From IMG/VR virus record IMGVR_UViG_3300048852_000104, positions 1 through 48,735 of that record: a stretch of DNA of 48,735 nucleotides. One strand, given 5' to 3'. The notes under the pieces are model-generated. The model searched no databases, was not told the origin of the DNA, and saw only the letters and a program-made list of their open reading frames with translations. This DNA is from a virus. Its lineage: Duplodnaviria > Caudoviricetes. Position 1 is the stretch's first letter, and every line of letters starts with the position of its first letter. The position numbers and the translations under genes were made by a program. Below, piece after piece: positions 1 to 48,735 of this stretch.

Positions 1-32
1 TTAAGCCCTTCCAGCTTCACCTTGACCACCAT
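1..32 (-). CDS. probable 5' end of integrase (truncated by window edge)
   Basis: ATG at 32 opens MVVKVKLEGL..., overlapping the 3' end of the xis-like gene; position expected for int. Confidence 0.4.
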   Translation of the reverse strand, partial: MVVKVKLEGL

Positions 33-267
33 AGAGCCGATCCCCGAACTTGCGCTTCGGCGCGGCATTCTGCTTGTTTGGATCGAGCGTGACTAGCCAC
101 TCGTCGAGGCGCTGGCGAAGATAACGTTCGCCACGTGTGGATTCCGTGAATTGCAACGGCCTTACCGGGCACACCTTCTTGAAGGTGTCCACGCAGATCC
201 CGCAATATGCCGCGGCGGACTTCAGGTCCATTGCGGCTGGCCAGTAGGGAAGGTTCGGCGTCGTCAT
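1..267 (-). CDS. excisionase-like winged-helix protein
   Basis: WPAAMDLKSAAAYCGI...YLRQRLDEWL resembles AlpA/Xis; last gene of the leftward operon. Confidence 0.7.
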   Translation of the reverse strand: MTTPNLPYWPAAMDLKSAAAYCGICVDTFKKVCPVRPLQFTESTRGERYLRQRLDEWLVTLDPNKQNAAPKRKFGDRLYGGQGEAGRA

Positions 268-449
268 CCTTCACCTCTCTTTGCGGCTTCCTGCTCGTTC
301 GCAATCGCCCTCCCGACTGCGAACAGGATCTCGACGTGGGTCATGGGGCGCGGCTTACCGACTATTGCCTCTGCTGCCTCGCGGACTGATTCCGGCAAGG
401 CGTAGTATTCACGCGTGGCGGGGGTGGCGTTGGTGAGGTCGGGGGTCAT
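264..449 (-). CDS. hypothetical phage protein (61 aa)
   Basis: MTPDLTNAT...; ATGA overlaps at both ends. Confidence 0.65.
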   Translation of the reverse strand: MTPDLTNATPATREYYALPESVREAAEAIVGKPRPMTHVEILFAVGRAIANEQEAAKRGEG

Positions 450-841
450 TGGTCGATCCTTCCGTTGACGATCTGGCCCGTCCGGGTGTCGATCACGTCG
501 CCGTTCATTTTCCGCTTGAACCGCTTGCTGAAGCCGCTCTTTGGCTTGTTCTTGGCAAGGACCCGTTTCAGTCGGTTGGCGTCGACCTTGGACCGGACGG
601 TAGCCTCGGCGCTCGTCTTCGCCTGGTGAGCTTTCTTGCTGATTGCCTGAAGGTTGGATTCTCGGTTCTCGCCGCCGAGCCACAACGGGACGATGTGATC
701 GAATTCGGCTTTGGTGCCGTCGCGAAAGTCCAGACCGGTGATTGCACACTTCCAGCCCTGCCGTTCCAAGACGCGCAGCTTGCATTTGTCGGTCGGCATG
801 CTGTCGTCGGTACGGCCGATCCATTCGGGCACGCTGCGCAT
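446..841 (-). CDS. HNH endonuclease
   Basis: CAITG...FDHIVPLWLGGENRESNLQ...H motif; start MRSVPEW coupled to upstream stop. Confidence 0.85.
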   Translation of the reverse strand: MRSVPEWIGRTDDSMPTDKCKLRVLERQGWKCAITGLDFRDGTKAEFDHIVPLWLGGENRESNLQAISKKAHQAKTSAEATVRSKVDANRLKRVLAKNKPKSGFSKRFKRKMNGDVIDTRTGQIVNGRIDQ

Positions 842-1053
842 CAGTGGCGGCCCTCCATACGAGCTTCTAGCTTGTCGAGCCGCTTGAGGAGACCGTCGAT
901 TTTGTCTTCCAGCCGCTCGGCAGCCGTTTCCGTACCGTCGGCGCAATGGCATTCGGCGTCGTCGCCACAGATGGCTCTGTTCCAGCAGCCAGGGACCAGG
1001 AACTTGCCGCCGGGCACCTCCGGATCGCGTACCCATTTGCACCGCGCAATCAT
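841..1053 (-). CDS. hypothetical Cys-rich protein
   Basis: MIARCKW...PGCW...CHC plus coiled-coil tail; coupled. Confidence 0.6.
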   Translation of the reverse strand: MIARCKWVRDPEVPGGKFLVPGCWNRAICGDDAECHCADGTETAAERLEDKIDGLLKRLDKLEARMEGRH

Positions 1054-1760
1054 GCAGCCACCGTTTCTATCTGGTCGATGTTCTGCTTGAGGACCGTGAA
1101 GGTGTAGGCGACAACCCAAGGGTTCGCTTCCCATGAACCGGGGCCGTTGATGGCGTTCCACAGCTCGGCGTAGCCTTGCCGGTAAATGCCCTTCCAATCA
1201 GGATTGAACGCCCGCGATAGTTTCGTGGAGCTGGAATACTGGTCGGCGCCCTCCGCGATCGCGTCCGCTTCGCTGATGTCCTGCAGCCGCTCGACGCGAA
1301 CGTCGGTGACGGTCAGGGTGATGCGAGAGGCCCAGCGCGGCATAAAGATGGATGGGCGCCAGTAGTCCGGCCCCTTAGGAGCGTAGTATTTGAACGCGTT
1401 CCGGTTGCCGTCGGGGTATCCGATCTGCGCATGCTGCTCGGACCAGCCGACAATGCCACGCTGGGCTGCATATGCGATCTCGACACAGTCAGCGTGCCAG
1501 CCGTGTGCGCGCCAGGTTTCTTTCACCCACAGCCGATCGCCTCGGCTGATCTTCACTGGAACCTCTCCACCGAAGTTCCCGAATTTCGTGCGGCGCTCGA
1601 ATGCATGGAAGGGCTCTTTGTCGAACGGCCGGATAGTCTTCCGTACGATCGTGACGCCTGCCGGTGGCTGATCCTTGCAAAGCCGGCGCGTCTGCGTCTT
1701 GCGGCCGGCGAGCAGCGCACAGACCATCGGGGCGGAGAAGAGGATAGGGCGGTCGGTCAT
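1050..1760 (-). CDS. phage protein, ASCH/PUA-like
   Basis: RPILFSAPMV.ALLAGRKTQTRR, GDRLWVKET, WRPSIFMPRWASRITL, NPWV motifs. Confidence 0.8.
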   Translation of the reverse strand: MTDRPILFSAPMVCALLAGRKTQTRRLCKDQPPAGVTIVRKTIRPFDKEPFHAFERRTKFGNFGGEVPVKISRGDRLWVKETWRAHGWHADCVEIAYAAQRGIVGWSEQHAQIGYPDGNRNAFKYYAPKGPDYWRPSIFMPRWASRITLTVTDVRVERLQDISEADAIAEGADQYSSSTKLSRAFNPDWKGIYRQGYAELWNAINGPGSWEANPWVVAYTFTVLKQNIDQIETVAA

Positions 1761-1975
1761 CGGCTTAGCTCCGCCATGAGGTCGAGGACTTCTCGGGGAA
1801 GGGTACGAAGCTCCTTTTGAACCCAGAGACCGCAGAAGCGTGGCGGTCTGAAGCCGTGGTCGAGCAACTGCTCGGCAAGCGCCTTCCTCGCTTCACGAGC
1901 ACTGTAGAAGCCCTTGCCGCTCAGGGTGAGGACGTCGTCGCCGATCGGAATGACGCATCGGTAACTGCAGGTCAT
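1757..1975 (-). CDS. hypothetical protein
   Basis: 72 aa ORF with ATGA overlaps at both ends. Confidence 0.6.
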   Translation of the reverse strand: MTCSYRCVIPIGDDVLTLSGKGFYSAREARKALAEQLLDHGFRPPRFCGLWVQKELRTLPREVLDLMAELSR

Positions 1976-2736
1976 GCCGCCACTCCTTCGCGTTCAATCG
2001 GCCACTGACGGATCAGCAGTTCAGCCGGGATTTCCTGCTTGCGCGTCACCTGCTTCATGAAGAAGGCGCGGCCGAGCGTGGCGCTCTGATCGCGCAGATA
2101 GCGGAAGTTATCCGGGTCGGTGTATCGCGCCTTGTGCGGCCCCTGGTCGGTCTCGCCTCCGGTGATGATCCAGTCCGGTGCATACTTGTCGAGGACGACA
2201 CGGCTTAAGAGCGGTTCGTAGCTTCCAAAGGTGAACAGCGGTTCAAGCGATTGCTTCACCTCCCAAAGCTTCATCCGGTCGCGGTCGTATTCGGGCTGGT
2301 TGGCGATGGTGGCGCCGATCGCGGCATTGCGTGGGAGCATCCTATGGCCGCGTGCAGGGTCGGTCATCTTCATGACATTGCCGATCCGCTTGGTCAGCAA
2401 AAGCCAGATCAAGTTCGGCGTTGCTTCGATCAGGCTCATCAGATCGTAGCGCCACATCTCGTCGACTTCGTTGTCGAACACGTCGGCCAACGATGCGCAG
2501 AAGACATAAGGGCGGGTTCCGGCTTCCTTGGCAGCCTTGTCCCATGCGACCGGCTTTCGCCAGTTGGCTTTGCCCGTGCGCTGTCGATCTTCGCCGGCTC
2601 CCCACTGGACACGGCCGTAACGGTTCGCCATCAGGTTTTCAGCGTAGCAGCCATCACATGCCGGAGAGACCTTCGTGCAGCCGATCCACGGATTGAAGGT
2701 GTGATCGGTCCATTCGATCTTGCTGTTCTCAGCCAT
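1972..2736 (-). CDS. DUF5131 / Gp37Gp68 family protein
   Basis: SKIEWTDHTFNPWIGCTKVSPACDGCYA (Cx6Cx2C), SLADVF, LLTKR, WIITGGE. Confidence 0.9.
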   Translation of the reverse strand: MAENSKIEWTDHTFNPWIGCTKVSPACDGCYAENLMANRYGRVQWGAGEDRQRTGKANWRKPVAWDKAAKEAGTRPYVFCASLADVFDNEVDEMWRYDLMSLIEATPNLIWLLLTKRIGNVMKMTDPARGHRMLPRNAAIGATIANQPEYDRDRMKLWEVKQSLEPLFTFGSYEPLLSRVVLDKYAPDWIITGGETDQGPHKARYTDPDNFRYLRDQSATLGRAFFMKQVTRKQEIPAELLIRQWPIEREGVAA

Positions 2737-2737
2737 T

Positions 2738-3052
2738 TCAGAACCCCCGCTCATCAGGTTGGCGCGGGAGGTCCCCAGGCTGAAGGCGGCTGACCTTCAT
2801 CTTTTTCCCGTCACGAGTGACCAGGAACATCGGGAGCGGACGGCTAACCCAAGTGACAGAGACCTCATCCGCCTCGTCGAGCTCCAAGCCGAATTCTTCT
2901 TCTTCGGTCATGGCCTCGGCCTTCGCCTCGGCTTCATGCTGGCTTTCCGCCTTGACCGTTACGCGGATCGTGCCGCTCACCGAGAAGGTGGCCTCGTACT
3001 CGCCAGGGCGCTCGTCAACGATGAAATCTGCTTTGTTCGGTGCTTCCGTCAT
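2738..3052 (-). CDS. hypothetical acidic protein
   Basis: 104 aa ORF in operon, coupled. Confidence 0.7.
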   Translation of the reverse strand: MTEAPNKADFIVDERPGEYEATFSVSGTIRVTVKAESQHEAEAKAEAMTEEEEFGLELDEADEVSVTWVSRPLPMFLVTRDGKKMKVSRLQPGDLPRQPDERGF

Positions 3053-3480
3053 GCTGCGCGCTCCTCAGCTAGGAAGGCCAGCGGATCGAAGCCGACGGTG
3101 TCAGCGATCAGCGCCATGGCCTGGTTCATGAAGTTGCAGAATTCCTCGTGCTGCATCTTGTCGAGAGCGATGCTGTCCGGAACGAGCGTGATTTCGCCGG
3201 TCCGCATGTTCACGACCTGCTCGCGGTAGCCGAGGGTCATCTTGATGTCGCGGTGCAGGTTTTCGGCGCTCGACCACTTCTGAGTGACCTTGACCACTAG
3301 GCCAAGGGCTTTCCAGTAGGTGCGTAGCTGCCGATCCGACCGCTTGGTGACGGGCACGATTTCGAAGATCTGGCCTTCAGGGATCGACGCCATTTTCTCC
3401 GCGTCGTCCTGGGTGTGGGCGCGGAGGCCGCGCGGCGTCATGATCGCCTGGATCAGCGGGGGCTTTTCCTTCTTCCGCAT
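3049..3480 (-). CDS. DUF1367/NinB-like recombination accessory protein
   Basis: RS..Q...YW and SIALDKMQHEEF motifs; follows recombinase. Confidence 0.55.
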   Translation of the reverse strand: MRKKEKPPLIQAIMTPRGLRAHTQDDAEKMASIPEGQIFEIVPVTKRSDRQLRTYWKALGLVVKVTQKWSSAENLHRDIKMTLGYREQVVNMRTGEITLVPDSIALDKMQHEEFCNFMNQAMALIADTVGFDPLAFLAEERAA

Positions 3481-3482
3481 GA

Positions 3483-4454
3483 TCAGCCACCGTTCAACGG
3501 CGAAAGTTGCGCAAGCCGCCGGTTCTTGATGGCGAAGGCAGCATCGATCATGTCGGCGTGGCCGTTGGTTTCGAGCACGGCCGGAGCGTCGAAGTCGGTC
3601 CAGATCTCCTCAACCTCCACCTCGTCCTTGGCACCGGCGAGCGAGGTTTCGAGCTGCTCGAGGAAATCGCCGAGATCGAATGTCGGCTCGCCATCCGTTG
3701 CGGGCTCGGCATCGATCGTCTTGCCTTCCTCAGCTACGGCGGCGACTGCCGGAGGTGCCGGTGGCTTTGGCGGCTTTGGCGGATGTGCCTGCGCAGCCTT
3801 CGGCGGGGTGATATCGCGCATCGTCTCGACCTCGTCGATCTCGCGCACCTCGAACTCGTCGCGAATGCCCCCGAGGACGTCGCCGAACAGTTCGCGAAGG
3901 CAATAGCCGGCGGCACGCCACGCGAGCATGCGCTTAGGGAAGCGGTACCAGGGACTATCGTTCGGCTTCGTTTCGTTCTTCTTGTCCCACTTGTTCCACT
4001 TCGTGACCATGGCCTCGGTCTGCCAGAGGCCGGCGCGGACAGCGTCATCCTGCGAGAACTCGACACGCTTCTCTTCGCCGGTGTCGTTCCGCTTCGCCTC
4101 GCAAAAGCCGACGAGCTTGCCGCCGACATCGTCGCAGCCGGTGCGCAAATACTCGACGCGGCCAGACATGCGAACGACGTTGATCAGTCCGTCGCCGTAA
4201 AGCGCCGGCTTTCCATTGATGACCGTGAAGCTCCGAAGGCTGACCATCGGCTTCAAACCGAGCTCGGCGCCGGACATGATGGCGACTGCAACCGCGCTTG
4301 CGGCATCGTCGCCGGTCAGCTTGCCGATGAGCGCCGACGGCGCGAGACCGGAAGCGACGACGGCGCGCGCCACGCGGAACGTCTCCTCGAAGGTCTGGGG
4401 AACGATAGCGATGACATTGCCGCCGCCGGTGAGTGCTGGAACGTAAGCGTTCAT
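3483..4454 (-). CDS. RecT/Redbeta-like single-strand annealing protein
   Basis: GAELGLKPM.SL...VINGKPALYGD, PW...PKRML.WRA motifs; Pro-rich linker; AGGAG RBS before MNAYV. Confidence 0.8.
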   Translation of the reverse strand: MNAYVPALTGGGNVIAIVPQTFEETFRVARAVVASGLAPSALIGKLTGDDAASAVAVAIMSGAELGLKPMVSLRSFTVINGKPALYGDGLINVVRMSGRVEYLRTGCDDVGGKLVGFCEAKRNDTGEEKRVEFSQDDAVRAGLWQTEAMVTKWNKWDKKNETKPNDSPWYRFPKRMLAWRAAGYCLRELFGDVLGGIRDEFEVREIDEVETMRDITPPKAAQAHPPKPPKPPAPPAVAAVAEEGKTIDAEPATDGEPTFDLGDFLEQLETSLAGAKDEVEVEEIWTDFDAPAVLETNGHADMIDAAFAIKNRRLAQLSPLNGG

Positions 4455-4464
4455 GGGGGTTCTC

Positions 4465-4800
4465 CTAGCGGTCGACGTCGTCGAAAATCGATCGATTGCC
4501 CTTTTCATCGAGCATCGTCCGGTCTTCCGAAAACATGGGTTGTCCATTGGGATGCTTGGCCTGCCGCTCCTCGTCGGTCCTCAGGTCTTCCACCACCCGA
4601 AGGATCGCCTTCTCCGCCTTGTCGGATGAAGACTTGATCTCCATCACCTCGACCTTGGTCTCACCGCGCTTGGTCTCGACGACAACCTTGTCGCCGACGT
4701 TGACCGTCAACGCGGTCGGGATGAAGTAATCGTAGGTCTTCTCGTCCTTCTGCCACTTGAACTTGACCGCAGCGACGTAGAGAGAATCTGTGTCGGTCAT
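4465..4800 (-). CDS. hypothetical protein
   Basis: KTYDY...VGDKVVVET motif; in operon. Confidence 0.7.
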   Translation of the reverse strand: MTDTDSLYVAAVKFKWQKDEKTYDYFIPTALTVNVGDKVVVETKRGETKVEVMEIKSSSDKAEKAILRVVEDLRTDEERQAKHPNGQPMFSEDRTMLDEKGNRSIFDDVDR

Positions 4801-5780
4801 TATGCGGCCCTCTGCTCTTCGATGCGCTCGACTCCATCAACGTCGACACCGGCGCGGATTGCGCGGTTGGCGAGCGTCTCGACGAGCGTTTTCATTTCCG
4901 GATGGTTGCCCAAGGCCTTGAGGGCCTTGTCGTAGTCGACGATGCGAGCCGATAGGAACGTGCGGAGGCTGACACGGGCACCGGTGCGCCCAGCCTGGGC
5001 GTTCTTCGCCCTTGCTGCCTGCTCCTGTTTGGCTGCTTCCTGCTGCAGGCGTTCTGCGGCGGCTTGCGCGGCGGTGTCGCTTGCATCAGCCTTAGCGGCC
5101 AACTCCTCGGCCTCGCGGCGCTTCCGTTCGGCTTCGTCGCGTTCGCGCTGCTGGCGCTCGAACTCAAGGCGCTGCTGCTGTTGCAAGAACGGCGTGACGT
5201 GCGCCTTAAGCTTCTTCGCGAGCGTGTCCGGATCCTCTTTGAGGCCGCGCCACTTGTTGTCGACGTTGCGGCCGGCATCGAGGTGCGGTTGCTTTTCGAC
5301 CTTGTGCAGGTCGGTGGCCTTGTTCTTGATCGCGGTCAGCCGCTTCGACCAAATCGCGGCCTTGTCAGCCTGATCCTGCGTTGTGACGGGCGTTTTCATG
5401 AACGCCTCGGCCTGTTCCTTTTCGGCCTCATACTCCAGCTTGAGGGCTTCGAACGGATCGGCCGGAAGATTGTGGCCGATCGCAGGAGCCGGCGGCTCAT
5501 CATCCCAGCCGGCGCCCTCGATAGCCTGCTGATAGGCCTCGTAGCTGACCGGGTGCGTGCGGCAGAAGTTCCAAGCGTCGGCGGCATCGACCATGCGCTC
5601 GCCGCGCATCGCCAGCCATTCGCCTTCATCCCCGCGCCAGATCGCGACCGGCTCCCACTGGCCGCCTTTGAAGCGGGTGCGGTAATAGCCCTGTTCGGGC
5701 TGGCCTTCGTGCATCGCGCCGATTTTACCGGTCAAGGCGTTCTGCCACCACGCCCAAGGATTGATATCTGTCATTTCCAT
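4800..5780 (-). CDS. hypothetical coiled-coil phage protein
   Basis: 326 aa, IGHN motif, long coiled coil; recombination module. Confidence 0.8.
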   Translation of the reverse strand: MEMTDINPWAWWQNALTGKIGAMHEGQPEQGYYRTRFKGGQWEPVAIWRGDEGEWLAMRGERMVDAADAWNFCRTHPVSYEAYQQAIEGAGWDDEPPAPAIGHNLPADPFEALKLEYEAEKEQAEAFMKTPVTTQDQADKAAIWSKRLTAIKNKATDLHKVEKQPHLDAGRNVDNKWRGLKEDPDTLAKKLKAHVTPFLQQQQRLEFERQQRERDEAERKRREAEELAAKADASDTAAQAAAERLQQEAAKQEQAARAKNAQAGRTGARVSLRTFLSARIVDYDKALKALGNHPEMKTLVETLANRAIRAGVDVDGVERIEEQRAA

Positions 5781-6007
5781 ACGATTGACTCCTGGTTGAT
5801 AATGGCGGCGCGCTTCATCGCCCCTTCGGTGTTGAGAAGCCCCACGGCCATCAGGCCGAGGAGGGCGGAGAGAAGAATTAGAAAGGTCGCGGTTGCGGAG
5901 GTGGCGCGGTTGAACTGCTTGAGCGCTTCAAGATCGTCGTCGCGATCGACAGCGCAGCGGTTGCATGTGCATCCGAACTCGGAAGCGGGGCAGGTGGCGC
6001 GGGTCAT
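5771..6007 (-). CDS. hypothetical membrane protein
   Basis: CP...CTCNRC N-terminus and one hydrophobic helix. Confidence 0.6.
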   Translation of the reverse strand: MTRATCPASEFGCTCNRCAVDRDDDLEALKQFNRATSATATFLILLSALLGLMAVGLLNTEGAMKRAAIINQESIVWK

Positions 6008-6324
6008 TAGAACCCGCTCCCGAACTGCTGGGGGTGATTGAGCGTCGAATAGACCTGCCCGCGTACCGGCGCCTCGAATTCCTTCTCGCGGTTGATCGCG
6101 AAATAGACGTCATCGACGAGTTCGGATGCCGGTACGGCCTCGCGCTGGAAGACGTCGCCGTCGGCGCCAAGATGCCACGCAAGCGAAGCCAGATCGGAAT
6201 AGGTGCGCTGCAGGAAATCCTTGAGAGCGGCTTGTGCGTCTGCATCCGACGGGTCGCAACGCATCGCGTGTGACAGGCAGGCGGCGTTGGACTTGATGCT
6301 CTGGATTACGGCTTGGATGCTCAT
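6007..6324 (-). CDS. hypothetical protein, first gene of leftward operon
   Basis: 105 aa, GGAG RBS, downstream of PL. Confidence 0.7.
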   Translation of the reverse strand: MSIQAVIQSIKSNAACLSHAMRCDPSDADAQAALKDFLQRTYSDLASLAWHLGADGDVFQREAVPASELVDDVYFAINREKEFEAPVRGQVYSTLNHPQQFGSGF

Positions 6325-6363
6325 CGCTTCATCTCCCGGCGTGGCCGTGTGTTGATGAGAGCA

Positions 6364-6391
6364 AATGTAACAGTTTATGCGACAGTGTCAA
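6364..6391 (-). promoter_or_regulatory. leftward promoter PL
   Basis: TTGACA-N16-TACATT on minus strand, overlapped by operator. Confidence 0.7.
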
Positions 6392-6416
6392 CCGTCATGT
6401 AACATAAAATGACGCA
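6366..6416. promoter_or_regulatory. two putative CI operators (OL)
   Basis: TGTAACA-N5-TGCGACA (6366-6384) and TGTAACA-N5-TGACGCA (6398-6416); match OR palindrome. Confidence 0.7.
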
Positions 6417-6793
6417 AAACGTTTGACATGTGTAGCACGTGAGTGCCGCTGGGGTTCGCCGATCACGGCAAGTTTTCCACATTACGAAAATGTGATGTAC
6501 GCCAAAGCGGCCGGTTGTCGTCGTTTTCAGCCGTGGGAAATCAGCCACATGCGGTAGGGAATAGGAAACGCGCCGTGGATTTGCATGGGTTCTTACCTGT
6601 GGATTGTCATTGAACTGTCACAAACAGGGACGGCGTTTCTGAATGCCCATCCTTGTCCATGGCAAATCGCGAAGGTTTGTGACAATCCACAACCTTAAGC
6701 CCTCCCTCAATTTTGGGGTCGATAACTGCGAGCGTCGCGCTAACGTGCCGGTGCACTCTGGTGCTGGGGGTGTTGGTAATCGTCAACGAGGGC

Positions 6794-7159
6794 ATGATGC
6801 ATGAATTTTCTTTTCCAAGCGTACCGACTGAAAACGTCCTTTCTGATCGCTTCCGCGTACATGCGGTTACTGGGGACGCTATGGAGCCGACGCTCCGCGG
6901 TGGCCGCGATTACGCGCTCCTGGCGCCAGTAGCCTCCTATGAGGGAGAGGGGATCTACCTGATGAACATTGGCGCCGGCCTTGACCTGTTTCGGGTCACG
7001 ACATCATTCGATGGAGAAGGTGGGTTCCGGCTGTCTCAGGAGAATAGGCGGTCAAGGCCGCAGTGTCTCAGCCGACAGCAGTTCGATGCGCTCGTGGTCG
7101 GCCTGGTTGTCGCGGACATCCGCACTAGGGACGAGCGATTTCTGAGAGATGCGCCTTAG
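6794..7159 (+). CDS. stand-alone S24 (LexA/CI C-terminal-like) domain protein, catalytic residues missing
   Basis: VTGDAMEPTL.GG.D (cf. GDSMxP), EGIY, LFRV, RLSQEN, VVGLVV; no HTH; GAGGG RBS. Confidence 0.75.
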   Translation: MMHEFSFPSVPTENVLSDRFRVHAVTGDAMEPTLRGGRDYALLAPVASYEGEGIYLMNIGAGLDLFRVTTSFDGEGGFRLSQENRRSRPQCLSRQQFDALVVGLVVADIRTRDERFLRDAP

Positions 7160-7593
7160 CGCGATTTCCTCACGAATTCAGTGAGCCCGTCCACCTCGAT
7201 GAAGTCGATCATGACCTCATCAGTTGGGCGGTTCGCTCGCATCTTGCATTCGGATCTCTTCTGCACGACCGTGCTGTCCTTGTCCGTCGCCTCGTAGTCG
7301 ATGACGAACGTCCAGTCGACGGGCTGGGTATCCTGACTGTCGAAACGGGCGAGTTGTTTTTCGGCGAATTCCTTCTTCGCCCCCAAGTCAGCAAGAACCT
7401 TGGCGAACTCATCGCGGGTCAACCGGTGCTCATCGACGGAATAGTCCTTGATCCGGTAAAGTCCTGGAACCGGTTGCCTGGCCTTGATCACTTCCTCGCA
7501 AGCCGCCAAGTATTTCGTATGGTCCGAGGCCAGTCCAGTCGACGGTATCAGGGCGGCGATCGACAGGGCATAGAGGATCGACCGGTTCATCAT
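7156..7593 (-). CDS. exported protein co-transcribed with cI
   Basis: Signal peptide (MNRSILYALSIAALIPSTGLA), two Cys; overlaps cI stop. Confidence 0.75.
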   Translation of the reverse strand: MMNRSILYALSIAALIPSTGLASDHTKYLAACEEVIKARQPVPGLYRIKDYSVDEHRLTRDEFAKVLADLGAKKEFAEKQLARFDSQDTQPVDWTFVIDYEATDKDSTVVQKRSECKMRANRPTDEVMIDFIEVDGLTEFVRKSR

Positions 7594-8354
7594 CGCCTCG
7601 CAATATGACCGCAGATCCGGCCGATGATCTTGACCCGCGACAGCTCGACGGTGAACGTCTCCAGGTTCGGGTTGTCCGAGATAATACGGACCTCTGTCGG
7701 CTCGCTGAACGGCACCCGCTGCAGTCGCTTAATCTGGGGCTCGGAATAGCCGTCACTGATCGCGTAGACGGTATCACTGACAAGTCGGTCCTGCGAAAGG
7801 TCAACGATCACTCGATCTCCCGGCGAATAGGTCGGGAACATTGAATCGCCAACGACTTCCATGATGAGCGTATGCGAGGGCGATGCCCGGACCTCGTTGC
7901 GAAGGTACGCGTCTGGAATGAACCACTCGGCGACAACCTGGTGTCCAGAGACCTGCGAAGCGCTAACCGGCAGATTGATCACGTCACCGATCGACCCTTC
8001 TCCTGCGCCTAATTTGACATCGATCTCCGGGACAGCGCCATTCATGTGAGGGCGCCAGTGCTCGCGGGTATAGCCGCCGCCACTCTCCCCGTCCTGGGAG
8101 TGATCGGGCGTGTCTGGGTCGAAGCTCGAAACCCACGAAACACCTTGGGGAGGGCGGTTGAGGATCAAAGCCTCCGGCGTGGTGCCCAAGAGCTTCGCGA
8201 GGACTTCGGCTCGATCTCGTTTTAGTTGCGAGTGATCGTTCGCGAGGCGGTTGATGGTCGCGCGCGAGACGCCGATGGCTTCGGCTAGTTCCTCCTGAGA
8301 GGCGAACTTCGACGCTTTGAGGAAGGGATCAAGCCAATTCTTTGTCATTGGCAT
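7590..8354 (-). CDS. cI: CI-like repressor (HTH + S24 autoprotease)
   Basis: SQEELAEAIGVSRATINRL HTH; LGAG cleavage site; GDSMFP Ser; IKRL Lys. Confidence 0.93.
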   Translation of the reverse strand: MPMTKNWLDPFLKASKFASQEELAEAIGVSRATINRLANDHSQLKRDRAEVLAKLLGTTPEALILNRPPQGVSWVSSFDPDTPDHSQDGESGGGYTREHWRPHMNGAVPEIDVKLGAGEGSIGDVINLPVSASQVSGHQVVAEWFIPDAYLRNEVRASPSHTLIMEVVGDSMFPTYSPGDRVIVDLSQDRLVSDTVYAISDGYSEPQIKRLQRVPFSEPTEVRIISDNPNLETFTVELSRVKIIGRICGHIARR

Positions 8355-8381
8355 CTTATCCGCCAGATTCGCAGCATCTTC

Positions 8382-8443
8382 TATGCCATAAAATGTTACA
8401 CTGGCATTGACAGGCGCACAAAAGTGTAGCAGTAATTGCTACA
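8382..8443. promoter_or_regulatory. OR operators and PR promoter
   Basis: TATGCCA-N5-TGTTACA (8382-8400); perfect TGTAGCA-N5-TGCTACA (8425-8443); TTGACA at 8407-8412, AGTAAT at 8431-8436. Confidence 0.75.
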
Positions 8444-8640
8444 TGACCCTCGAAGATTACATCCACGAGCACACGACTGTAACAGCTTTTGCAGCATTGC
8501 TGGGCAAGAGCCGGGCACAAGTGCACCGGTATATGCGCGGTGAAAATCTTAGCAAGAGCGTCATCGAAGAGATTTGCCGCGCCACTGGCGGGGCGGTCGA
8601 GCCGAAATCCTTCTTTGAGGTGCGGGAGACTGCGGAATGA
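8443..8640 (+). CDS. cro: Cro-like HTH protein
   Basis: TVTAFAALLGKSRAQVHRY...ICRATGGAV; divergent from cI. Confidence 0.85.
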   Translation: MTLEDYIHEHTTVTAFAALLGKSRAQVHRYMRGENLSKSVIEEICRATGGAVEPKSFFEVRETAE

Positions 8641-8981
8641 GCTCATCTCTGCACCTTCGTCAGCGCCTGGCCGAAAGCCAAAGCCACACTCTTGGGCATC
8701 CTGATCCGAACCGCGATCATGGCTTTGATCTGCCCGTCGCCGTTCTTGGACATGGCGCCGAACGAGATGCGCACGATGTCGTTCTCGTCGACCTCGAGCT
8801 CCGTGATCAGGTCGACGTACAGGGCCGGGGCGCCTTCGTCGAAGATGAAGACCGGCTCTTCCGGGGTTCCGAGCTTTCCGACACTGGGCATGCGGCCTCC
8901 TACGTGGCTGGGAGAGTTGATTGGCGCGCCCGTCGGGCTTCGATCCTTGAATTCATCCGTATGGCGGAGGGCGGAAGATGA
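8637..8981 (+). CDS. possible sense 'bridge' ORF overlapping antisense gene
   Basis: ATGA overlap with cro stop and with next start; in register with the antisense gene. Confidence 0.35.
   Translation: MSSSLHLRQRLAESQSHTLGHPDPNRDHGFDLPVAVLGHGAERDAHDVVLVDLELRDQVDVQGRGAFVEDEDRLFRGSELSDTGHAASYVAGRVDWRARRASILEFIRMAEGGR
8643..8891 (-). CDS. antisense hypothetical protein (82 aa)
   Basis: GGAGG RBS; globular alpha/beta-like composition. Confidence 0.75.
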   Translation of the reverse strand: MPSVGKLGTPEEPVFIFDEGAPALYVDLITELEVDENDIVRISFGAMSKNGDGQIKAMIAVRIRMPKSVALAFGQALTKVQR

Positions 8982-9292
8982 CCTCCGACCAGACCATCCC
9001 CGAAGACGTCATGAAGGCGGTCCAATCCGCTTGGGAAAAGGCATGGAGCAAAACCGGCAGCACGAACGCGGAAAGCATTCGTGACGCGATAGCCATCGGC
9101 ATCCTTGCCGAGCGCGCCCGCAATTCGCAGCCGCGCCGGAATATCATCAAGGCTATCTGCGAGCTCCCGCACTCTATCGATGACGATCGTGTTGAGTTCC
9201 GCTTCAGCCCGCACCGTCCCGGTCATAACGCTCTCAACCAGTTGATCACCCAGCTTGAGGGCCTGTTCGGCACCTCGCAAGAGGAGGCTTGA
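8978..9292 (+). CDS. hypothetical protein
   Basis: GGAGG RBS; AI.AER motif. Confidence 0.7.
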   Translation: MTSDQTIPEDVMKAVQSAWEKAWSKTGSTNAESIRDAIAIGILAERARNSQPRRNIIKAICELPHSIDDDRVEFRFSPHRPGHNALNQLITQLEGLFGTSQEEA

Positions 9293-9295
9293 TCC

Positions 9296-10228
9296 ATGTC
9301 CGACGCACACGGCATTGCCCGCGACCAACTCCGCGCTTTCATTGAGCGCATCGAGCGCCTCGAAGAGGAAAAGAAGACCATCGCCGACGACATCAAGGAT
9401 GTCTACGGCGAGGCAAAATCGATGGACTTCGATGCCAAGATCCTGCGCAAGGTCATTTCGATCCGCAAGCAGGACGCCGATGAGCGTGCCGAACAAGAGG
9501 CGATCCTCGACACCTACCTGCACGCCCTCGGCATGATCCAGATCGACATGTTCGAAGAGCCGGAGGCCGAGACCAGCGCGAAGCTCGTCGCAACGGTTGC
9601 CACCGGCATGCAGACGCAAGCGGGTAGGGCGGCCTTGCTCGCAGCAGTCGACATCATGATCGATCGCGAAGAGCGCATCGACGCCGAGACCGGCGAAATC
9701 CTCGACGATCACACTGACATCGCCGCGGCCTCTCAAGGCGAAGCCGAGGTACCCAGCGACGAGCGCGAGACCGACCGCGAGGCGGCGGACACTCTCGCCG
9801 GCGCCAACGCAGGAGGCGAATATGTAGACGGCAGCGCGGAGCGCGCGTCCTCTGTTGCAACGTCCTCTGGCCCGGAGGCTAAACGGGCATCGAATTCGCC
9901 TGAACAGGCAAACGAGTTCCACGCGAAAGCCAGTGATGATGCATGCGAGGCAGGTCGTAAGGCTTTGGACCGCGCTGAGGCTTCGGCTGAAGCACCCGAC
10001 GGTGCGGAGCTGGTGAGTAGGGGTGTCGCTGACCGAGCAGCGACTGCAACGTCTGAGAATGGACGCGACAGCCTGGAGAGACAGGCACCTTCTTCCACCG
10101 CCAAGCCGAAATACGTCCTCCGGCCCAACTGCCGGAACCCGGAAGCGTGCGGCGGCTATTCCACGAACCATTGTCATCCATGCCTCAAGGCGCTTCGCGA
10201 AAGCGAAAAGGCGGAGGAAGTCGCATGA
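9296..10228 (+). CDS. GapR/DUF2312 domain fused to acidic disordered tail and Cys4 motif
   Basis: [43 protein letters not shown]...[13 protein letters not shown]; C-terminal CRNPEAC...CHPC. Confidence 0.88.
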
Positions 10229-10365
10229 GCGAATACCTCCGGACATCCAGATCAGAAGACGCCACCGCGCAGCGAACGGTTGAGGGCAGGGTGAACCTTC
10301 CCCGACTGCAGGTGAGCCGCGCCGCTCCGTCCAATCCAAACTCAGATCAGAAGAGGGCTGCATGA
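10225..10365 (+). CDS. small hypothetical protein
   Basis: 46 aa, coupled at both ends. Confidence 0.4.
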
Positions 10366-10484
10366 CCTGGTCCATCCTCATTGCATCCGCTGGCGCCGTT
10401 CTCTGGATCGCAGCCCTGACATTGATCGTTCCCGGCTTCGTCGAGCGTGAGTTTCGCCGGAACGGCTACCGCCCAAAGGATTGA
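10362..10484 (+). CDS. small single-pass membrane protein
   Basis: [26 protein letters not shown]...; GAGGG RBS; coupled. Confidence 0.6.
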   Translation: MTWSILIASAGAVLWIAALTLIVPGFVEREFRRNGYRPKD

Positions 10485-10546
10485 GTGCGATTTCCTCCCC
10501 GCACTCAACGCTGGTCCCGGTCATCCTCCTCCCGGCCGGGACCAGC
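10481..10546 (+). ncRNA. cuckoo/alpha-r14-like double hairpin with anti-SD loops
   Basis: TTGAGTGCG/CGCACTCAA loop ATTTCCTCCC; GCTGGTCCCGGTC/GGCCGGGACCAGC loop ATCCTCCTCCC. Confidence 0.6.
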
Positions 10547-10756
10547 AACTCTCAACCGGATCCGCTTGTTCGCCAGTCTCAAGACCACGGCCTGAACAGC
10601 TTCTCCGAGAGGGATTGCCGGTGACGACGAGGGTTCGTCACCGGCGGCAGGACCAGACGTTGCGGCGGTGGTCCTGCGAAACGGAATGACTTGGGAGGGA
10701 CCGGCAGCCGTTGGCGCGGCGCCGTCCTCTCCATCGGAAGGGAAGTTCCTGGGCAT
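10505..10756 (-). CDS. antisense hypothetical protein (83 aa)
   Basis: AGGAG RBS; VIPF motif. Confidence 0.5.
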   Translation of the reverse strand: MPRNFPSDGEDGAAPTAAGPSQVIPFRRTTAATSGPAAGDEPSSSPAIPLGEAVQAVVLRLANKRIRLRVAGPGREEDDRDQR

Positions 10757-10800
10757 CGGTGTCTCCTACGCAAAGAGACACTCGCACGGGGAACCCCGAA

Positions 10801-11196
10801 ATGTACGGCAATAGAGTTTCCAAATCCGGAAAACGTGTTTCCGAGGCAAAGATGACAAGTGTGGCACTGACAGAGGCGAAAGATTGGTACGACGCCCTCA
10901 TGAACGCGGAGTTCAAGGGACGTGGAGACCGTGAAAAGTCCGTCCGTGGTAGAATTTCGGACGAGACCGGAATTCCCGAGAGCTACCTTTACAGGCTTCA
11001 ATACAAGACCCGGGAAATGAAGGACGTGGCAGGGTCTGCTTATCGCGCGCTGCGATTGGCCTACATAGACCTTTGCCGCAAGAACGAGGATGCTGCGGAG
11101 GCGTATCGCGCCGAACGCAACGAACTGAGGAGCACCCATGCGGCTGTTAAGAAGCGCGCTCGTTCGCGCGTGGGAATGGGGGAGGCTTCAAAGTGA
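10801..11196 (+). CDS. putative transcription regulator (CII-like position)
   Basis: HTH-like RISDETGIPESYLYRL; start uncertain (10801 or 10852). Confidence 0.6.
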   Translation: MYGNRVSKSGKRVSEAKMTSVALTEAKDWYDALMNAEFKGRGDREKSVRGRISDETGIPESYLYRLQYKTREMKDVAGSAYRALRLAYIDLCRKNEDAAEAYRAERNELRSTHAAVKKRARSRVGMGEASK

Positions 11197-13742
11197 GAAG
11201 TTCCTCCACTGGATGCGCCGGAAGCGGCCGAGGGAATGAGACTGCCGCTTACGGAGATTTCCTGCGCAATAAGATCAGGCTCGCGCCGGTCTCAGGCCTG
11301 CAGGTAAACGCCGACGAGGTGAACCCGATCCTGAAGGATCACCAGCGCGACATCGTCGTGTGGTCGGTCCGCGGCGGCAAGCGCGCAGTTTTCGCTGCCT
11401 TCGGCCTTGGCAAGTCGGTCATCCAGATCGAGGCCCTTCGGCTTATCTGCGAGAAGACTTCCGGCCGCGGCCTGATCGTACTTCCGCTCGGTGTTCGCCA
11501 GGAGTTCCGTCGCGACGGCGAAATGCTCGGCGTCGATATCAAGTTCATCCGTCGCATCGAAGAGGCAGGAGAGACCGGCCTCTATATGACGAACTATGAG
11601 ACTGTCCGCGACGGCAAGCTCGATCCGAACGAGTTCACGGCCGTATCGCTCGACGAAGCCTCGGTGCTTCGCTCCTACGGGTCGAAGACCTATCAGACAT
11701 TCCTTTCGCTCTTCGAAGGTGTCCGGTACCGGTTCGTTGCCACGGCAACGCCGAGCCCGAACCGATACAAGGAGCTGATCCACTATGCTGGCTTCCTCGG
11801 CATTATGGATACCGGGCAGGCCCTGACGCGCTTCTTCCAGCGTGACAGCACCCAAGCCAACAATCTGACGCTCTACCCGCACAAGGAGCGCGAGTTCTGG
11901 CTCTGGCTGAACTCCTGGGCAATCTTCCTGCAGCGGCCGTCCGACCTCGGCTATTCGGACGAGGGCTACAGCCTACCTCCGTTCGACGTGATCTATCACG
12001 AGGTTCAGTCGAACATTGCCGATGGTGGTGTCGATCGCGACGGCCAGTCCGCATTGTTCCGAGACACGGCCGTCGGCGTCGTTTCCGCCTCCAAGGAGAA
12101 GCGCGAGACGCTGGATGCTCGCATTGCCAAGATGGGCGAGATCCTCGCCGGTGCCCCTGATGACCGTTTCATCATCTGGCACGACCTCGAGGATGAGCGC
12201 CGAGCCATCGAGAAGGCGGTACCGACTGCAGTTTCCGTCTACGGCACGCAGGAGCTGGACGCCCGCGAGCAGGCCATCATCGATTTCAGCAATGGCGGGT
12301 TTCAGTATCTGGCCGCCAAGCCGGTGATTGCAGGGTCCGGCTGCAACTTTCAGCGCCACTGCCACAAGGCGATCTTCCTCGGCATCGGCTTCAAGTTCAA
12401 CGACTTCATCCAGGCGCTGCACCGGATCTACCGGTTCCTGCAAACGCGCCAGGTCGAAATCCACATCATCTACGCCGAGAGCGAGCGCGAGGTTCTCCGC
12501 ACGCTGCAGGGCAAATGGGAGGCACACAATCGCATGGTCGAGAACATGAGCGAAATCATCCGTGAGCATGGTCTCGACAAGCTTTCCGCCGCGGAGGTCC
12601 TGACGCGCTCGATCGGCGTCGAGCGGGTCGAAGCGAAGGGCGAGGGCTGGCTTGTTGCCAACAATGATTGCGTCGACGAGACGCGGTCGATGGCCGACAG
12701 CTCGGTCGACCTGATCGTCACCTCGATCCCCTTCTCGAACCACTACGAGTATACGCCCAGCTACAACGACTTCGGGCACACCGACAGTGACGATCATTTC
12801 TTCCAGCAGATGGACTTCCTGACGCCGGAGCTGCTGCGCACCCTCAAGCCGGGCCGAATCTACGCCTGCCATGTGAAGGACCGGATCCTGTTCGGCAACG
12901 TGACCGGCATGGGGATGCCAACGGTCAACCCGTTCCATGCCCGGACGATCTTCCACACCATGTCGCACGGCTTTGCCTACATGGGGATGGTCCAGATAAA
13001 CACTGACGTCGTTCGCGAGAACAACCAGACCTACCGGCTTGGCTGGACTGAGAACTGCAAGGACGGCACCAAGATGGGTGTAGGCTCGCCGGAATATCTT
13101 CTGCTGTTCCGCAAGCTGCCGTCGGACACCTCAAAGGCCTATGCCGACGAGCGCGTGACCAAGGACAAGGAAGACTACACCCGCGCACGCTGGCAGGTGG
13201 ATGCTCACGCCTTCTGGCGATCGTCCGGTGACAGGCTGTTGACGCCGGACGAACTTGCGGCGCTCGGACCGGACCTTCTCGCCAAGACCTTCACCGAATG
13301 GTCGATGAAGAACGTCTACGATTATGAAACCCATATCAAAATTGGCGAGGCGCTGGAAATTCGCGGCGCTCTGCCGTCCACCTTCATGAGCCTTGCGCCA
13401 GGGTCAACATCTGTCTGGACATGGCACGACGTCGTTAGGATGCGCACCCTAAACGGCGAGCAGACGAAGAAGGGCTTGGAAAATCACATCTGCCCGCTGC
13501 AGTTCGATATCGTGGACCGGGTAATCCGGCGCTTCTCCAATGAAGGCGATCTCGTCTTTGATCCGTTCGGCGGCCTCTTCACCGTTCCATATCGCGCGCT
13601 GAAGCTCGGGCGAAGGGGCAGGGCGTCCGAACTCAATCCCGGCTACTTCCTCGACGGCATCAAGTATCTACAGGCGATGGAGCGGGAAATCGCGACACCG
13701 ACCATGTTCGATATTTTCGAGCGCGAAGGTGTGGCGGCGTGA
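11193..13742 (+). CDS. SF2 helicase - N4C/N6A DNA methyltransferase fusion
   Basis: FGLGKS, LDEAS, ATATP, GCNFQ, Q.LHRIYR helicase motifs; DLIVTSIPF then VFDPFGG MTase motifs (beta order). Confidence 0.88.
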   Translation: MRSSSTGCAGSGRGNETAAYGDFLRNKIRLAPVSGLQVNADEVNPILKDHQRDIVVWSVRGGKRAVFAAFGLGKSVIQIEALRLICEKTSGRGLIVLPLGVRQEFRRDGEMLGVDIKFIRRIEEAGETGLYMTNYETVRDGKLDPNEFTAVSLDEASVLRSYGSKTYQTFLSLFEGVRYRFVATATPSPNRYKELIHYAGFLGIMDTGQALTRFFQRDSTQANNLTLYPHKEREFWLWLNSWAIFLQRPSDLGYSDEGYSLPPFDVIYHEVQSNIADGGVDRDGQSALFRDTAVGVVSASKEKRETLDARIAKMGEILAGAPDDRFIIWHDLEDERRAIEKAVPTAVSVYGTQELDAREQAIIDFSNGGFQYLAAKPVIAGSGCNFQRHCHKAIFLGIGFKFNDFIQALHRIYRFLQTRQVEIHIIYAESEREVLRTLQGKWEAHNRMVENMSEIIREHGLDKLSAAEVLTRSIGVERVEAKGEGWLVANNDCVDETRSMADSSVDLIVTSIPFSNHYEYTPSYNDFGHTDSDDHFFQQMDFLTPELLRTLKPGRIYACHVKDRILFGNVTGMGMPTVNPFHARTIFHTMSHGFAYMGMVQINTDVVRENNQTYRLGWTENCKDGTKMGVGSPEYLLLFRKLPSDTSKAYADERVTKDKEDYTRARWQVDAHAFWRSSGDRLLTPDELAALGPDLLAKTFTEWSMKNVYDYETHIKIGEALEIRGALPSTFMSLAPGSTSVWTWHDVVRMRTLNGEQTKKGLENHICPLQFDIVDRVIRRFSNEGDLVFDPFGGLFTVPYRALKLGRRGRASELNPGYFLDGIKYLQAMEREIATPTMFDIFEREGVAA

Positions 13743-14086
13743 TGTCAACGCAAGGTTTTAATCTTCGCCTCTTCGATCGCCGCAAGGAAAGCTTCTCGTG
13801 CCGGTTCGGCAGGCAGGGCGCCGAGCATCGCGTCCGTGCACGCGTTCAAAGCAGCAGCGTAGGTGCTTCCATCGGTACTTGGCCAACTTTCACTGAGCAG
13901 GCGAGCCGCGGCAGCCGGCGACCACACGATTTGAACCTCGTCGAGATTGGGCAGATCGATAATTACGCATTCGTCCCAGTTCTCAGCCATTTTGATATCC
14001 CTATGCTTTTTGGCCGCCTAACCGATTTTCCTCTCAATCGTTCCAGCAGAATTACTGCTGCACGGACGTGGAGTGCGGTGGCATGA
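13742..14086 (+). CDS. possible sense 'bridge' ORF overlapping DUF982 gene
   Basis: TGATG overlap with upstream stop and ATGA overlap with rusA start. Confidence 0.35.
   Translation: MSTQGFNLRLFDRRKESFSCRFGRQGAEHRVRARVQSSSVGASIGTWPTFTEQASRGSRRPHDLNLVEIGQIDNYAFVPVLSHFDIPMLFGRLTDFPLNRSSRITAARTWSAVA
13745..13990 (-). CDS. DUF982 family protein (antisense moron)
   Basis: S...AA..L...WP...G..Y.AAL.AC...M.G....E.AR.AF.AA.EEA pattern. Confidence 0.8.
   Translation of the reverse strand: MAENWDECVIIDLPNLDEVQIVWSPAAAARLLSESWPSTDGSTYAAALNACTDAMLGALPAEPAREAFLAAIEEAKIKTLR
14020..14044 (-). promoter_or_regulatory. sigma-EcfG/RpoE2-type promoter for DUF982 gene
   Basis: GGAAC-N16-GGTT, 30 nt upstream of ATG. 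Confidence 0.7.
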
Positions 14087-14436
14087 TCAAGCTTCACCTT
14101 CCATATCCTCCGAGCGGCTGGGACCTCTACAACGGCTGGGGCAAGACCCGTCGTCTGTCCCCCACCTACAAGAAATGGCGGAACGACGCCGGCTACTTCA
14201 TCAAGGCTCCTAAGCAGACGATCGACCAGCCGTTCGCGCTGCACGTCGCGCTGCGCCGGCAGAACATGCGCCAAGACATCGACAATCGCTCAAAAGCGAT
14301 CCTCGACTGCCTTCAGCACTACGGCGTCATCAAGAACGACAACCTCTGCGAACGCTTGACCATGTGCTGGGACAGCGATCTTCCGGCCGAGTGCGTCGTC
14401 ATCATCCAGGTATGTGAAGAGGGAATGGCGGCGTGA
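14083..14436 (+). CDS. rusA: RusA-like Holliday junction resolvase
   Basis: LPYPPS, DIDNRSKAILDCL...GVIKNDN motifs. Confidence 0.85.
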   Translation: MIKLHLPYPPSGWDLYNGWGKTRRLSPTYKKWRNDAGYFIKAPKQTIDQPFALHVALRRQNMRQDIDNRSKAILDCLQHYGVIKNDNLCERLTMCWDSDLPAECVVIIQVCEEGMAA

Positions 14437-15269
14437 GCAACAGAGCCTGGATGCCACTGCATATCGGCGATTACCTCTCGGACACCGGGCACCTCACCGC
14501 TACCGAGCACGGCGCCTACCTGCTCCTGATCATGCACTATTGGCAGAACGGCTCCCTGCCAGAGAACGAACGCCTGATTTCTCGCATCGCGCGGCTGACG
14601 CCTGATCAGTGGGAGGAGAGCAGAGATGTTATCGCAATGCTGTTCGGGCCGGGCTGGACGCATAAGCGCATCGACGCCGAACTGGCCAAGGCGGATGAGA
14701 TAATCGAGAAGCGCCGCGCTGCTGCAGATGCTCGTTACAAGAAGGGCAATAGCAATGCACATGCAATGCAAGTGCAGAGCAAATGCAGTGATACGGGCGC
14801 GTCACCTTCAACCGACAACCTATCTACATCCTCACTCCGTTCGGATGTTTGCCCGGAGCCGGAAAAATCCGCTCCGGCCTCGCCGACGGTGATCGAGCTT
14901 CCGGCAGTCAATGGCGACATGGTTTCGATTTCCGAGGTCGATGTTGCCGAGTGGTCCGAGGCTTTCCCTGCCGTGAACGTTCGCCAGCAGTTGGCGGCAA
15001 TGCGCTCCTGGCTCAACGCCAATCCGAAGAACCGCAAGACCGGCAAGGGCATGAAACGCTTCGTCGTTTCCTGGCTCACTCGCGACCAGGACCGCGGAGG
15101 AGGGCGCCAGCATCCGCAGGCCCAATCGCCACCTCGGCCGCAAAGCCCTTCCATGCAACGCCATCACGACATCCACGCAAGGCTGAAACGAGAACTCTAC
15201 GGTGAACCAGATGAACAATTTGCCGGCCAAACTGTCGACCTTGCAGCAGGAGATTTCCGCTCTCACTGA
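14433..15269 (+). CDS. YdaU/DUF1376 family replication initiator
   Basis: WMPLHIGDYLSDT.HL...EHGAYLLL..HYW; C-terminal W..ANP...K...RF...WL. Confidence 0.85.
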   Translation: MSNRAWMPLHIGDYLSDTGHLTATEHGAYLLLIMHYWQNGSLPENERLISRIARLTPDQWEESRDVIAMLFGPGWTHKRIDAELAKADEIIEKRRAAADARYKKGNSNAHAMQVQSKCSDTGASPSTDNLSTSSLRSDVCPEPEKSAPASPTVIELPAVNGDMVSISEVDVAEWSEAFPAVNVRQQLAAMRSWLNANPKNRKTGKGMKRFVVSWLTRDQDRGGGRQHPQAQSPPRPQSPSMQRHHDIHARLKRELYGEPDEQFAGQTVDLAAGDFRSH

Positions 15270-15987
15270 GCAGCTTGCTCCGGCCGGCGCCGACGAAATC
15301 GGCCAGTGCATCGAAGGCCTCATGAGCGGCGGCATGCGGATCTCCGAAACGATCACTGCTGCAAGCCCGGTCGAAGAATACCGCCTCTCCCTCCGCAACG
15401 TGCCGGTCTATGGGCTGCGCCGGGCCTACGTGAAGCTGAAGCGGGGCGAATACGAAAACATCAACAAGGCTTTCATCCCCCTGCCGGCGGAGCTTGCGGC
15501 CATGGCCAACGCCGAATGCCGTCTCATCCGTGAGGACCGGATCCGCAAGCAGGAAACGCTTAGGGCGATCGAGGACTCCGTCAGCCGAACGCTGCCCAGC
15601 TCTCATGGGCTCATGGACCTGCGCGTCACCCAGCGTGAGCGCGCCATCGCACTGGCGGAGAAGGGCTTCGTCCGGGTCGCCGAAGGTGTCGACCATCTGG
15701 AATTCGCCCAGCTTGCCAAATCGCGGGAACTCCCGGCCGGATCGGTCCACTTGTGGGCAATCGACGAGGTTTGGTCGCCGATCGCCGTCCGCATCAACCG
15801 CAGCAGGATCCAGACCAAGCTGAACGTCACGCCCCCGCCGGTATCGCCGGAGCGCGCCGACGAGCTCGCTCGCATGCTGGCGCTTCCCGATGCCAGCCAG
15901 GTCACTGCCGAACAGATGGCCTATCGCGGCAAGGTGAAGGCCGACATCGAAGCGGCCGAGCCGGTCGAAGAGGAGAAGGCGGCATGA
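15211..15987 (+). CDS. replication-module hypothetical protein
   Basis: FIPLPAEL motif; follows initiator. Confidence 0.7.
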   Translation: MNNLPAKLSTLQQEISALTEQLAPAGADEIGQCIEGLMSGGMRISETITAASPVEEYRLSLRNVPVYGLRRAYVKLKRGEYENINKAFIPLPAELAAMANAECRLIREDRIRKQETLRAIEDSVSRTLPSSHGLMDLRVTQRERAIALAEKGFVRVAEGVDHLEFAQLAKSRELPAGSVHLWAIDEVWSPIAVRINRSRIQTKLNVTPPPVSPERADELARMLALPDASQVTAEQMAYRGKVKADIEAAEPVEEEKAA

Positions 15988-16427
15988 CAATCCAGCACCG
16001 GACCGTCGACATCGAAGCTGCAGCGAAGCTCTGGAAGGATGATCTATCGGCCTCGCAGATCGCCAAGCGCTTTGGCGTCAGCCGAAACGTCATTGTCGGA
16101 CTGGCCTACCGCAACCGCAGTCTGTTCCCGTGGCGCGGCGATGCTGGGAAAAAGACCAGTGCACGCGACCCAAGGAAGGCTGCCAAGCCGGCGAGGCCTC
16201 GCAAGCGGGCGCCAGAGCTGAAGCCGGAACCGGAGATCCCGGCGACCGCCTACGACGCCGAGCGCCTCTCACGCGCGAAGCAACTTCACCAATTGTCGGC
16301 CGGCGAATGCTGCTGGCCTCTCAACACCGGCGGCCCGTACCTGTTCTGTGCGGCGGAAACGACCGGCCGCTACTGCCGAAACCACCATGCAAGGTCCTTG
16401 CCGAAGAAATCGAGGGTGAATGAATGA
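15984..16427 (+). CDS. GcrA-like regulator
   Basis: LW...LSASQIAKRFGVSRNVIVG...R N-terminus; CCWP...FC...YC..H C-terminus. Confidence 0.85.
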   Translation: MTIQHRTVDIEAAAKLWKDDLSASQIAKRFGVSRNVIVGLAYRNRSLFPWRGDAGKKTSARDPRKAAKPARPRKRAPELKPEPEIPATAYDAERLSRAKQLHQLSAGECCWPLNTGGPYLFCAAETTGRYCRNHHARSLPKKSRVNE

Positions 16428-17110
16428 CGATGGTAGCGAACAGCAACCGACAGACGTCTTGGTATGCGGTCAGGGCCGTCCCCGGCTCTCAGCGGATGGC
16501 GACTATGCTCGAGCCTGCGAACGATGAAACGGAAGAGGAGAAGCTGGCCCGCGAGCGGCGCAAGGGCGAAAGCATCCTGGAACGCAATCTCCGCAACGGG
16601 GGTATCGACGTTTACATGCCGTCATTCTGGGCCATCACTCAGCACCAGCGCACGAACAAAATGCTAGAGCGCCGCTTCCCGCTGTTGGTCGGCTATGCCT
16701 TCGTCAACATCAGCCAGAGGGATTTCGAACGCGTCCGAAACATCGACGGCGTCATGTGCTTCCTTCGTCCCTCTGCTGATCGGGGCCCCGTCGTCTTCCC
16801 CGACACTGACATCGGCAGTCTCATGTTCGCCGATTTCCAGAAACGACAGCAGTGGGAACGCGAGCGCACAGAGAGGCTGGTCCTGTCTCAAAACCACCGC
16901 CGCAATACTCTCAACAAGCGCCTCGGTTTGATCTTCCCGAAAGGCAGACGAAAGAAAATTCCGCTGCGGATGATGGCAGAAGCCGCAATTGACGATCTAT
17001 CGCCGGCAAGTCGTCACCAGGTTTTGAAGATTCTCAACGAATTGAAGGCCATGGACAGCGAAATGGAGGCTTGCAGGGCAAGCTCGACGGCTTTATATTC
17101 AGTCGCGTGA
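16424..17110 (+). CDS. NusG-paralogue late antiterminator
   Basis: WYAVR..PG, YMP, PLLVGYAFV, IDGV..FL NGN-domain motifs; occupies the lambda Q position. Confidence 0.8.
   Translation: MTMVANSNRQTSWYAVRAVPGSQRMATMLEPANDETEEEKLARERRKGESILERNLRNGGIDVYMPSFWAITQHQRTNKMLERRFPLLVGYAFVNISQRDFERVRNIDGVMCFLRPSADRGPVVFPDTDIGSLMFADFQKRQQWERERTERLVLSQNHRRNTLNKRLGLIFPKGRRKKIPLRMMAEAAIDDLSPASRHQVLKILNELKAMDSEMEACRASSTALYSVA
17071..17099 (+). promoter_or_regulatory. late promoter (PR'-like) within 3' end of antiterminator gene
   Basis: TTGCAG-N17-TATATT. Confidence 0.65.
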
Positions 17111-17212
17111 TTTGGGTGTGCAGTCGGACCTTGCCAACCGCAACGGGAATACTCGACGGCCCAGCCGGGAGCCCTCCAACTCCTGCCCAATGGGAAAATG
17201 CATCCAAAATTC

Positions 17213-17235
17213 AGGGCGGCTTAGACCGCCCTTTT
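17213..17235 (+). terminator. intrinsic terminator t1
   Basis: AGGGCGG-cttaga-CCGCCCT-TTT. Confidence 0.65.
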
Positions 17236-17295
17236 CCAATTCAAATTGCCCGGTAGTGCTGCTGGAAAATGCAGATAGACCCCGACCGGGCAAGC

Positions 17296-17347
17296 GCGAC
17301 CACCTTGCGACCGCCGTCTATGCGGTAGGGTGGTCGCCTTTTCATTT
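17296..17347 (+). terminator. intrinsic terminator t2
   Basis: GCGACCACC...GGTGGTCGC followed by CTTTTCATTT. Confidence 0.55.
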
Positions 17348-17348
17348 C

Positions 17349-17423
17349 CGCAGGCAGGGCAACTGGTAAGCCGCGTGGCTCATAACCACGAAAGACCGGG
17401 TTCGACTCCCGGGCCTGCAACCA
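17349..17423 (+). tRNA. tRNA-Met(CAT), initiator-like, non-canonical
   Basis: Cloverleaf; anticodon arm CGTGG-CTCATAA-CCACG; T arm CCGGG-TTCGACT-CCCGG; encoded CCA; C1-A72 mismatch. Confidence 0.8.
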
Positions 17424-17440
17424 AACCTGAGTAAACCCAG

Positions 17441-17481
17441 AAAAGAAAAGACCGGCCGCCGCTTTTGCAGAGACCGGTTTC
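17441..17481 (-). terminator. terminator of pilin gene
   Basis: ACCGGTC...GGCCGGT hairpin followed by CTTTTCTTTT on minus strand. Confidence 0.55.
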
Positions 17482-17559
17482 TAGTTGGTGCTGAACAAGC
17501 TCGGAAGTCGAGCAGGTTCGCATAGGCATGTAAGGGGTAAGTGTTAAACCCAGGTAAAC

Positions 17560-17742
17560 TCAGTTAGCCAGTGGCTGCGTGTTCATCTTGGTGGAAAGGG
17601 TAGTGAAGGTGTCGTCAATCTCCTGGCCAAGCAGGTTGGCGCCCGTGATCAAAGCAACAGAAATAAGGGCTGCAATAAGACCGTATTCAATTGCGGTTGC
17701 GCCCGACTCATCACGGGCCACCTTGGAAAAAAGCTTCTTCAT
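17560..17742 (-). CDS. flp: Flp/Tad (type IVb/c) pilin
   Basis: RDESG|ATAIEYGLIAALISVALI prepilin/Flp motif; 60 aa; GGAG RBS. Confidence 0.93.
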   Translation of the reverse strand: MKKLFSKVARDESGATAIEYGLIAALISVALITGANLLGQEIDDTFTTLSTKMNTQPLAN

Positions 17743-17890
17743 GTTGTTTCTCCGGCGTTAAAAATGGCTTGTCCGAGTTTTCCCCTCAGATGACACTGGT
17801 TATACGCCGACACGATTTGAAGAATGGCTAAGAAGATCAGTTAATTAGGAATAAATAATAATCGTCAAAATTGATCATGGCACTGAACTC

Positions 17891-17922
17891 GCCCCGCCGC
17901 CGTAACAGGTCGCGGGGCTTTC
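17891..17922 (+). terminator. terminator-like hairpin t3 before late genes
   Basis: GCCCCGC...GCGGGGC-TTTC. Confidence 0.5.
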
Positions 17923-17940
17923 GCTTTGAGGAGAACGCCA

Positions 17941-18111
17941 ATGCACTACCGCTTTGTGGAAGTGGAAGGCGGCGAAGACGACCTTGAGCGGGTAGCCAAC
18001 GAGTGGCGCGCCAAGGGCTACGAGCTGTTCCAGGCCGTCTACAAGACCACCTACCGGTGGGTGCTGATCTTCAAGCGGAACCTGCAGCCGGGGCAAGAGA
18101 TCGGCCTGTGA
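17941..18111 (+). CDS. small DUF4177-like protein
   Basis: YRFV...LE...NE....GYEL...LIFKR; GAGGAG RBS. Confidence 0.65.
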   Translation: MHYRFVEVEGGEDDLERVANEWRAKGYELFQAVYKTTYRWVLIFKRNLQPGQEIGL

Positions 18112-18728
18112 GACCGCGTCCGCCATCCTCTCTCTTCGAGGACATCAACTCTCCGGCGTTCGTACCGGCCGAAGATATGCCGGAGTGGATAGAGGCGACC
18201 TTCCTCGACCCGGCATCGCCTCTCCATAACGAGGAGCACGCCCATCTCGCCCACGCTGAGATCGGCTTCCTCTGGACCATCGTCGAGAACAGGCGCAAGG
18301 GCCGCCGCATCATCGGCCAGTGTGAAGAGGGAAAGCCTCAGGGCGCGATGGGCAAGTGGGCCCGCGCCCGTGCAGAGATGCAGGTGAAACAGTGGTTCGG
18401 CTTCGTCCCGGATTTCATCATCACGCTGGACGCCGAATACTGCCGGTATTGCGGAGACGCTGAGTTCATGGCTCTGGTCGAGCACGAGCTCTATCACGCG
18501 GCGCAAGAGACGGATGCATTCGGAGCTCCGAAGTTCAGCCGGTCAACCGGACGCCCGGTCTTCACGACCCGCGGACACGACGTGGAAGAGTTCGTCGGCG
18601 TCGTTCGTCGGTATGGGGCAGATGCAGCCGGCGTCCGTGCGATCGTCGACGCAGCCAATCGCCCGCCAGAGATAGCCCGGGCTCAAATCGCCCATGCTTG
18701 CGGCACCTGCCAGCTCAGGGTCGCCTAG
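18108..18728 (+). CDS. putative phage metallopeptidase
   Basis: ALVEHELYH (HExxH) and GHDVEEF; GTGA coupling. Confidence 0.8.
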   Translation: MRPRPPSSLFEDINSPAFVPAEDMPEWIEATFLDPASPLHNEEHAHLAHAEIGFLWTIVENRRKGRRIIGQCEEGKPQGAMGKWARARAEMQVKQWFGFVPDFIITLDAEYCRYCGDAEFMALVEHELYHAAQETDAFGAPKFSRSTGRPVFTTRGHDVEEFVGVVRRYGADAAGVRAIVDAANRPPEIARAQIAHACGTCQLRVA

Positions 18729-18752
18729 TCCTGATAAGGTTCTGATAGATCA

Positions 18753-19214
18753 ATGGCCGCCAAGAAGCTCACCAACGAGCAGCAAGCCTTTGCCGTCCAG
18801 AGCCTTGCATGCTTCGACAGCCCGAAAACTGTTGCCGACGCTCTCAGAAAAGAGTTCGGCGTCGACATCACCCCGCAGACGGTGGAGGCGTACGATCCGA
18901 CCAAGCGGGCAGGGGCGAAGCTGGCGCAGAAGTGGCGCCTGCTCTTCGAGGAGACCCGCAAGACCTTCCTCGAAGACACGGCCACGATAGCCATCAGCCA
19001 CCGCGCCGTTCGACTTCGCGCTCTCCAGCGCATGGCAGAGAAGGCGGAGAACCAAGGCAATATGGTGCTCGCTGCGTCTCTAATGGAGCAAGCCGCCAAG
19101 GAAGTAGGGGACAGTTACACGAACCGGCGGCAGATCTCCGGTCCTGATGGCGGTCCTGTAGAGGTGCGAACACTTGCAGACTTCTACAGCAACCCTCAAC
19201 CCGGCACTTCGTAG
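18753..19214 (+). CDS. terS: terminase small subunit (DUF2280-like)
   Basis: LACFDSP..VA, YDPTK, EQAAKEVG..YTN, SGPDGGPV; precedes terL. Confidence 0.85.
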   Translation: MAAKKLTNEQQAFAVQSLACFDSPKTVADALRKEFGVDITPQTVEAYDPTKRAGAKLAQKWRLLFEETRKTFLEDTATIAISHRAVRLRALQRMAEKAENQGNMVLAASLMEQAAKEVGDSYTNRRQISGPDGGPVEVRTLADFYSNPQPGTS

Positions 19215-20550
19215 CTTCTGGCTCACACCTGCCCGCAACCGGGTTCTCTATGGTGGTCGGTCGAGCTCGAAGTCATGGGATGCCGCCGGCTTCGCCATTT
19301 TCCTGGCCACGCAATGCAGGATCCGCGTCCTGTGCGCCCGTCAGTTCCAGAACAAGATCGCCGAATCGGTCTACACCCTTCTGAAGATCCAGATCGGGCG
19401 CTTCGGCTTAGATAACGAGTTCATCATCACCGAGAACTCGATCCGGCATAAGCGCACCGGCTCGGAGTTCATGTTCTATGGCCTCTGGCGCCACATCGAC
19501 GAAATCAAGTCCCTCGAAGGCATCGATATCTGCTGGATCGAGGAGGCGCACAACCTCACCCAGGAGCAATGGGACATCCTTGAGCCGACCCTCCGCAAAG
19601 AGGGATCGCAGTTCTGGATCATCTTCAACCCGCGGCTGACGACGGATTTCGTCTATCGCCGGTTCGTCACCAACACGCCGCCGGACACGATCAAGCGGCA
19701 GATCAACTACAACGAAAACCCGTTCCTCTCCTCGACCATCCTCAAGGTCATCGAGGCGAAGCGGCAGGAAGACGAGGAAGAATACCGCCATATCTACCTG
19801 GGCGAGCCGCTGGAAGACGATGACGCTGTCATCATCAAGCGGTCGTGGATTAGGGCGGCGATCGATGCTCACAAGAAGCTCGGCATACAGCCGGTCGGAT
19901 CCAAGCGCATCGGATTCGACGTCGCCGACAGCGGCGAGGACAAGAACGCAGCGGTCGCTGCGCACGGCTTCCTTGCCACGCATGTCGACGAGTGGAAGGC
20001 GCGCGAGGACGAGCTGCTTAAGTCGGCCGGCCGGGTGCACGCACTGGCCCGAGAGCTTGGCGCCTCGATCGACTATGACAGCATCGGGGTAGGGGCTTTC
20101 GCCGGTGCGCACTTCCAGGCGCTGAACGCGGAGTTCAGCACCCGTATCGACTATTTCAAGTTCAACGCCGGCGGCGCGGTCCTGAACCCAGATCGCCGGA
20201 TAGACCCGAACGACCCAAGGTCTCCGACGAACAAGGACTTCTACGCCAATCTCAAGGCGCAGACGTGGTGGAGCGTATCGCGACGCTTCCGCAACACCTT
20301 CAATGCGGTGGAGAGAGGCGAAGCCTTCGAAGCGGACGATCTCATCGCAATATCGAGCGAGTGCGACCACCTCGATCGCCTCATCGATGAGCTGTCGACC
20401 CCCCGCAAAGACTACGACAATTCGGGCCGGTCGAAGGTTGAAAGCAAGAAGGATCTCGACAAGCGCGACATCCCATCACCGAACCTCGCCGACGCCTTCG
20501 TGATGGCGTTCGCGCCGCGCACCGGCAGCTTCACGCTGTCCAACATCTGA
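19174..20550 (+). CDS. terL: terminase large subunit (PBSX-type)
   Basis: GGRSSSKS Walker A, WIEEA Walker B, FNP, GFDVA..G.D, SPNLADA. Confidence 0.95.
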   Translation: MQTSTATLNPALRSFWLTPARNRVLYGGRSSSKSWDAAGFAIFLATQCRIRVLCARQFQNKIAESVYTLLKIQIGRFGLDNEFIITENSIRHKRTGSEFMFYGLWRHIDEIKSLEGIDICWIEEAHNLTQEQWDILEPTLRKEGSQFWIIFNPRLTTDFVYRRFVTNTPPDTIKRQINYNENPFLSSTILKVIEAKRQEDEEEYRHIYLGEPLEDDDAVIIKRSWIRAAIDAHKKLGIQPVGSKRIGFDVADSGEDKNAAVAAHGFLATHVDEWKAREDELLKSAGRVHALARELGASIDYDSIGVGAFAGAHFQALNAEFSTRIDYFKFNAGGAVLNPDRRIDPNDPRSPTNKDFYANLKAQTWWSVSRRFRNTFNAVERGEAFEADDLIAISSECDHLDRLIDELSTPRKDYDNSGRSKVESKKDLDKRDIPSPNLADAFVMAFAPRTGSFTLSNI

Positions 20551-20557
20551 GGGCTTC

Positions 20558-22384
20558 ATGGGCAACATCTTCGCATTCGTCCGCGACAGCCTGACGAACC
20601 TGGTTTCCAATCTCGGGACCAGCCGGGACAAGGCGGCAGCGACGTTCTACGCCATGCCGATGTTGTCGGACGAGGAGCTGCTCAACGCCTACCGGGGCGC
20701 CTGGCTCCCCAGGAAGATCGTCGACATCCCGGCCTTCGACAGCATCCGTGCCTGGCGCGACTGGCAGGCGAAGAAGCCGCAGATTGAGGCTATCGAAGGG
20801 GAAGAGAAGCGCCTGAACCTCATGGGTAAGCTACTCGAAACCCGCATCAAGGCGCGGCTCTGGGGCGGCGCTGCCATGGTCATCGGTACCGGCGACCAGG
20901 ATCTGACGGCGCCGCTCGATGTCGAGCGCATCGGGAAGGGCGGCCTGAAATACCTCACGGTCATGACCCGTCGCCATCTGACGGCCGGCGAGATCGATCG
21001 CGATCCGGCCTCGGAATGGTATGGCAAGCCGAAGGTCTACCAGTTGAACTCCGCCGAGGGCGCGCAGGTGGAAATCCATCCGTCACGCCTGGTCATCTTC
21101 AACGGCAGCCAGCAGCCGGACGAGGACATCGTCACCACAACCTATGCCGGGTGGGGCGACAGCGTGCTCCTGTCGATCGTCGATGCGATTAAGCAGGCCG
21201 ACGGTACCGCGGCGAACATCGCCAGCCTCGTTTTCGAGGCCAAGGTCAATGTGATCCGCATTCCGGATTTCATGCAGAACCTCGGCAATGCGGAGTACCG
21301 GGCGAAGATCCTTGAGCGCTATACGCTCGCGGCCACGGCGAAGGGCATCAACGGCGACCTCCTCCTCGACAAGGAAGAGGAATACGAGCAGAAGACGGCG
21401 AGCTTCGCCACGCTGCCCGACGTTCTCATGTCGTTCCTGCAGATCGTCTCCGGTGCGGCGGACATTCCGGCAACGCGGCTCCTCGGTCAGTCGCCCGCCG
21501 GCATGAACTCCACCGGCGAAAGCGACCTGCGGAACTATTACGACCGCCTGCAGGCAATGCAGACCGTCGAGATGGCGCCGGCGATGGCGCGCCTCGACGA
21601 GTGCATCATTCGCAGCGCCCTCGGCTCCCGCGATCCGGACATCTACTACGTGTGGGCGCCGCTCTGGGGCATGTCGGAGAAGGAAAAGGCCGACGTCTTC
21701 AAGACGAAGGCCGATGCGGCTCGGCAGTTGGTCGGAACGGGCACAGGGCAGGAGATCATCCCGCGTGAAGCGGTCTCCGACGCGCTGGTCAATACGTTCA
21801 TCGAAGACGGCTCACTTCCTGGTCTCGATGCAGCCATTGAAGAGTACGGCAAGCTCAGCGAGCAGGAGCCCGACGAGGAAGAGGTCGCCGCAGCAGCTGC
21901 TGCCCAGCAGGCGCTACAGACGCCACCAGGGCAGAGGAAGCCAACTGCCGACGCAGCGCCGCGCACGCTCTACGTTCGTCGAGACGTCATCAACCGGTCG
22001 GATATCCTGCGTTGGGCCGAAGGACAGGGCTTCACCGACATCGTCCCGGATCTTCATGTGACGATCGCCTACAGCCGCCAGCCGGTCGATTGGTTCGAGA
22101 TGGGCGAAAGCTGGTCGCCTCGGCTTGAGATCGCCGCAGGCGGCCCGCGCCAGATGGAAGGGCTCGGCGCGGACGGCAAGTACAAGGCCCTGCTCATCAC
22201 CGCGTCCGAGCTCGTCTGGCGTCACCGTGCCATGATCGAGGCCGGCGCATCGTGGGATTGGCCGGAATATCAGCCGCATATCTCCATCCAGATCGGCGGA
22301 GATATCGATCTGTCCAAGGTCGAGCCGTATCGCGGCAAGATCATCCTTGGCCCGGAAATCTTCGAAGAGCTTCGCGAGGACTGA
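20558..22384 (+). CDS. portal protein (DUF1073-like) fused to C-terminal Acb1-like 2H phosphoesterase
   Basis: Follows terL; ADIPATRLLGQSP.G.NSTGE.D..NYYD portal motif; tail has LHVTIAYS and YQPHISI. Confidence 0.88.
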   Translation: MGNIFAFVRDSLTNLVSNLGTSRDKAAATFYAMPMLSDEELLNAYRGAWLPRKIVDIPAFDSIRAWRDWQAKKPQIEAIEGEEKRLNLMGKLLETRIKARLWGGAAMVIGTGDQDLTAPLDVERIGKGGLKYLTVMTRRHLTAGEIDRDPASEWYGKPKVYQLNSAEGAQVEIHPSRLVIFNGSQQPDEDIVTTTYAGWGDSVLLSIVDAIKQADGTAANIASLVFEAKVNVIRIPDFMQNLGNAEYRAKILERYTLAATAKGINGDLLLDKEEEYEQKTASFATLPDVLMSFLQIVSGAADIPATRLLGQSPAGMNSTGESDLRNYYDRLQAMQTVEMAPAMARLDECIIRSALGSRDPDIYYVWAPLWGMSEKEKADVFKTKADAARQLVGTGTGQEIIPREAVSDALVNTFIEDGSLPGLDAAIEEYGKLSEQEPDEEEVAAAAAAQQALQTPPGQRKPTADAAPRTLYVRRDVINRSDILRWAEGQGFTDIVPDLHVTIAYSRQPVDWFEMGESWSPRLEIAAGGPRQMEGLGADGKYKALLITASELVWRHRAMIEAGASWDWPEYQPHISIQIGGDIDLSKVEPYRGKIILGPEIFEELRED

Positions 22385-22388
22385 CGCT

Positions 22389-23534
22389 ATGAAATTCACA
22401 GACCTTGCACCGATCGCGGGCACGCGACGGACCGCCGACGGTTACCTTGTTGCTGACGTTCGCACTGCGCGCACTGGCATCCAGCTTTATGCCGGCCATG
22501 AGGTCGGCAATCCGGAAATGCAGGTGGTAAAGGTCTACCGGCCCGAAGACCAGGTCTTCGACAAGGCCAGCCTCGGCAGCTACGCGCACAAGCCGGTGAC
22601 GAACGACCATCCGGACGAGGCCGTCACCGCCGACAACTGGAAAGCGCTTTCCGTCGGCCAGATCGGCGACGAGGTCGCCCGCGATGGCGAGTTCGTCCGC
22701 ATCCCGCTCATCGTCATGGATGGGGCCACCATTGGCGAAATCGAGGGTGGAAAGCGCGAGCTCTCCGCCGGCTACACCTGCGATCTCGCCTGGGAACCGG
22801 GCACCACGCCCGCGGGCGAGACATACGACGCCATCCAGAAAGATATCCGGATCAACCACGTCGCCATCGTGCAGCGTGGCCGCGCCGGATCAGAAGCTCG
22901 CATCGGCGACGGTGTGAGGTCGTGGGGCGCTGCCCCGTTCACCAGTGATCAGAAACCGAAAGAGGACAAGATCATGACCCTGAAGACGGTTACCGTCGAT
23001 GGCATCCCGGTTGAAGTAACCGACCAGGGTGCCACGGTGATCGGCACGCTCCAGCAGCGCCTTGCCGACGCCAACACCAAGTTCGCCGACGCTGAAAAGG
23101 CACATCAGACGGCTCTGGCCGCCAAGGATGCCGAGCTCGCGAAGAAGGATGCCGAGATCGATGCGCTGAAAGGCAAGATCCTTTCCGACGCCGACCTCGA
23201 CAAGCGCGTCCAGGCCCGTGCCGATCTCATCACCAAGGCGCACACGATCGCCAAGGACGTGAAGACCGAAGGCCTCTCCGATGCGGCCATCCGCAAGGCT
23301 GTCGTTGTCGCCAAGCTCGGCGATGCGGCGATTGCCGACAAGTCGGAAGCCTATGTCGACGCCCGCTTCGACATGCTCGTCGAGGACGCCAACAAGAACG
23401 GCTCCGACCCGTTCCGCACTGCGGTCCAGCAGGGCCTTTCGCAGGTCAACGACGCCGACAAGGGTGTAACCGACGCTTATTCGCAGATGGTCGCCGACAT
23501 GAAGGCCGGCAAGACCTCTGCGGCAGCCAATTAA
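22389..23534 (+). CDS. DUF2213 prohead protease/scaffold
   Basis: ARTGIQ.Y, KPVTNDHP, RELSAGY, INHVAIV.RGRAG; coiled-coil C-terminus. Confidence 0.88.
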   Translation: MKFTDLAPIAGTRRTADGYLVADVRTARTGIQLYAGHEVGNPEMQVVKVYRPEDQVFDKASLGSYAHKPVTNDHPDEAVTADNWKALSVGQIGDEVARDGEFVRIPLIVMDGATIGEIEGGKRELSAGYTCDLAWEPGTTPAGETYDAIQKDIRINHVAIVQRGRAGSEARIGDGVRSWGAAPFTSDQKPKEDKIMTLKTVTVDGIPVEVTDQGATVIGTLQQRLADANTKFADAEKAHQTALAAKDAELAKKDAEIDALKGKILSDADLDKRVQARADLITKAHTIAKDVKTEGLSDAAIRKAVVVAKLGDAAIADKSEAYVDARFDMLVEDANKNGSDPFRTAVQQGLSQVNDADKGVTDAYSQMVADMKAGKTSAAAN

Positions 23535-23546
23535 GGAGGCGCTTCA

Positions 23547-24017
23547 ATGGCTACCTACCAGACCACCTATGGCGCGGCTCCGGCGAAGGGGCTTGCAGGC
23601 CAGATCGCTTCTGAAGAGAAGTGCAACAAGGTCAGCCGCACTGTCGAAACTGCGGCCGGCATCAAGTTCGGCGCACCTGCACAGCGCGGCGCCGGCGATC
23701 ATGGCGTTGCCATCCTGTCCACCGGCGACTTCCTCGGGCTCGCAGTGCTCAATCCCGCGGTCCCGCCGAGCGCCAGCAACCCCGACGCCTATCCGCAGTA
23801 CTTCACCGGCGCCTTCATGACGATGGGCACGATGTACGTCACGGCGGGTGCAACGGTCGCTGCCGGTGACCCGGTCTACTATGTGACCGCAACCGGCCGT
23901 TACACCAACACGGACAACACGGGAGCCAACCCGGCTATCCCCGATGCCTACTTCGAAGAAGCGGGCACCAACGGCGCCATCGTCCAGATTAGCCTTGGCC
24001 TGCGCCATCAGGCGTAA
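23547..24017 (+). CDS. capsid decoration/cement protein
   Basis: Position between scaffold and MCP; G.MYV...V.AGDPVY. Confidence 0.75.
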   Translation: MATYQTTYGAAPAKGLAGQIASEEKCNKVSRTVETAAGIKFGAPAQRGAGDHGVAILSTGDFLGLAVLNPAVPPSASNPDAYPQYFTGAFMTMGTMYVTAGATVAAGDPVYYVTATGRYTNTDNTGANPAIPDAYFEEAGTNGAIVQISLGLRHQA

Positions 24018-24042
24018 CGCCACGCGAAAGGAACCCTGAACC

Positions 24043-25011
24043 ATGAACCAGATCATCCGTCAGGCCTTCGCTGATGCGCAGGCCGCGTTCCCCTTCGTCA
24101 TCGCGCAGGGGCGCAACATCGAAACCCGCATCTACCAGCGGCGTTACCCGACCTTCAACTACGGCGCTCACGTGCCCGTCGTGACGGAAGGCAACGCCTG
24201 GGCGATCGGGACGACGTTCTTCACCGTCGATACCGCAGGCGAGGCGAAATTCCTCTCCGGCGCCGGTACCGACATGCCCTTCAACCAGGCCACGAAGGAC
24301 ATGGCCAGCCATGACTTCGCGATGATCGGCTCCGGCTGGGAGTGGAACCTCGAGGAGGTCAATCAGGCGGCGCTTTACGGCATCGACTTGAACGGCACCA
24401 AAGCCATGTCCGCTTCCGACAAGGTCGAGCGCCTCCTCAACTCGGTTGCCATGGTCGGTTCCACCGAGAAGAACTGGACCGGCTTTGTCAACGACCCGCA
24501 GGTCTCGCGTGTCGACGTTGCCGCGGATGGCACGGGCTCTTCGACCTTCTGGTCGGCGAAGTCGAACGACCAGATCCTTCGGGACATCAACGACCTGATC
24601 TCCAGCGTCCGCGAGAACACGTCGGAGGTCGAATGGGTCGACACTCTCCGGCTGCCGCCGGAAGCGTTCCGCCTCATCGCCACCCGCCGCCTCGGCGAAG
24701 GCGACGGTCTTCTGACCCTCCTGGAATACATCCGCCGCAACAACGTCTACACGGCGGAAACCGGTCAGCAGCTCGACATTCAGCCGCTGCGCGAGCTCGC
24801 CAATGCCTCCCAAGACGGCGGCGGCCGCATGGTCGTGTATCGCCGGGATTCGGAAGTTCTCCGCTTTCACCTGCCGATGCCGCGCCGTGTCCTCCAGCCG
24901 CGCCAGAAGTCCATCATGGGCTTCGAAACCGGCATCATCGCCCGTACCGGCGGTACCGAATGGCGTCTGCCCGGTGCTGCCGCCTACGGCGACGAAATCA
25001 CCGCACCGTAA
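24043..25011 (+). CDS. major capsid protein (DUF2184-like)
   Basis: 322 aa; TG.VN.P, DTLRLPP, RMVVY, ARTGG motifs; position. Confidence 0.88.
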   Translation: MNQIIRQAFADAQAAFPFVIAQGRNIETRIYQRRYPTFNYGAHVPVVTEGNAWAIGTTFFTVDTAGEAKFLSGAGTDMPFNQATKDMASHDFAMIGSGWEWNLEEVNQAALYGIDLNGTKAMSASDKVERLLNSVAMVGSTEKNWTGFVNDPQVSRVDVAADGTGSSTFWSAKSNDQILRDINDLISSVRENTSEVEWVDTLRLPPEAFRLIATRRLGEGDGLLTLLEYIRRNNVYTAETGQQLDIQPLRELANASQDGGGRMVVYRRDSEVLRFHLPMPRRVLQPRQKSIMGFETGIIARTGGTEWRLPGAAAYGDEITAP

Positions 25012-25025
25012 CCGGAGGATCAGCG

Positions 25026-25367
25026 ATGAAAATCACCAACAACAGCAAGGCGCTGCAGGGCGTCCGCTCCAAGGGGCGGGCGGTCTACATCCCGCCGGGT
25101 GAGACCCGCGACGTCGATCTTGAAGGCGTCGATCTCGAAAAGGCCAAGCGCCTTCGCTTCCTCAAGATCGAAGGCGTCTCCAAGGCTGCAAGCAACCAGG
25201 ACGGCGACGGTCCGAAGACGGCACTCGAAGTGCTCGAAATGGCGAAGGACCAGAACGTGCAGTTCATGTCCTTCAAGTCGGCCGCCAAGAAGCTGCTCGG
25301 CGAAAAGACCCCGTCCACCAAGGACGAGATCGTTGCTGCTTTGGAAGAACTGGCAACGCAGCCCTGA
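25026..25367 (+). CDS. head-associated hypothetical protein
   Basis: GGAGG RBS; MKITNNS... Confidence 0.75.
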   Translation: MKITNNSKALQGVRSKGRAVYIPPGETRDVDLEGVDLEKAKRLRFLKIEGVSKAASNQDGDGPKTALEVLEMAKDQNVQFMSFKSAAKKLLGEKTPSTKDEIVAALEELATQP

Positions 25368-25417
25368 CAATCAGCCCGGCGGTTCGCTGCCGGGCGACAC
25401 TTGCATCGGAGATCGAC

Positions 25418-25912
25418 ATGGCTGGATACGGCACGAACGACGGCTTCACGGCTTACGCAACCGAAGCCGGCTATGTCTTTCCCGATGGCACGACCGATGA
25501 ACAGAAAACCGCAGCGCGGCAGCGCGGTTCTCTGGTGATCGATCGGTACGAGCCGCGGTTCAGCGGCCGGAGGACCGGCGGGTACTCTCAGGATCGAGCA
25601 TGGCCGCGCTCTGGAGCCACGACCTATTACGGCGAGGCGATCCCCTTGGACGAAATCCCGGTGGCGATCATCAACGCCTCTTATGAGGCGGCATTCCTCG
25701 AGCTGACGAACCCGGGCGGCCTTTCGCCGGTCGTCACCGGTACGTCGACGGTGAAACGGGAGAAGATTGGACAGCTTGAGGTCGAATATTCAACCTCCAC
25801 TTCAACGGACATCGACGATCTTGTCGCGCTCGCCACGCCCGTTGTGACCACGATCGAGGGGCTGCTCTGGCCGTTCCTGACCCCAGTCTGGCCGGGTGCG
25901 TTGGTGGTGTAG
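25418..25912 (+). CDS. head-tail adaptor (DnaT-like family)
   Basis: F.G.R...Q..AWPR, IP..I..A.YEAA, KREKIG.LEVEY. Confidence 0.8.
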   Translation: MAGYGTNDGFTAYATEAGYVFPDGTTDEQKTAARQRGSLVIDRYEPRFSGRRTGGYSQDRAWPRSGATTYYGEAIPLDEIPVAIINASYEAAFLELTNPGGLSPVVTGTSTVKREKIGQLEVEYSTSTSTDIDDLVALATPVVTTIEGLLWPFLTPVWPGALVV

Positions 25913-25921
25913 CTGTGCCGA

Positions 25922-26083
25922 TCAGAATACGCCCAGTGAGCCGAGCAACGAGACCATTCCGGCGATCAAAATAACGAATTGAGCCCTCTGCTTCATCGTA
26001 GGGTCAATTGGAAGCTTCTGCACGAGATAGAGCACAACCCCGACGAAGAGGATGGTCACGAGGATGCTGATTATGACGGACAT
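25922..26083 (-). CDS. small two-TM membrane protein (Thivi_2564-like), antisense moron
   Basis: IISILVTILFVGVVLYLVQKLPIDP..K..; GAGG RBS. Confidence 0.7.
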   Translation of the reverse strand: MSVIISILVTILFVGVVLYLVQKLPIDPTMKQRAQFVILIAGMVSLLGSLGVF

Positions 26084-26164
26084 GTGCCTCAGATCTTTGA
26101 TCAAAAAGCCTTGCGGCAATGAAGGCGTAAATAAGGCTCAGCTCTCGAAAAGGAAGGGAGAAGG

Positions 26165-26530
26165 ATGGCGAACCTGATCTATGCACGCCTGCAGGCGACG
26201 GCGCAGCGCCTCATCGCCAAGTATGGCCAGACGGGCACGGTAACGCGCATCTCCGAACCCGACCCGATCGAAGGCGGCGACCCAGTGCCGACGCCTTACA
26301 CGGCCAAGCTGGTGCCCATGGCGTACAGCGCCCAAGAGATCGACGGTACCGAAGTCCTGTCCGGCGACATGCAGATTTACATTTCATCGGTCGGCCTCGC
26401 GATCGAGCCCAAACCCGGCGACCTGGTCGCGGCGAGCGGCAAGACGTTCCGGGTGATCAAAGCAGACCCGAACAACTACGACGGCCTGACCAACGTCGTC
26501 TTCATCGTCCAAGGAAGGATCGCATCATGA
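26165..26530 (+). CDS. head closure / neck protein
   Basis: A.RLI.KYG, IDGT.V..GD, P.PGD motifs. Confidence 0.75.
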   Translation: MANLIYARLQATAQRLIAKYGQTGTVTRISEPDPIEGGDPVPTPYTAKLVPMAYSAQEIDGTEVLSGDMQIYISSVGLAIEPKPGDLVAASGKTFRVIKADPNNYDGLTNVVFIVQGRIAS

Positions 26531-26694
26531 AGAAGGTTAAAGTCGAAGTCGCCATGCGGCACGCCGGCAAGAAGGTAGGCGAAACCTATGAGGTGTCCGC
26601 TGTCCAGGCGAAGGCTCTGGAAGGCATCGGCCTTGTGAAGCCGGCCACGCAGGCTGCCGCCAAGGCAATAGAGAAGGCCGCCAAGGCTGACTGA
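26527..26694 (+). CDS. small virion-region protein (55 aa)
   Basis: MKKVKVEV...; coupled at both ends. Confidence 0.65.
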   Translation: MKKVKVEVAMRHAGKKVGETYEVSAVQAKALEGIGLVKPATQAAAKAIEKAAKAD

Positions 26695-27746
26695 TGGCGT
26701 CACTCCGCCAGCAGCTCGACGCCCTCATAGAAGAGCTTTCCCCGGCAATGGAGAAGGCGTTCCGCGAGGCGATCGAGGACATCAAATCCGAGATCGTGCT
26801 TAAGGAAGTTGTCGAGCGGCTTGAACGCCGAGACATCGAGGGCGCCATTGCGGCGCTTCACATCGATCCGGCAGCATTCCGTCCGCTCTCTGAAGCGATC
26901 CGGACAGCCTTCAACGCCGGCGGCCTCCTGGTCGCCAAGAACATGCCGCGGCTGTCCGACCCCATGGGCGGGCGTGTCGTCTTCCGCTGGGACGTCCAGA
27001 ACCAGCGCGCCGAGCAGATCATCCGCGAAGCCTCGTCGACGATGATCACGCACGTGACCGAAGACACGAAGCAGATGGCCCGGGAGCGGATCGAAGCCGG
27101 CTACGCCAAGGGGCAGGGGCCGAACACGATAGCTCTCGACATCGCCGGCAGGGTAAACAAGGTCACCGGGCGCCGCGAGGGCGGTTTGCTCGGCATGACT
27201 GCGCAATTGGCCCGCACGGTCGAGAACGCGCGCACGGCGCTGCTCTCGGGTGATGTCGAGGGCATGAAGCACTACCTGACGCTCACGCGTCGCGATAAGC
27301 GCTTCGATCGGCACGTCGCTAAGGCCATTCGAGGGGGCAAGCCGCTTCCTGCCGAGGCCGTCCAGAAAATCACCGGACGGCTCTCGGACCGGTATGTCCA
27401 GCTCCGGGCCCAGACGATCGCACGGACGGAAACGCAGTCATCGGTGCACGCGGCCAAGCATGAGGCCTATCAGCAGGGGCTGGACCGCGCCGGCCGCGAT
27501 GCAAGCCTGGTCACCCGCCGGTGGCGTTCGGTTGGCGACGGCCGCGTCCGCCACACGCACCAGGTCCTGAACGCGGAGGAAGTGACGGGCATGGACCTGC
27601 CATTCCAGTCTCCCTCGGGCGCGCTATTACGCTTCCCGGGCGATACCAGCCTCGGTGCTGGCGCTGCCGAGATCATCGGATGCCGCTGCCATGTCGAATA
27701 CAACTTCGACTTTTCCGGGGAATATGCCAGATCGCGAGGCCGCTGA
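26694..27746 (+). CDS. SPP1 gp7/Mu gpF-like minor head protein
   Basis: IARTE, W.SVGDGRVRH.H, FPGD, IIGCRC. Confidence 0.88.
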   Translation: MASLRQQLDALIEELSPAMEKAFREAIEDIKSEIVLKEVVERLERRDIEGAIAALHIDPAAFRPLSEAIRTAFNAGGLLVAKNMPRLSDPMGGRVVFRWDVQNQRAEQIIREASSTMITHVTEDTKQMARERIEAGYAKGQGPNTIALDIAGRVNKVTGRREGGLLGMTAQLARTVENARTALLSGDVEGMKHYLTLTRRDKRFDRHVAKAIRGGKPLPAEAVQKITGRLSDRYVQLRAQTIARTETQSSVHAAKHEAYQQGLDRAGRDASLVTRRWRSVGDGRVRHTHQVLNAEEVTGMDLPFQSPSGALLRFPGDTSLGAGAAEIIGCRCHVEYNFDFSGEYARSRGR

Positions 27747-28225
27747 TGGCTGAGAACCGGTCGTTTGCAGCCCAGGTATCCGAATGGGTGAAGGCGGAGC
27801 AAGAGCGCGAGGCGGCCGTCCTGCGCACCGCGGCGCAGATGGTCGCCAATAGCGTCCGGACCTCTGTTGCACAGGGCGGCCGCATCCCGGTTGACACCGG
27901 CAACCTGAAGAACTCGCTGATGGCCTCGACCACGTCCATGCCGAAGGTCGACCAGGGCGAAAAGGAATATCCGGATCAGAGCGGAGAGATCGAGCTGATC
28001 ATCGCCAACCTCGACGTTGGCGAGACGCTCTATCTCGGATTTCAGGCCGCCTACGGGCCCCGCATGAATTACGGCTTCGTCGGCGAAGACAGCCTGGGGC
28101 GGCTCTACAATCAGGCTGGATACGGCTTTGTCGACGCGGAGGCCCAGGACTGGCCGCAGACGGTCAAACGCGCGGAAGAGACGGTTCGCGGTCGCTTTGA
28201 AGCGGGTCCGTCCCCTCGGACATGA
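27746..28225 (+). CDS. HK97 gp10-like tail completion protein
   Basis: PVDTGNLKNS, YG..MNYG, QAG.GFV. Confidence 0.8.
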   Translation: MAENRSFAAQVSEWVKAEQEREAAVLRTAAQMVANSVRTSVAQGGRIPVDTGNLKNSLMASTTSMPKVDQGEKEYPDQSGEIELIIANLDVGETLYLGFQAAYGPRMNYGFVGEDSLGRLYNQAGYGFVDAEAQDWPQTVKRAEETVRGRFEAGPSPRT

Positions 28226-28379
28226 TGATCAGAGCCTTCTGAAGCACGTCGAGATCTCGGATGGCCGCGGAAAGTACCTGCCGGCCGTTCTCAGTCTTCA
28301 CTGTCTTGTTGAGCAGCAGCGATTGCGCCTCGTGCAGGAGGTCATGCACCTCGGTATCGCTGAGTGCTTTGTCGGCCAT
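28164..28379 (-). CDS. antisense small helical protein (71 aa)
   Basis: MADKALSDTEVHDLL...; fills the gap between two late genes. Confidence 0.55.
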   Translation of the reverse strand: MADKALSDTEVHDLLHEAQSLLLNKTVKTENGRQVLSAAIRDLDVLQKALIIMSEGTDPLQSDREPSLPRV

Positions 28380-28395
28380 GGGCCAGAGGTAGCAG

Positions 28396-28827
28396 ATGGC
28401 TGACACTGTTGAAATGAAAATCTACCAGGCGCTGTTGCTGAGAGCTCAGGCCTTCGTGCCACCGGCCGGCGTCACCGTCGTGCTGCCGGGTATTTCGTAC
28501 TCACCCACGGCGACGAGCAAATTCGTCAGTGTCGAGGTGCACTTCAACCGCTCGATCGAGACGGACCTGTCGCTGCAGCTTGATCCGATCCGGCAGGGTT
28601 TCATGCGCGCCAGCGTCATGTGGCCGAAAGGGTCGGCCATCGTGGACGGATACAATCTCGCCGGTCAGCTACGCGCGCACTTCCGCCGGGGTACCAAGCT
28701 GCTCCGGACTGACACACAGGTTCGCATCGACGAGGATCCGGAGATCGGCGTCCTCGTGACGGGCAGCACGCACCACAACATCCCCGTCACCACCCGGTGG
28801 CGGTGTTACCCGCAAGTTCCGGCCTGA
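28396..28827 (+). CDS. tail terminator protein
   Basis: Position; LRAHFRRG..L, IPVT.RW. Confidence 0.75.
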   Translation: MADTVEMKIYQALLLRAQAFVPPAGVTVVLPGISYSPTATSKFVSVEVHFNRSIETDLSLQLDPIRQGFMRASVMWPKGSAIVDGYNLAGQLRAHFRRGTKLLRTDTQVRIDEDPEIGVLVTGSTHHNIPVTTRWRCYPQVPA

Positions 28828-28883
28828 TTGGCCTGCCGATCAAGCCCCTTCGGCAAGGGCAATCAGACAGAAAGGATTGAGCA

Positions 28884-29384
28884 ATGGCTCAGCTTTACCC
28901 GGTCGCCGGTGCCAAGATATTCATTGGCCCGACCGTCACCACCGTGCCCGACGATGCCGACATTGATGCAGCCGATTTCGCTGCGGTCGTCTGGACCGAA
29001 ATTAAAGGTTGGCAGACGATGGGATCGATCGGCGACAATGCCACGCTGATCACCGAATCCATCATCTCCAGCGCCCGCGATATCAAGGCGAAGGGCACCC
29101 GCAACGCCGGCTCGATGCAGAACAACTTCATCATCATGCCGACAGACCCGGGCCAGATCGCGCTGATCGCCGCGGAGAACAGCCCGCACAACTTCCCGTT
29201 CAAGATCGAGTTCGATGACGCTCCTCCGACGGGAACCGCGCCGACGCCGACGATCAAGTATTTCTACGGGATCGTCATGTCCTCCCAGGAGCAGGGCGGC
29301 GGCGCCAACACCGCGCGCCTCATCTCCGGCAACGTCGAAATCAACTCCGCGATCGTGACGGTCGCCGCTGACACAGGTGATTGA
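28884..29384 (+). CDS. major tail tube protein
   Basis: WTEI.G...G.IGD, KAKGTRNAGSM, DPGQ.AL.AA, EINS. Confidence 0.85.
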   Translation: MAQLYPVAGAKIFIGPTVTTVPDDADIDAADFAAVVWTEIKGWQTMGSIGDNATLITESIISSARDIKAKGTRNAGSMQNNFIIMPTDPGQIALIAAENSPHNFPFKIEFDDAPPTGTAPTPTIKYFYGIVMSSQEQGGGANTARLISGNVEINSAIVTVAADTGD

Positions 29385-29818
29385 TGAGCGAAGAATTCGT
29401 CGATCTTTCCGGCCTCGAAGCCCTCCTCCAATCTCAGGAAGAGGGCATCGAGCTCGACATTCTCAATGAGCAGGGCACCCCGATCGGGCTCAAGATCCGG
29501 ATTGTCGGGCCGGACAGCGACCGGATGCAGAAGGCGATGCGCGATGTTGCTGCCGAGTTCGCAAAAGCGGCCGCGGAGCGCGAGAGCCTTGGCGAGACGC
29601 CTTCCGACGATACCGACGCCCGCATGATCGCCATCCTCTCCAAAGCGACGGTGAGCTGGTCGCCGAATCCCAAGATCGGCGGCAATGTCGTTCCCTTTTC
29701 TGAAGAGAACGTTCGGAACCTCTATTCGAAGTTCCGGATCATTCGAGAGCAGATCGAGGTGAGGGCGGTTCGCCGCTCGTCTTTTACGCCAAGCTCATCG
29801 GCCGGCTCTGCCAGCTGA
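29384..29818 (+). CDS. tail assembly chaperone (G)
   Basis: Follows tail tube; IVGPDS, FSEEN...LY. Confidence 0.8.
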   Translation: MSEEFVDLSGLEALLQSQEEGIELDILNEQGTPIGLKIRIVGPDSDRMQKAMRDVAAEFAKAAAERESLGETPSDDTDARMIAILSKATVSWSPNPKIGGNVVPFSEENVRNLYSKFRIIREQIEVRAVRRSSFTPSSSAGSAS

Positions 29819-30141
29819 TCGAGGATCAGCAGAACGGCAAGAAGATTGTCGTGCCGGCGGCCGGTGAGCAGGTCTGGTATTGGTTCAGGGAATTGGACAG
29901 TCAGCGTACCGGCAACGGCTACGGGACCAACGCTCTCGGGTTTCAGGCAATTGGAGAATGGGCGAGGCTCCGCGGCCTCGTCCTCAAGCAGTGGCAGTTG
30001 GACGCCATCCTCGCGATGGATCTGAAGCGCCGCGAAGTTATGGCGCCCAAGGCGGAACCAGAAGCCGAAAAGCCCCACGTGTCTGAGCGTCCGCTCACGT
30101 CCCGTCTGTTCGACGCCCTTTTCCCGAGCAAGAGAAAATAG
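29785..30141 (+). CDS. tail assembly chaperone GT extension via -1 frameshift
   Basis: TCT TTT ACG at 29780-29788; -1 frame open (YAKLIG...VW.WF.EL...R) to 30141. Confidence 0.7.
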   Translation, partial: YAKLIGRLCQLIEDQQNGKKIVVPAAGEQVWYWFRELDSQRTGNGYGTNALGFQAIGEWARLRGLVLKQWQLDAILAMDLKRREVMAPKAEPEAEKPHVSERPLTSRLFDALFPSKRK

Positions 30142-30144
30142 CCG

Positions 30145-33015
30145 ATGACGACAGCTCATCTTGGTTTCGCGATCGACAGCACGCCGGCCGTTAAAGGGGC
30201 GGCTGACCTCGATCAGCTGACGGCAGCCGCGGGCCGCACTCAACAGGCTGTTGGAAAGCTCGAGAACGAGGTCGAGCAACTTGGCGGTGCACTTGGGAAG
30301 GCAGGGCAGGGCGCTGGCAAGCTGAAGCCGCCGATCGACGATCTCGGCCGCTCGTTCGGCTCGCAGGATGAGCATGTGCGCGCCTTCCGGATGGAAGTCG
30401 AGCGGCTCACGCTGAAGTATCAGCCGTTGGCGAAAGCCACGCGCGATTACGAGGCGTCGATCGGCGAAATCCAGCGAGCGCACAAGCTCGGCGCGATCAC
30501 GGCGCAGGAAATGACAACCGCCCTCGATCGGGAGCGTCAGGCTTTCGAACGGCTGAAGACGTCGGCGACGGCCGCCGGCGCTGCCGTGAAGGCTGCAAAC
30601 CAGAACCGTGGCGGTGCGCAGGGCTTCAACTCTGCCAACGCCGCATTTCAGTTTCAGGACATCGCCGTCACCGCGGCAATGGGCATGAACCCGCTGATGA
30701 TCGGTCTGCAGCAGGGCACGCAGCTCGCGTCGGTGCTCGGGTCGATGGAGCGGCCGGTCTCCGGACTCGCCGCTGCCTTCGCGTCGCTCATCAGCCCTGT
30801 TTCTCTGGTCACGATCGGTCTGACGGCCGGTACCGCCGCGCTAATCCAGTATTTCACGACGGCCGAAAGCGGCAGCGACAAGACGAACGCGCTGTTTGAA
30901 GAGCAGAACGACCTGATTCGGCGTGCGGCCGCGCTCTGGGGCGATGCCGCGCCGCAGCTGAAGGCCTATGTCGACGAGCTCGACCGCGCCGACAAAATCA
31001 CTCAGGGCCGCGAAGCTGGGGAAATCCTCGCCGGGCGGGAGCTTGAAGGCCTTGGCGAGGAGTTGCAGGGCGTCAATCGTCAGTTCTCCGAGGCGGTTCG
31101 CGGGCTCCGCAGCCTTGATGCTGACCCTGCATTCATCCGCGATTTCTCGCAGGCCTTCGGTGATCTGCGCGAGCGCCTCGACGAGGGTACCGCGTCGATA
31201 GCGGACATCAACAACGCCCAGCGCTTCTTGTCCGAGGCGGTGGATCGCTACGGCATCAAGTCGGTTCTCGGCTTCAGGGACGCATTCGACCAAATCACCA
31301 AATCGATCCGAGATAGCATTGAGGCGTCTCGGGAGGCACGCGCCGCCTGGATCGCCGGCATCGCTGGTGCCAGTAACGTGCAGGACATCATCTCCGGGTC
31401 GTTCTTCACCGAAAACGGTAGGACGATGCGCTCCGCGGACTTCATGCCGCGTAACCCGGGTGTTCCGACCAGCCGGCCGAACATCGAGTTGAGCGGAGAT
31501 CCGGACGCCACGACCATCCTCAACTCTGATGGCCGCCTGACATCCGTGCCGGTACCAGGGCAAAAACCGAACTTCTTCGAGCTCGAGGAGCAGAAGGATA
31601 AGGTCGACGACGTCACCAAGGCCTACCGCCAGGCTGCAGAAGCAAAGGCTGACTTCTGGCTCGACATCTCGTTTCAGGAGCGCCAGGCCGAACGCAGCGC
31701 CATTGATCGGCAGGTTGCGACCACGCTCACGCGCTACGGCTTCAATGAGGACCTGAATTCGCCCGAGGCTGATGCAATCCGCCAAGGCCTTCGTCGCGAG
31801 GAAGCTAAGGACGCCTTCAAGGGGTTCTTCGACGGCATCCACCAGGAGGCATGGGCGAACGGCGGCAAGATCGGCGATGCGATCGTCAAGTCCGCTTTGA
31901 GCGCTGCCCAGAAAGCCAGCGAAAAGGCTTGGGACGCCATCTTTGATCAATTGGCCACCGCTGCTGCCAATTGGCTCACCGGCGGAAGCGGCAAGTCTTC
32001 CGGCGCGTCCGGCGTTGTCAACATCCTTGGTGGGGCAGCGAACGACAATGCCACCTTTGCCGCTCCGGTAGGCGCCGTGAGCCGTTCGTCGCTGGGCCCT
32101 GTTTCCGGGTCCGGTGCGGAACTCGCTTGGAACTTCTGGAAGTCGAAGGGGCTCGCCGATCATCAGGTCGCCGGCGTCCTCGGCAACATCAAAGCCGAAA
32201 GCGCCTTCAATCCGCTGGCGGTGGGTGACGGCGGCAATGCCTTTGGGCTCTACCAGCACAACGACCGCAGGAACAACCTGTTCAGCGCGATTGGAGGGAA
32301 GGGGAACCTGAGCAACGCTCTGGCGCAGCACGAGTTTGCCTATAGCGAACTCATGGGGCCGGAAAACCGTGCCTGGCAGGCCCTGACGAGAGCGGGCAGC
32401 ACCCGCGAGGCCACGGCAGCGTTCGCCGGCTTCGAGCGGCCGGCAGGCTTCTCCTGGGGCAATCCAGAAGGCGCCCATAACTTCGCCGGCCGGCTCAACG
32501 GCGCCGAAGAGGCTTTAGCGAAGTTCGGCGGGACCGCACAGCAGGCGACGCAAGGTCTCGGCCAGTTCGGAAACGGATTGAGCCAGGTCGGTTCTTCGCT
32601 TGCAACGGGCGGGTCAGGCGGGGGCTCCGGCTGGCTTTCCTTCCTGTCTGGAACGATCTTCTCCGGATCCGGCCAGTTGGCGAGGAGCGGCGGCATCGGT
32701 CTCTTCGCCAATGGTACGAACTATGCACCGGGAGGCCTGTCGATCGTCGGCGAGCGCGGGCCGGAGCTGGTCAATCTCCCGCAGGGCTCGCAGGTGTTCG
32801 ACACCAACAGGAGCGCCCGGATGATGGCCGGAAACGGCAATAACAGCAACGCTCCGGCAAACCTCAACGTCAACGTGATCGGTGCCAACGGCGATGAGCA
32901 CGTCCGCGCCCTCGTACGGCAAGGGGTTGGGCAGGCGCTGTCTCAGTATAACGAGCAGCAGCGTCGCGTCGGTTTCGGGGAAACGCAGAAGCGATTTGTA
33001 GCGCAGAAGGGCTGA
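30145..33015 (+). CDS. tape measure protein with phage-tail lysozyme domain
   Basis: FQFQDIAV...QQGTQ; AGVLGNIKAES.FNP...GLYQ; FANG...GGLSIVGERGPELV. Confidence 0.9.
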   Translation: MTTAHLGFAIDSTPAVKGAADLDQLTAAAGRTQQAVGKLENEVEQLGGALGKAGQGAGKLKPPIDDLGRSFGSQDEHVRAFRMEVERLTLKYQPLAKATRDYEASIGEIQRAHKLGAITAQEMTTALDRERQAFERLKTSATAAGAAVKAANQNRGGAQGFNSANAAFQFQDIAVTAAMGMNPLMIGLQQGTQLASVLGSMERPVSGLAAAFASLISPVSLVTIGLTAGTAALIQYFTTAESGSDKTNALFEEQNDLIRRAAALWGDAAPQLKAYVDELDRADKITQGREAGEILAGRELEGLGEELQGVNRQFSEAVRGLRSLDADPAFIRDFSQAFGDLRERLDEGTASIADINNAQRFLSEAVDRYGIKSVLGFRDAFDQITKSIRDSIEASREARAAWIAGIAGASNVQDIISGSFFTENGRTMRSADFMPRNPGVPTSRPNIELSGDPDATTILNSDGRLTSVPVPGQKPNFFELEEQKDKVDDVTKAYRQAAEAKADFWLDISFQERQAERSAIDRQVATTLTRYGFNEDLNSPEADAIRQGLRREEAKDAFKGFFDGIHQEAWANGGKIGDAIVKSALSAAQKASEKAWDAIFDQLATAAANWLTGGSGKSSGASGVVNILGGAANDNATFAAPVGAVSRSSLGPVSGSGAELAWNFWKSKGLADHQVAGVLGNIKAESAFNPLAVGDGGNAFGLYQHNDRRNNLFSAIGGKGNLSNALAQHEFAYSELMGPENRAWQALTRAGSTREATAAFAGFERPAGFSWGNPEGAHNFAGRLNGAEEALAKFGGTAQQATQGLGQFGNGLSQVGSSLATGGSGGGSGWLSFLSGTIFSGSGQLARSGGIGLFANGTNYAPGGLSIVGERGPELVNLPQGSQVFDTNRSARMMAGNGNNSNAPANLNVNVIGANGDEHVRALVRQGVGQALSQYNEQQRRVGFGETQKRFVAQKG

Positions 33016-33018
33016 TGG

Positions 33019-33753
33019 ATGGCAGTCTACATCAACCAGCCTACCGTGCCGATCATGTATCTCCGGCCGACCCGGGCGAGTTTCGACAATCCCGGGTCGG
33101 CGATCGACGGCGGCGTCAACGGTCTCGGTGAGGGGATTAGCATAGAAACCAGCGGCGGCGGCGTCGTGACATGCACCTATGAGCGCTGCGTACTGCAGGC
33201 AGAAGACACTGAGCGGCACGAGGTCATCAACTGGCTCGGGGCGCGTGGGAACGGTGGTTACCGCTTCTTCAACGTCCCGATCATCAATGACGGGATCGGA
33301 CCGTTCCCCGTCATAGACGGCAAGAAGCGCCCGATTATCAAGGGTATTCCGCATTCCGATGGATCGTTTCACTCGGACGGATCGGGGTACAGCCAGGCGA
33401 CCGTCTACGGCGAGGTCACGGAAGCGGCCGGCCTCGGAGCCGGTATCCTGAAAATGCGCGTCTACGGCGCCGCTCGACCGCTCCGCTGGTCGGATTGGTT
33501 CTCGATATACCACCCGACCAAGGGTTGGCGGGCCTACCGCTACTGGCAGGTGATCTCGAAGACAAGCGAAACCAACCCGGTCTACACGCTTGCTATCGCT
33601 CCTCCGTTGCGCGAGGCGGTGACTGCCGGAACTCGCGTCGAGCTTGCGCGGCCGATGTGCGTCATGAAGTTCCCTCGCGGCTTCACGCTCCCCTGGGATT
33701 ATGAAGGCTGGTATCACTCCCGGCCAACGCTCCAGTTTACGGAGGCGTTCTGA
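33019..33753 (+). CDS. distal tail protein-like
   Basis: Follows TMP; I.PPLREA, F.EAF terminus. Confidence 0.7.
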   Translation: MAVYINQPTVPIMYLRPTRASFDNPGSAIDGGVNGLGEGISIETSGGGVVTCTYERCVLQAEDTERHEVINWLGARGNGGYRFFNVPIINDGIGPFPVIDGKKRPIIKGIPHSDGSFHSDGSGYSQATVYGEVTEAAGLGAGILKMRVYGAARPLRWSDWFSIYHPTKGWRAYRYWQVISKTSETNPVYTLAIAPPLREAVTAGTRVELARPMCVMKFPRGFTLPWDYEGWYHSRPTLQFTEAF

Positions 33754-34352
33754 TGGAGTTCGTCCCCGCACACATCATCGAGGAGATGCGCGGCAGCCAT
33801 CAGCTCGGCATCTTCCTGAGGGTCGACACGGATCCTGCCTTGCATCTCTGGTTCGGGATCAACGACATCCCGGCCAATTTCGACAGCATCGATCCGACAG
33901 GAACGGTCTATCTCGGCGGCGGCCGACTGATCGGCGTGCCGACGCTCGAGGTGCTGGTCAACGGTACCGCCGATAGCGTCGAGTTCACGCTTTCCGGGCT
34001 GGACCCTGCGACATCGGCGAAGATGCTCGACAGCCTGCCGTCAGTGCGCGGCGCAGCTGTCCAGATGGGGCTGACGACGCTCGATCGGTATTTCCAACCG
34101 ATGAGCAGCATCATCCCGATCTGGACGGGGACAGCCTCTCATACCGGGGAGGTGAGCCCGCCGGTCGAGGAGGGAGACAGCCCGAGCATAACGCTTTCCC
34201 TTGCCGTCGTTTCCGGTGAGGCGACCCGTTCCCGTGGCGCGCGGTCGGTCTGGTCCACTCCGCATCAGAAGGCAATCTCGCCGACCGACAAGTTCTGTGA
34301 CGGCGTTAGCCGGCTTGCCAGGGGCGTTCAGCCAGTCTGGCCGAATTTCTAA
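33753..34352 (+). CDS. tail hub/minor tail protein
   Basis: Y.G.G.L, TLSG, D.FC motifs; position. Confidence 0.7.
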   Translation: MEFVPAHIIEEMRGSHQLGIFLRVDTDPALHLWFGINDIPANFDSIDPTGTVYLGGGRLIGVPTLEVLVNGTADSVEFTLSGLDPATSAKMLDSLPSVRGAAVQMGLTTLDRYFQPMSSIIPIWTGTASHTGEVSPPVEEGDSPSITLSLAVVSGEATRSRGARSVWSTPHQKAISPTDKFCDGVSRLARGVQPVWPNF

Positions 34353-34360
34353 GGAATGCC

Positions 34361-34780
34361 ATGACATTGCAGGAATTTCTTAGCCTGCCACACCAATTCA
34401 GGTGGGGCGGGGTGGTTGGTGATGATTGCACGACTTTCTGCGGAACGTGGCTGCGCGAAAGCGTCGGTGTCGATCCTGCGGAAGGATATCGTGGCACATA
34501 CAGCACGGCCGATGGCGCTCACGACATTCTCTCCAAGGCCGGCGGCCTGGTCGCATTCGCCGCGGCCGCGCTGGAGCCGCTGGGCTTCGTCCCAACCGAC
34601 GAGCCGCGCGACGGCGACGTCGGCGTTGTGCTCGCTCCTGCCGGAATGGCCGGAGTGAAGGAAGTCTGCGCCATCCGCTTCGGCCCGCTCTGGGCGCTGC
34701 TGGCGCCGTCCGGCGTAATCGCCAAGAAACTTAACCACGTTGCAGCCTGGCGTGCGCCGGATGGAGATAGAGACGAATGA
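34361..34780 (+). CDS. NlpC/P60-like tail assembly protein
   Basis: F.WG...DC..F, YRG.Y, GDVG, AWR. Confidence 0.75.
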   Translation: MTLQEFLSLPHQFRWGGVVGDDCTTFCGTWLRESVGVDPAEGYRGTYSTADGAHDILSKAGGLVAFAAAALEPLGFVPTDEPRDGDVGVVLAPAGMAGVKEVCAIRFGPLWALLAPSGVIAKKLNHVAAWRAPDGDRDE

Positions 34781-37374
34781 GTTTCCATCATCGCATGATG
34801 CTGCAGCGCTATGGGCTGGGCTGCACGACGTCGCTTTACAGCGAAGTTCTGTTTGATCCGATCTTCACGCCGATCTTCACTGCTGTTCTTGGCACTGGTG
34901 CCTTCAACATCGGCGTCGCGTCCATCTCTTACGCGTCGATCGCGTCTGCGATTGCAACGACGGCCATATCAATCGGCCTGCAGGCGCTGCTGGCGCAAGC
35001 ACCGAAGCCGCCAAAGCCGGAAGACGGCAGAGCACCGCTCAACCAGGCAATACCGTTCCGCGTCTATGCCGTCGGCCGCACTCGCGTTGCCGGAGCCCGC
35101 ATGATGTGGGAGGCGAAGGGCTCCAACCTCTATTCGGTGCAGGCCATCGCCGGTCATCGGATCAAGTCGTTCAACCGGTTCTACCTGAACGACGACGAGG
35201 TGACGGTCGTTGACAATGTCGTCACGCCTTTAACGACGGGTGGAAGGTACGGCGCGGGTTCCGCGAACGTCCGGCTGTACACCCGCCTCGGCGCGAACCC
35301 TGAAACGCCCTATGCCGAGCTCGTCTCTGCACTGGGCGCGGACGGCATCTGGACCAACGACCATCGAGGAGACGGTCAAGCTTCGCTAGCCATGCGGGCG
35401 CACAATGCGGACGCGCAGGATCAGCAGACGGCGTTTCCATACGGTGCCCCTTCTCCTTCCGTGGAGATCGATGGCGCCTATTGCTGGGATTTCCGCGACC
35501 CGGCTCAGGATCCGTCAGATCAGAGCACTTGGACGTGGACGCGCAACTCGGCCATCATCTTGGCTTGGCATCTCTGCTTCAACGAGTTCGGATTCGGCCT
35601 CGATTACCAGAAGGCCCTCTTGCCGGTTATCGACCTCTGGAAAGAGGAAGCCGACATTTGCGATGAGGACGTCACTCTCGCCGGCGGCGGCACGGAAAAG
35701 CGCTACCAGTGCAATGGCTGGGATACGACCGAGAACGGCCCCAAGTCGGGACTAAACGCGATCCTTGCCACGTGCGACGGTCACCTTGTTGCCCGGGGCG
35801 ACGGCGCCCGCATCCTGACCGTCGGCAAGTTCCGCGAAAACAGGACGGCAACGCTGACCGATGCCGACATTGTCGGCCACAATGTGCAGTACGGTGTGCT
35901 TTTCGAGGACGAGTGCAACCGTCTCGTCCCGAAATTCACCTATCCGGCGACGAATTACACAAGCTGCGACACCGACTTCTTCGAGGACACTGACGCCCAG
36001 ATCGCCGCGGGCCGGGTCCTCACCATGGAGGGAAGCTACGAGTGGTGCCACCAGTGGCGGCAAGCACGGCGCCTCGGCAAGCGTGATTGGCTGCGACAGC
36101 GCCAGGAGGTCAAGGGCAGCCTTGATGTCCGGCTCTCCGGTATCAATGCAGTCTATGCCCGGTGGGTTCGACTGGAGACGCCAAAACGGCTGCCCAAGCT
36201 GGACGGGAAACTGGTTGAGAACCGCCGATCAATAGTCGCCCTCACGAAGGGCGGCTTCACGATGGACTTCATCGAGCATCCCGAGGGGATAGACGACTGG
36301 AACCCGGCGACGGAAGAGGGGCAGCAGCCGCCGGTACCGCCGGCACCGAACGCCTCGGAGATCCCGACGCCCGTCATCAACCTCATTCAGGCAAAGGCGA
36401 ACGGCGGTAGTGTTTACATCCGTGTCGTGATCATCGATCCGGAGGACGGCAGCTTGACGCCCGTCGTTCGCTACCGGGTTGCGGACGCGGACGGACTGGG
36501 AACACCAGGCGCGTGGGTGGAACAGCCAAATCCGAACGCTGAGCCGTCCGGGGGGTACATAGACCTTTCGACGGGGAATGTTCCTACTGATGAAGTTCTG
36601 GACGTCCAGGCTGCTTTCATTGCGTCCAATAGGCGCTATTCGAACTGGTCCGTGACGGAAACCGTCACTTCAACATCAGATCCGACGCCTCCTGCCGCGC
36701 TTACATCCTTCACGCTCACAGGCTCAGCGCCGAGGCTGGGGAATGCATCCTTCGCGTTCTCGACCGGCAACGATGCTCATGTCCGGTCGGTGGACATCTA
36801 TCGCGTTCCCACAGGTTCGGCATTTGATCCTGACACGGCAACGCTTGTTGGCACACGCGCCGTCGGCCCATCGGCAAGCTATTCGTTTACGGACGGCGAT
36901 ACGACCCGGACGAACCTGCTCAGCAATCCCGGTTTCGACACGGATACAGTTTGGTCGAAAGGTACCGGTTGGACGATCAGCGGCGGAGCGGCGAACAAGG
37001 CCGCTGGCAATAATACACTCATTAGCCAGCCGGCAGCGATCGGAGCAGGCAAGAAGGGTAGGCTAGCTTATACGGTCACTTCGTTCAGTGCTGGGTCCTG
37101 TGTTTCACGGCTCACGAATGGCACCAATCACTATGAAGGAACAGCGCGGGCAAGTGTCGGCACCTACCTCGAGACGATAAGCGTTGTCGAGGCTACGACG
37201 ACCTTCGGCATCCGTGGAAGCGCAACCTTCGTGGGCTCGATAGACAATGTCTTTTTGTATGAAGAGACCGCGGCGTGCGCCCCTCAGGGAGCTTGGGACT
37301 TCTATGCCGTGCCCATCAACGGCTCAGGAATAGAAGGGCCAACCTCAGGCCCGATCACCGTTACCATCATCTGA
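34777..37374 (+). CDS. tail tip / central fibre protein
   Basis: 865 aa; GRTRVAG, FRDP, CDE, RY.CNG; C-terminal CBM-like NLL.NPGFD. Confidence 0.8.
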   Translation: MSFHHRMMLQRYGLGCTTSLYSEVLFDPIFTPIFTAVLGTGAFNIGVASISYASIASAIATTAISIGLQALLAQAPKPPKPEDGRAPLNQAIPFRVYAVGRTRVAGARMMWEAKGSNLYSVQAIAGHRIKSFNRFYLNDDEVTVVDNVVTPLTTGGRYGAGSANVRLYTRLGANPETPYAELVSALGADGIWTNDHRGDGQASLAMRAHNADAQDQQTAFPYGAPSPSVEIDGAYCWDFRDPAQDPSDQSTWTWTRNSAIILAWHLCFNEFGFGLDYQKALLPVIDLWKEEADICDEDVTLAGGGTEKRYQCNGWDTTENGPKSGLNAILATCDGHLVARGDGARILTVGKFRENRTATLTDADIVGHNVQYGVLFEDECNRLVPKFTYPATNYTSCDTDFFEDTDAQIAAGRVLTMEGSYEWCHQWRQARRLGKRDWLRQRQEVKGSLDVRLSGINAVYARWVRLETPKRLPKLDGKLVENRRSIVALTKGGFTMDFIEHPEGIDDWNPATEEGQQPPVPPAPNASEIPTPVINLIQAKANGGSVYIRVVIIDPEDGSLTPVVRYRVADADGLGTPGAWVEQPNPNAEPSGGYIDLSTGNVPTDEVLDVQAAFIASNRRYSNWSVTETVTSTSDPTPPAALTSFTLTGSAPRLGNASFAFSTGNDAHVRSVDIYRVPTGSAFDPDTATLVGTRAVGPSASYSFTDGDTTRTNLLSNPGFDTDTVWSKGTGWTISGGAANKAAGNNTLISQPAAIGAGKKGRLAYTVTSFSAGSCVSRLTNGTNHYEGTARASVGTYLETISVVEATTTFGIRGSATFVGSIDNVFLYEETAACAPQGAWDFYAVPINGSGIEGPTSGPITVTII

Positions 37375-37438
37375 TCCGAACAGAGTTCAATCCGAGCACT
37401 CTGGCCCAGCACCGGAGCGCTTTCCCATGGGGGTCTAA

Positions 37439-39682
37439 ATGGCAAATGAAATAGTCGACGTCATCAACTCGGTCTGGGAGGACGGGCCGGCGTCCTCACC
37501 GACAGAACCGGATAAACGGAGAATCCGGCAGGAGGTTGGTCCGACAATTCAAGGTCAGGTGGATAAAGTTTCCTCTGAGATCGACGACGTAAGGACGCTG
37601 GCAGTAAACGGGGCGCAATGGAAGTCTCCGGTCGCGGTTGCCACGACGGGCAATGTCACACTCTCCGGCGAGCAGACCGTAGACGGATACGCGACCGGCG
37701 GCTCGCGCATCCTCGTCAAGAACCAGACGAATGCGGCAGAGAACGGCATCTATCTCACCGGACCTGGTGCCTGGACGCGTGTTTCCGATGCGAATTCCGA
37801 GGCCGAGATCGTAGGCATGGCCGTTTTCGTCAGGAACGGCACGGTTAATCGCGGCAAGCAGTTCGCCTGCACGACCAAGGCACCGATCACTGTCGGCTCC
37901 ACCGCGATCGCTTTTCAGGAGGTCAGCGACCAGAGCGCATTGAACGCGGACATCGACGAGCTGCGGGAAACCATGCCGGAGAGCCTGGAAGCCGCCGACT
38001 TCCCGCCGCTGACCATAGCCGATGAGCATGGCTTCGAGGTTCTCGTGGCCACATCGCGCGGCGGCATTCAGACGGCCAGCGCCGAGATCAATGGACCAAG
38101 CTCCGGCACCCGGGCGCTTATCACCGACGAGAACGGATTTGCGCTGCTCGACATCGATCCCGAAGAGGGCTTCAAACTTCCCGGAGCGGCGGTCAAAGAG
38201 GATATTGAAGATCGCGGTGCGGTGGTGACCTTTGCTGATCCGCTGGGCTTCATTTCCGCGCAGATCAGGTCCGACGGAAAGCCGAATCTAGGGCTCGGCA
38301 ATGGAGAGGAGGGCGATGCTGTTGCCAATCTTAACGCGCGTTGCGTTGCGATCTCGGCTCAGACGCCGGCGCAATACAATTCCGCAGTCGCGCGCCCGAT
38401 CTGGAACGTCAATCATGTGATCAGCTACGGCCAATCTCTTGATCGCGGCTCGCTTGCATGGCCTGCCATCCAGACGAACCAGTTCGGCAACCTGATGCTG
38501 GGCGACAGCGTGCAGAACACGAACCAGCAGGCAACCGATTATCCGACCTTTGGATTGGCCGAGCTGAAGCCTCTCCTTGCGACCGTAACGTCCGGCACAA
38601 CGCTCTACACTCCGGCGGAGGTATCCGCATTCCCGCCCGATCAACCAGCCTGGGGCGTGACGCCGACCGAGGCGGCGATCGGCTTCGTGAAGAAGCTCTG
38701 GCTGCAGGGTCTGGGCGTGCAGAGCGACGACAGCCGCGTCTTCGTTCCGACCATAAATAGCCGCGGTGGATCGCAAGCTCTCGTTTTGCAGAAGGGCGCG
38801 TCGCCGAATTACTACGGCAAGATCCCGGATGGGGCAGCCAAGGTCAAAGCGGCGGCGGACGGGCTTTCCAAGTCGAGCGGGCTCGCGGGCATCGTCTACA
38901 TTCAGGGAGAAGCGGACTACACGGCCGACACGGACAAGGCCACCTACAAGAGTCGTGTTCTCCAGATCTTCGAAGACATAAAGGCAGACGCCGTTACCAT
39001 CTATGGCGCTGCCGATCCGCCGGCGATCTTCATCACCCAGGCTGGGGGCTCCTTTACCAACGATGCATCGAGCCTGGCCGTTGGCATGGCGCAGATCGAG
39101 CTCGCCGATGAAAACCGCGATGTCTATCTCGTCGGCCCGAACTATTTCGTTCCGAACCGCGACGACGGTCACCTGCTGTCCAACGGCTCCCGGTGGCTCG
39201 GTTTCATGATCGGCAAGGTCATGCACCAGGTGCTGATCCGAGGCATGGGCTGGCGGCCCCTACAGCCGCTCTCCGCGGAGGTGATCGGAGGCAGCGTTCA
39301 CATCGGCTTTCACGTGCCGGTGGCGCCGCTGGTCTGGGACACTCCCTATGATGGGCGCACGCCGGTTGACTTCCCTGGCAAGGGTTTCGACCTCTACGAC
39401 GATATGGGCGCGGTTGGCTTCACGCCGGAAATTGTTGCGGACGCCGTTGTCAGGCTTACCCCGGCACGACCACTCACGACAGGAGCCCGCGTGCGCTATG
39501 CCGGAAAGGCGACCTATAACGGCGCCGGCTGCCTCAGGGACAGCGACCCGCTCACCTCCAGCGGCCTCTACGAGTACCTCGCGGGCAGCGGCATGCAGGC
39601 CGACGAGGACATTCCCGAACTCGCCGGAAAACCTTACCCGCTGCACAACTGGTGCTGCGCTTTCGACATCGCAATCAACTGA
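37439..39682 (+). CDS. tail fibre/spike with SGNH (SASA-like) esterase domain
   Basis: TLSGEQTVDG..RILVKNQT..ENGIY anchor; GQSL, QGEAD, DDGHL catalytic blocks. Confidence 0.8.
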   Translation: MANEIVDVINSVWEDGPASSPTEPDKRRIRQEVGPTIQGQVDKVSSEIDDVRTLAVNGAQWKSPVAVATTGNVTLSGEQTVDGYATGGSRILVKNQTNAAENGIYLTGPGAWTRVSDANSEAEIVGMAVFVRNGTVNRGKQFACTTKAPITVGSTAIAFQEVSDQSALNADIDELRETMPESLEAADFPPLTIADEHGFEVLVATSRGGIQTASAEINGPSSGTRALITDENGFALLDIDPEEGFKLPGAAVKEDIEDRGAVVTFADPLGFISAQIRSDGKPNLGLGNGEEGDAVANLNARCVAISAQTPAQYNSAVARPIWNVNHVISYGQSLDRGSLAWPAIQTNQFGNLMLGDSVQNTNQQATDYPTFGLAELKPLLATVTSGTTLYTPAEVSAFPPDQPAWGVTPTEAAIGFVKKLWLQGLGVQSDDSRVFVPTINSRGGSQALVLQKGASPNYYGKIPDGAAKVKAAADGLSKSSGLAGIVYIQGEADYTADTDKATYKSRVLQIFEDIKADAVTIYGAADPPAIFITQAGGSFTNDASSLAVGMAQIELADENRDVYLVGPNYFVPNRDDGHLLSNGSRWLGFMIGKVMHQVLIRGMGWRPLQPLSAEVIGGSVHIGFHVPVAPLVWDTPYDGRTPVDFPGKGFDLYDDMGAVGFTPEIVADAVVRLTPARPLTTGARVRYAGKATYNGAGCLRDSDPLTSSGLYEYLAGSGMQADEDIPELAGKPYPLHNWCCAFDIAIN

Positions 39683-39694
39683 GGATCATTCGAC

Positions 39695-40435
39695 ATGGGT
39701 ATCAAGATAACTCCGCCGGGCGCGGATTACGAAGCGCTCGGTCTCGGCCTTGTGCTGCCGGTTTCCGAAGGGTGCCAGGGTTTCTTCCTGCCAAACGGCA
39801 GCGCCGGCAAGGCGGTGAAGAACTGGGCGCCGGGAATGAAGGATGGCGTTCTAGTGGGCAGCCCGGTCATCAATGCCGGATACGCCTCCTTCGAAGGTAA
39901 CGGCGTCGCCTACATGGAAACGCCTGTTGTCGAGACGTCGGAAATGACGCTGATCTTCGCCGGCCGGGGTGTCACCGATTCATCGACGGACGATCTGACG
40001 CCTGTCTTCCTCTCCTCCCGCAGCAGTGCAGGCGCTCTTGGTGGAACCGGAGGCATTCAGCTATACCCAAACAGTTCGGGCCAGCAGCGGCTTTACTTCA
40101 GCCAATGGAACGGCACAGCTTCGGTCAACCAGCTTGTGCCGGTGTCTTCCTACACCGTCGGCGCATGGCAGTGCATCGCCGGGCGCGTTACGCCGGCCGT
40201 GGCTTCAATCCGGAACCTGACCACCGGTGTCGCCTCCAGCGACGTGGCGCTGACCGGCAACCGCAATCCCGGCGCTGGCAAGATCCGGATCGGATCGATG
40301 ATCGACACCACATGGAAGGGAAAGTCGGACGCGGCTTTCTGCGCGCTTTATAATCGCGCGCTGGATGATACCGAAATCGCAGCTGTGTATGCCTGGGCGC
40401 AGAAATATCTGCTGTCTAAGGGGATCACTGTCTGA
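39695..40435 (+). CDS. LamG/ConA-like beta-sandwich tail protein
   Basis: W..IAG, IRIGS...WKG....ALYNRAL...EI. Confidence 0.7.
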   Translation: MGIKITPPGADYEALGLGLVLPVSEGCQGFFLPNGSAGKAVKNWAPGMKDGVLVGSPVINAGYASFEGNGVAYMETPVVETSEMTLIFAGRGVTDSSTDDLTPVFLSSRSSAGALGGTGGIQLYPNSSGQQRLYFSQWNGTASVNQLVPVSSYTVGAWQCIAGRVTPAVASIRNLTTGVASSDVALTGNRNPGAGKIRIGSMIDTTWKGKSDAAFCALYNRALDDTEIAAVYAWAQKYLLSKGITV

Positions 40436-40440
40436 GTGGG

Positions 40441-40470
40441 GGCGGCCCCGCCCATTTGGGGTGGGGCCGC
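40441..40470. terminator. hairpin between convergent genes
   Basis: GCGGCCCCGCCC/GGGTGGGGCCGC stem. Confidence 0.5.
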
Positions 40471-40483
40471 ATGCACTAGATTA

Positions 40484-41191
40484 TTATGCCCGTCTGATCA
40501 AATCGTAGATATTCTCCTGCGACGGGTCGGCGTCGGCATCATTCCAATCTTGTGTGTACATCATCGCGATGGGGTCATCTTCCAGAATTTCCCTATTGGT
40601 CTTTCTGGTCCAGGTGATGTTGTTTCGCAAAACCTTCGCCGGATAACCCCCGATCAGGCAGAACGGTCTGTTGAACTGCTTTGTAACGATAGAACCGAGC
40701 GCTACAACTGAACTTTGGCTGATCTTGGATCCCTTCATCAGCGTCACGCGCATGCCGCACCAGACGTAATCCTCTACGACCACGTCGCGCTCTTCGTTGA
40801 TCCGCTTGCGAGTTGCCAAATCGAACACTGGATGTGAATCAGTTGTTCGAATCTCGATCCCATTGGCGAACATGCAGTCCCTGCCAATCGTGATGGCACC
40901 TTTGAATGCGGTCATCGTACAGCGCCCAATTGTCGTGTAGTCGCCGATGGAGATCGTTCCCTTCCCGATGAGGGAAAGCATACCGGTTGCGAGAACGCTA
41001 TTACCTATCGACAGCTTGTTGCCGGTTCCCTCTATCCGGATGGTTAAGCCGTCGAAGTGGCACTGCTCACCGATCGTGATCTCGTTGTTGTCGCCTTCAA
41101 TACGGATCTGCGAGTTTTTGGCGACCCCGAAGCCCTCTGGTAGCGAAACAGTGTTGTTTCGCCCATTATCGACAACCGTGATCTGAGACAT
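40484..41191 (-). CDS. hexapeptide-repeat (LbH) acyltransferase, moron
   Basis: ITIG/ISIG repeats, RTTDSH, DYVWCG, SIVTK, GGYPAKV; lower GC. Confidence 0.85.
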   Translation of the reverse strand: MSQITVVDNGRNNTVSLPEGFGVAKNSQIRIEGDNNEITIGEQCHFDGLTIRIEGTGNKLSIGNSVLATGMLSLIGKGTISIGDYTTIGRCTMTAFKGAITIGRDCMFANGIEIRTTDSHPVFDLATRKRINEERDVVVEDYVWCGMRVTLMKGSKISQSSVVALGSIVTKQFNRPFCLIGGYPAKVLRNNITWTRKTNREILEDDPIAMMYTQDWNDADADPSQENIYDLIRRA

Positions 41192-41358
41192 TGGTGCCAC
41201 CCCCTGGAGTTGAATGGAACTCCTATACATATTCTCATGTTCGGGAAGCAAGCGGCTTTACTCGTAAGAGTGATGCTGAGGCTTATACTTCGTCCGGTTA
41301 CGTTGCCATGCTTTCCACCTCGGTTACCATTCGTGCACAATACGAGCCGCGTACGCGA

Positions 41359-41410
41359 GGGAGACAGAGTTTGCGGGGGTGTATGCCTGGGCGCAGAAGT
41401 TTCGAGCTAG
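41359..41410 (+). repeat. remnant copy of 3' end of LamG-like gene
   Basis: GTGTATGCCTGGGCGCAGAA at 41379-41398 identical to 40385-40404. Confidence 0.8.
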
Positions 41411-42201
41411 AACGACGTTCCTGGTGACAAGATTAGCAGGTCGCCGACTACTTTTTCTGTGTACCGGATCAGCTTGTCGATTGTTTCAAGCATCGGAAGA
41501 GCAGGCGGTTTGGCAGGATGCTCGATCCCCATCTCAGTCTTGAAAGTTGCGTCAACGTGAAATCCTGGGCATGGCTTTGCGAGGCCAACTCGCCATACTT
41601 CCTGTCCCGCATTGCGGACAATCGTGAGGGGCATCCCAAGACGCTCGATCTCTGCCGGTGCTGTTGGGGACCCAACCAAAATATTCTTGTTGACGCTGTA
41701 TGCCACAGTAACGACTGAGAGCGCGCGATGTTTGTGTAAGTTATTTAGATCGTGCAAAATCCAGAGCGTCGACTGGCTATTGTGATCCTCGACTTTATAG
41801 GGCTGCATAGCTTCGATTTTCAGAATCGATTGCTCTGCAAGACCAACAAGGCGTTTCCTTTCAACTTCCCGTCTGAAGTCTTTTTCAGATTTGGTGACCG
41901 GAAATTGATGAGAGGTGGCCGCTGCGTGCCCGTTTTCAACGGCCAGCCCTACCACAAGATGATCGAGTGTCGATCGCAACTGATGGAGTATGTCGCTGAC
42001 GCGCACGCTGAAGGATAGCGGCACGGGTTTCGGCGCGCTTTCCGTCGTGAAGATGTAGTTCAAATTGTCGGCATCTAGCTGCCCCCGAATTGCACCTGCA
42101 CCACCGTGCGAGAAGTATTCGGACTGCATGATTTGGACTTCATGCAGGATCTCTCGCGCGCGAGAGATTTTGGCCGAAATTCCATTTCGCCACGAGTGCA
42201 C
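41407..42201 (-). CDS. hypothetical moron protein, possibly HEPN-related
   Basis: HQLRSTLD, FP, QPY, LHDLNNLHKHR; AGGGG RBS; lower GC. Confidence 0.75.
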   Translation of the reverse strand: MHSWRNGISAKISRAREILHEVQIMQSEYFSHGGAGAIRGQLDADNLNYIFTTESAPKPVPLSFSVRVSDILHQLRSTLDHLVVGLAVENGHAAATSHQFPVTKSEKDFRREVERKRLVGLAEQSILKIEAMQPYKVEDHNSQSTLWILHDLNNLHKHRALSVVTVAYSVNKNILVGSPTAPAEIERLGMPLTIVRNAGQEVWRVGLAKPCPGFHVDATFKTEMGIEHPAKPPALPMLETIDKLIRYTEKVVGDLLILSPGTSF

Positions 42202-42318
42202 GACGTCATCCCCTTTGTCTTCGTCGCTTTTACTAGCGAACGGTTGTCACAAACCACGAAATACAACAAGAGGTAAAAGTAAGCTCGGGAAACTCTTTCC
42301 ATCGCTCTCGAACTCATG

Positions 42319-42438
42319 TTCGGGGATGCGGGCGGCTATTCGATTGCCTGCGTCAGGCGCTCCTCGGGCGAGGCCCGTCGCTGGAGGTAGGCGCCAGGCC
42401 TCTAACCGCTCCATCCGCCGTCGGAACGGCTACCCGAA
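42319..42438 (+). ncRNA. candidate structured RNA upstream of endolysin
   Basis: Five nested stems plus side hairpin, with G-U pairs on + strand. Confidence 0.45.
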
Positions 42439-42512
42439 ACTTAGCGCCGGACGATTGCACAAGGCCATTAGCCCTTCCGTCGTAACCCCACAGTCATAAT
42501 CAGGAGAAACGA

Positions 42513-43481
42513 ATGAGCGCCATCACCGCTCAGCACGTTCGCGCTGCCGCAAAGGGCAAGGTGAACGAGAGCAACCTCGCGTCCGTGCTCGCGGCGCTGG
42601 ACAGGTACGGCGAGCGCTTCGGCATGGACCGACCGCACCGCCTCGCGCAGTATTTCGCCCAACTCATGCATGAAAGCGGCGACTTCCGCTATGATCGCGA
42701 GATCTGGGGCCCGACGCCGGCGCAGCAGCGCTACGACACCAGGACCGATCTCGGCAACACGCCGGAGAAAGACGGTGACGGGTACCTTTACCGCGGCCGG
42801 ACCGGGATGCAGTTGACCGGCAAGGACAACTATCGCCAGTTCCGCAACTGGTGCCGAGCGGCCGGGCTCGACTGCCCGGACTTCGTCAAGGATCCTGACG
42901 CGGTCAACACCGATCCTTGGGAAGGCCTGGTCCCTCTTTTCTACTGGGACACCCGCGACCTTAATCGCTGGGCCGACGAGGGCGACGCCGAGACCATCAC
43001 AAAGAAGATCAACGGCGGCAAGAATGGCTTGGCCGATCGCTTCGATCGATTAGCGCGGATCTCGCTCGTGCTCCTCGGCTACCGAGCCGACAATGTCCTT
43101 CAGTTCCAGGCCGACCAACGGCTGCAGGTGGACGGCGATGTCGGGCCGAAAACGCGCGCTGCGATGCATACGGCCCTCGTGGCACTCACGCCGGGCGAGG
43201 CTGCACGGCCGGAGGTCAAGGCGGCGCCGGTAACTGAGGAGAAGCCGGTACCGGTACCAGTCACGCCACCGAGCCTCGATGCGCCGTGGTGGAAATCGAA
43301 AGAGGTCATCACTCCGTCGGTGATCGGCGGTGGCGCTTCGCTGCTCACCGCGATCGGCGGCATACCCTGGCAGAACCTCTTGTTGATCCTCGTCGCGTTC
43401 GGCGGCATCGCCGGCTTCCTCTACTGGCGCAAGAACGCCGATCGGAAGGCGGTGGCAAAACAGGTCGAGGGAATGGCGTGA
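42513..43481 (+). CDS. GH19 endolysin with PG-binding domain and C-terminal TM region
   Basis: AQLMHESG, YRGR..MQLTGKDNY, TKKINGG; FQ...L.VDG.VGPKT; hydrophobic C-terminus. Confidence 0.9.
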   Translation: MSAITAQHVRAAAKGKVNESNLASVLAALDRYGERFGMDRPHRLAQYFAQLMHESGDFRYDREIWGPTPAQQRYDTRTDLGNTPEKDGDGYLYRGRTGMQLTGKDNYRQFRNWCRAAGLDCPDFVKDPDAVNTDPWEGLVPLFYWDTRDLNRWADEGDAETITKKINGGKNGLADRFDRLARISLVLLGYRADNVLQFQADQRLQVDGDVGPKTRAAMHTALVALTPGEAARPEVKAAPVTEEKPVPVPVTPPSLDAPWWKSKEVITPSVIGGGASLLTAIGGIPWQNLLLILVAFGGIAGFLYWRKNADRKAVAKQVEGMA

Positions 43482-43717
43482 TGTTCTCCACTCCACGCAT
43501 CATCGCGGCTGCGGCCGCTCTCGCGTTCGTCGCCGCCGTGGTCGCCTGGATCTACCGACAGGGCGGCGACGACGTCAGAACCTCCATCGAAAGGCAGAAC
43601 AATGAAGCTGGCCGCACTGCGGACGATGTCCGCTCTCGCTTTGACCTTTGCCCTCCAGGGATGTGGGACTTCGGCGCCGGCAAGTGTCGACGGTCTCCGC
43701 CGCGTGGTGGGAACTGA
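43481..43717 (+). CDS. i-spanin (Rz-like)
   Basis: N-terminal TM, coiled coil, C-terminal Cys pair. Confidence 0.7.
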   Translation: MFSTPRIIAAAAALAFVAAVVAWIYRQGGDDVRTSIERQNNEAGRTADDVRSRFDLCPPGMWDFGAGKCRRSPPRGGN

Positions 43718-43844
43718 TCTGATCGGCGCGCGCGGTGCGACGCCGGCAGATCAGCGGAAGATTGACCGGACCGTGGTCGGCATCTGTGCCGCTTCGGTCT
43801 GGACGAAAGGGGAATGCGCGCGCCACGGCGAAGCGCAGCAGTAA
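43602..43844 (+). CDS. o-spanin lipoprotein (Rz1-like)
   Basis: LQGC lipobox; overlaps i-spanin in another frame. Confidence 0.75.
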   Translation: MKLAALRTMSALALTFALQGCGTSAPASVDGLRRVVGTDLIGARGATPADQRKIDRTVVGICAASVWTKGECARHGEAQQ

Positions 43845-43871
43845 ATCGCATCACATTACGAGGGCAGGGGA

Positions 43872-44264
43872 TTGGCTGAAACACAGGAAACCGAAAAGAT
43901 GGTCGCAACTCCGAAATGGCGGTTTGAATATAACCTCAACACCCTGGTGATCCTGTTCGGCTTCGCCGGCGGCCTCATTGCGTGGGGCGCGACGTGGGAG
44001 AGGGTGAACGCCAATCAGGACTCGCAGGCCAATTCGATCGATCGCCTCGACAAGCGTCTGACGGCTGCCGAGGTCTCCCTCCGGCAGATCGACAATCACG
44101 AGCTCCGGATCTCGGCGGTGGAGAAGCAAGCGGCTGAGGCGGCAACATCAATGAAGGCCGTCGAGAGCACGTTGAACAATCTCAGCTCCGATATGCGTCT
44201 TGTCCGCGAGATCCTGCAGCGCCTCGAGGATGGTGGGAGGCAGGGGAGCCAGCTTCGGCGCTAA
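43872..44264 (+). CDS. single-TM coiled-coil protein (holin-like position)
   Basis: TLVILFGFAGGLIAWG then coiled coil. Confidence 0.65.
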   Translation: MAETQETEKMVATPKWRFEYNLNTLVILFGFAGGLIAWGATWERVNANQDSQANSIDRLDKRLTAAEVSLRQIDNHELRISAVEKQAAEAATSMKAVESTLNNLSSDMRLVREILQRLEDGGRQGSQLRR

Positions 44265-44286
44265 TTCCGCGCGACCTTTTCCCATG

Positions 44287-44312
44287 AAAAAGCCCGCCGG
44301 CGAGGGCGGGCT
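44287..44312 (-). terminator. terminator of bstA-like gene
   Basis: GCCCGCC/GGCGGGC stem with TTTTT on minus strand. Confidence 0.7.
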
Positions 44313-44332
44313 AAAAAGGAAAGCGATCTGAC

Positions 44333-45247
44333 CTATTTCGCAATGGCCTTCGGCTTAAATGCCTCGATTGCCTTGGTGGCTACTGCCGGCTTCACTTTCC
44401 CCAGTTTGGCCTGTCCCTGCAGATAATCTGACAGATGGGCCTCAAGATAGGTTTTACGAAACCACTTGCGGAACTCGCCGAGCGCTTCGTCCGGGTAGCA
44501 ATACGGCGTTTGCGGGTTAGAAAGCGCCTGCGGGAAGTAGACCGGATACTCATGCAGGTACTGCTTCCTCTCACCGAACAAGACTTCGAGGCTTTCCGCT
44601 TTCCAATGCTTCGCCCAGCGCTGACCGACGCTGATATCAGGCACGATATGGGGGCCAACATCAATCCCGGCATTGATCATGGGCACGATCATTCCGGCGA
44701 TTTCTTGATAGATACTGAAGTAACCGGCAGGGACTGCGTTGGCTACCAGGCTTACGCGATCGTGGAACTGCTGCCACGCAAGGCTGACCTTTCCGTCCGG
44801 GTTGTATCCAACTTGCGCATAGACGAAATCGGTGAAGCCCTTCTTGGCAAGCGTTCGATAGCTCTTGATCGCGTGATCGTTACCGGACACTTCAAAAGCA
44901 TAATATTCCAGAGCGGCCATGCAAACATGCGCGGGGACTGCGTGGTGAATGGTCCCGTTCTTCTTAACTGCATGGAAGAAGACGGTATCATCGAACCCTT
45001 GGGCCTTTATCAAGTCGCGGATCTTCTGTTCGCGACCTTTTGTCGGGATCTGGCCCCACTCGTCGGTCAGTTTCACAAGGGTGGAGATGGCTACGCCACA
45101 CATCCTGGAGAGGCCACGCAATGTCAAAAACGGCGTGCCGTCACCGAGGACACCCATTCCCACGCCGTCGATTTCGGCTTCGACGACGATCTCCAGATCG
45201 AAAGAGAGTTGGGAGGGGGTGATAGCCAAACTGGCTGAATCTGTCAT
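44333..45247 (-). CDS. bstA: BstA-like abortive infection protein
   Basis: GVGMGVL.DGTPFL..RGL...CGV, QFHDRVSL, PDISVG..W.KHW, YP.YFPQA.SNPQ...YP..ALGEFR.W. Confidence 0.85.
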   Translation of the reverse strand: MTDSASLAITPSQLSFDLEIVVEAEIDGVGMGVLGDGTPFLTLRGLSRMCGVAISTLVKLTDEWGQIPTKGREQKIRDLIKAQGFDDTVFFHAVKKNGTIHHAVPAHVCMAALEYYAFEVSGNDHAIKSYRTLAKKGFTDFVYAQVGYNPDGKVSLAWQQFHDRVSLVANAVPAGYFSIYQEIAGMIVPMINAGIDVGPHIVPDISVGQRWAKHWKAESLEVLFGERKQYLHEYPVYFPQALSNPQTPYCYPDEALGEFRKWFRKTYLEAHLSDYLQGQAKLGKVKPAVATKAIEAFKPKAIAK

Positions 45248-45361
45248 ATTTCTAAGCCTTTTCAATGGGTTGAGGTGATGCCCAACAAGGCTAGAAATCT
45301 TCCCTAAGAAGCTTATCTTAGGGGTGCACAGAGTGTTCTAGCCAAGTTGCTGATCCACTCA

Positions 45362-45396
45362 CGAAAGCCGCTTTCCTCGCCGGGGGGCGGCTTTCG
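45362..45396. terminator. hairpin upstream of bstA
   Basis: CGAAAGCCGC/GCGGCTTTCG stem. Confidence 0.5.
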
Positions 45397-45510
45397 CATT
45401 TGAATCTACTTAATCATAGCCTGTATCGATTTGCGAAACCAGTGGGGGTTGTAATCCTATCCCGCCTGATTTTTTCAAGGGCGCGTCGGCATTCATTCCT
45501 CATGGTCGAG

Positions 45511-45624
45511 CATGCAAGGCGTCGAGAGTACGCTCAACAGCTTTCGATCGATACGCGTGTGATGCGCGAAATCCTGCAGAGGATCGAAGCAGGCCAGCGG
45601 GACGGCGCGCAGCTGCGGCGCTGA
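45511..45624 (+). pseudogene. frameshifted remnant of 3' end of a homologue of 43872..44264
   Basis: VESTLN / MREILQRIEAGQRDGAQLRR* vs VESTLN / VREILQRLEDGGRQGSQLRR*. Confidence 0.8.
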
Positions 45625-45761
45625 GTTGCCAGGGCATTGTTGGAGACGGCAGACAAGAGTGGCAGCGCCCTGAGGGGACGGGGGGGCGCCGCCGTGCGGC
45701 CGCTCGGGGGGGGGAGAGCCGGCCGCTTCTTCGCGAAGGAGTCGCTTCTGCGTGAGCGACG
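45625..45761 (-). ncRNA. candidate EcfG-dependent sRNA C (cuckoo-like)
   Basis: GGAAC-N16-GGTT at 45768-45792; hairpins with loops TCCCCCCCCC and CCCCGTCCCCTCA; 3' end uncertain. Confidence 0.55.
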
Positions 45762-45834
45762 ATGCACAACCCATCAGATTTCAGATGGTTCCAACAGAAT
45801 GATGCGACGCGCAGCTGCCGAAGGTTCTGCTTTG

Positions 45835-45953
45835 TGAAAGGGGCAGCGCTCCGGGCAAATGCGATAAGCGGAGCGCTGCAGTTGTCCGACATGTGCGATT
45901 GTCCGCAAGTCGAACTTCCAGAGGAGAAAACAACCTTCTGAAATAGGAACGCC
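45835..45953 (-). ncRNA. candidate EcfG-dependent sRNA B
   Basis: GGAAC-N16-CGTT at 45960-45984; three hairpins ending GCAGCGCTCCG/CGGAGCGCTGC-CCCTTT. Confidence 0.5.
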
Positions 45954-46017
45954 CCTCAAAACGGTGTGTGGGCGGGAATGTTCCGGATCAATGTTCATTT
46001 TTGAGGATTGACCAATT

Positions 46018-46260
46018 TCAAGCCGGCTCCGGTAGCGGCTGCTGGGGAAGGGGCCGGTCGCCTCCATCGCCGCCGTCGTCATCCGGCCACCAACCCTGCC
46101 AATCATCTCCTAGAGCCTCCCTGGCCTGACTGCCGTCAAGACGGGAGATGAGCATCTGAAGCAGCTCGTCCTCTGAAATGCCGCTCGTCGGCGGAAGGTA
46201 GGCGGCAATATCCTTCTGGCAATCCCAGATCAGCTTCTTCATCTTTTGCGCGTCGGCCAT
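46018..46260 (-). CDS. small hypothetical protein
   Basis: AGGAG RBS; GGAAC-N16-TGTT at 46283-46307. Confidence 0.7.
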   Translation of the reverse strand: MADAQKMKKLIWDCQKDIAAYLPPTSGISEDELLQMLISRLDGSQAREALGDDWQGWWPDDDGGDGGDRPLPQQPLPEPA

Positions 46261-46366
46261 GACCTGTCTCCTTGGCCCGATCAACACGTCACGGCGCGTG
46301 AGGTTCCAGACCTTGCCGAGGTCTGAACGGGTCCTATCCTCCTTGGTTGTTAGATGGAGGAAAAGC

Positions 46367-46540
46367 ATGGCAGATAATCCGAAGAAAAAAGGGCGCGACC
46401 GCGAGCTCGTTTCCGAGCAAGAGCACGAGGTCGCATATCTGATGCGAACGGCAAAGGTGACGCGGCAGAAGGCGCTTCAGGCCATTCGCGAGGCCGGGCC
46501 GAACCGCGACAAGGTGATGGCGTATCTTCAGAGCAAGTAG
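46367..46540 (+). CDS. DUF3606-like small protein
   Basis: MAD..KK..DR..VS.Q.HEV.Y....V......AI...G..R..V; GGAGG RBS; TGAAC-N16-GGTT at 46324-46348. Confidence 0.8.
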   Translation: MADNPKKKGRDRELVSEQEHEVAYLMRTAKVTRQKALQAIREAGPNRDKVMAYLQSK

Positions 46541-46546
46541 AAGGCT

Positions 46547-46629
46547 AGAAAAAGTGAGTGCCTGCCGAGGGGACAGGGCAGGCACTCTGAACAGGTTGGG
46601 GGACCTGGTGCCACGAAATGCGCGGCGCA
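46547..46629 (-). ncRNA. candidate EcfG-dependent sRNA A with C-rich loops
   Basis: GGAAC-N16-CGTT at 46635-46659; CAGGT-CCCCCA-ACCTG; GAGTGCCTGCC-CTGTCCCCTC-GGCAGGCACTC-ACTTTTT terminator. Confidence 0.65.
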
Positions 46630-46667
46630 CCGATAACGCATCTCGTGCCACTTTGTTCCCGATGGTC

Positions 46668-46994
46668 CTATAGTCTCGTCCGCATCCATTCCTCATTGTC
46701 GAGCATGCACTGCAGGTCCTCCGGCATCATGCCCGGCCATTCGCACCTCAGGACAGCTGCGTAGCACGCCTCAGCTTCAAGAGCTGCCGCCCTTGCCGAA
46801 TCTGCCTGACCGTTCGGGCGTTTCCATCTGCTCGCGTTCCTTGCCCAGTGCCAGCACATGAACCAGTTCCACCAGCCCATATGATACCAGTGGATGTGTG
46901 CGAATTTTCGTTCGCCATCGAAGCCGGTAAAATGTTTCGGGTGATCGGGCCATGTCTGCCGCCATTTGTATTTCGGTTTGGGGAGATCGGACAT
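46668..46994 (-). CDS. Trp-rich hypothetical protein, SOS-controlled
   Basis: GAGGAGG RBS; KYKWRQTW...; LexA box in promoter. Confidence 0.7.
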   Translation of the reverse strand: MSDLPKPKYKWRQTWPDHPKHFTGFDGERKFAHIHWYHMGWWNWFMCWHWARNASRWKRPNGQADSARAAALEAEACYAAVLRCEWPGMMPEDLQCMLDNEEWMRTRL

Positions 46995-47068
46995 GGCTGA
47001 TCCTCCTCGTTTGAGGGTTGCAACTGTTTGCCACACGTCGTGGGAGAGCCCGAACCGCCATCGAGCAT

Positions 47069-47102
47069 GTTCCTAATATGTTCTCTCAGCCGAAAGAGTC
47101 AA
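47069..47102 (-). promoter_or_regulatory. alphaproteobacterial LexA box over -10 of leftward promoter
   Basis: GTTC-N7-GTTC at 47069-47083; TTGACT-N16-CATATT on minus strand. Confidence 0.8.
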
Positions 47103-47137
47103 TTCGGCTTTTCGCGGGCCTGTGCGTTAATGGGCTA

Positions 47138-48127
47138 ATGGCCAGAGCATCCTCGAAGAAGCCCCGTGATACCCCTCCGATCGATCCTATGCCCGCGCGC
47201 GTCGATCCCTGCCTTGCAACGCTCGTCGACAAGCCGCCGAAAGGGCAGGACTGGGCCTACGAAGTGAAATGGGACGGGTACCGGGTCGCGGTTCACATCG
47301 AGCCCGGCCGGGTGCGGATACTCACGCGCGGCGGGTACGATTGGACCGATCGCTTTCCCTCGATCGTTGACGACGCGCGGCGGCTCGCCGTGAAGACGGC
47401 CATCCTGGACGGGGAGGCAGTCGTGCTCGACGACAAGGGCCGTTCCGATTTCGGGAAGCTACAGCGGGCGCTCGGAAGATTGCCATCGGCAGTCGAAGCC
47501 GGCGCCATCGTCTTCTATGCCTTCGATCTCATTTATCTCGACGGCCGCGACCTGCGCCGCCTGCCGCTGCGCGAGCGCCGGCGGCTGCTCGACCCGCTTG
47601 TGGTCGACCGGGAAGGCGCCGTTCGCCTTTCGGAGGAGGTGCAGGCTGACGGCGACGAGTTCTTCCGCGTTGCCTGTGCGCACGGCCTCGAAGGCATCAT
47701 CGCCAAGCATATCGAAAAGCCATATCGCTCTGGCCGGGGCGAGTGGTGGCAGAAGATCACCTGCAAGCGCCGCGACAGCTTCGTGATCGTCGGCTTCGAG
47801 CCGTCAACCGTGCCTGGTCATCTCGGCCGGCTGCTGCTGGCGGCGCGCAAAGACGGCGAGCTCGTCTACGTCGGCGGGTGCGGTACCGGCTGGTCAAATC
47901 AGCTTTCGCGCGAGCTACGCAAATTGCTCGAGGGTATGGCGACGAAGACGCCGGCCGTGGCCCTCAGGAGGAAAGGCGCCGTCTTTGTCGAGCCGGTTCT
48001 GGTCGCCGAGGTCGAGTATCGCGCCTGGACGGATGACGGGAAGCTTCGGCACGCATCGTTCAAGGGGATAAGGCCGAGAGAGGACGAGGCGGCAGTGTTC
48101 CAGCTCTTCGAAGGTATCGAGGAATAG
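47138..48127 (+). CDS. ligD: ATP-dependent DNA ligase (LigD ligase domain)
   Basis: EVKWDGYR, ILDGE, FDL, EGIIAK, YRSGR..W.K, LRHASFKG.R. Confidence 0.92.
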   Translation: MARASSKKPRDTPPIDPMPARVDPCLATLVDKPPKGQDWAYEVKWDGYRVAVHIEPGRVRILTRGGYDWTDRFPSIVDDARRLAVKTAILDGEAVVLDDKGRSDFGKLQRALGRLPSAVEAGAIVFYAFDLIYLDGRDLRRLPLRERRRLLDPLVVDREGAVRLSEEVQADGDEFFRVACAHGLEGIIAKHIEKPYRSGRGEWWQKITCKRRDSFVIVGFEPSTVPGHLGRLLLAARKDGELVYVGGCGTGWSNQLSRELRKLLEGMATKTPAVALRRKGAVFVEPVLVAEVEYRAWTDDGKLRHASFKGIRPREDEAAVFQLFEGIEE

Positions 48128-48309
48128 GCGTAACTCCGCACGAAATCGGTGCTGCGTCCGCTTCAGTCCAGTTACCGCGAGAATACTCGATCAATACCGC
48201 GCTCGCACCAAGCTGGTGTACGGGCGCCGCGAAGTCGCAGCATCGGCTGCTAACTACCCGTTCGCGGGTTTCTTGCAATTCGTTCGCCCGTTTGGGGGTT
48301 TCTTGCCCA

Positions 48310-48735
48310 TTAGTTATGTCCAAACCTTCGCTGTTCATCCTTGGGAGCAGGCGCTTCGGCTACGTCTTGTGGCCCCCCCAAAAAATCACCACTAACGTTG
48401 CCGGTGCCGACGCGACCGGCGGCTCCGCCCGAAAGGGAACCCTTTGGCGCTTTCTTTTCTGTTACGTCGTCTGCGGGGACACGACCACGATCATTTACCT
48501 CGCTCTGCCCGTTTTGTTGATAAGTGGCTTCGTGCTCGCCACCAATCCCGCCGCTGGCAACATGAGGTGCCTCGGAGGGGATCGCTTCGGAAGGAGCGGC
48601 TTCGGTCCCGCCGCTAAGCTGCTCGGGAGGCTTTCCCCTACCAGACCAGGAATTGCTTTCGCCGGCGGCAGCGCCGTATTCCGGCGGGTCTTCAATTGTC
48701 TTTTTGGCGGGAGGGGTCTTAGAGTTTTCTGTCAT
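48310..48735 (-). CDS. disordered Gly/Pro/Glu-rich hypothetical protein
   Basis: 141 aa ORF starting at window edge. Confidence 0.55.
   Translation of the reverse strand: MTENSKTPPAKKTIEDPPEYGAAAGESNSWSGRGKPPEQLSGGTEAAPSEAIPSEAPHVASGGIGGEHEATYQQNGQSEVNDRGRVPADDVTEKKAPKGSLSGGAAGRVGTGNVSGDFLGGPQDVAEAPAPKDEQRRFGHN

Follow-up and report, generated by a model that had tools for sequence, protein, structure and literature searches.

A variable cargo slot of Sinorhizobium prophages holds RpoE2-type promoters and relatives of catalogued Sinorhizobium meliloti stress sRNAs

Why should a temperate phage carry, between its lysis genes and a DNA ligase, a cluster of promoters that seem to belong to the general stress response of its host? 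The question is raised by a virus record of 48.7 kb, analysed here over its whole length and referred to below as the window. PHROG matches assign its genes to repressor, replication, head, tail and lysis modules, as in a temperate siphovirus-like prophage; the first bases are the first codons of its integrase, and its host is Sinorhizobium. We did not file it as phiLM21-like, because its best terminase matches are not to phiLM21. At the right end the endolysin and the holin-like gene are followed by a BstA homolog, then by a second copy of the holin-like 3' end, the cassette of interest and an ATP-dependent ligase (Table 1). The box upstream of the ligase is one that we take to be an alphaproteobacterial LexA box.

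Table 1. Features of the cassette and its borders (positions in the window)
Feature	Position	Strand	Basis and remarks
Holin-like membrane/coiled-coil gene	43872..44264	+	left slot border; phrog_736, unknown function; weak XhlA match (E 4e-4); 3' of endolysin and Rz-like ORFs; label tentative
Duplicated 3' end of holin-like gene	45516..45624	+	RNA3 end abuts the duplicate, as SmelB127 end abuts the holin-like stop codon in relatives
RNA3, ~107 nt	45654..45760	-	three hairpins, C-rich loops; divergent relative of SmelB127
RpoE2/EcfG-type promoter P4 of RNA3	45768..45792	-	motif; tandem position matches RpoE2 promoter of SMb_sRNA_433/SmelB127
RNA2, ~112 nt	45838..45950	-	SmelB126/SmelA060/SmelA072/smB9 family; loops not C-rich
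RpoE2/EcfG-type promoter P3 of RNA2	45960..45984	-	motif; homologous promoters of SMb_sRNA_432 and SMb_sRNA_381 RACE-mapped, RpoE2-dependent
80-aa protein, no known family	46018..46260	-	homolog of SMb21400 and SMa0450
RpoE2/EcfG-type promoter P2	46283..46307	-	motif; back to back with RpoH-type promoter; in 31/45 related regions
RpoH-type promoter of DUF3606 gene, CTTGCC-N15-CCTATCC	46312..46339	+	overlapped by the proposed fifth EcfG motif, 46324-46348
DUF3606 protein, 56 aa	46370..46540	+	Pfam PF12244, E 4e-15; phrog_35803; homolog of SMb21683; convergent on RNA1 terminator
RNA1, ~80 nt	46549..46628	-	three hairpins; loops UCCCCCA and CUGUCCCCUC; U-tailed terminator; homolog of SmelB128 and SmelB008; ends placed by homology
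RpoE2/EcfG-type promoter P1 of RNA1	46635..46659	-	motif; homolog listed with RpoE2 promoter 5' of SmelB128
108-aa slot protein, unknown function	46668..46994	-	phrog_12188; recurrent neighbour of RNA1 in related prophages
GTTC-N7-GTTC box 5' of ligase	47069..47083	+	4 such matches in window; region conserved in relatives
ATP-dependent (NHEJ-type) DNA ligase	47138..48127	+	right slot border; Pfam; TIGR02779 above cut-off; 65% identical to last gene of phage phiLM21

A sequence-only reading of this DNA had proposed five EcfG (RpoE2) promoters here. A pattern search of the window returns all five motifs exactly at the coordinates and on the strands it gave; four of them stand as RpoE2-type promoters in a real cluster, but the fifth (46324-46348) does not. 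GGAAC-N17-GTT matches six times in the window, four of these on the minus strand within 45768-46659. Local enrichment, which the same reading had implied, is borne out by 200 order-3 Markov simulations, which gave a mean of 1.5 matches per window and never more than two within 900 bp. Taking in the fifth motif requires the looser GAAC-N17/18-GTT, which has 22 matches in the window and reached five in 900 bp in 5/200 simulations. In P1-P4 the spacing between the GGAAC and GTT boxes is that of the consensus, and homologs retain the boxes. Conservation of the boxes in our alignments A1-A3 was set aside as circular, because the rows had been picked by the motif. Covariance models built without promoters allow a fairer count: among hits with returned loci, the strict motif lies directly upstream of 9/33 for RNA1, 22/33 for RNA3 and 5/9 for RNA2, against a background of 0.7%, and GGAAC alone occurs at -40 to -19 in 25/33, 24/33 and 5/9, respectively.

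Experiments on homologs bear on these promoters. For P3, transcript start and RpoE2 dependence were shown by RACE (SmelB126 and SMb_sRNA_381; PMC3616915). The start behind the P1 homolog (SmelB128) was mapped (PMC2873474), its RpoE2 dependence being predicted only (PMC3616915), and the P4 homolog has a mapped start within an induced intergenic region (PMC3616915). Two smaller observations may be added. At 45946-45984 the GGAAC box of P3 and a GTTCC at the start of RNA2 form an inverted repeat, kept in 19/20 rows. Other conserved RpoE2-type motifs lie outside the slot in the related genomes G182-G185: one precedes a small gene that is divergent from the endolysin, and another is at a distance of about 1.5 kb from the integrase end.

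The fifth promoter is most likely of the RpoH type. As an EcfG promoter it recurs in 0/45 distinct regions upstream of DUF3606 homologs, whereas an RpoH-type CTTG(A/C/T)(A/C)-N14-17-CCTAT is found in 42 of these 45 (30/45 with a stricter pattern). In strain 1021 the start of SMb21683 was assigned an RpoH-class promoter, CTTGCC-N15-CCTATTC (PMC3616915). The DUF3606 ORF itself is present as described, with its PF12244 match, and so is the 80-aa ORF. A homolog of the DUF3606 gene is translated (TE 41; PMC10117765), and SMb21683 rises by 1.39 log2 upon rpoE2 overexpression (PMC3616915). Since rpoH2 is itself RpoE2-dependent (PMC3616915), the gene would still be part of the stress response, one step later.

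Downstream of P2 relatives have the 80-aa gene or a short hydrophobic ORF, and such short ORFs replace the 80-aa gene in many prophages. The 80-aa protein has no match in Pfam, PHROG, NCBIfam or the Atlas. Its homolog SMb21400 is translated at TE 4 (PMC10117765), and the paralog SMa0450 rises by 3.3 log2 upon rpoE2 overexpression (PMC3616915). SMb21400 is not in the overexpression table of the same source, and no mapped start stands behind the 1021 pSymB copy of P2 (PMC3616915). A side observation concerns SMa_sRNA_126 (NC_003037 1021704 onward; L006:11673), published as an RpoE2-dependent non-coding RNA: read by eye, it has a Shine-Dalgarno sequence and a hydrophobic ORF of about 28 codons, and homologous short ORFs occur in P2 units of the loci L008, L011, L016 and L023.

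What, then, do P1, P3 and P4 drive? The three ORF-less stretches behind them had been called hairpin-rich, and they are: each folds into three hairpins, with z = -5.6 (RNA1), -4.6 (RNA2) and -2.7 (RNA3). Judged by sequence, RNA1 and RNA2 are homologs of catalogued S. meliloti sRNAs; RNA3 is related more distantly. RNA1 is identical to the SmelB128 copy at 66 of 80 aligned bases (82%) and belongs by sequence and three-hairpin homology to the SmelB128/SmelB008 family, for which there are model hits in strain 1021. SmelB128 (pSymB 1331218-1331295, 78 nt) likewise has three hairpins (PMC2873474). It is catalogued as antisense to SMb21399 (NC_003078 1330868-1331272), an ORF that is barely translated (TE 0.14; PMC10117765) and is probably spurious. 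RNA2 shares 88 of 109 aligned bases with SmelB126 (blastn gives 81% over 222 nt) and falls in the RFM SmelB126 family by sequence and by terminator homology to SmelB126 and SmelA060. For RNA3 the identity to SmelB127 is 56/103 aligned bases (54%), and there is no direct blastn match between the two. A profile of 23 genomic homologs finds RNA3 at full length (E 1e-5), with high composition bias and slight circularity, the homologs having been gathered by a model with RNA3 as one of its 15 rows. RNA3 shares tandem position and 3' neighbour with SmelB127, and the tandem order of SmelB126 then SmelB127 matches that of RNA2 then RNA3. An equation of RNA3 with SMa_sRNA_126 was rejected: that transcript contains a short ORF and groups with P2 units.

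Transcription has been shown for the homologs SmelB126, SmelB127 and SmelB128 (PMC2873474, PMC3616915), and Northern blots of SmelA060/072 show a signal only upon exposure to 40 C or 400 mM NaCl (PMC2873474). The SmelB126 family has been linked to mobile elements in a paper whose accessible text nowhere mentions phage (PMC3927594). The impact of RpoE2 sRNAs was called unknown in 2018 (PMC6180224).

How well are these structures kept? In RNA1 homologs 99% of alignment cells are paired, and 3/19 pairs are changed on both sides, all in the terminator (16 distinct rows). RNA3-type stems show 5/15 such pairs, one of them in the middle helix. In RNA2 the terminator alone is well kept (98.9% paired, zero two-sided changes; first helix 68%). 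A caution is that almost all of the two-sided changes are in terminator helices, as any terminator would show. Stems are kept while loops vary in the RNA1 and RNA3 alignments. The suggestion that the loops are C-rich in the manner of Caulobacter GsrN is right for RNA1 and RNA3 but wrong for RNA2 (0/6 homologs). After removal of 9 weak loci, hairpin-loop C content is 55% in 30 RNA1 homologs, 51% in 29 RNA3 homologs and 22% in six RNA2 homologs; a Shine-Dalgarno sequence with a start codon lies inside the RNA in 5/30, 4/29 and 1/6 of these.

In covariance-model searches the slot RNAs were found almost exclusively in Sinorhizobium. Among 32 genomes of the genus, RNA1 is found in 21, RNA3 in 16 and RNA2 in three; in a family-wide sample searched with the RNA1 and RNA3 models, RNA1 is found in 2/151 and RNA3 in 4/151, three of the latter weak and promoter-less. 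An Rfam scan of the window gives a single tRNA at gathering level and no family for RNA1-3, and the cassette has no blastn match among 50,697 GenBank phage records.

Is the cassette phage DNA at all? It might instead be host DNA beyond attR, taken into the virus record. The last 690 bases of the window match S. meliloti pSymB at 80-90%, so that a small doubt on the boundary remains, and attR was not located in the window. In relatives with this integrase the att core reads as the 5' half of tRNA-Leu(UAA), an att site reported for Sinorhizobium prophages (PMC12429752, PMC5537653). The window lacks that core, which places attR further right unless it is missing, and this speaks against a host origin of the cassette. 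In a relative (L012) a 22-base tRNA-Arg(CCG) att repeat lies right of the ligase; phage phiLM21 has the ligase as its last gene; and the pSymB DNA that matches the end of the window is a phage relic in its own right. Moreover, the slot is found at the same place in other prophages, including a chromosomal prophage and five complete proviruses. We consider a host origin of this kind very improbable, and the placement of the cassette in the prophage by the sequence-only reading is upheld.

The cassette occupies a variable cargo slot between the holin-like gene and the ligase that is common to many Sinorhizobium prophages. To describe it, 65 viral contigs were chosen by matches to the DUF3606 or the 80-aa protein or to an RNA1 pattern; in this selected set, which gives no measure of prevalence, 48 contigs have at least one promoter-RNA unit, 33 at least two and 16 at least three. 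The strict promoter is kept by 84/101 viral units. All 73 units in loci with both lysis gene and ligase lie between the two (the loci cover 4-12 kb around the slot, which favours this outcome) and are oriented toward the lysis genes. In the five complete proviruses, which were picked because they have the cassette, the slot of about 2 kb contains 21 of the 36 strict motifs; a reversed control pattern occurs 13 times in all. Up to five promoters are found per slot, and at least five RNA types occupy it. Like prophage morons, the units have their own promoter and terminator, lie between genes that are adjacent in relatives and vary among relatives. Four sequenced Sinorhizobium phages, phiLM21, phi2LM21, phi3LM21 and StopSmel, have the ligase, and in the right-end stretches searched none of them (0/4) has the RNAs; the cargo is thus dispensable.

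Further RNA types with an RpoE2 motif and a common GGCAGCGCC terminator stem are seen in the slot at L008:3454-3561 (-), L008:3627-3722 (-) and L020:3133-3228 (-); two of these three fold well (z -5.4 and -4.3) and one does not (z -0.6). The BstA abortive-infection homolog (window 44333-45244, minus strand; phrog_6287, E 3e-96) is flanked by the duplicated holin-like 3' end, an arrangement that suggests a past insertion into the slot.

Where do the copies of the laboratory strain come from? On pSymB of 1021, between 1318 and 1340 kb, SmelB126, SmelB127, SmelB128, the DUF3606 gene and the 80-aa gene lie among phage-like genes: the identity to the window is 89% over the 1.7 kb of endolysin, Rz-like and holin-like genes and 86% for the ligase, and ISRm1 (1325890-1327109) interrupts the holin-like gene. 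These copies sit in the decayed right arm of a phage of this type. In genome G167 the region matching the relic lies about 3 kb from tRNA-Arg(CCG), a reported prophage site on pSymB (PMC5537653). By our models the two megaplasmids of 1021 have 11 distinct family members, SmelB008 included. Six of them are surrounded by DNA that is 28-83% slot-like, two by 10-16% and three (SmelB008 and the members at 30.4 kb and 346 kb of pSymB) by 0-2%. The flanks of these last three, which are host-resident paralogs, are kept in other genomes, at 0.91-1.0 in 5/8, 0.88-1.0 in 3/3 and 0.77-0.88 in 2/4 of those compared, respectively. We infer an old host sRNA family that phages may have taken up, diversified and left behind again as relics.

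Several suggestions can be made regarding what the slot is for. One reading, for which we would claim somewhat less than an even chance, is a dedicated general-stress slot, in which prophages stack and swap members of an RpoE2-driven sRNA superfamily together with small proteins, so that each lysogen would have a post-transcriptional stress layer of its own; several known RpoE2 sRNAs of 1021 would then be domesticated relics. The same variability can be read as near-neutral hitch-hiking, in which host stress sRNAs pass through a recombination hot spot that exchanges modules with the relic arrays of pSymA and pSymB at no benefit to the phage. Slot content varies widely and some phages have none, the tandem relic arrays on pSymB are 76-93% identical to prophage slots, and duplicated holin-like 3' ends mark repeated exchange. 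Neutral drift, on the other hand, sits poorly with intact promoters and stems, with the strict motif in most viral units and the single orientation of all those counted above, and with a slot filled by so many RNA types. We hold such hitch-hiking to be unlikely, while giving it some weight.

How might the RNAs act? Our preferred reading, by analogy with known systems and at about even odds, is that they are driven by RpoE2 and act in trans, by pairing with the leaders of mRNAs where these are G-rich. GsrN pairs with the katG leader through C-rich loops (PMC5869019), and AbcR and NfeR1 act on ribosome-binding sites through such loops (PMC7143759). In the lysogen, host RpoE2 would likely transcribe the three promoter-RNA-terminator units; their exposed loops would likely base-pair with host mRNAs at G-rich leaders, with probable help from Hfq; through RpoH2 the DUF3606 gene would enter this response a step later; and the lysogen might gain survival under heat, salt or stationary phase. 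Units are likely exchanged through recombination, both between prophages and with the phage relics of pSymA and pSymB, which would add doses and seed variants to an sRNA family already owned by the host. Expression from this particular prophage is predicted; public RNA runs give small shares only, counted over all contigs and probably including DNA, and so bear on it neither way.

In the search for targets no candidate stood up. A scan within the phage finds generic G-rich ribosome-binding sites only. In G167 the host target pattern TGGGGGAC-N3-10-ATG has three matches, one of them before a long ORF, a MHYT-PAS-GGDEF gene. That site, TGGGGGAC upstream of the start codon (L271; G167:C2:427925-427939), is complementary to the middle loop of RNA1. 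As a target the gene is a weak candidate, the site being kept in 3/13 genomes with RNA1 and 0/8 without.

The orientation of the units suggests that they might instead act on the phage itself. Stress-induced transcription would run against the late operon, and late transcripts would be terminated or made unstable by an RNA3-type hairpin located at the stop codon of the holin-like gene, so that leaky lysis would be damped in stressed lysogens. All 73 units do point toward the lysis genes, the mapped 3' end of SmelB127 coincides with the holin-like stop codon (PMC2873474), and the predicted pairing of RNA3 loops with the ribosome-binding sites of the holin-like and helicase genes is in the 0-1.5% tail of the background; with 39 genes and 9 loops tested, however, tail hits are expected at G-rich sites. 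Each unit has its own terminator, and paralogs far from phage genes keep their synteny across species, neither of which fits an action on late transcripts. Opposite orientation is, besides, common among morons. We think this role quite unlikely.

A decoy function can also be imagined. The RNAs might titrate Hfq or a protein that binds C-rich loops, or the stacked promoters might titrate the RpoE2 holoenzyme, with no specific mRNA targets in either case, and so shift the stress response. Similar loops are repeated within one RNA, RNA3 bears a weak likeness to the Rfam 6C model (21 bits, cut-off 47), and one slot can hold as many as five promoters. Yet loop sequences differ between RNA types, and a handful of extra promoters is small against a regulon of some 200 genes (PMC3616915). 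Sponging of the host's own RpoE2 RNA at the phyR locus was rejected: its loops are similarly C-rich, so that slot RNAs would mimic it rather than sponge it. Overall a decoy seems to us improbable, and we return to the preferred reading of trans-acting sRNAs.

How new is any of this? The sequence-only reading knew of no described phage-borne EcfG sRNA battery. The RNAs themselves have been described through their homologs: the S. meliloti RpoE2 sRNAs SmelB126/smB9/SmelA060/SmelA072, SmelB127 (SMb_sRNA_433), SmelB128 and SmelB008 resemble RNA1-3 in sequence, promoter, length and three-hairpin fold (PMC2873474, PMC3616915, PMC3927594). Those papers treat them as genes of the megaplasmids with no known function and with, at most, a link to mobile elements, while the RNAs of the window are prophage cargo. 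Of that context we found no report in the open literature; subscription journals, an Hfq co-immunoprecipitation study or supplements may hold one. The accessible text of a paper on Sinorhizobium prophages makes no mention of sRNA, RpoE, promoters or DUF3606 (PMC12429752). The new part is therefore the prophage slot and the relic origin of several laboratory-strain copies, the RNAs being already known, with no published function that we could find.

Other systems share some of these features. Caulobacter GsrN and the GsrN-like RNA of the rhizobial phyR locus have an EcfG-type promoter and exposed C-rich loops, as do RNA1 and RNA3 (PMC5869019). Sequence homologs of GsrN are limited to Caulobacteraceae and it is a core gene, typically by phyR (PMC5869019), whereas the slot RNAs are not at the phyR-nepR-ecfG locus, and covariance models of RNA1-3 give no match to the S. 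meliloti phyR-locus RNA. The sRNAs alpha-r14/NfeR1 (cuckoo) and alpha-r15/AbcR have three hairpins, anti-Shine-Dalgarno-like loops and several copies per genome, as the slot RNAs do (PMC7143759). NfeR1, however, has a sigma-70 promoter and one motif in all loops (PMC7143759), and the slot RNAs have RpoE2-type promoters. Identity of the window RNAs with alpha-r14/cuckoo was rejected, there being no common anti-Shine-Dalgarno motif across all loops and no Rfam model match. Small RNAs as prophage cargo expressed in the lysogen are known from enterobacteria and Staphylococcus (anti-sRNAs, StxS, DicF, IsrK, SprY; PMC4104026, PMC12197685). In the accessible parts of these two papers none is rhizobial and none is under a host general-stress sigma factor; StxS acts upstream of RpoS, whereas the slot RNAs would act downstream of the stress sigma factor.

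The slot gives a phage origin and a family structure to stress sRNAs of S. meliloti that were catalogued in 2010-2013. It also suggests that the effect of deleting a single sRNA may be hidden by its paralogs, of which the two megaplasmids of 1021 have some eleven. Whether prophages alter rhizobial stress tolerance through RNAs wired to the general-stress sigma factor of the host becomes a testable question, and such tolerance matters for the survival of inoculants in soil.

The window has other cargo as well. Two genes between tail fibre and endolysin (40484-42201, minus strand) encode a hexapeptide-repeat transferase-like protein and a 264-aa protein without a match in Pfam or PHROG, and a tRNA with anticodon CAT (17349-17420, plus strand) lies 3' of the antiterminator gene.
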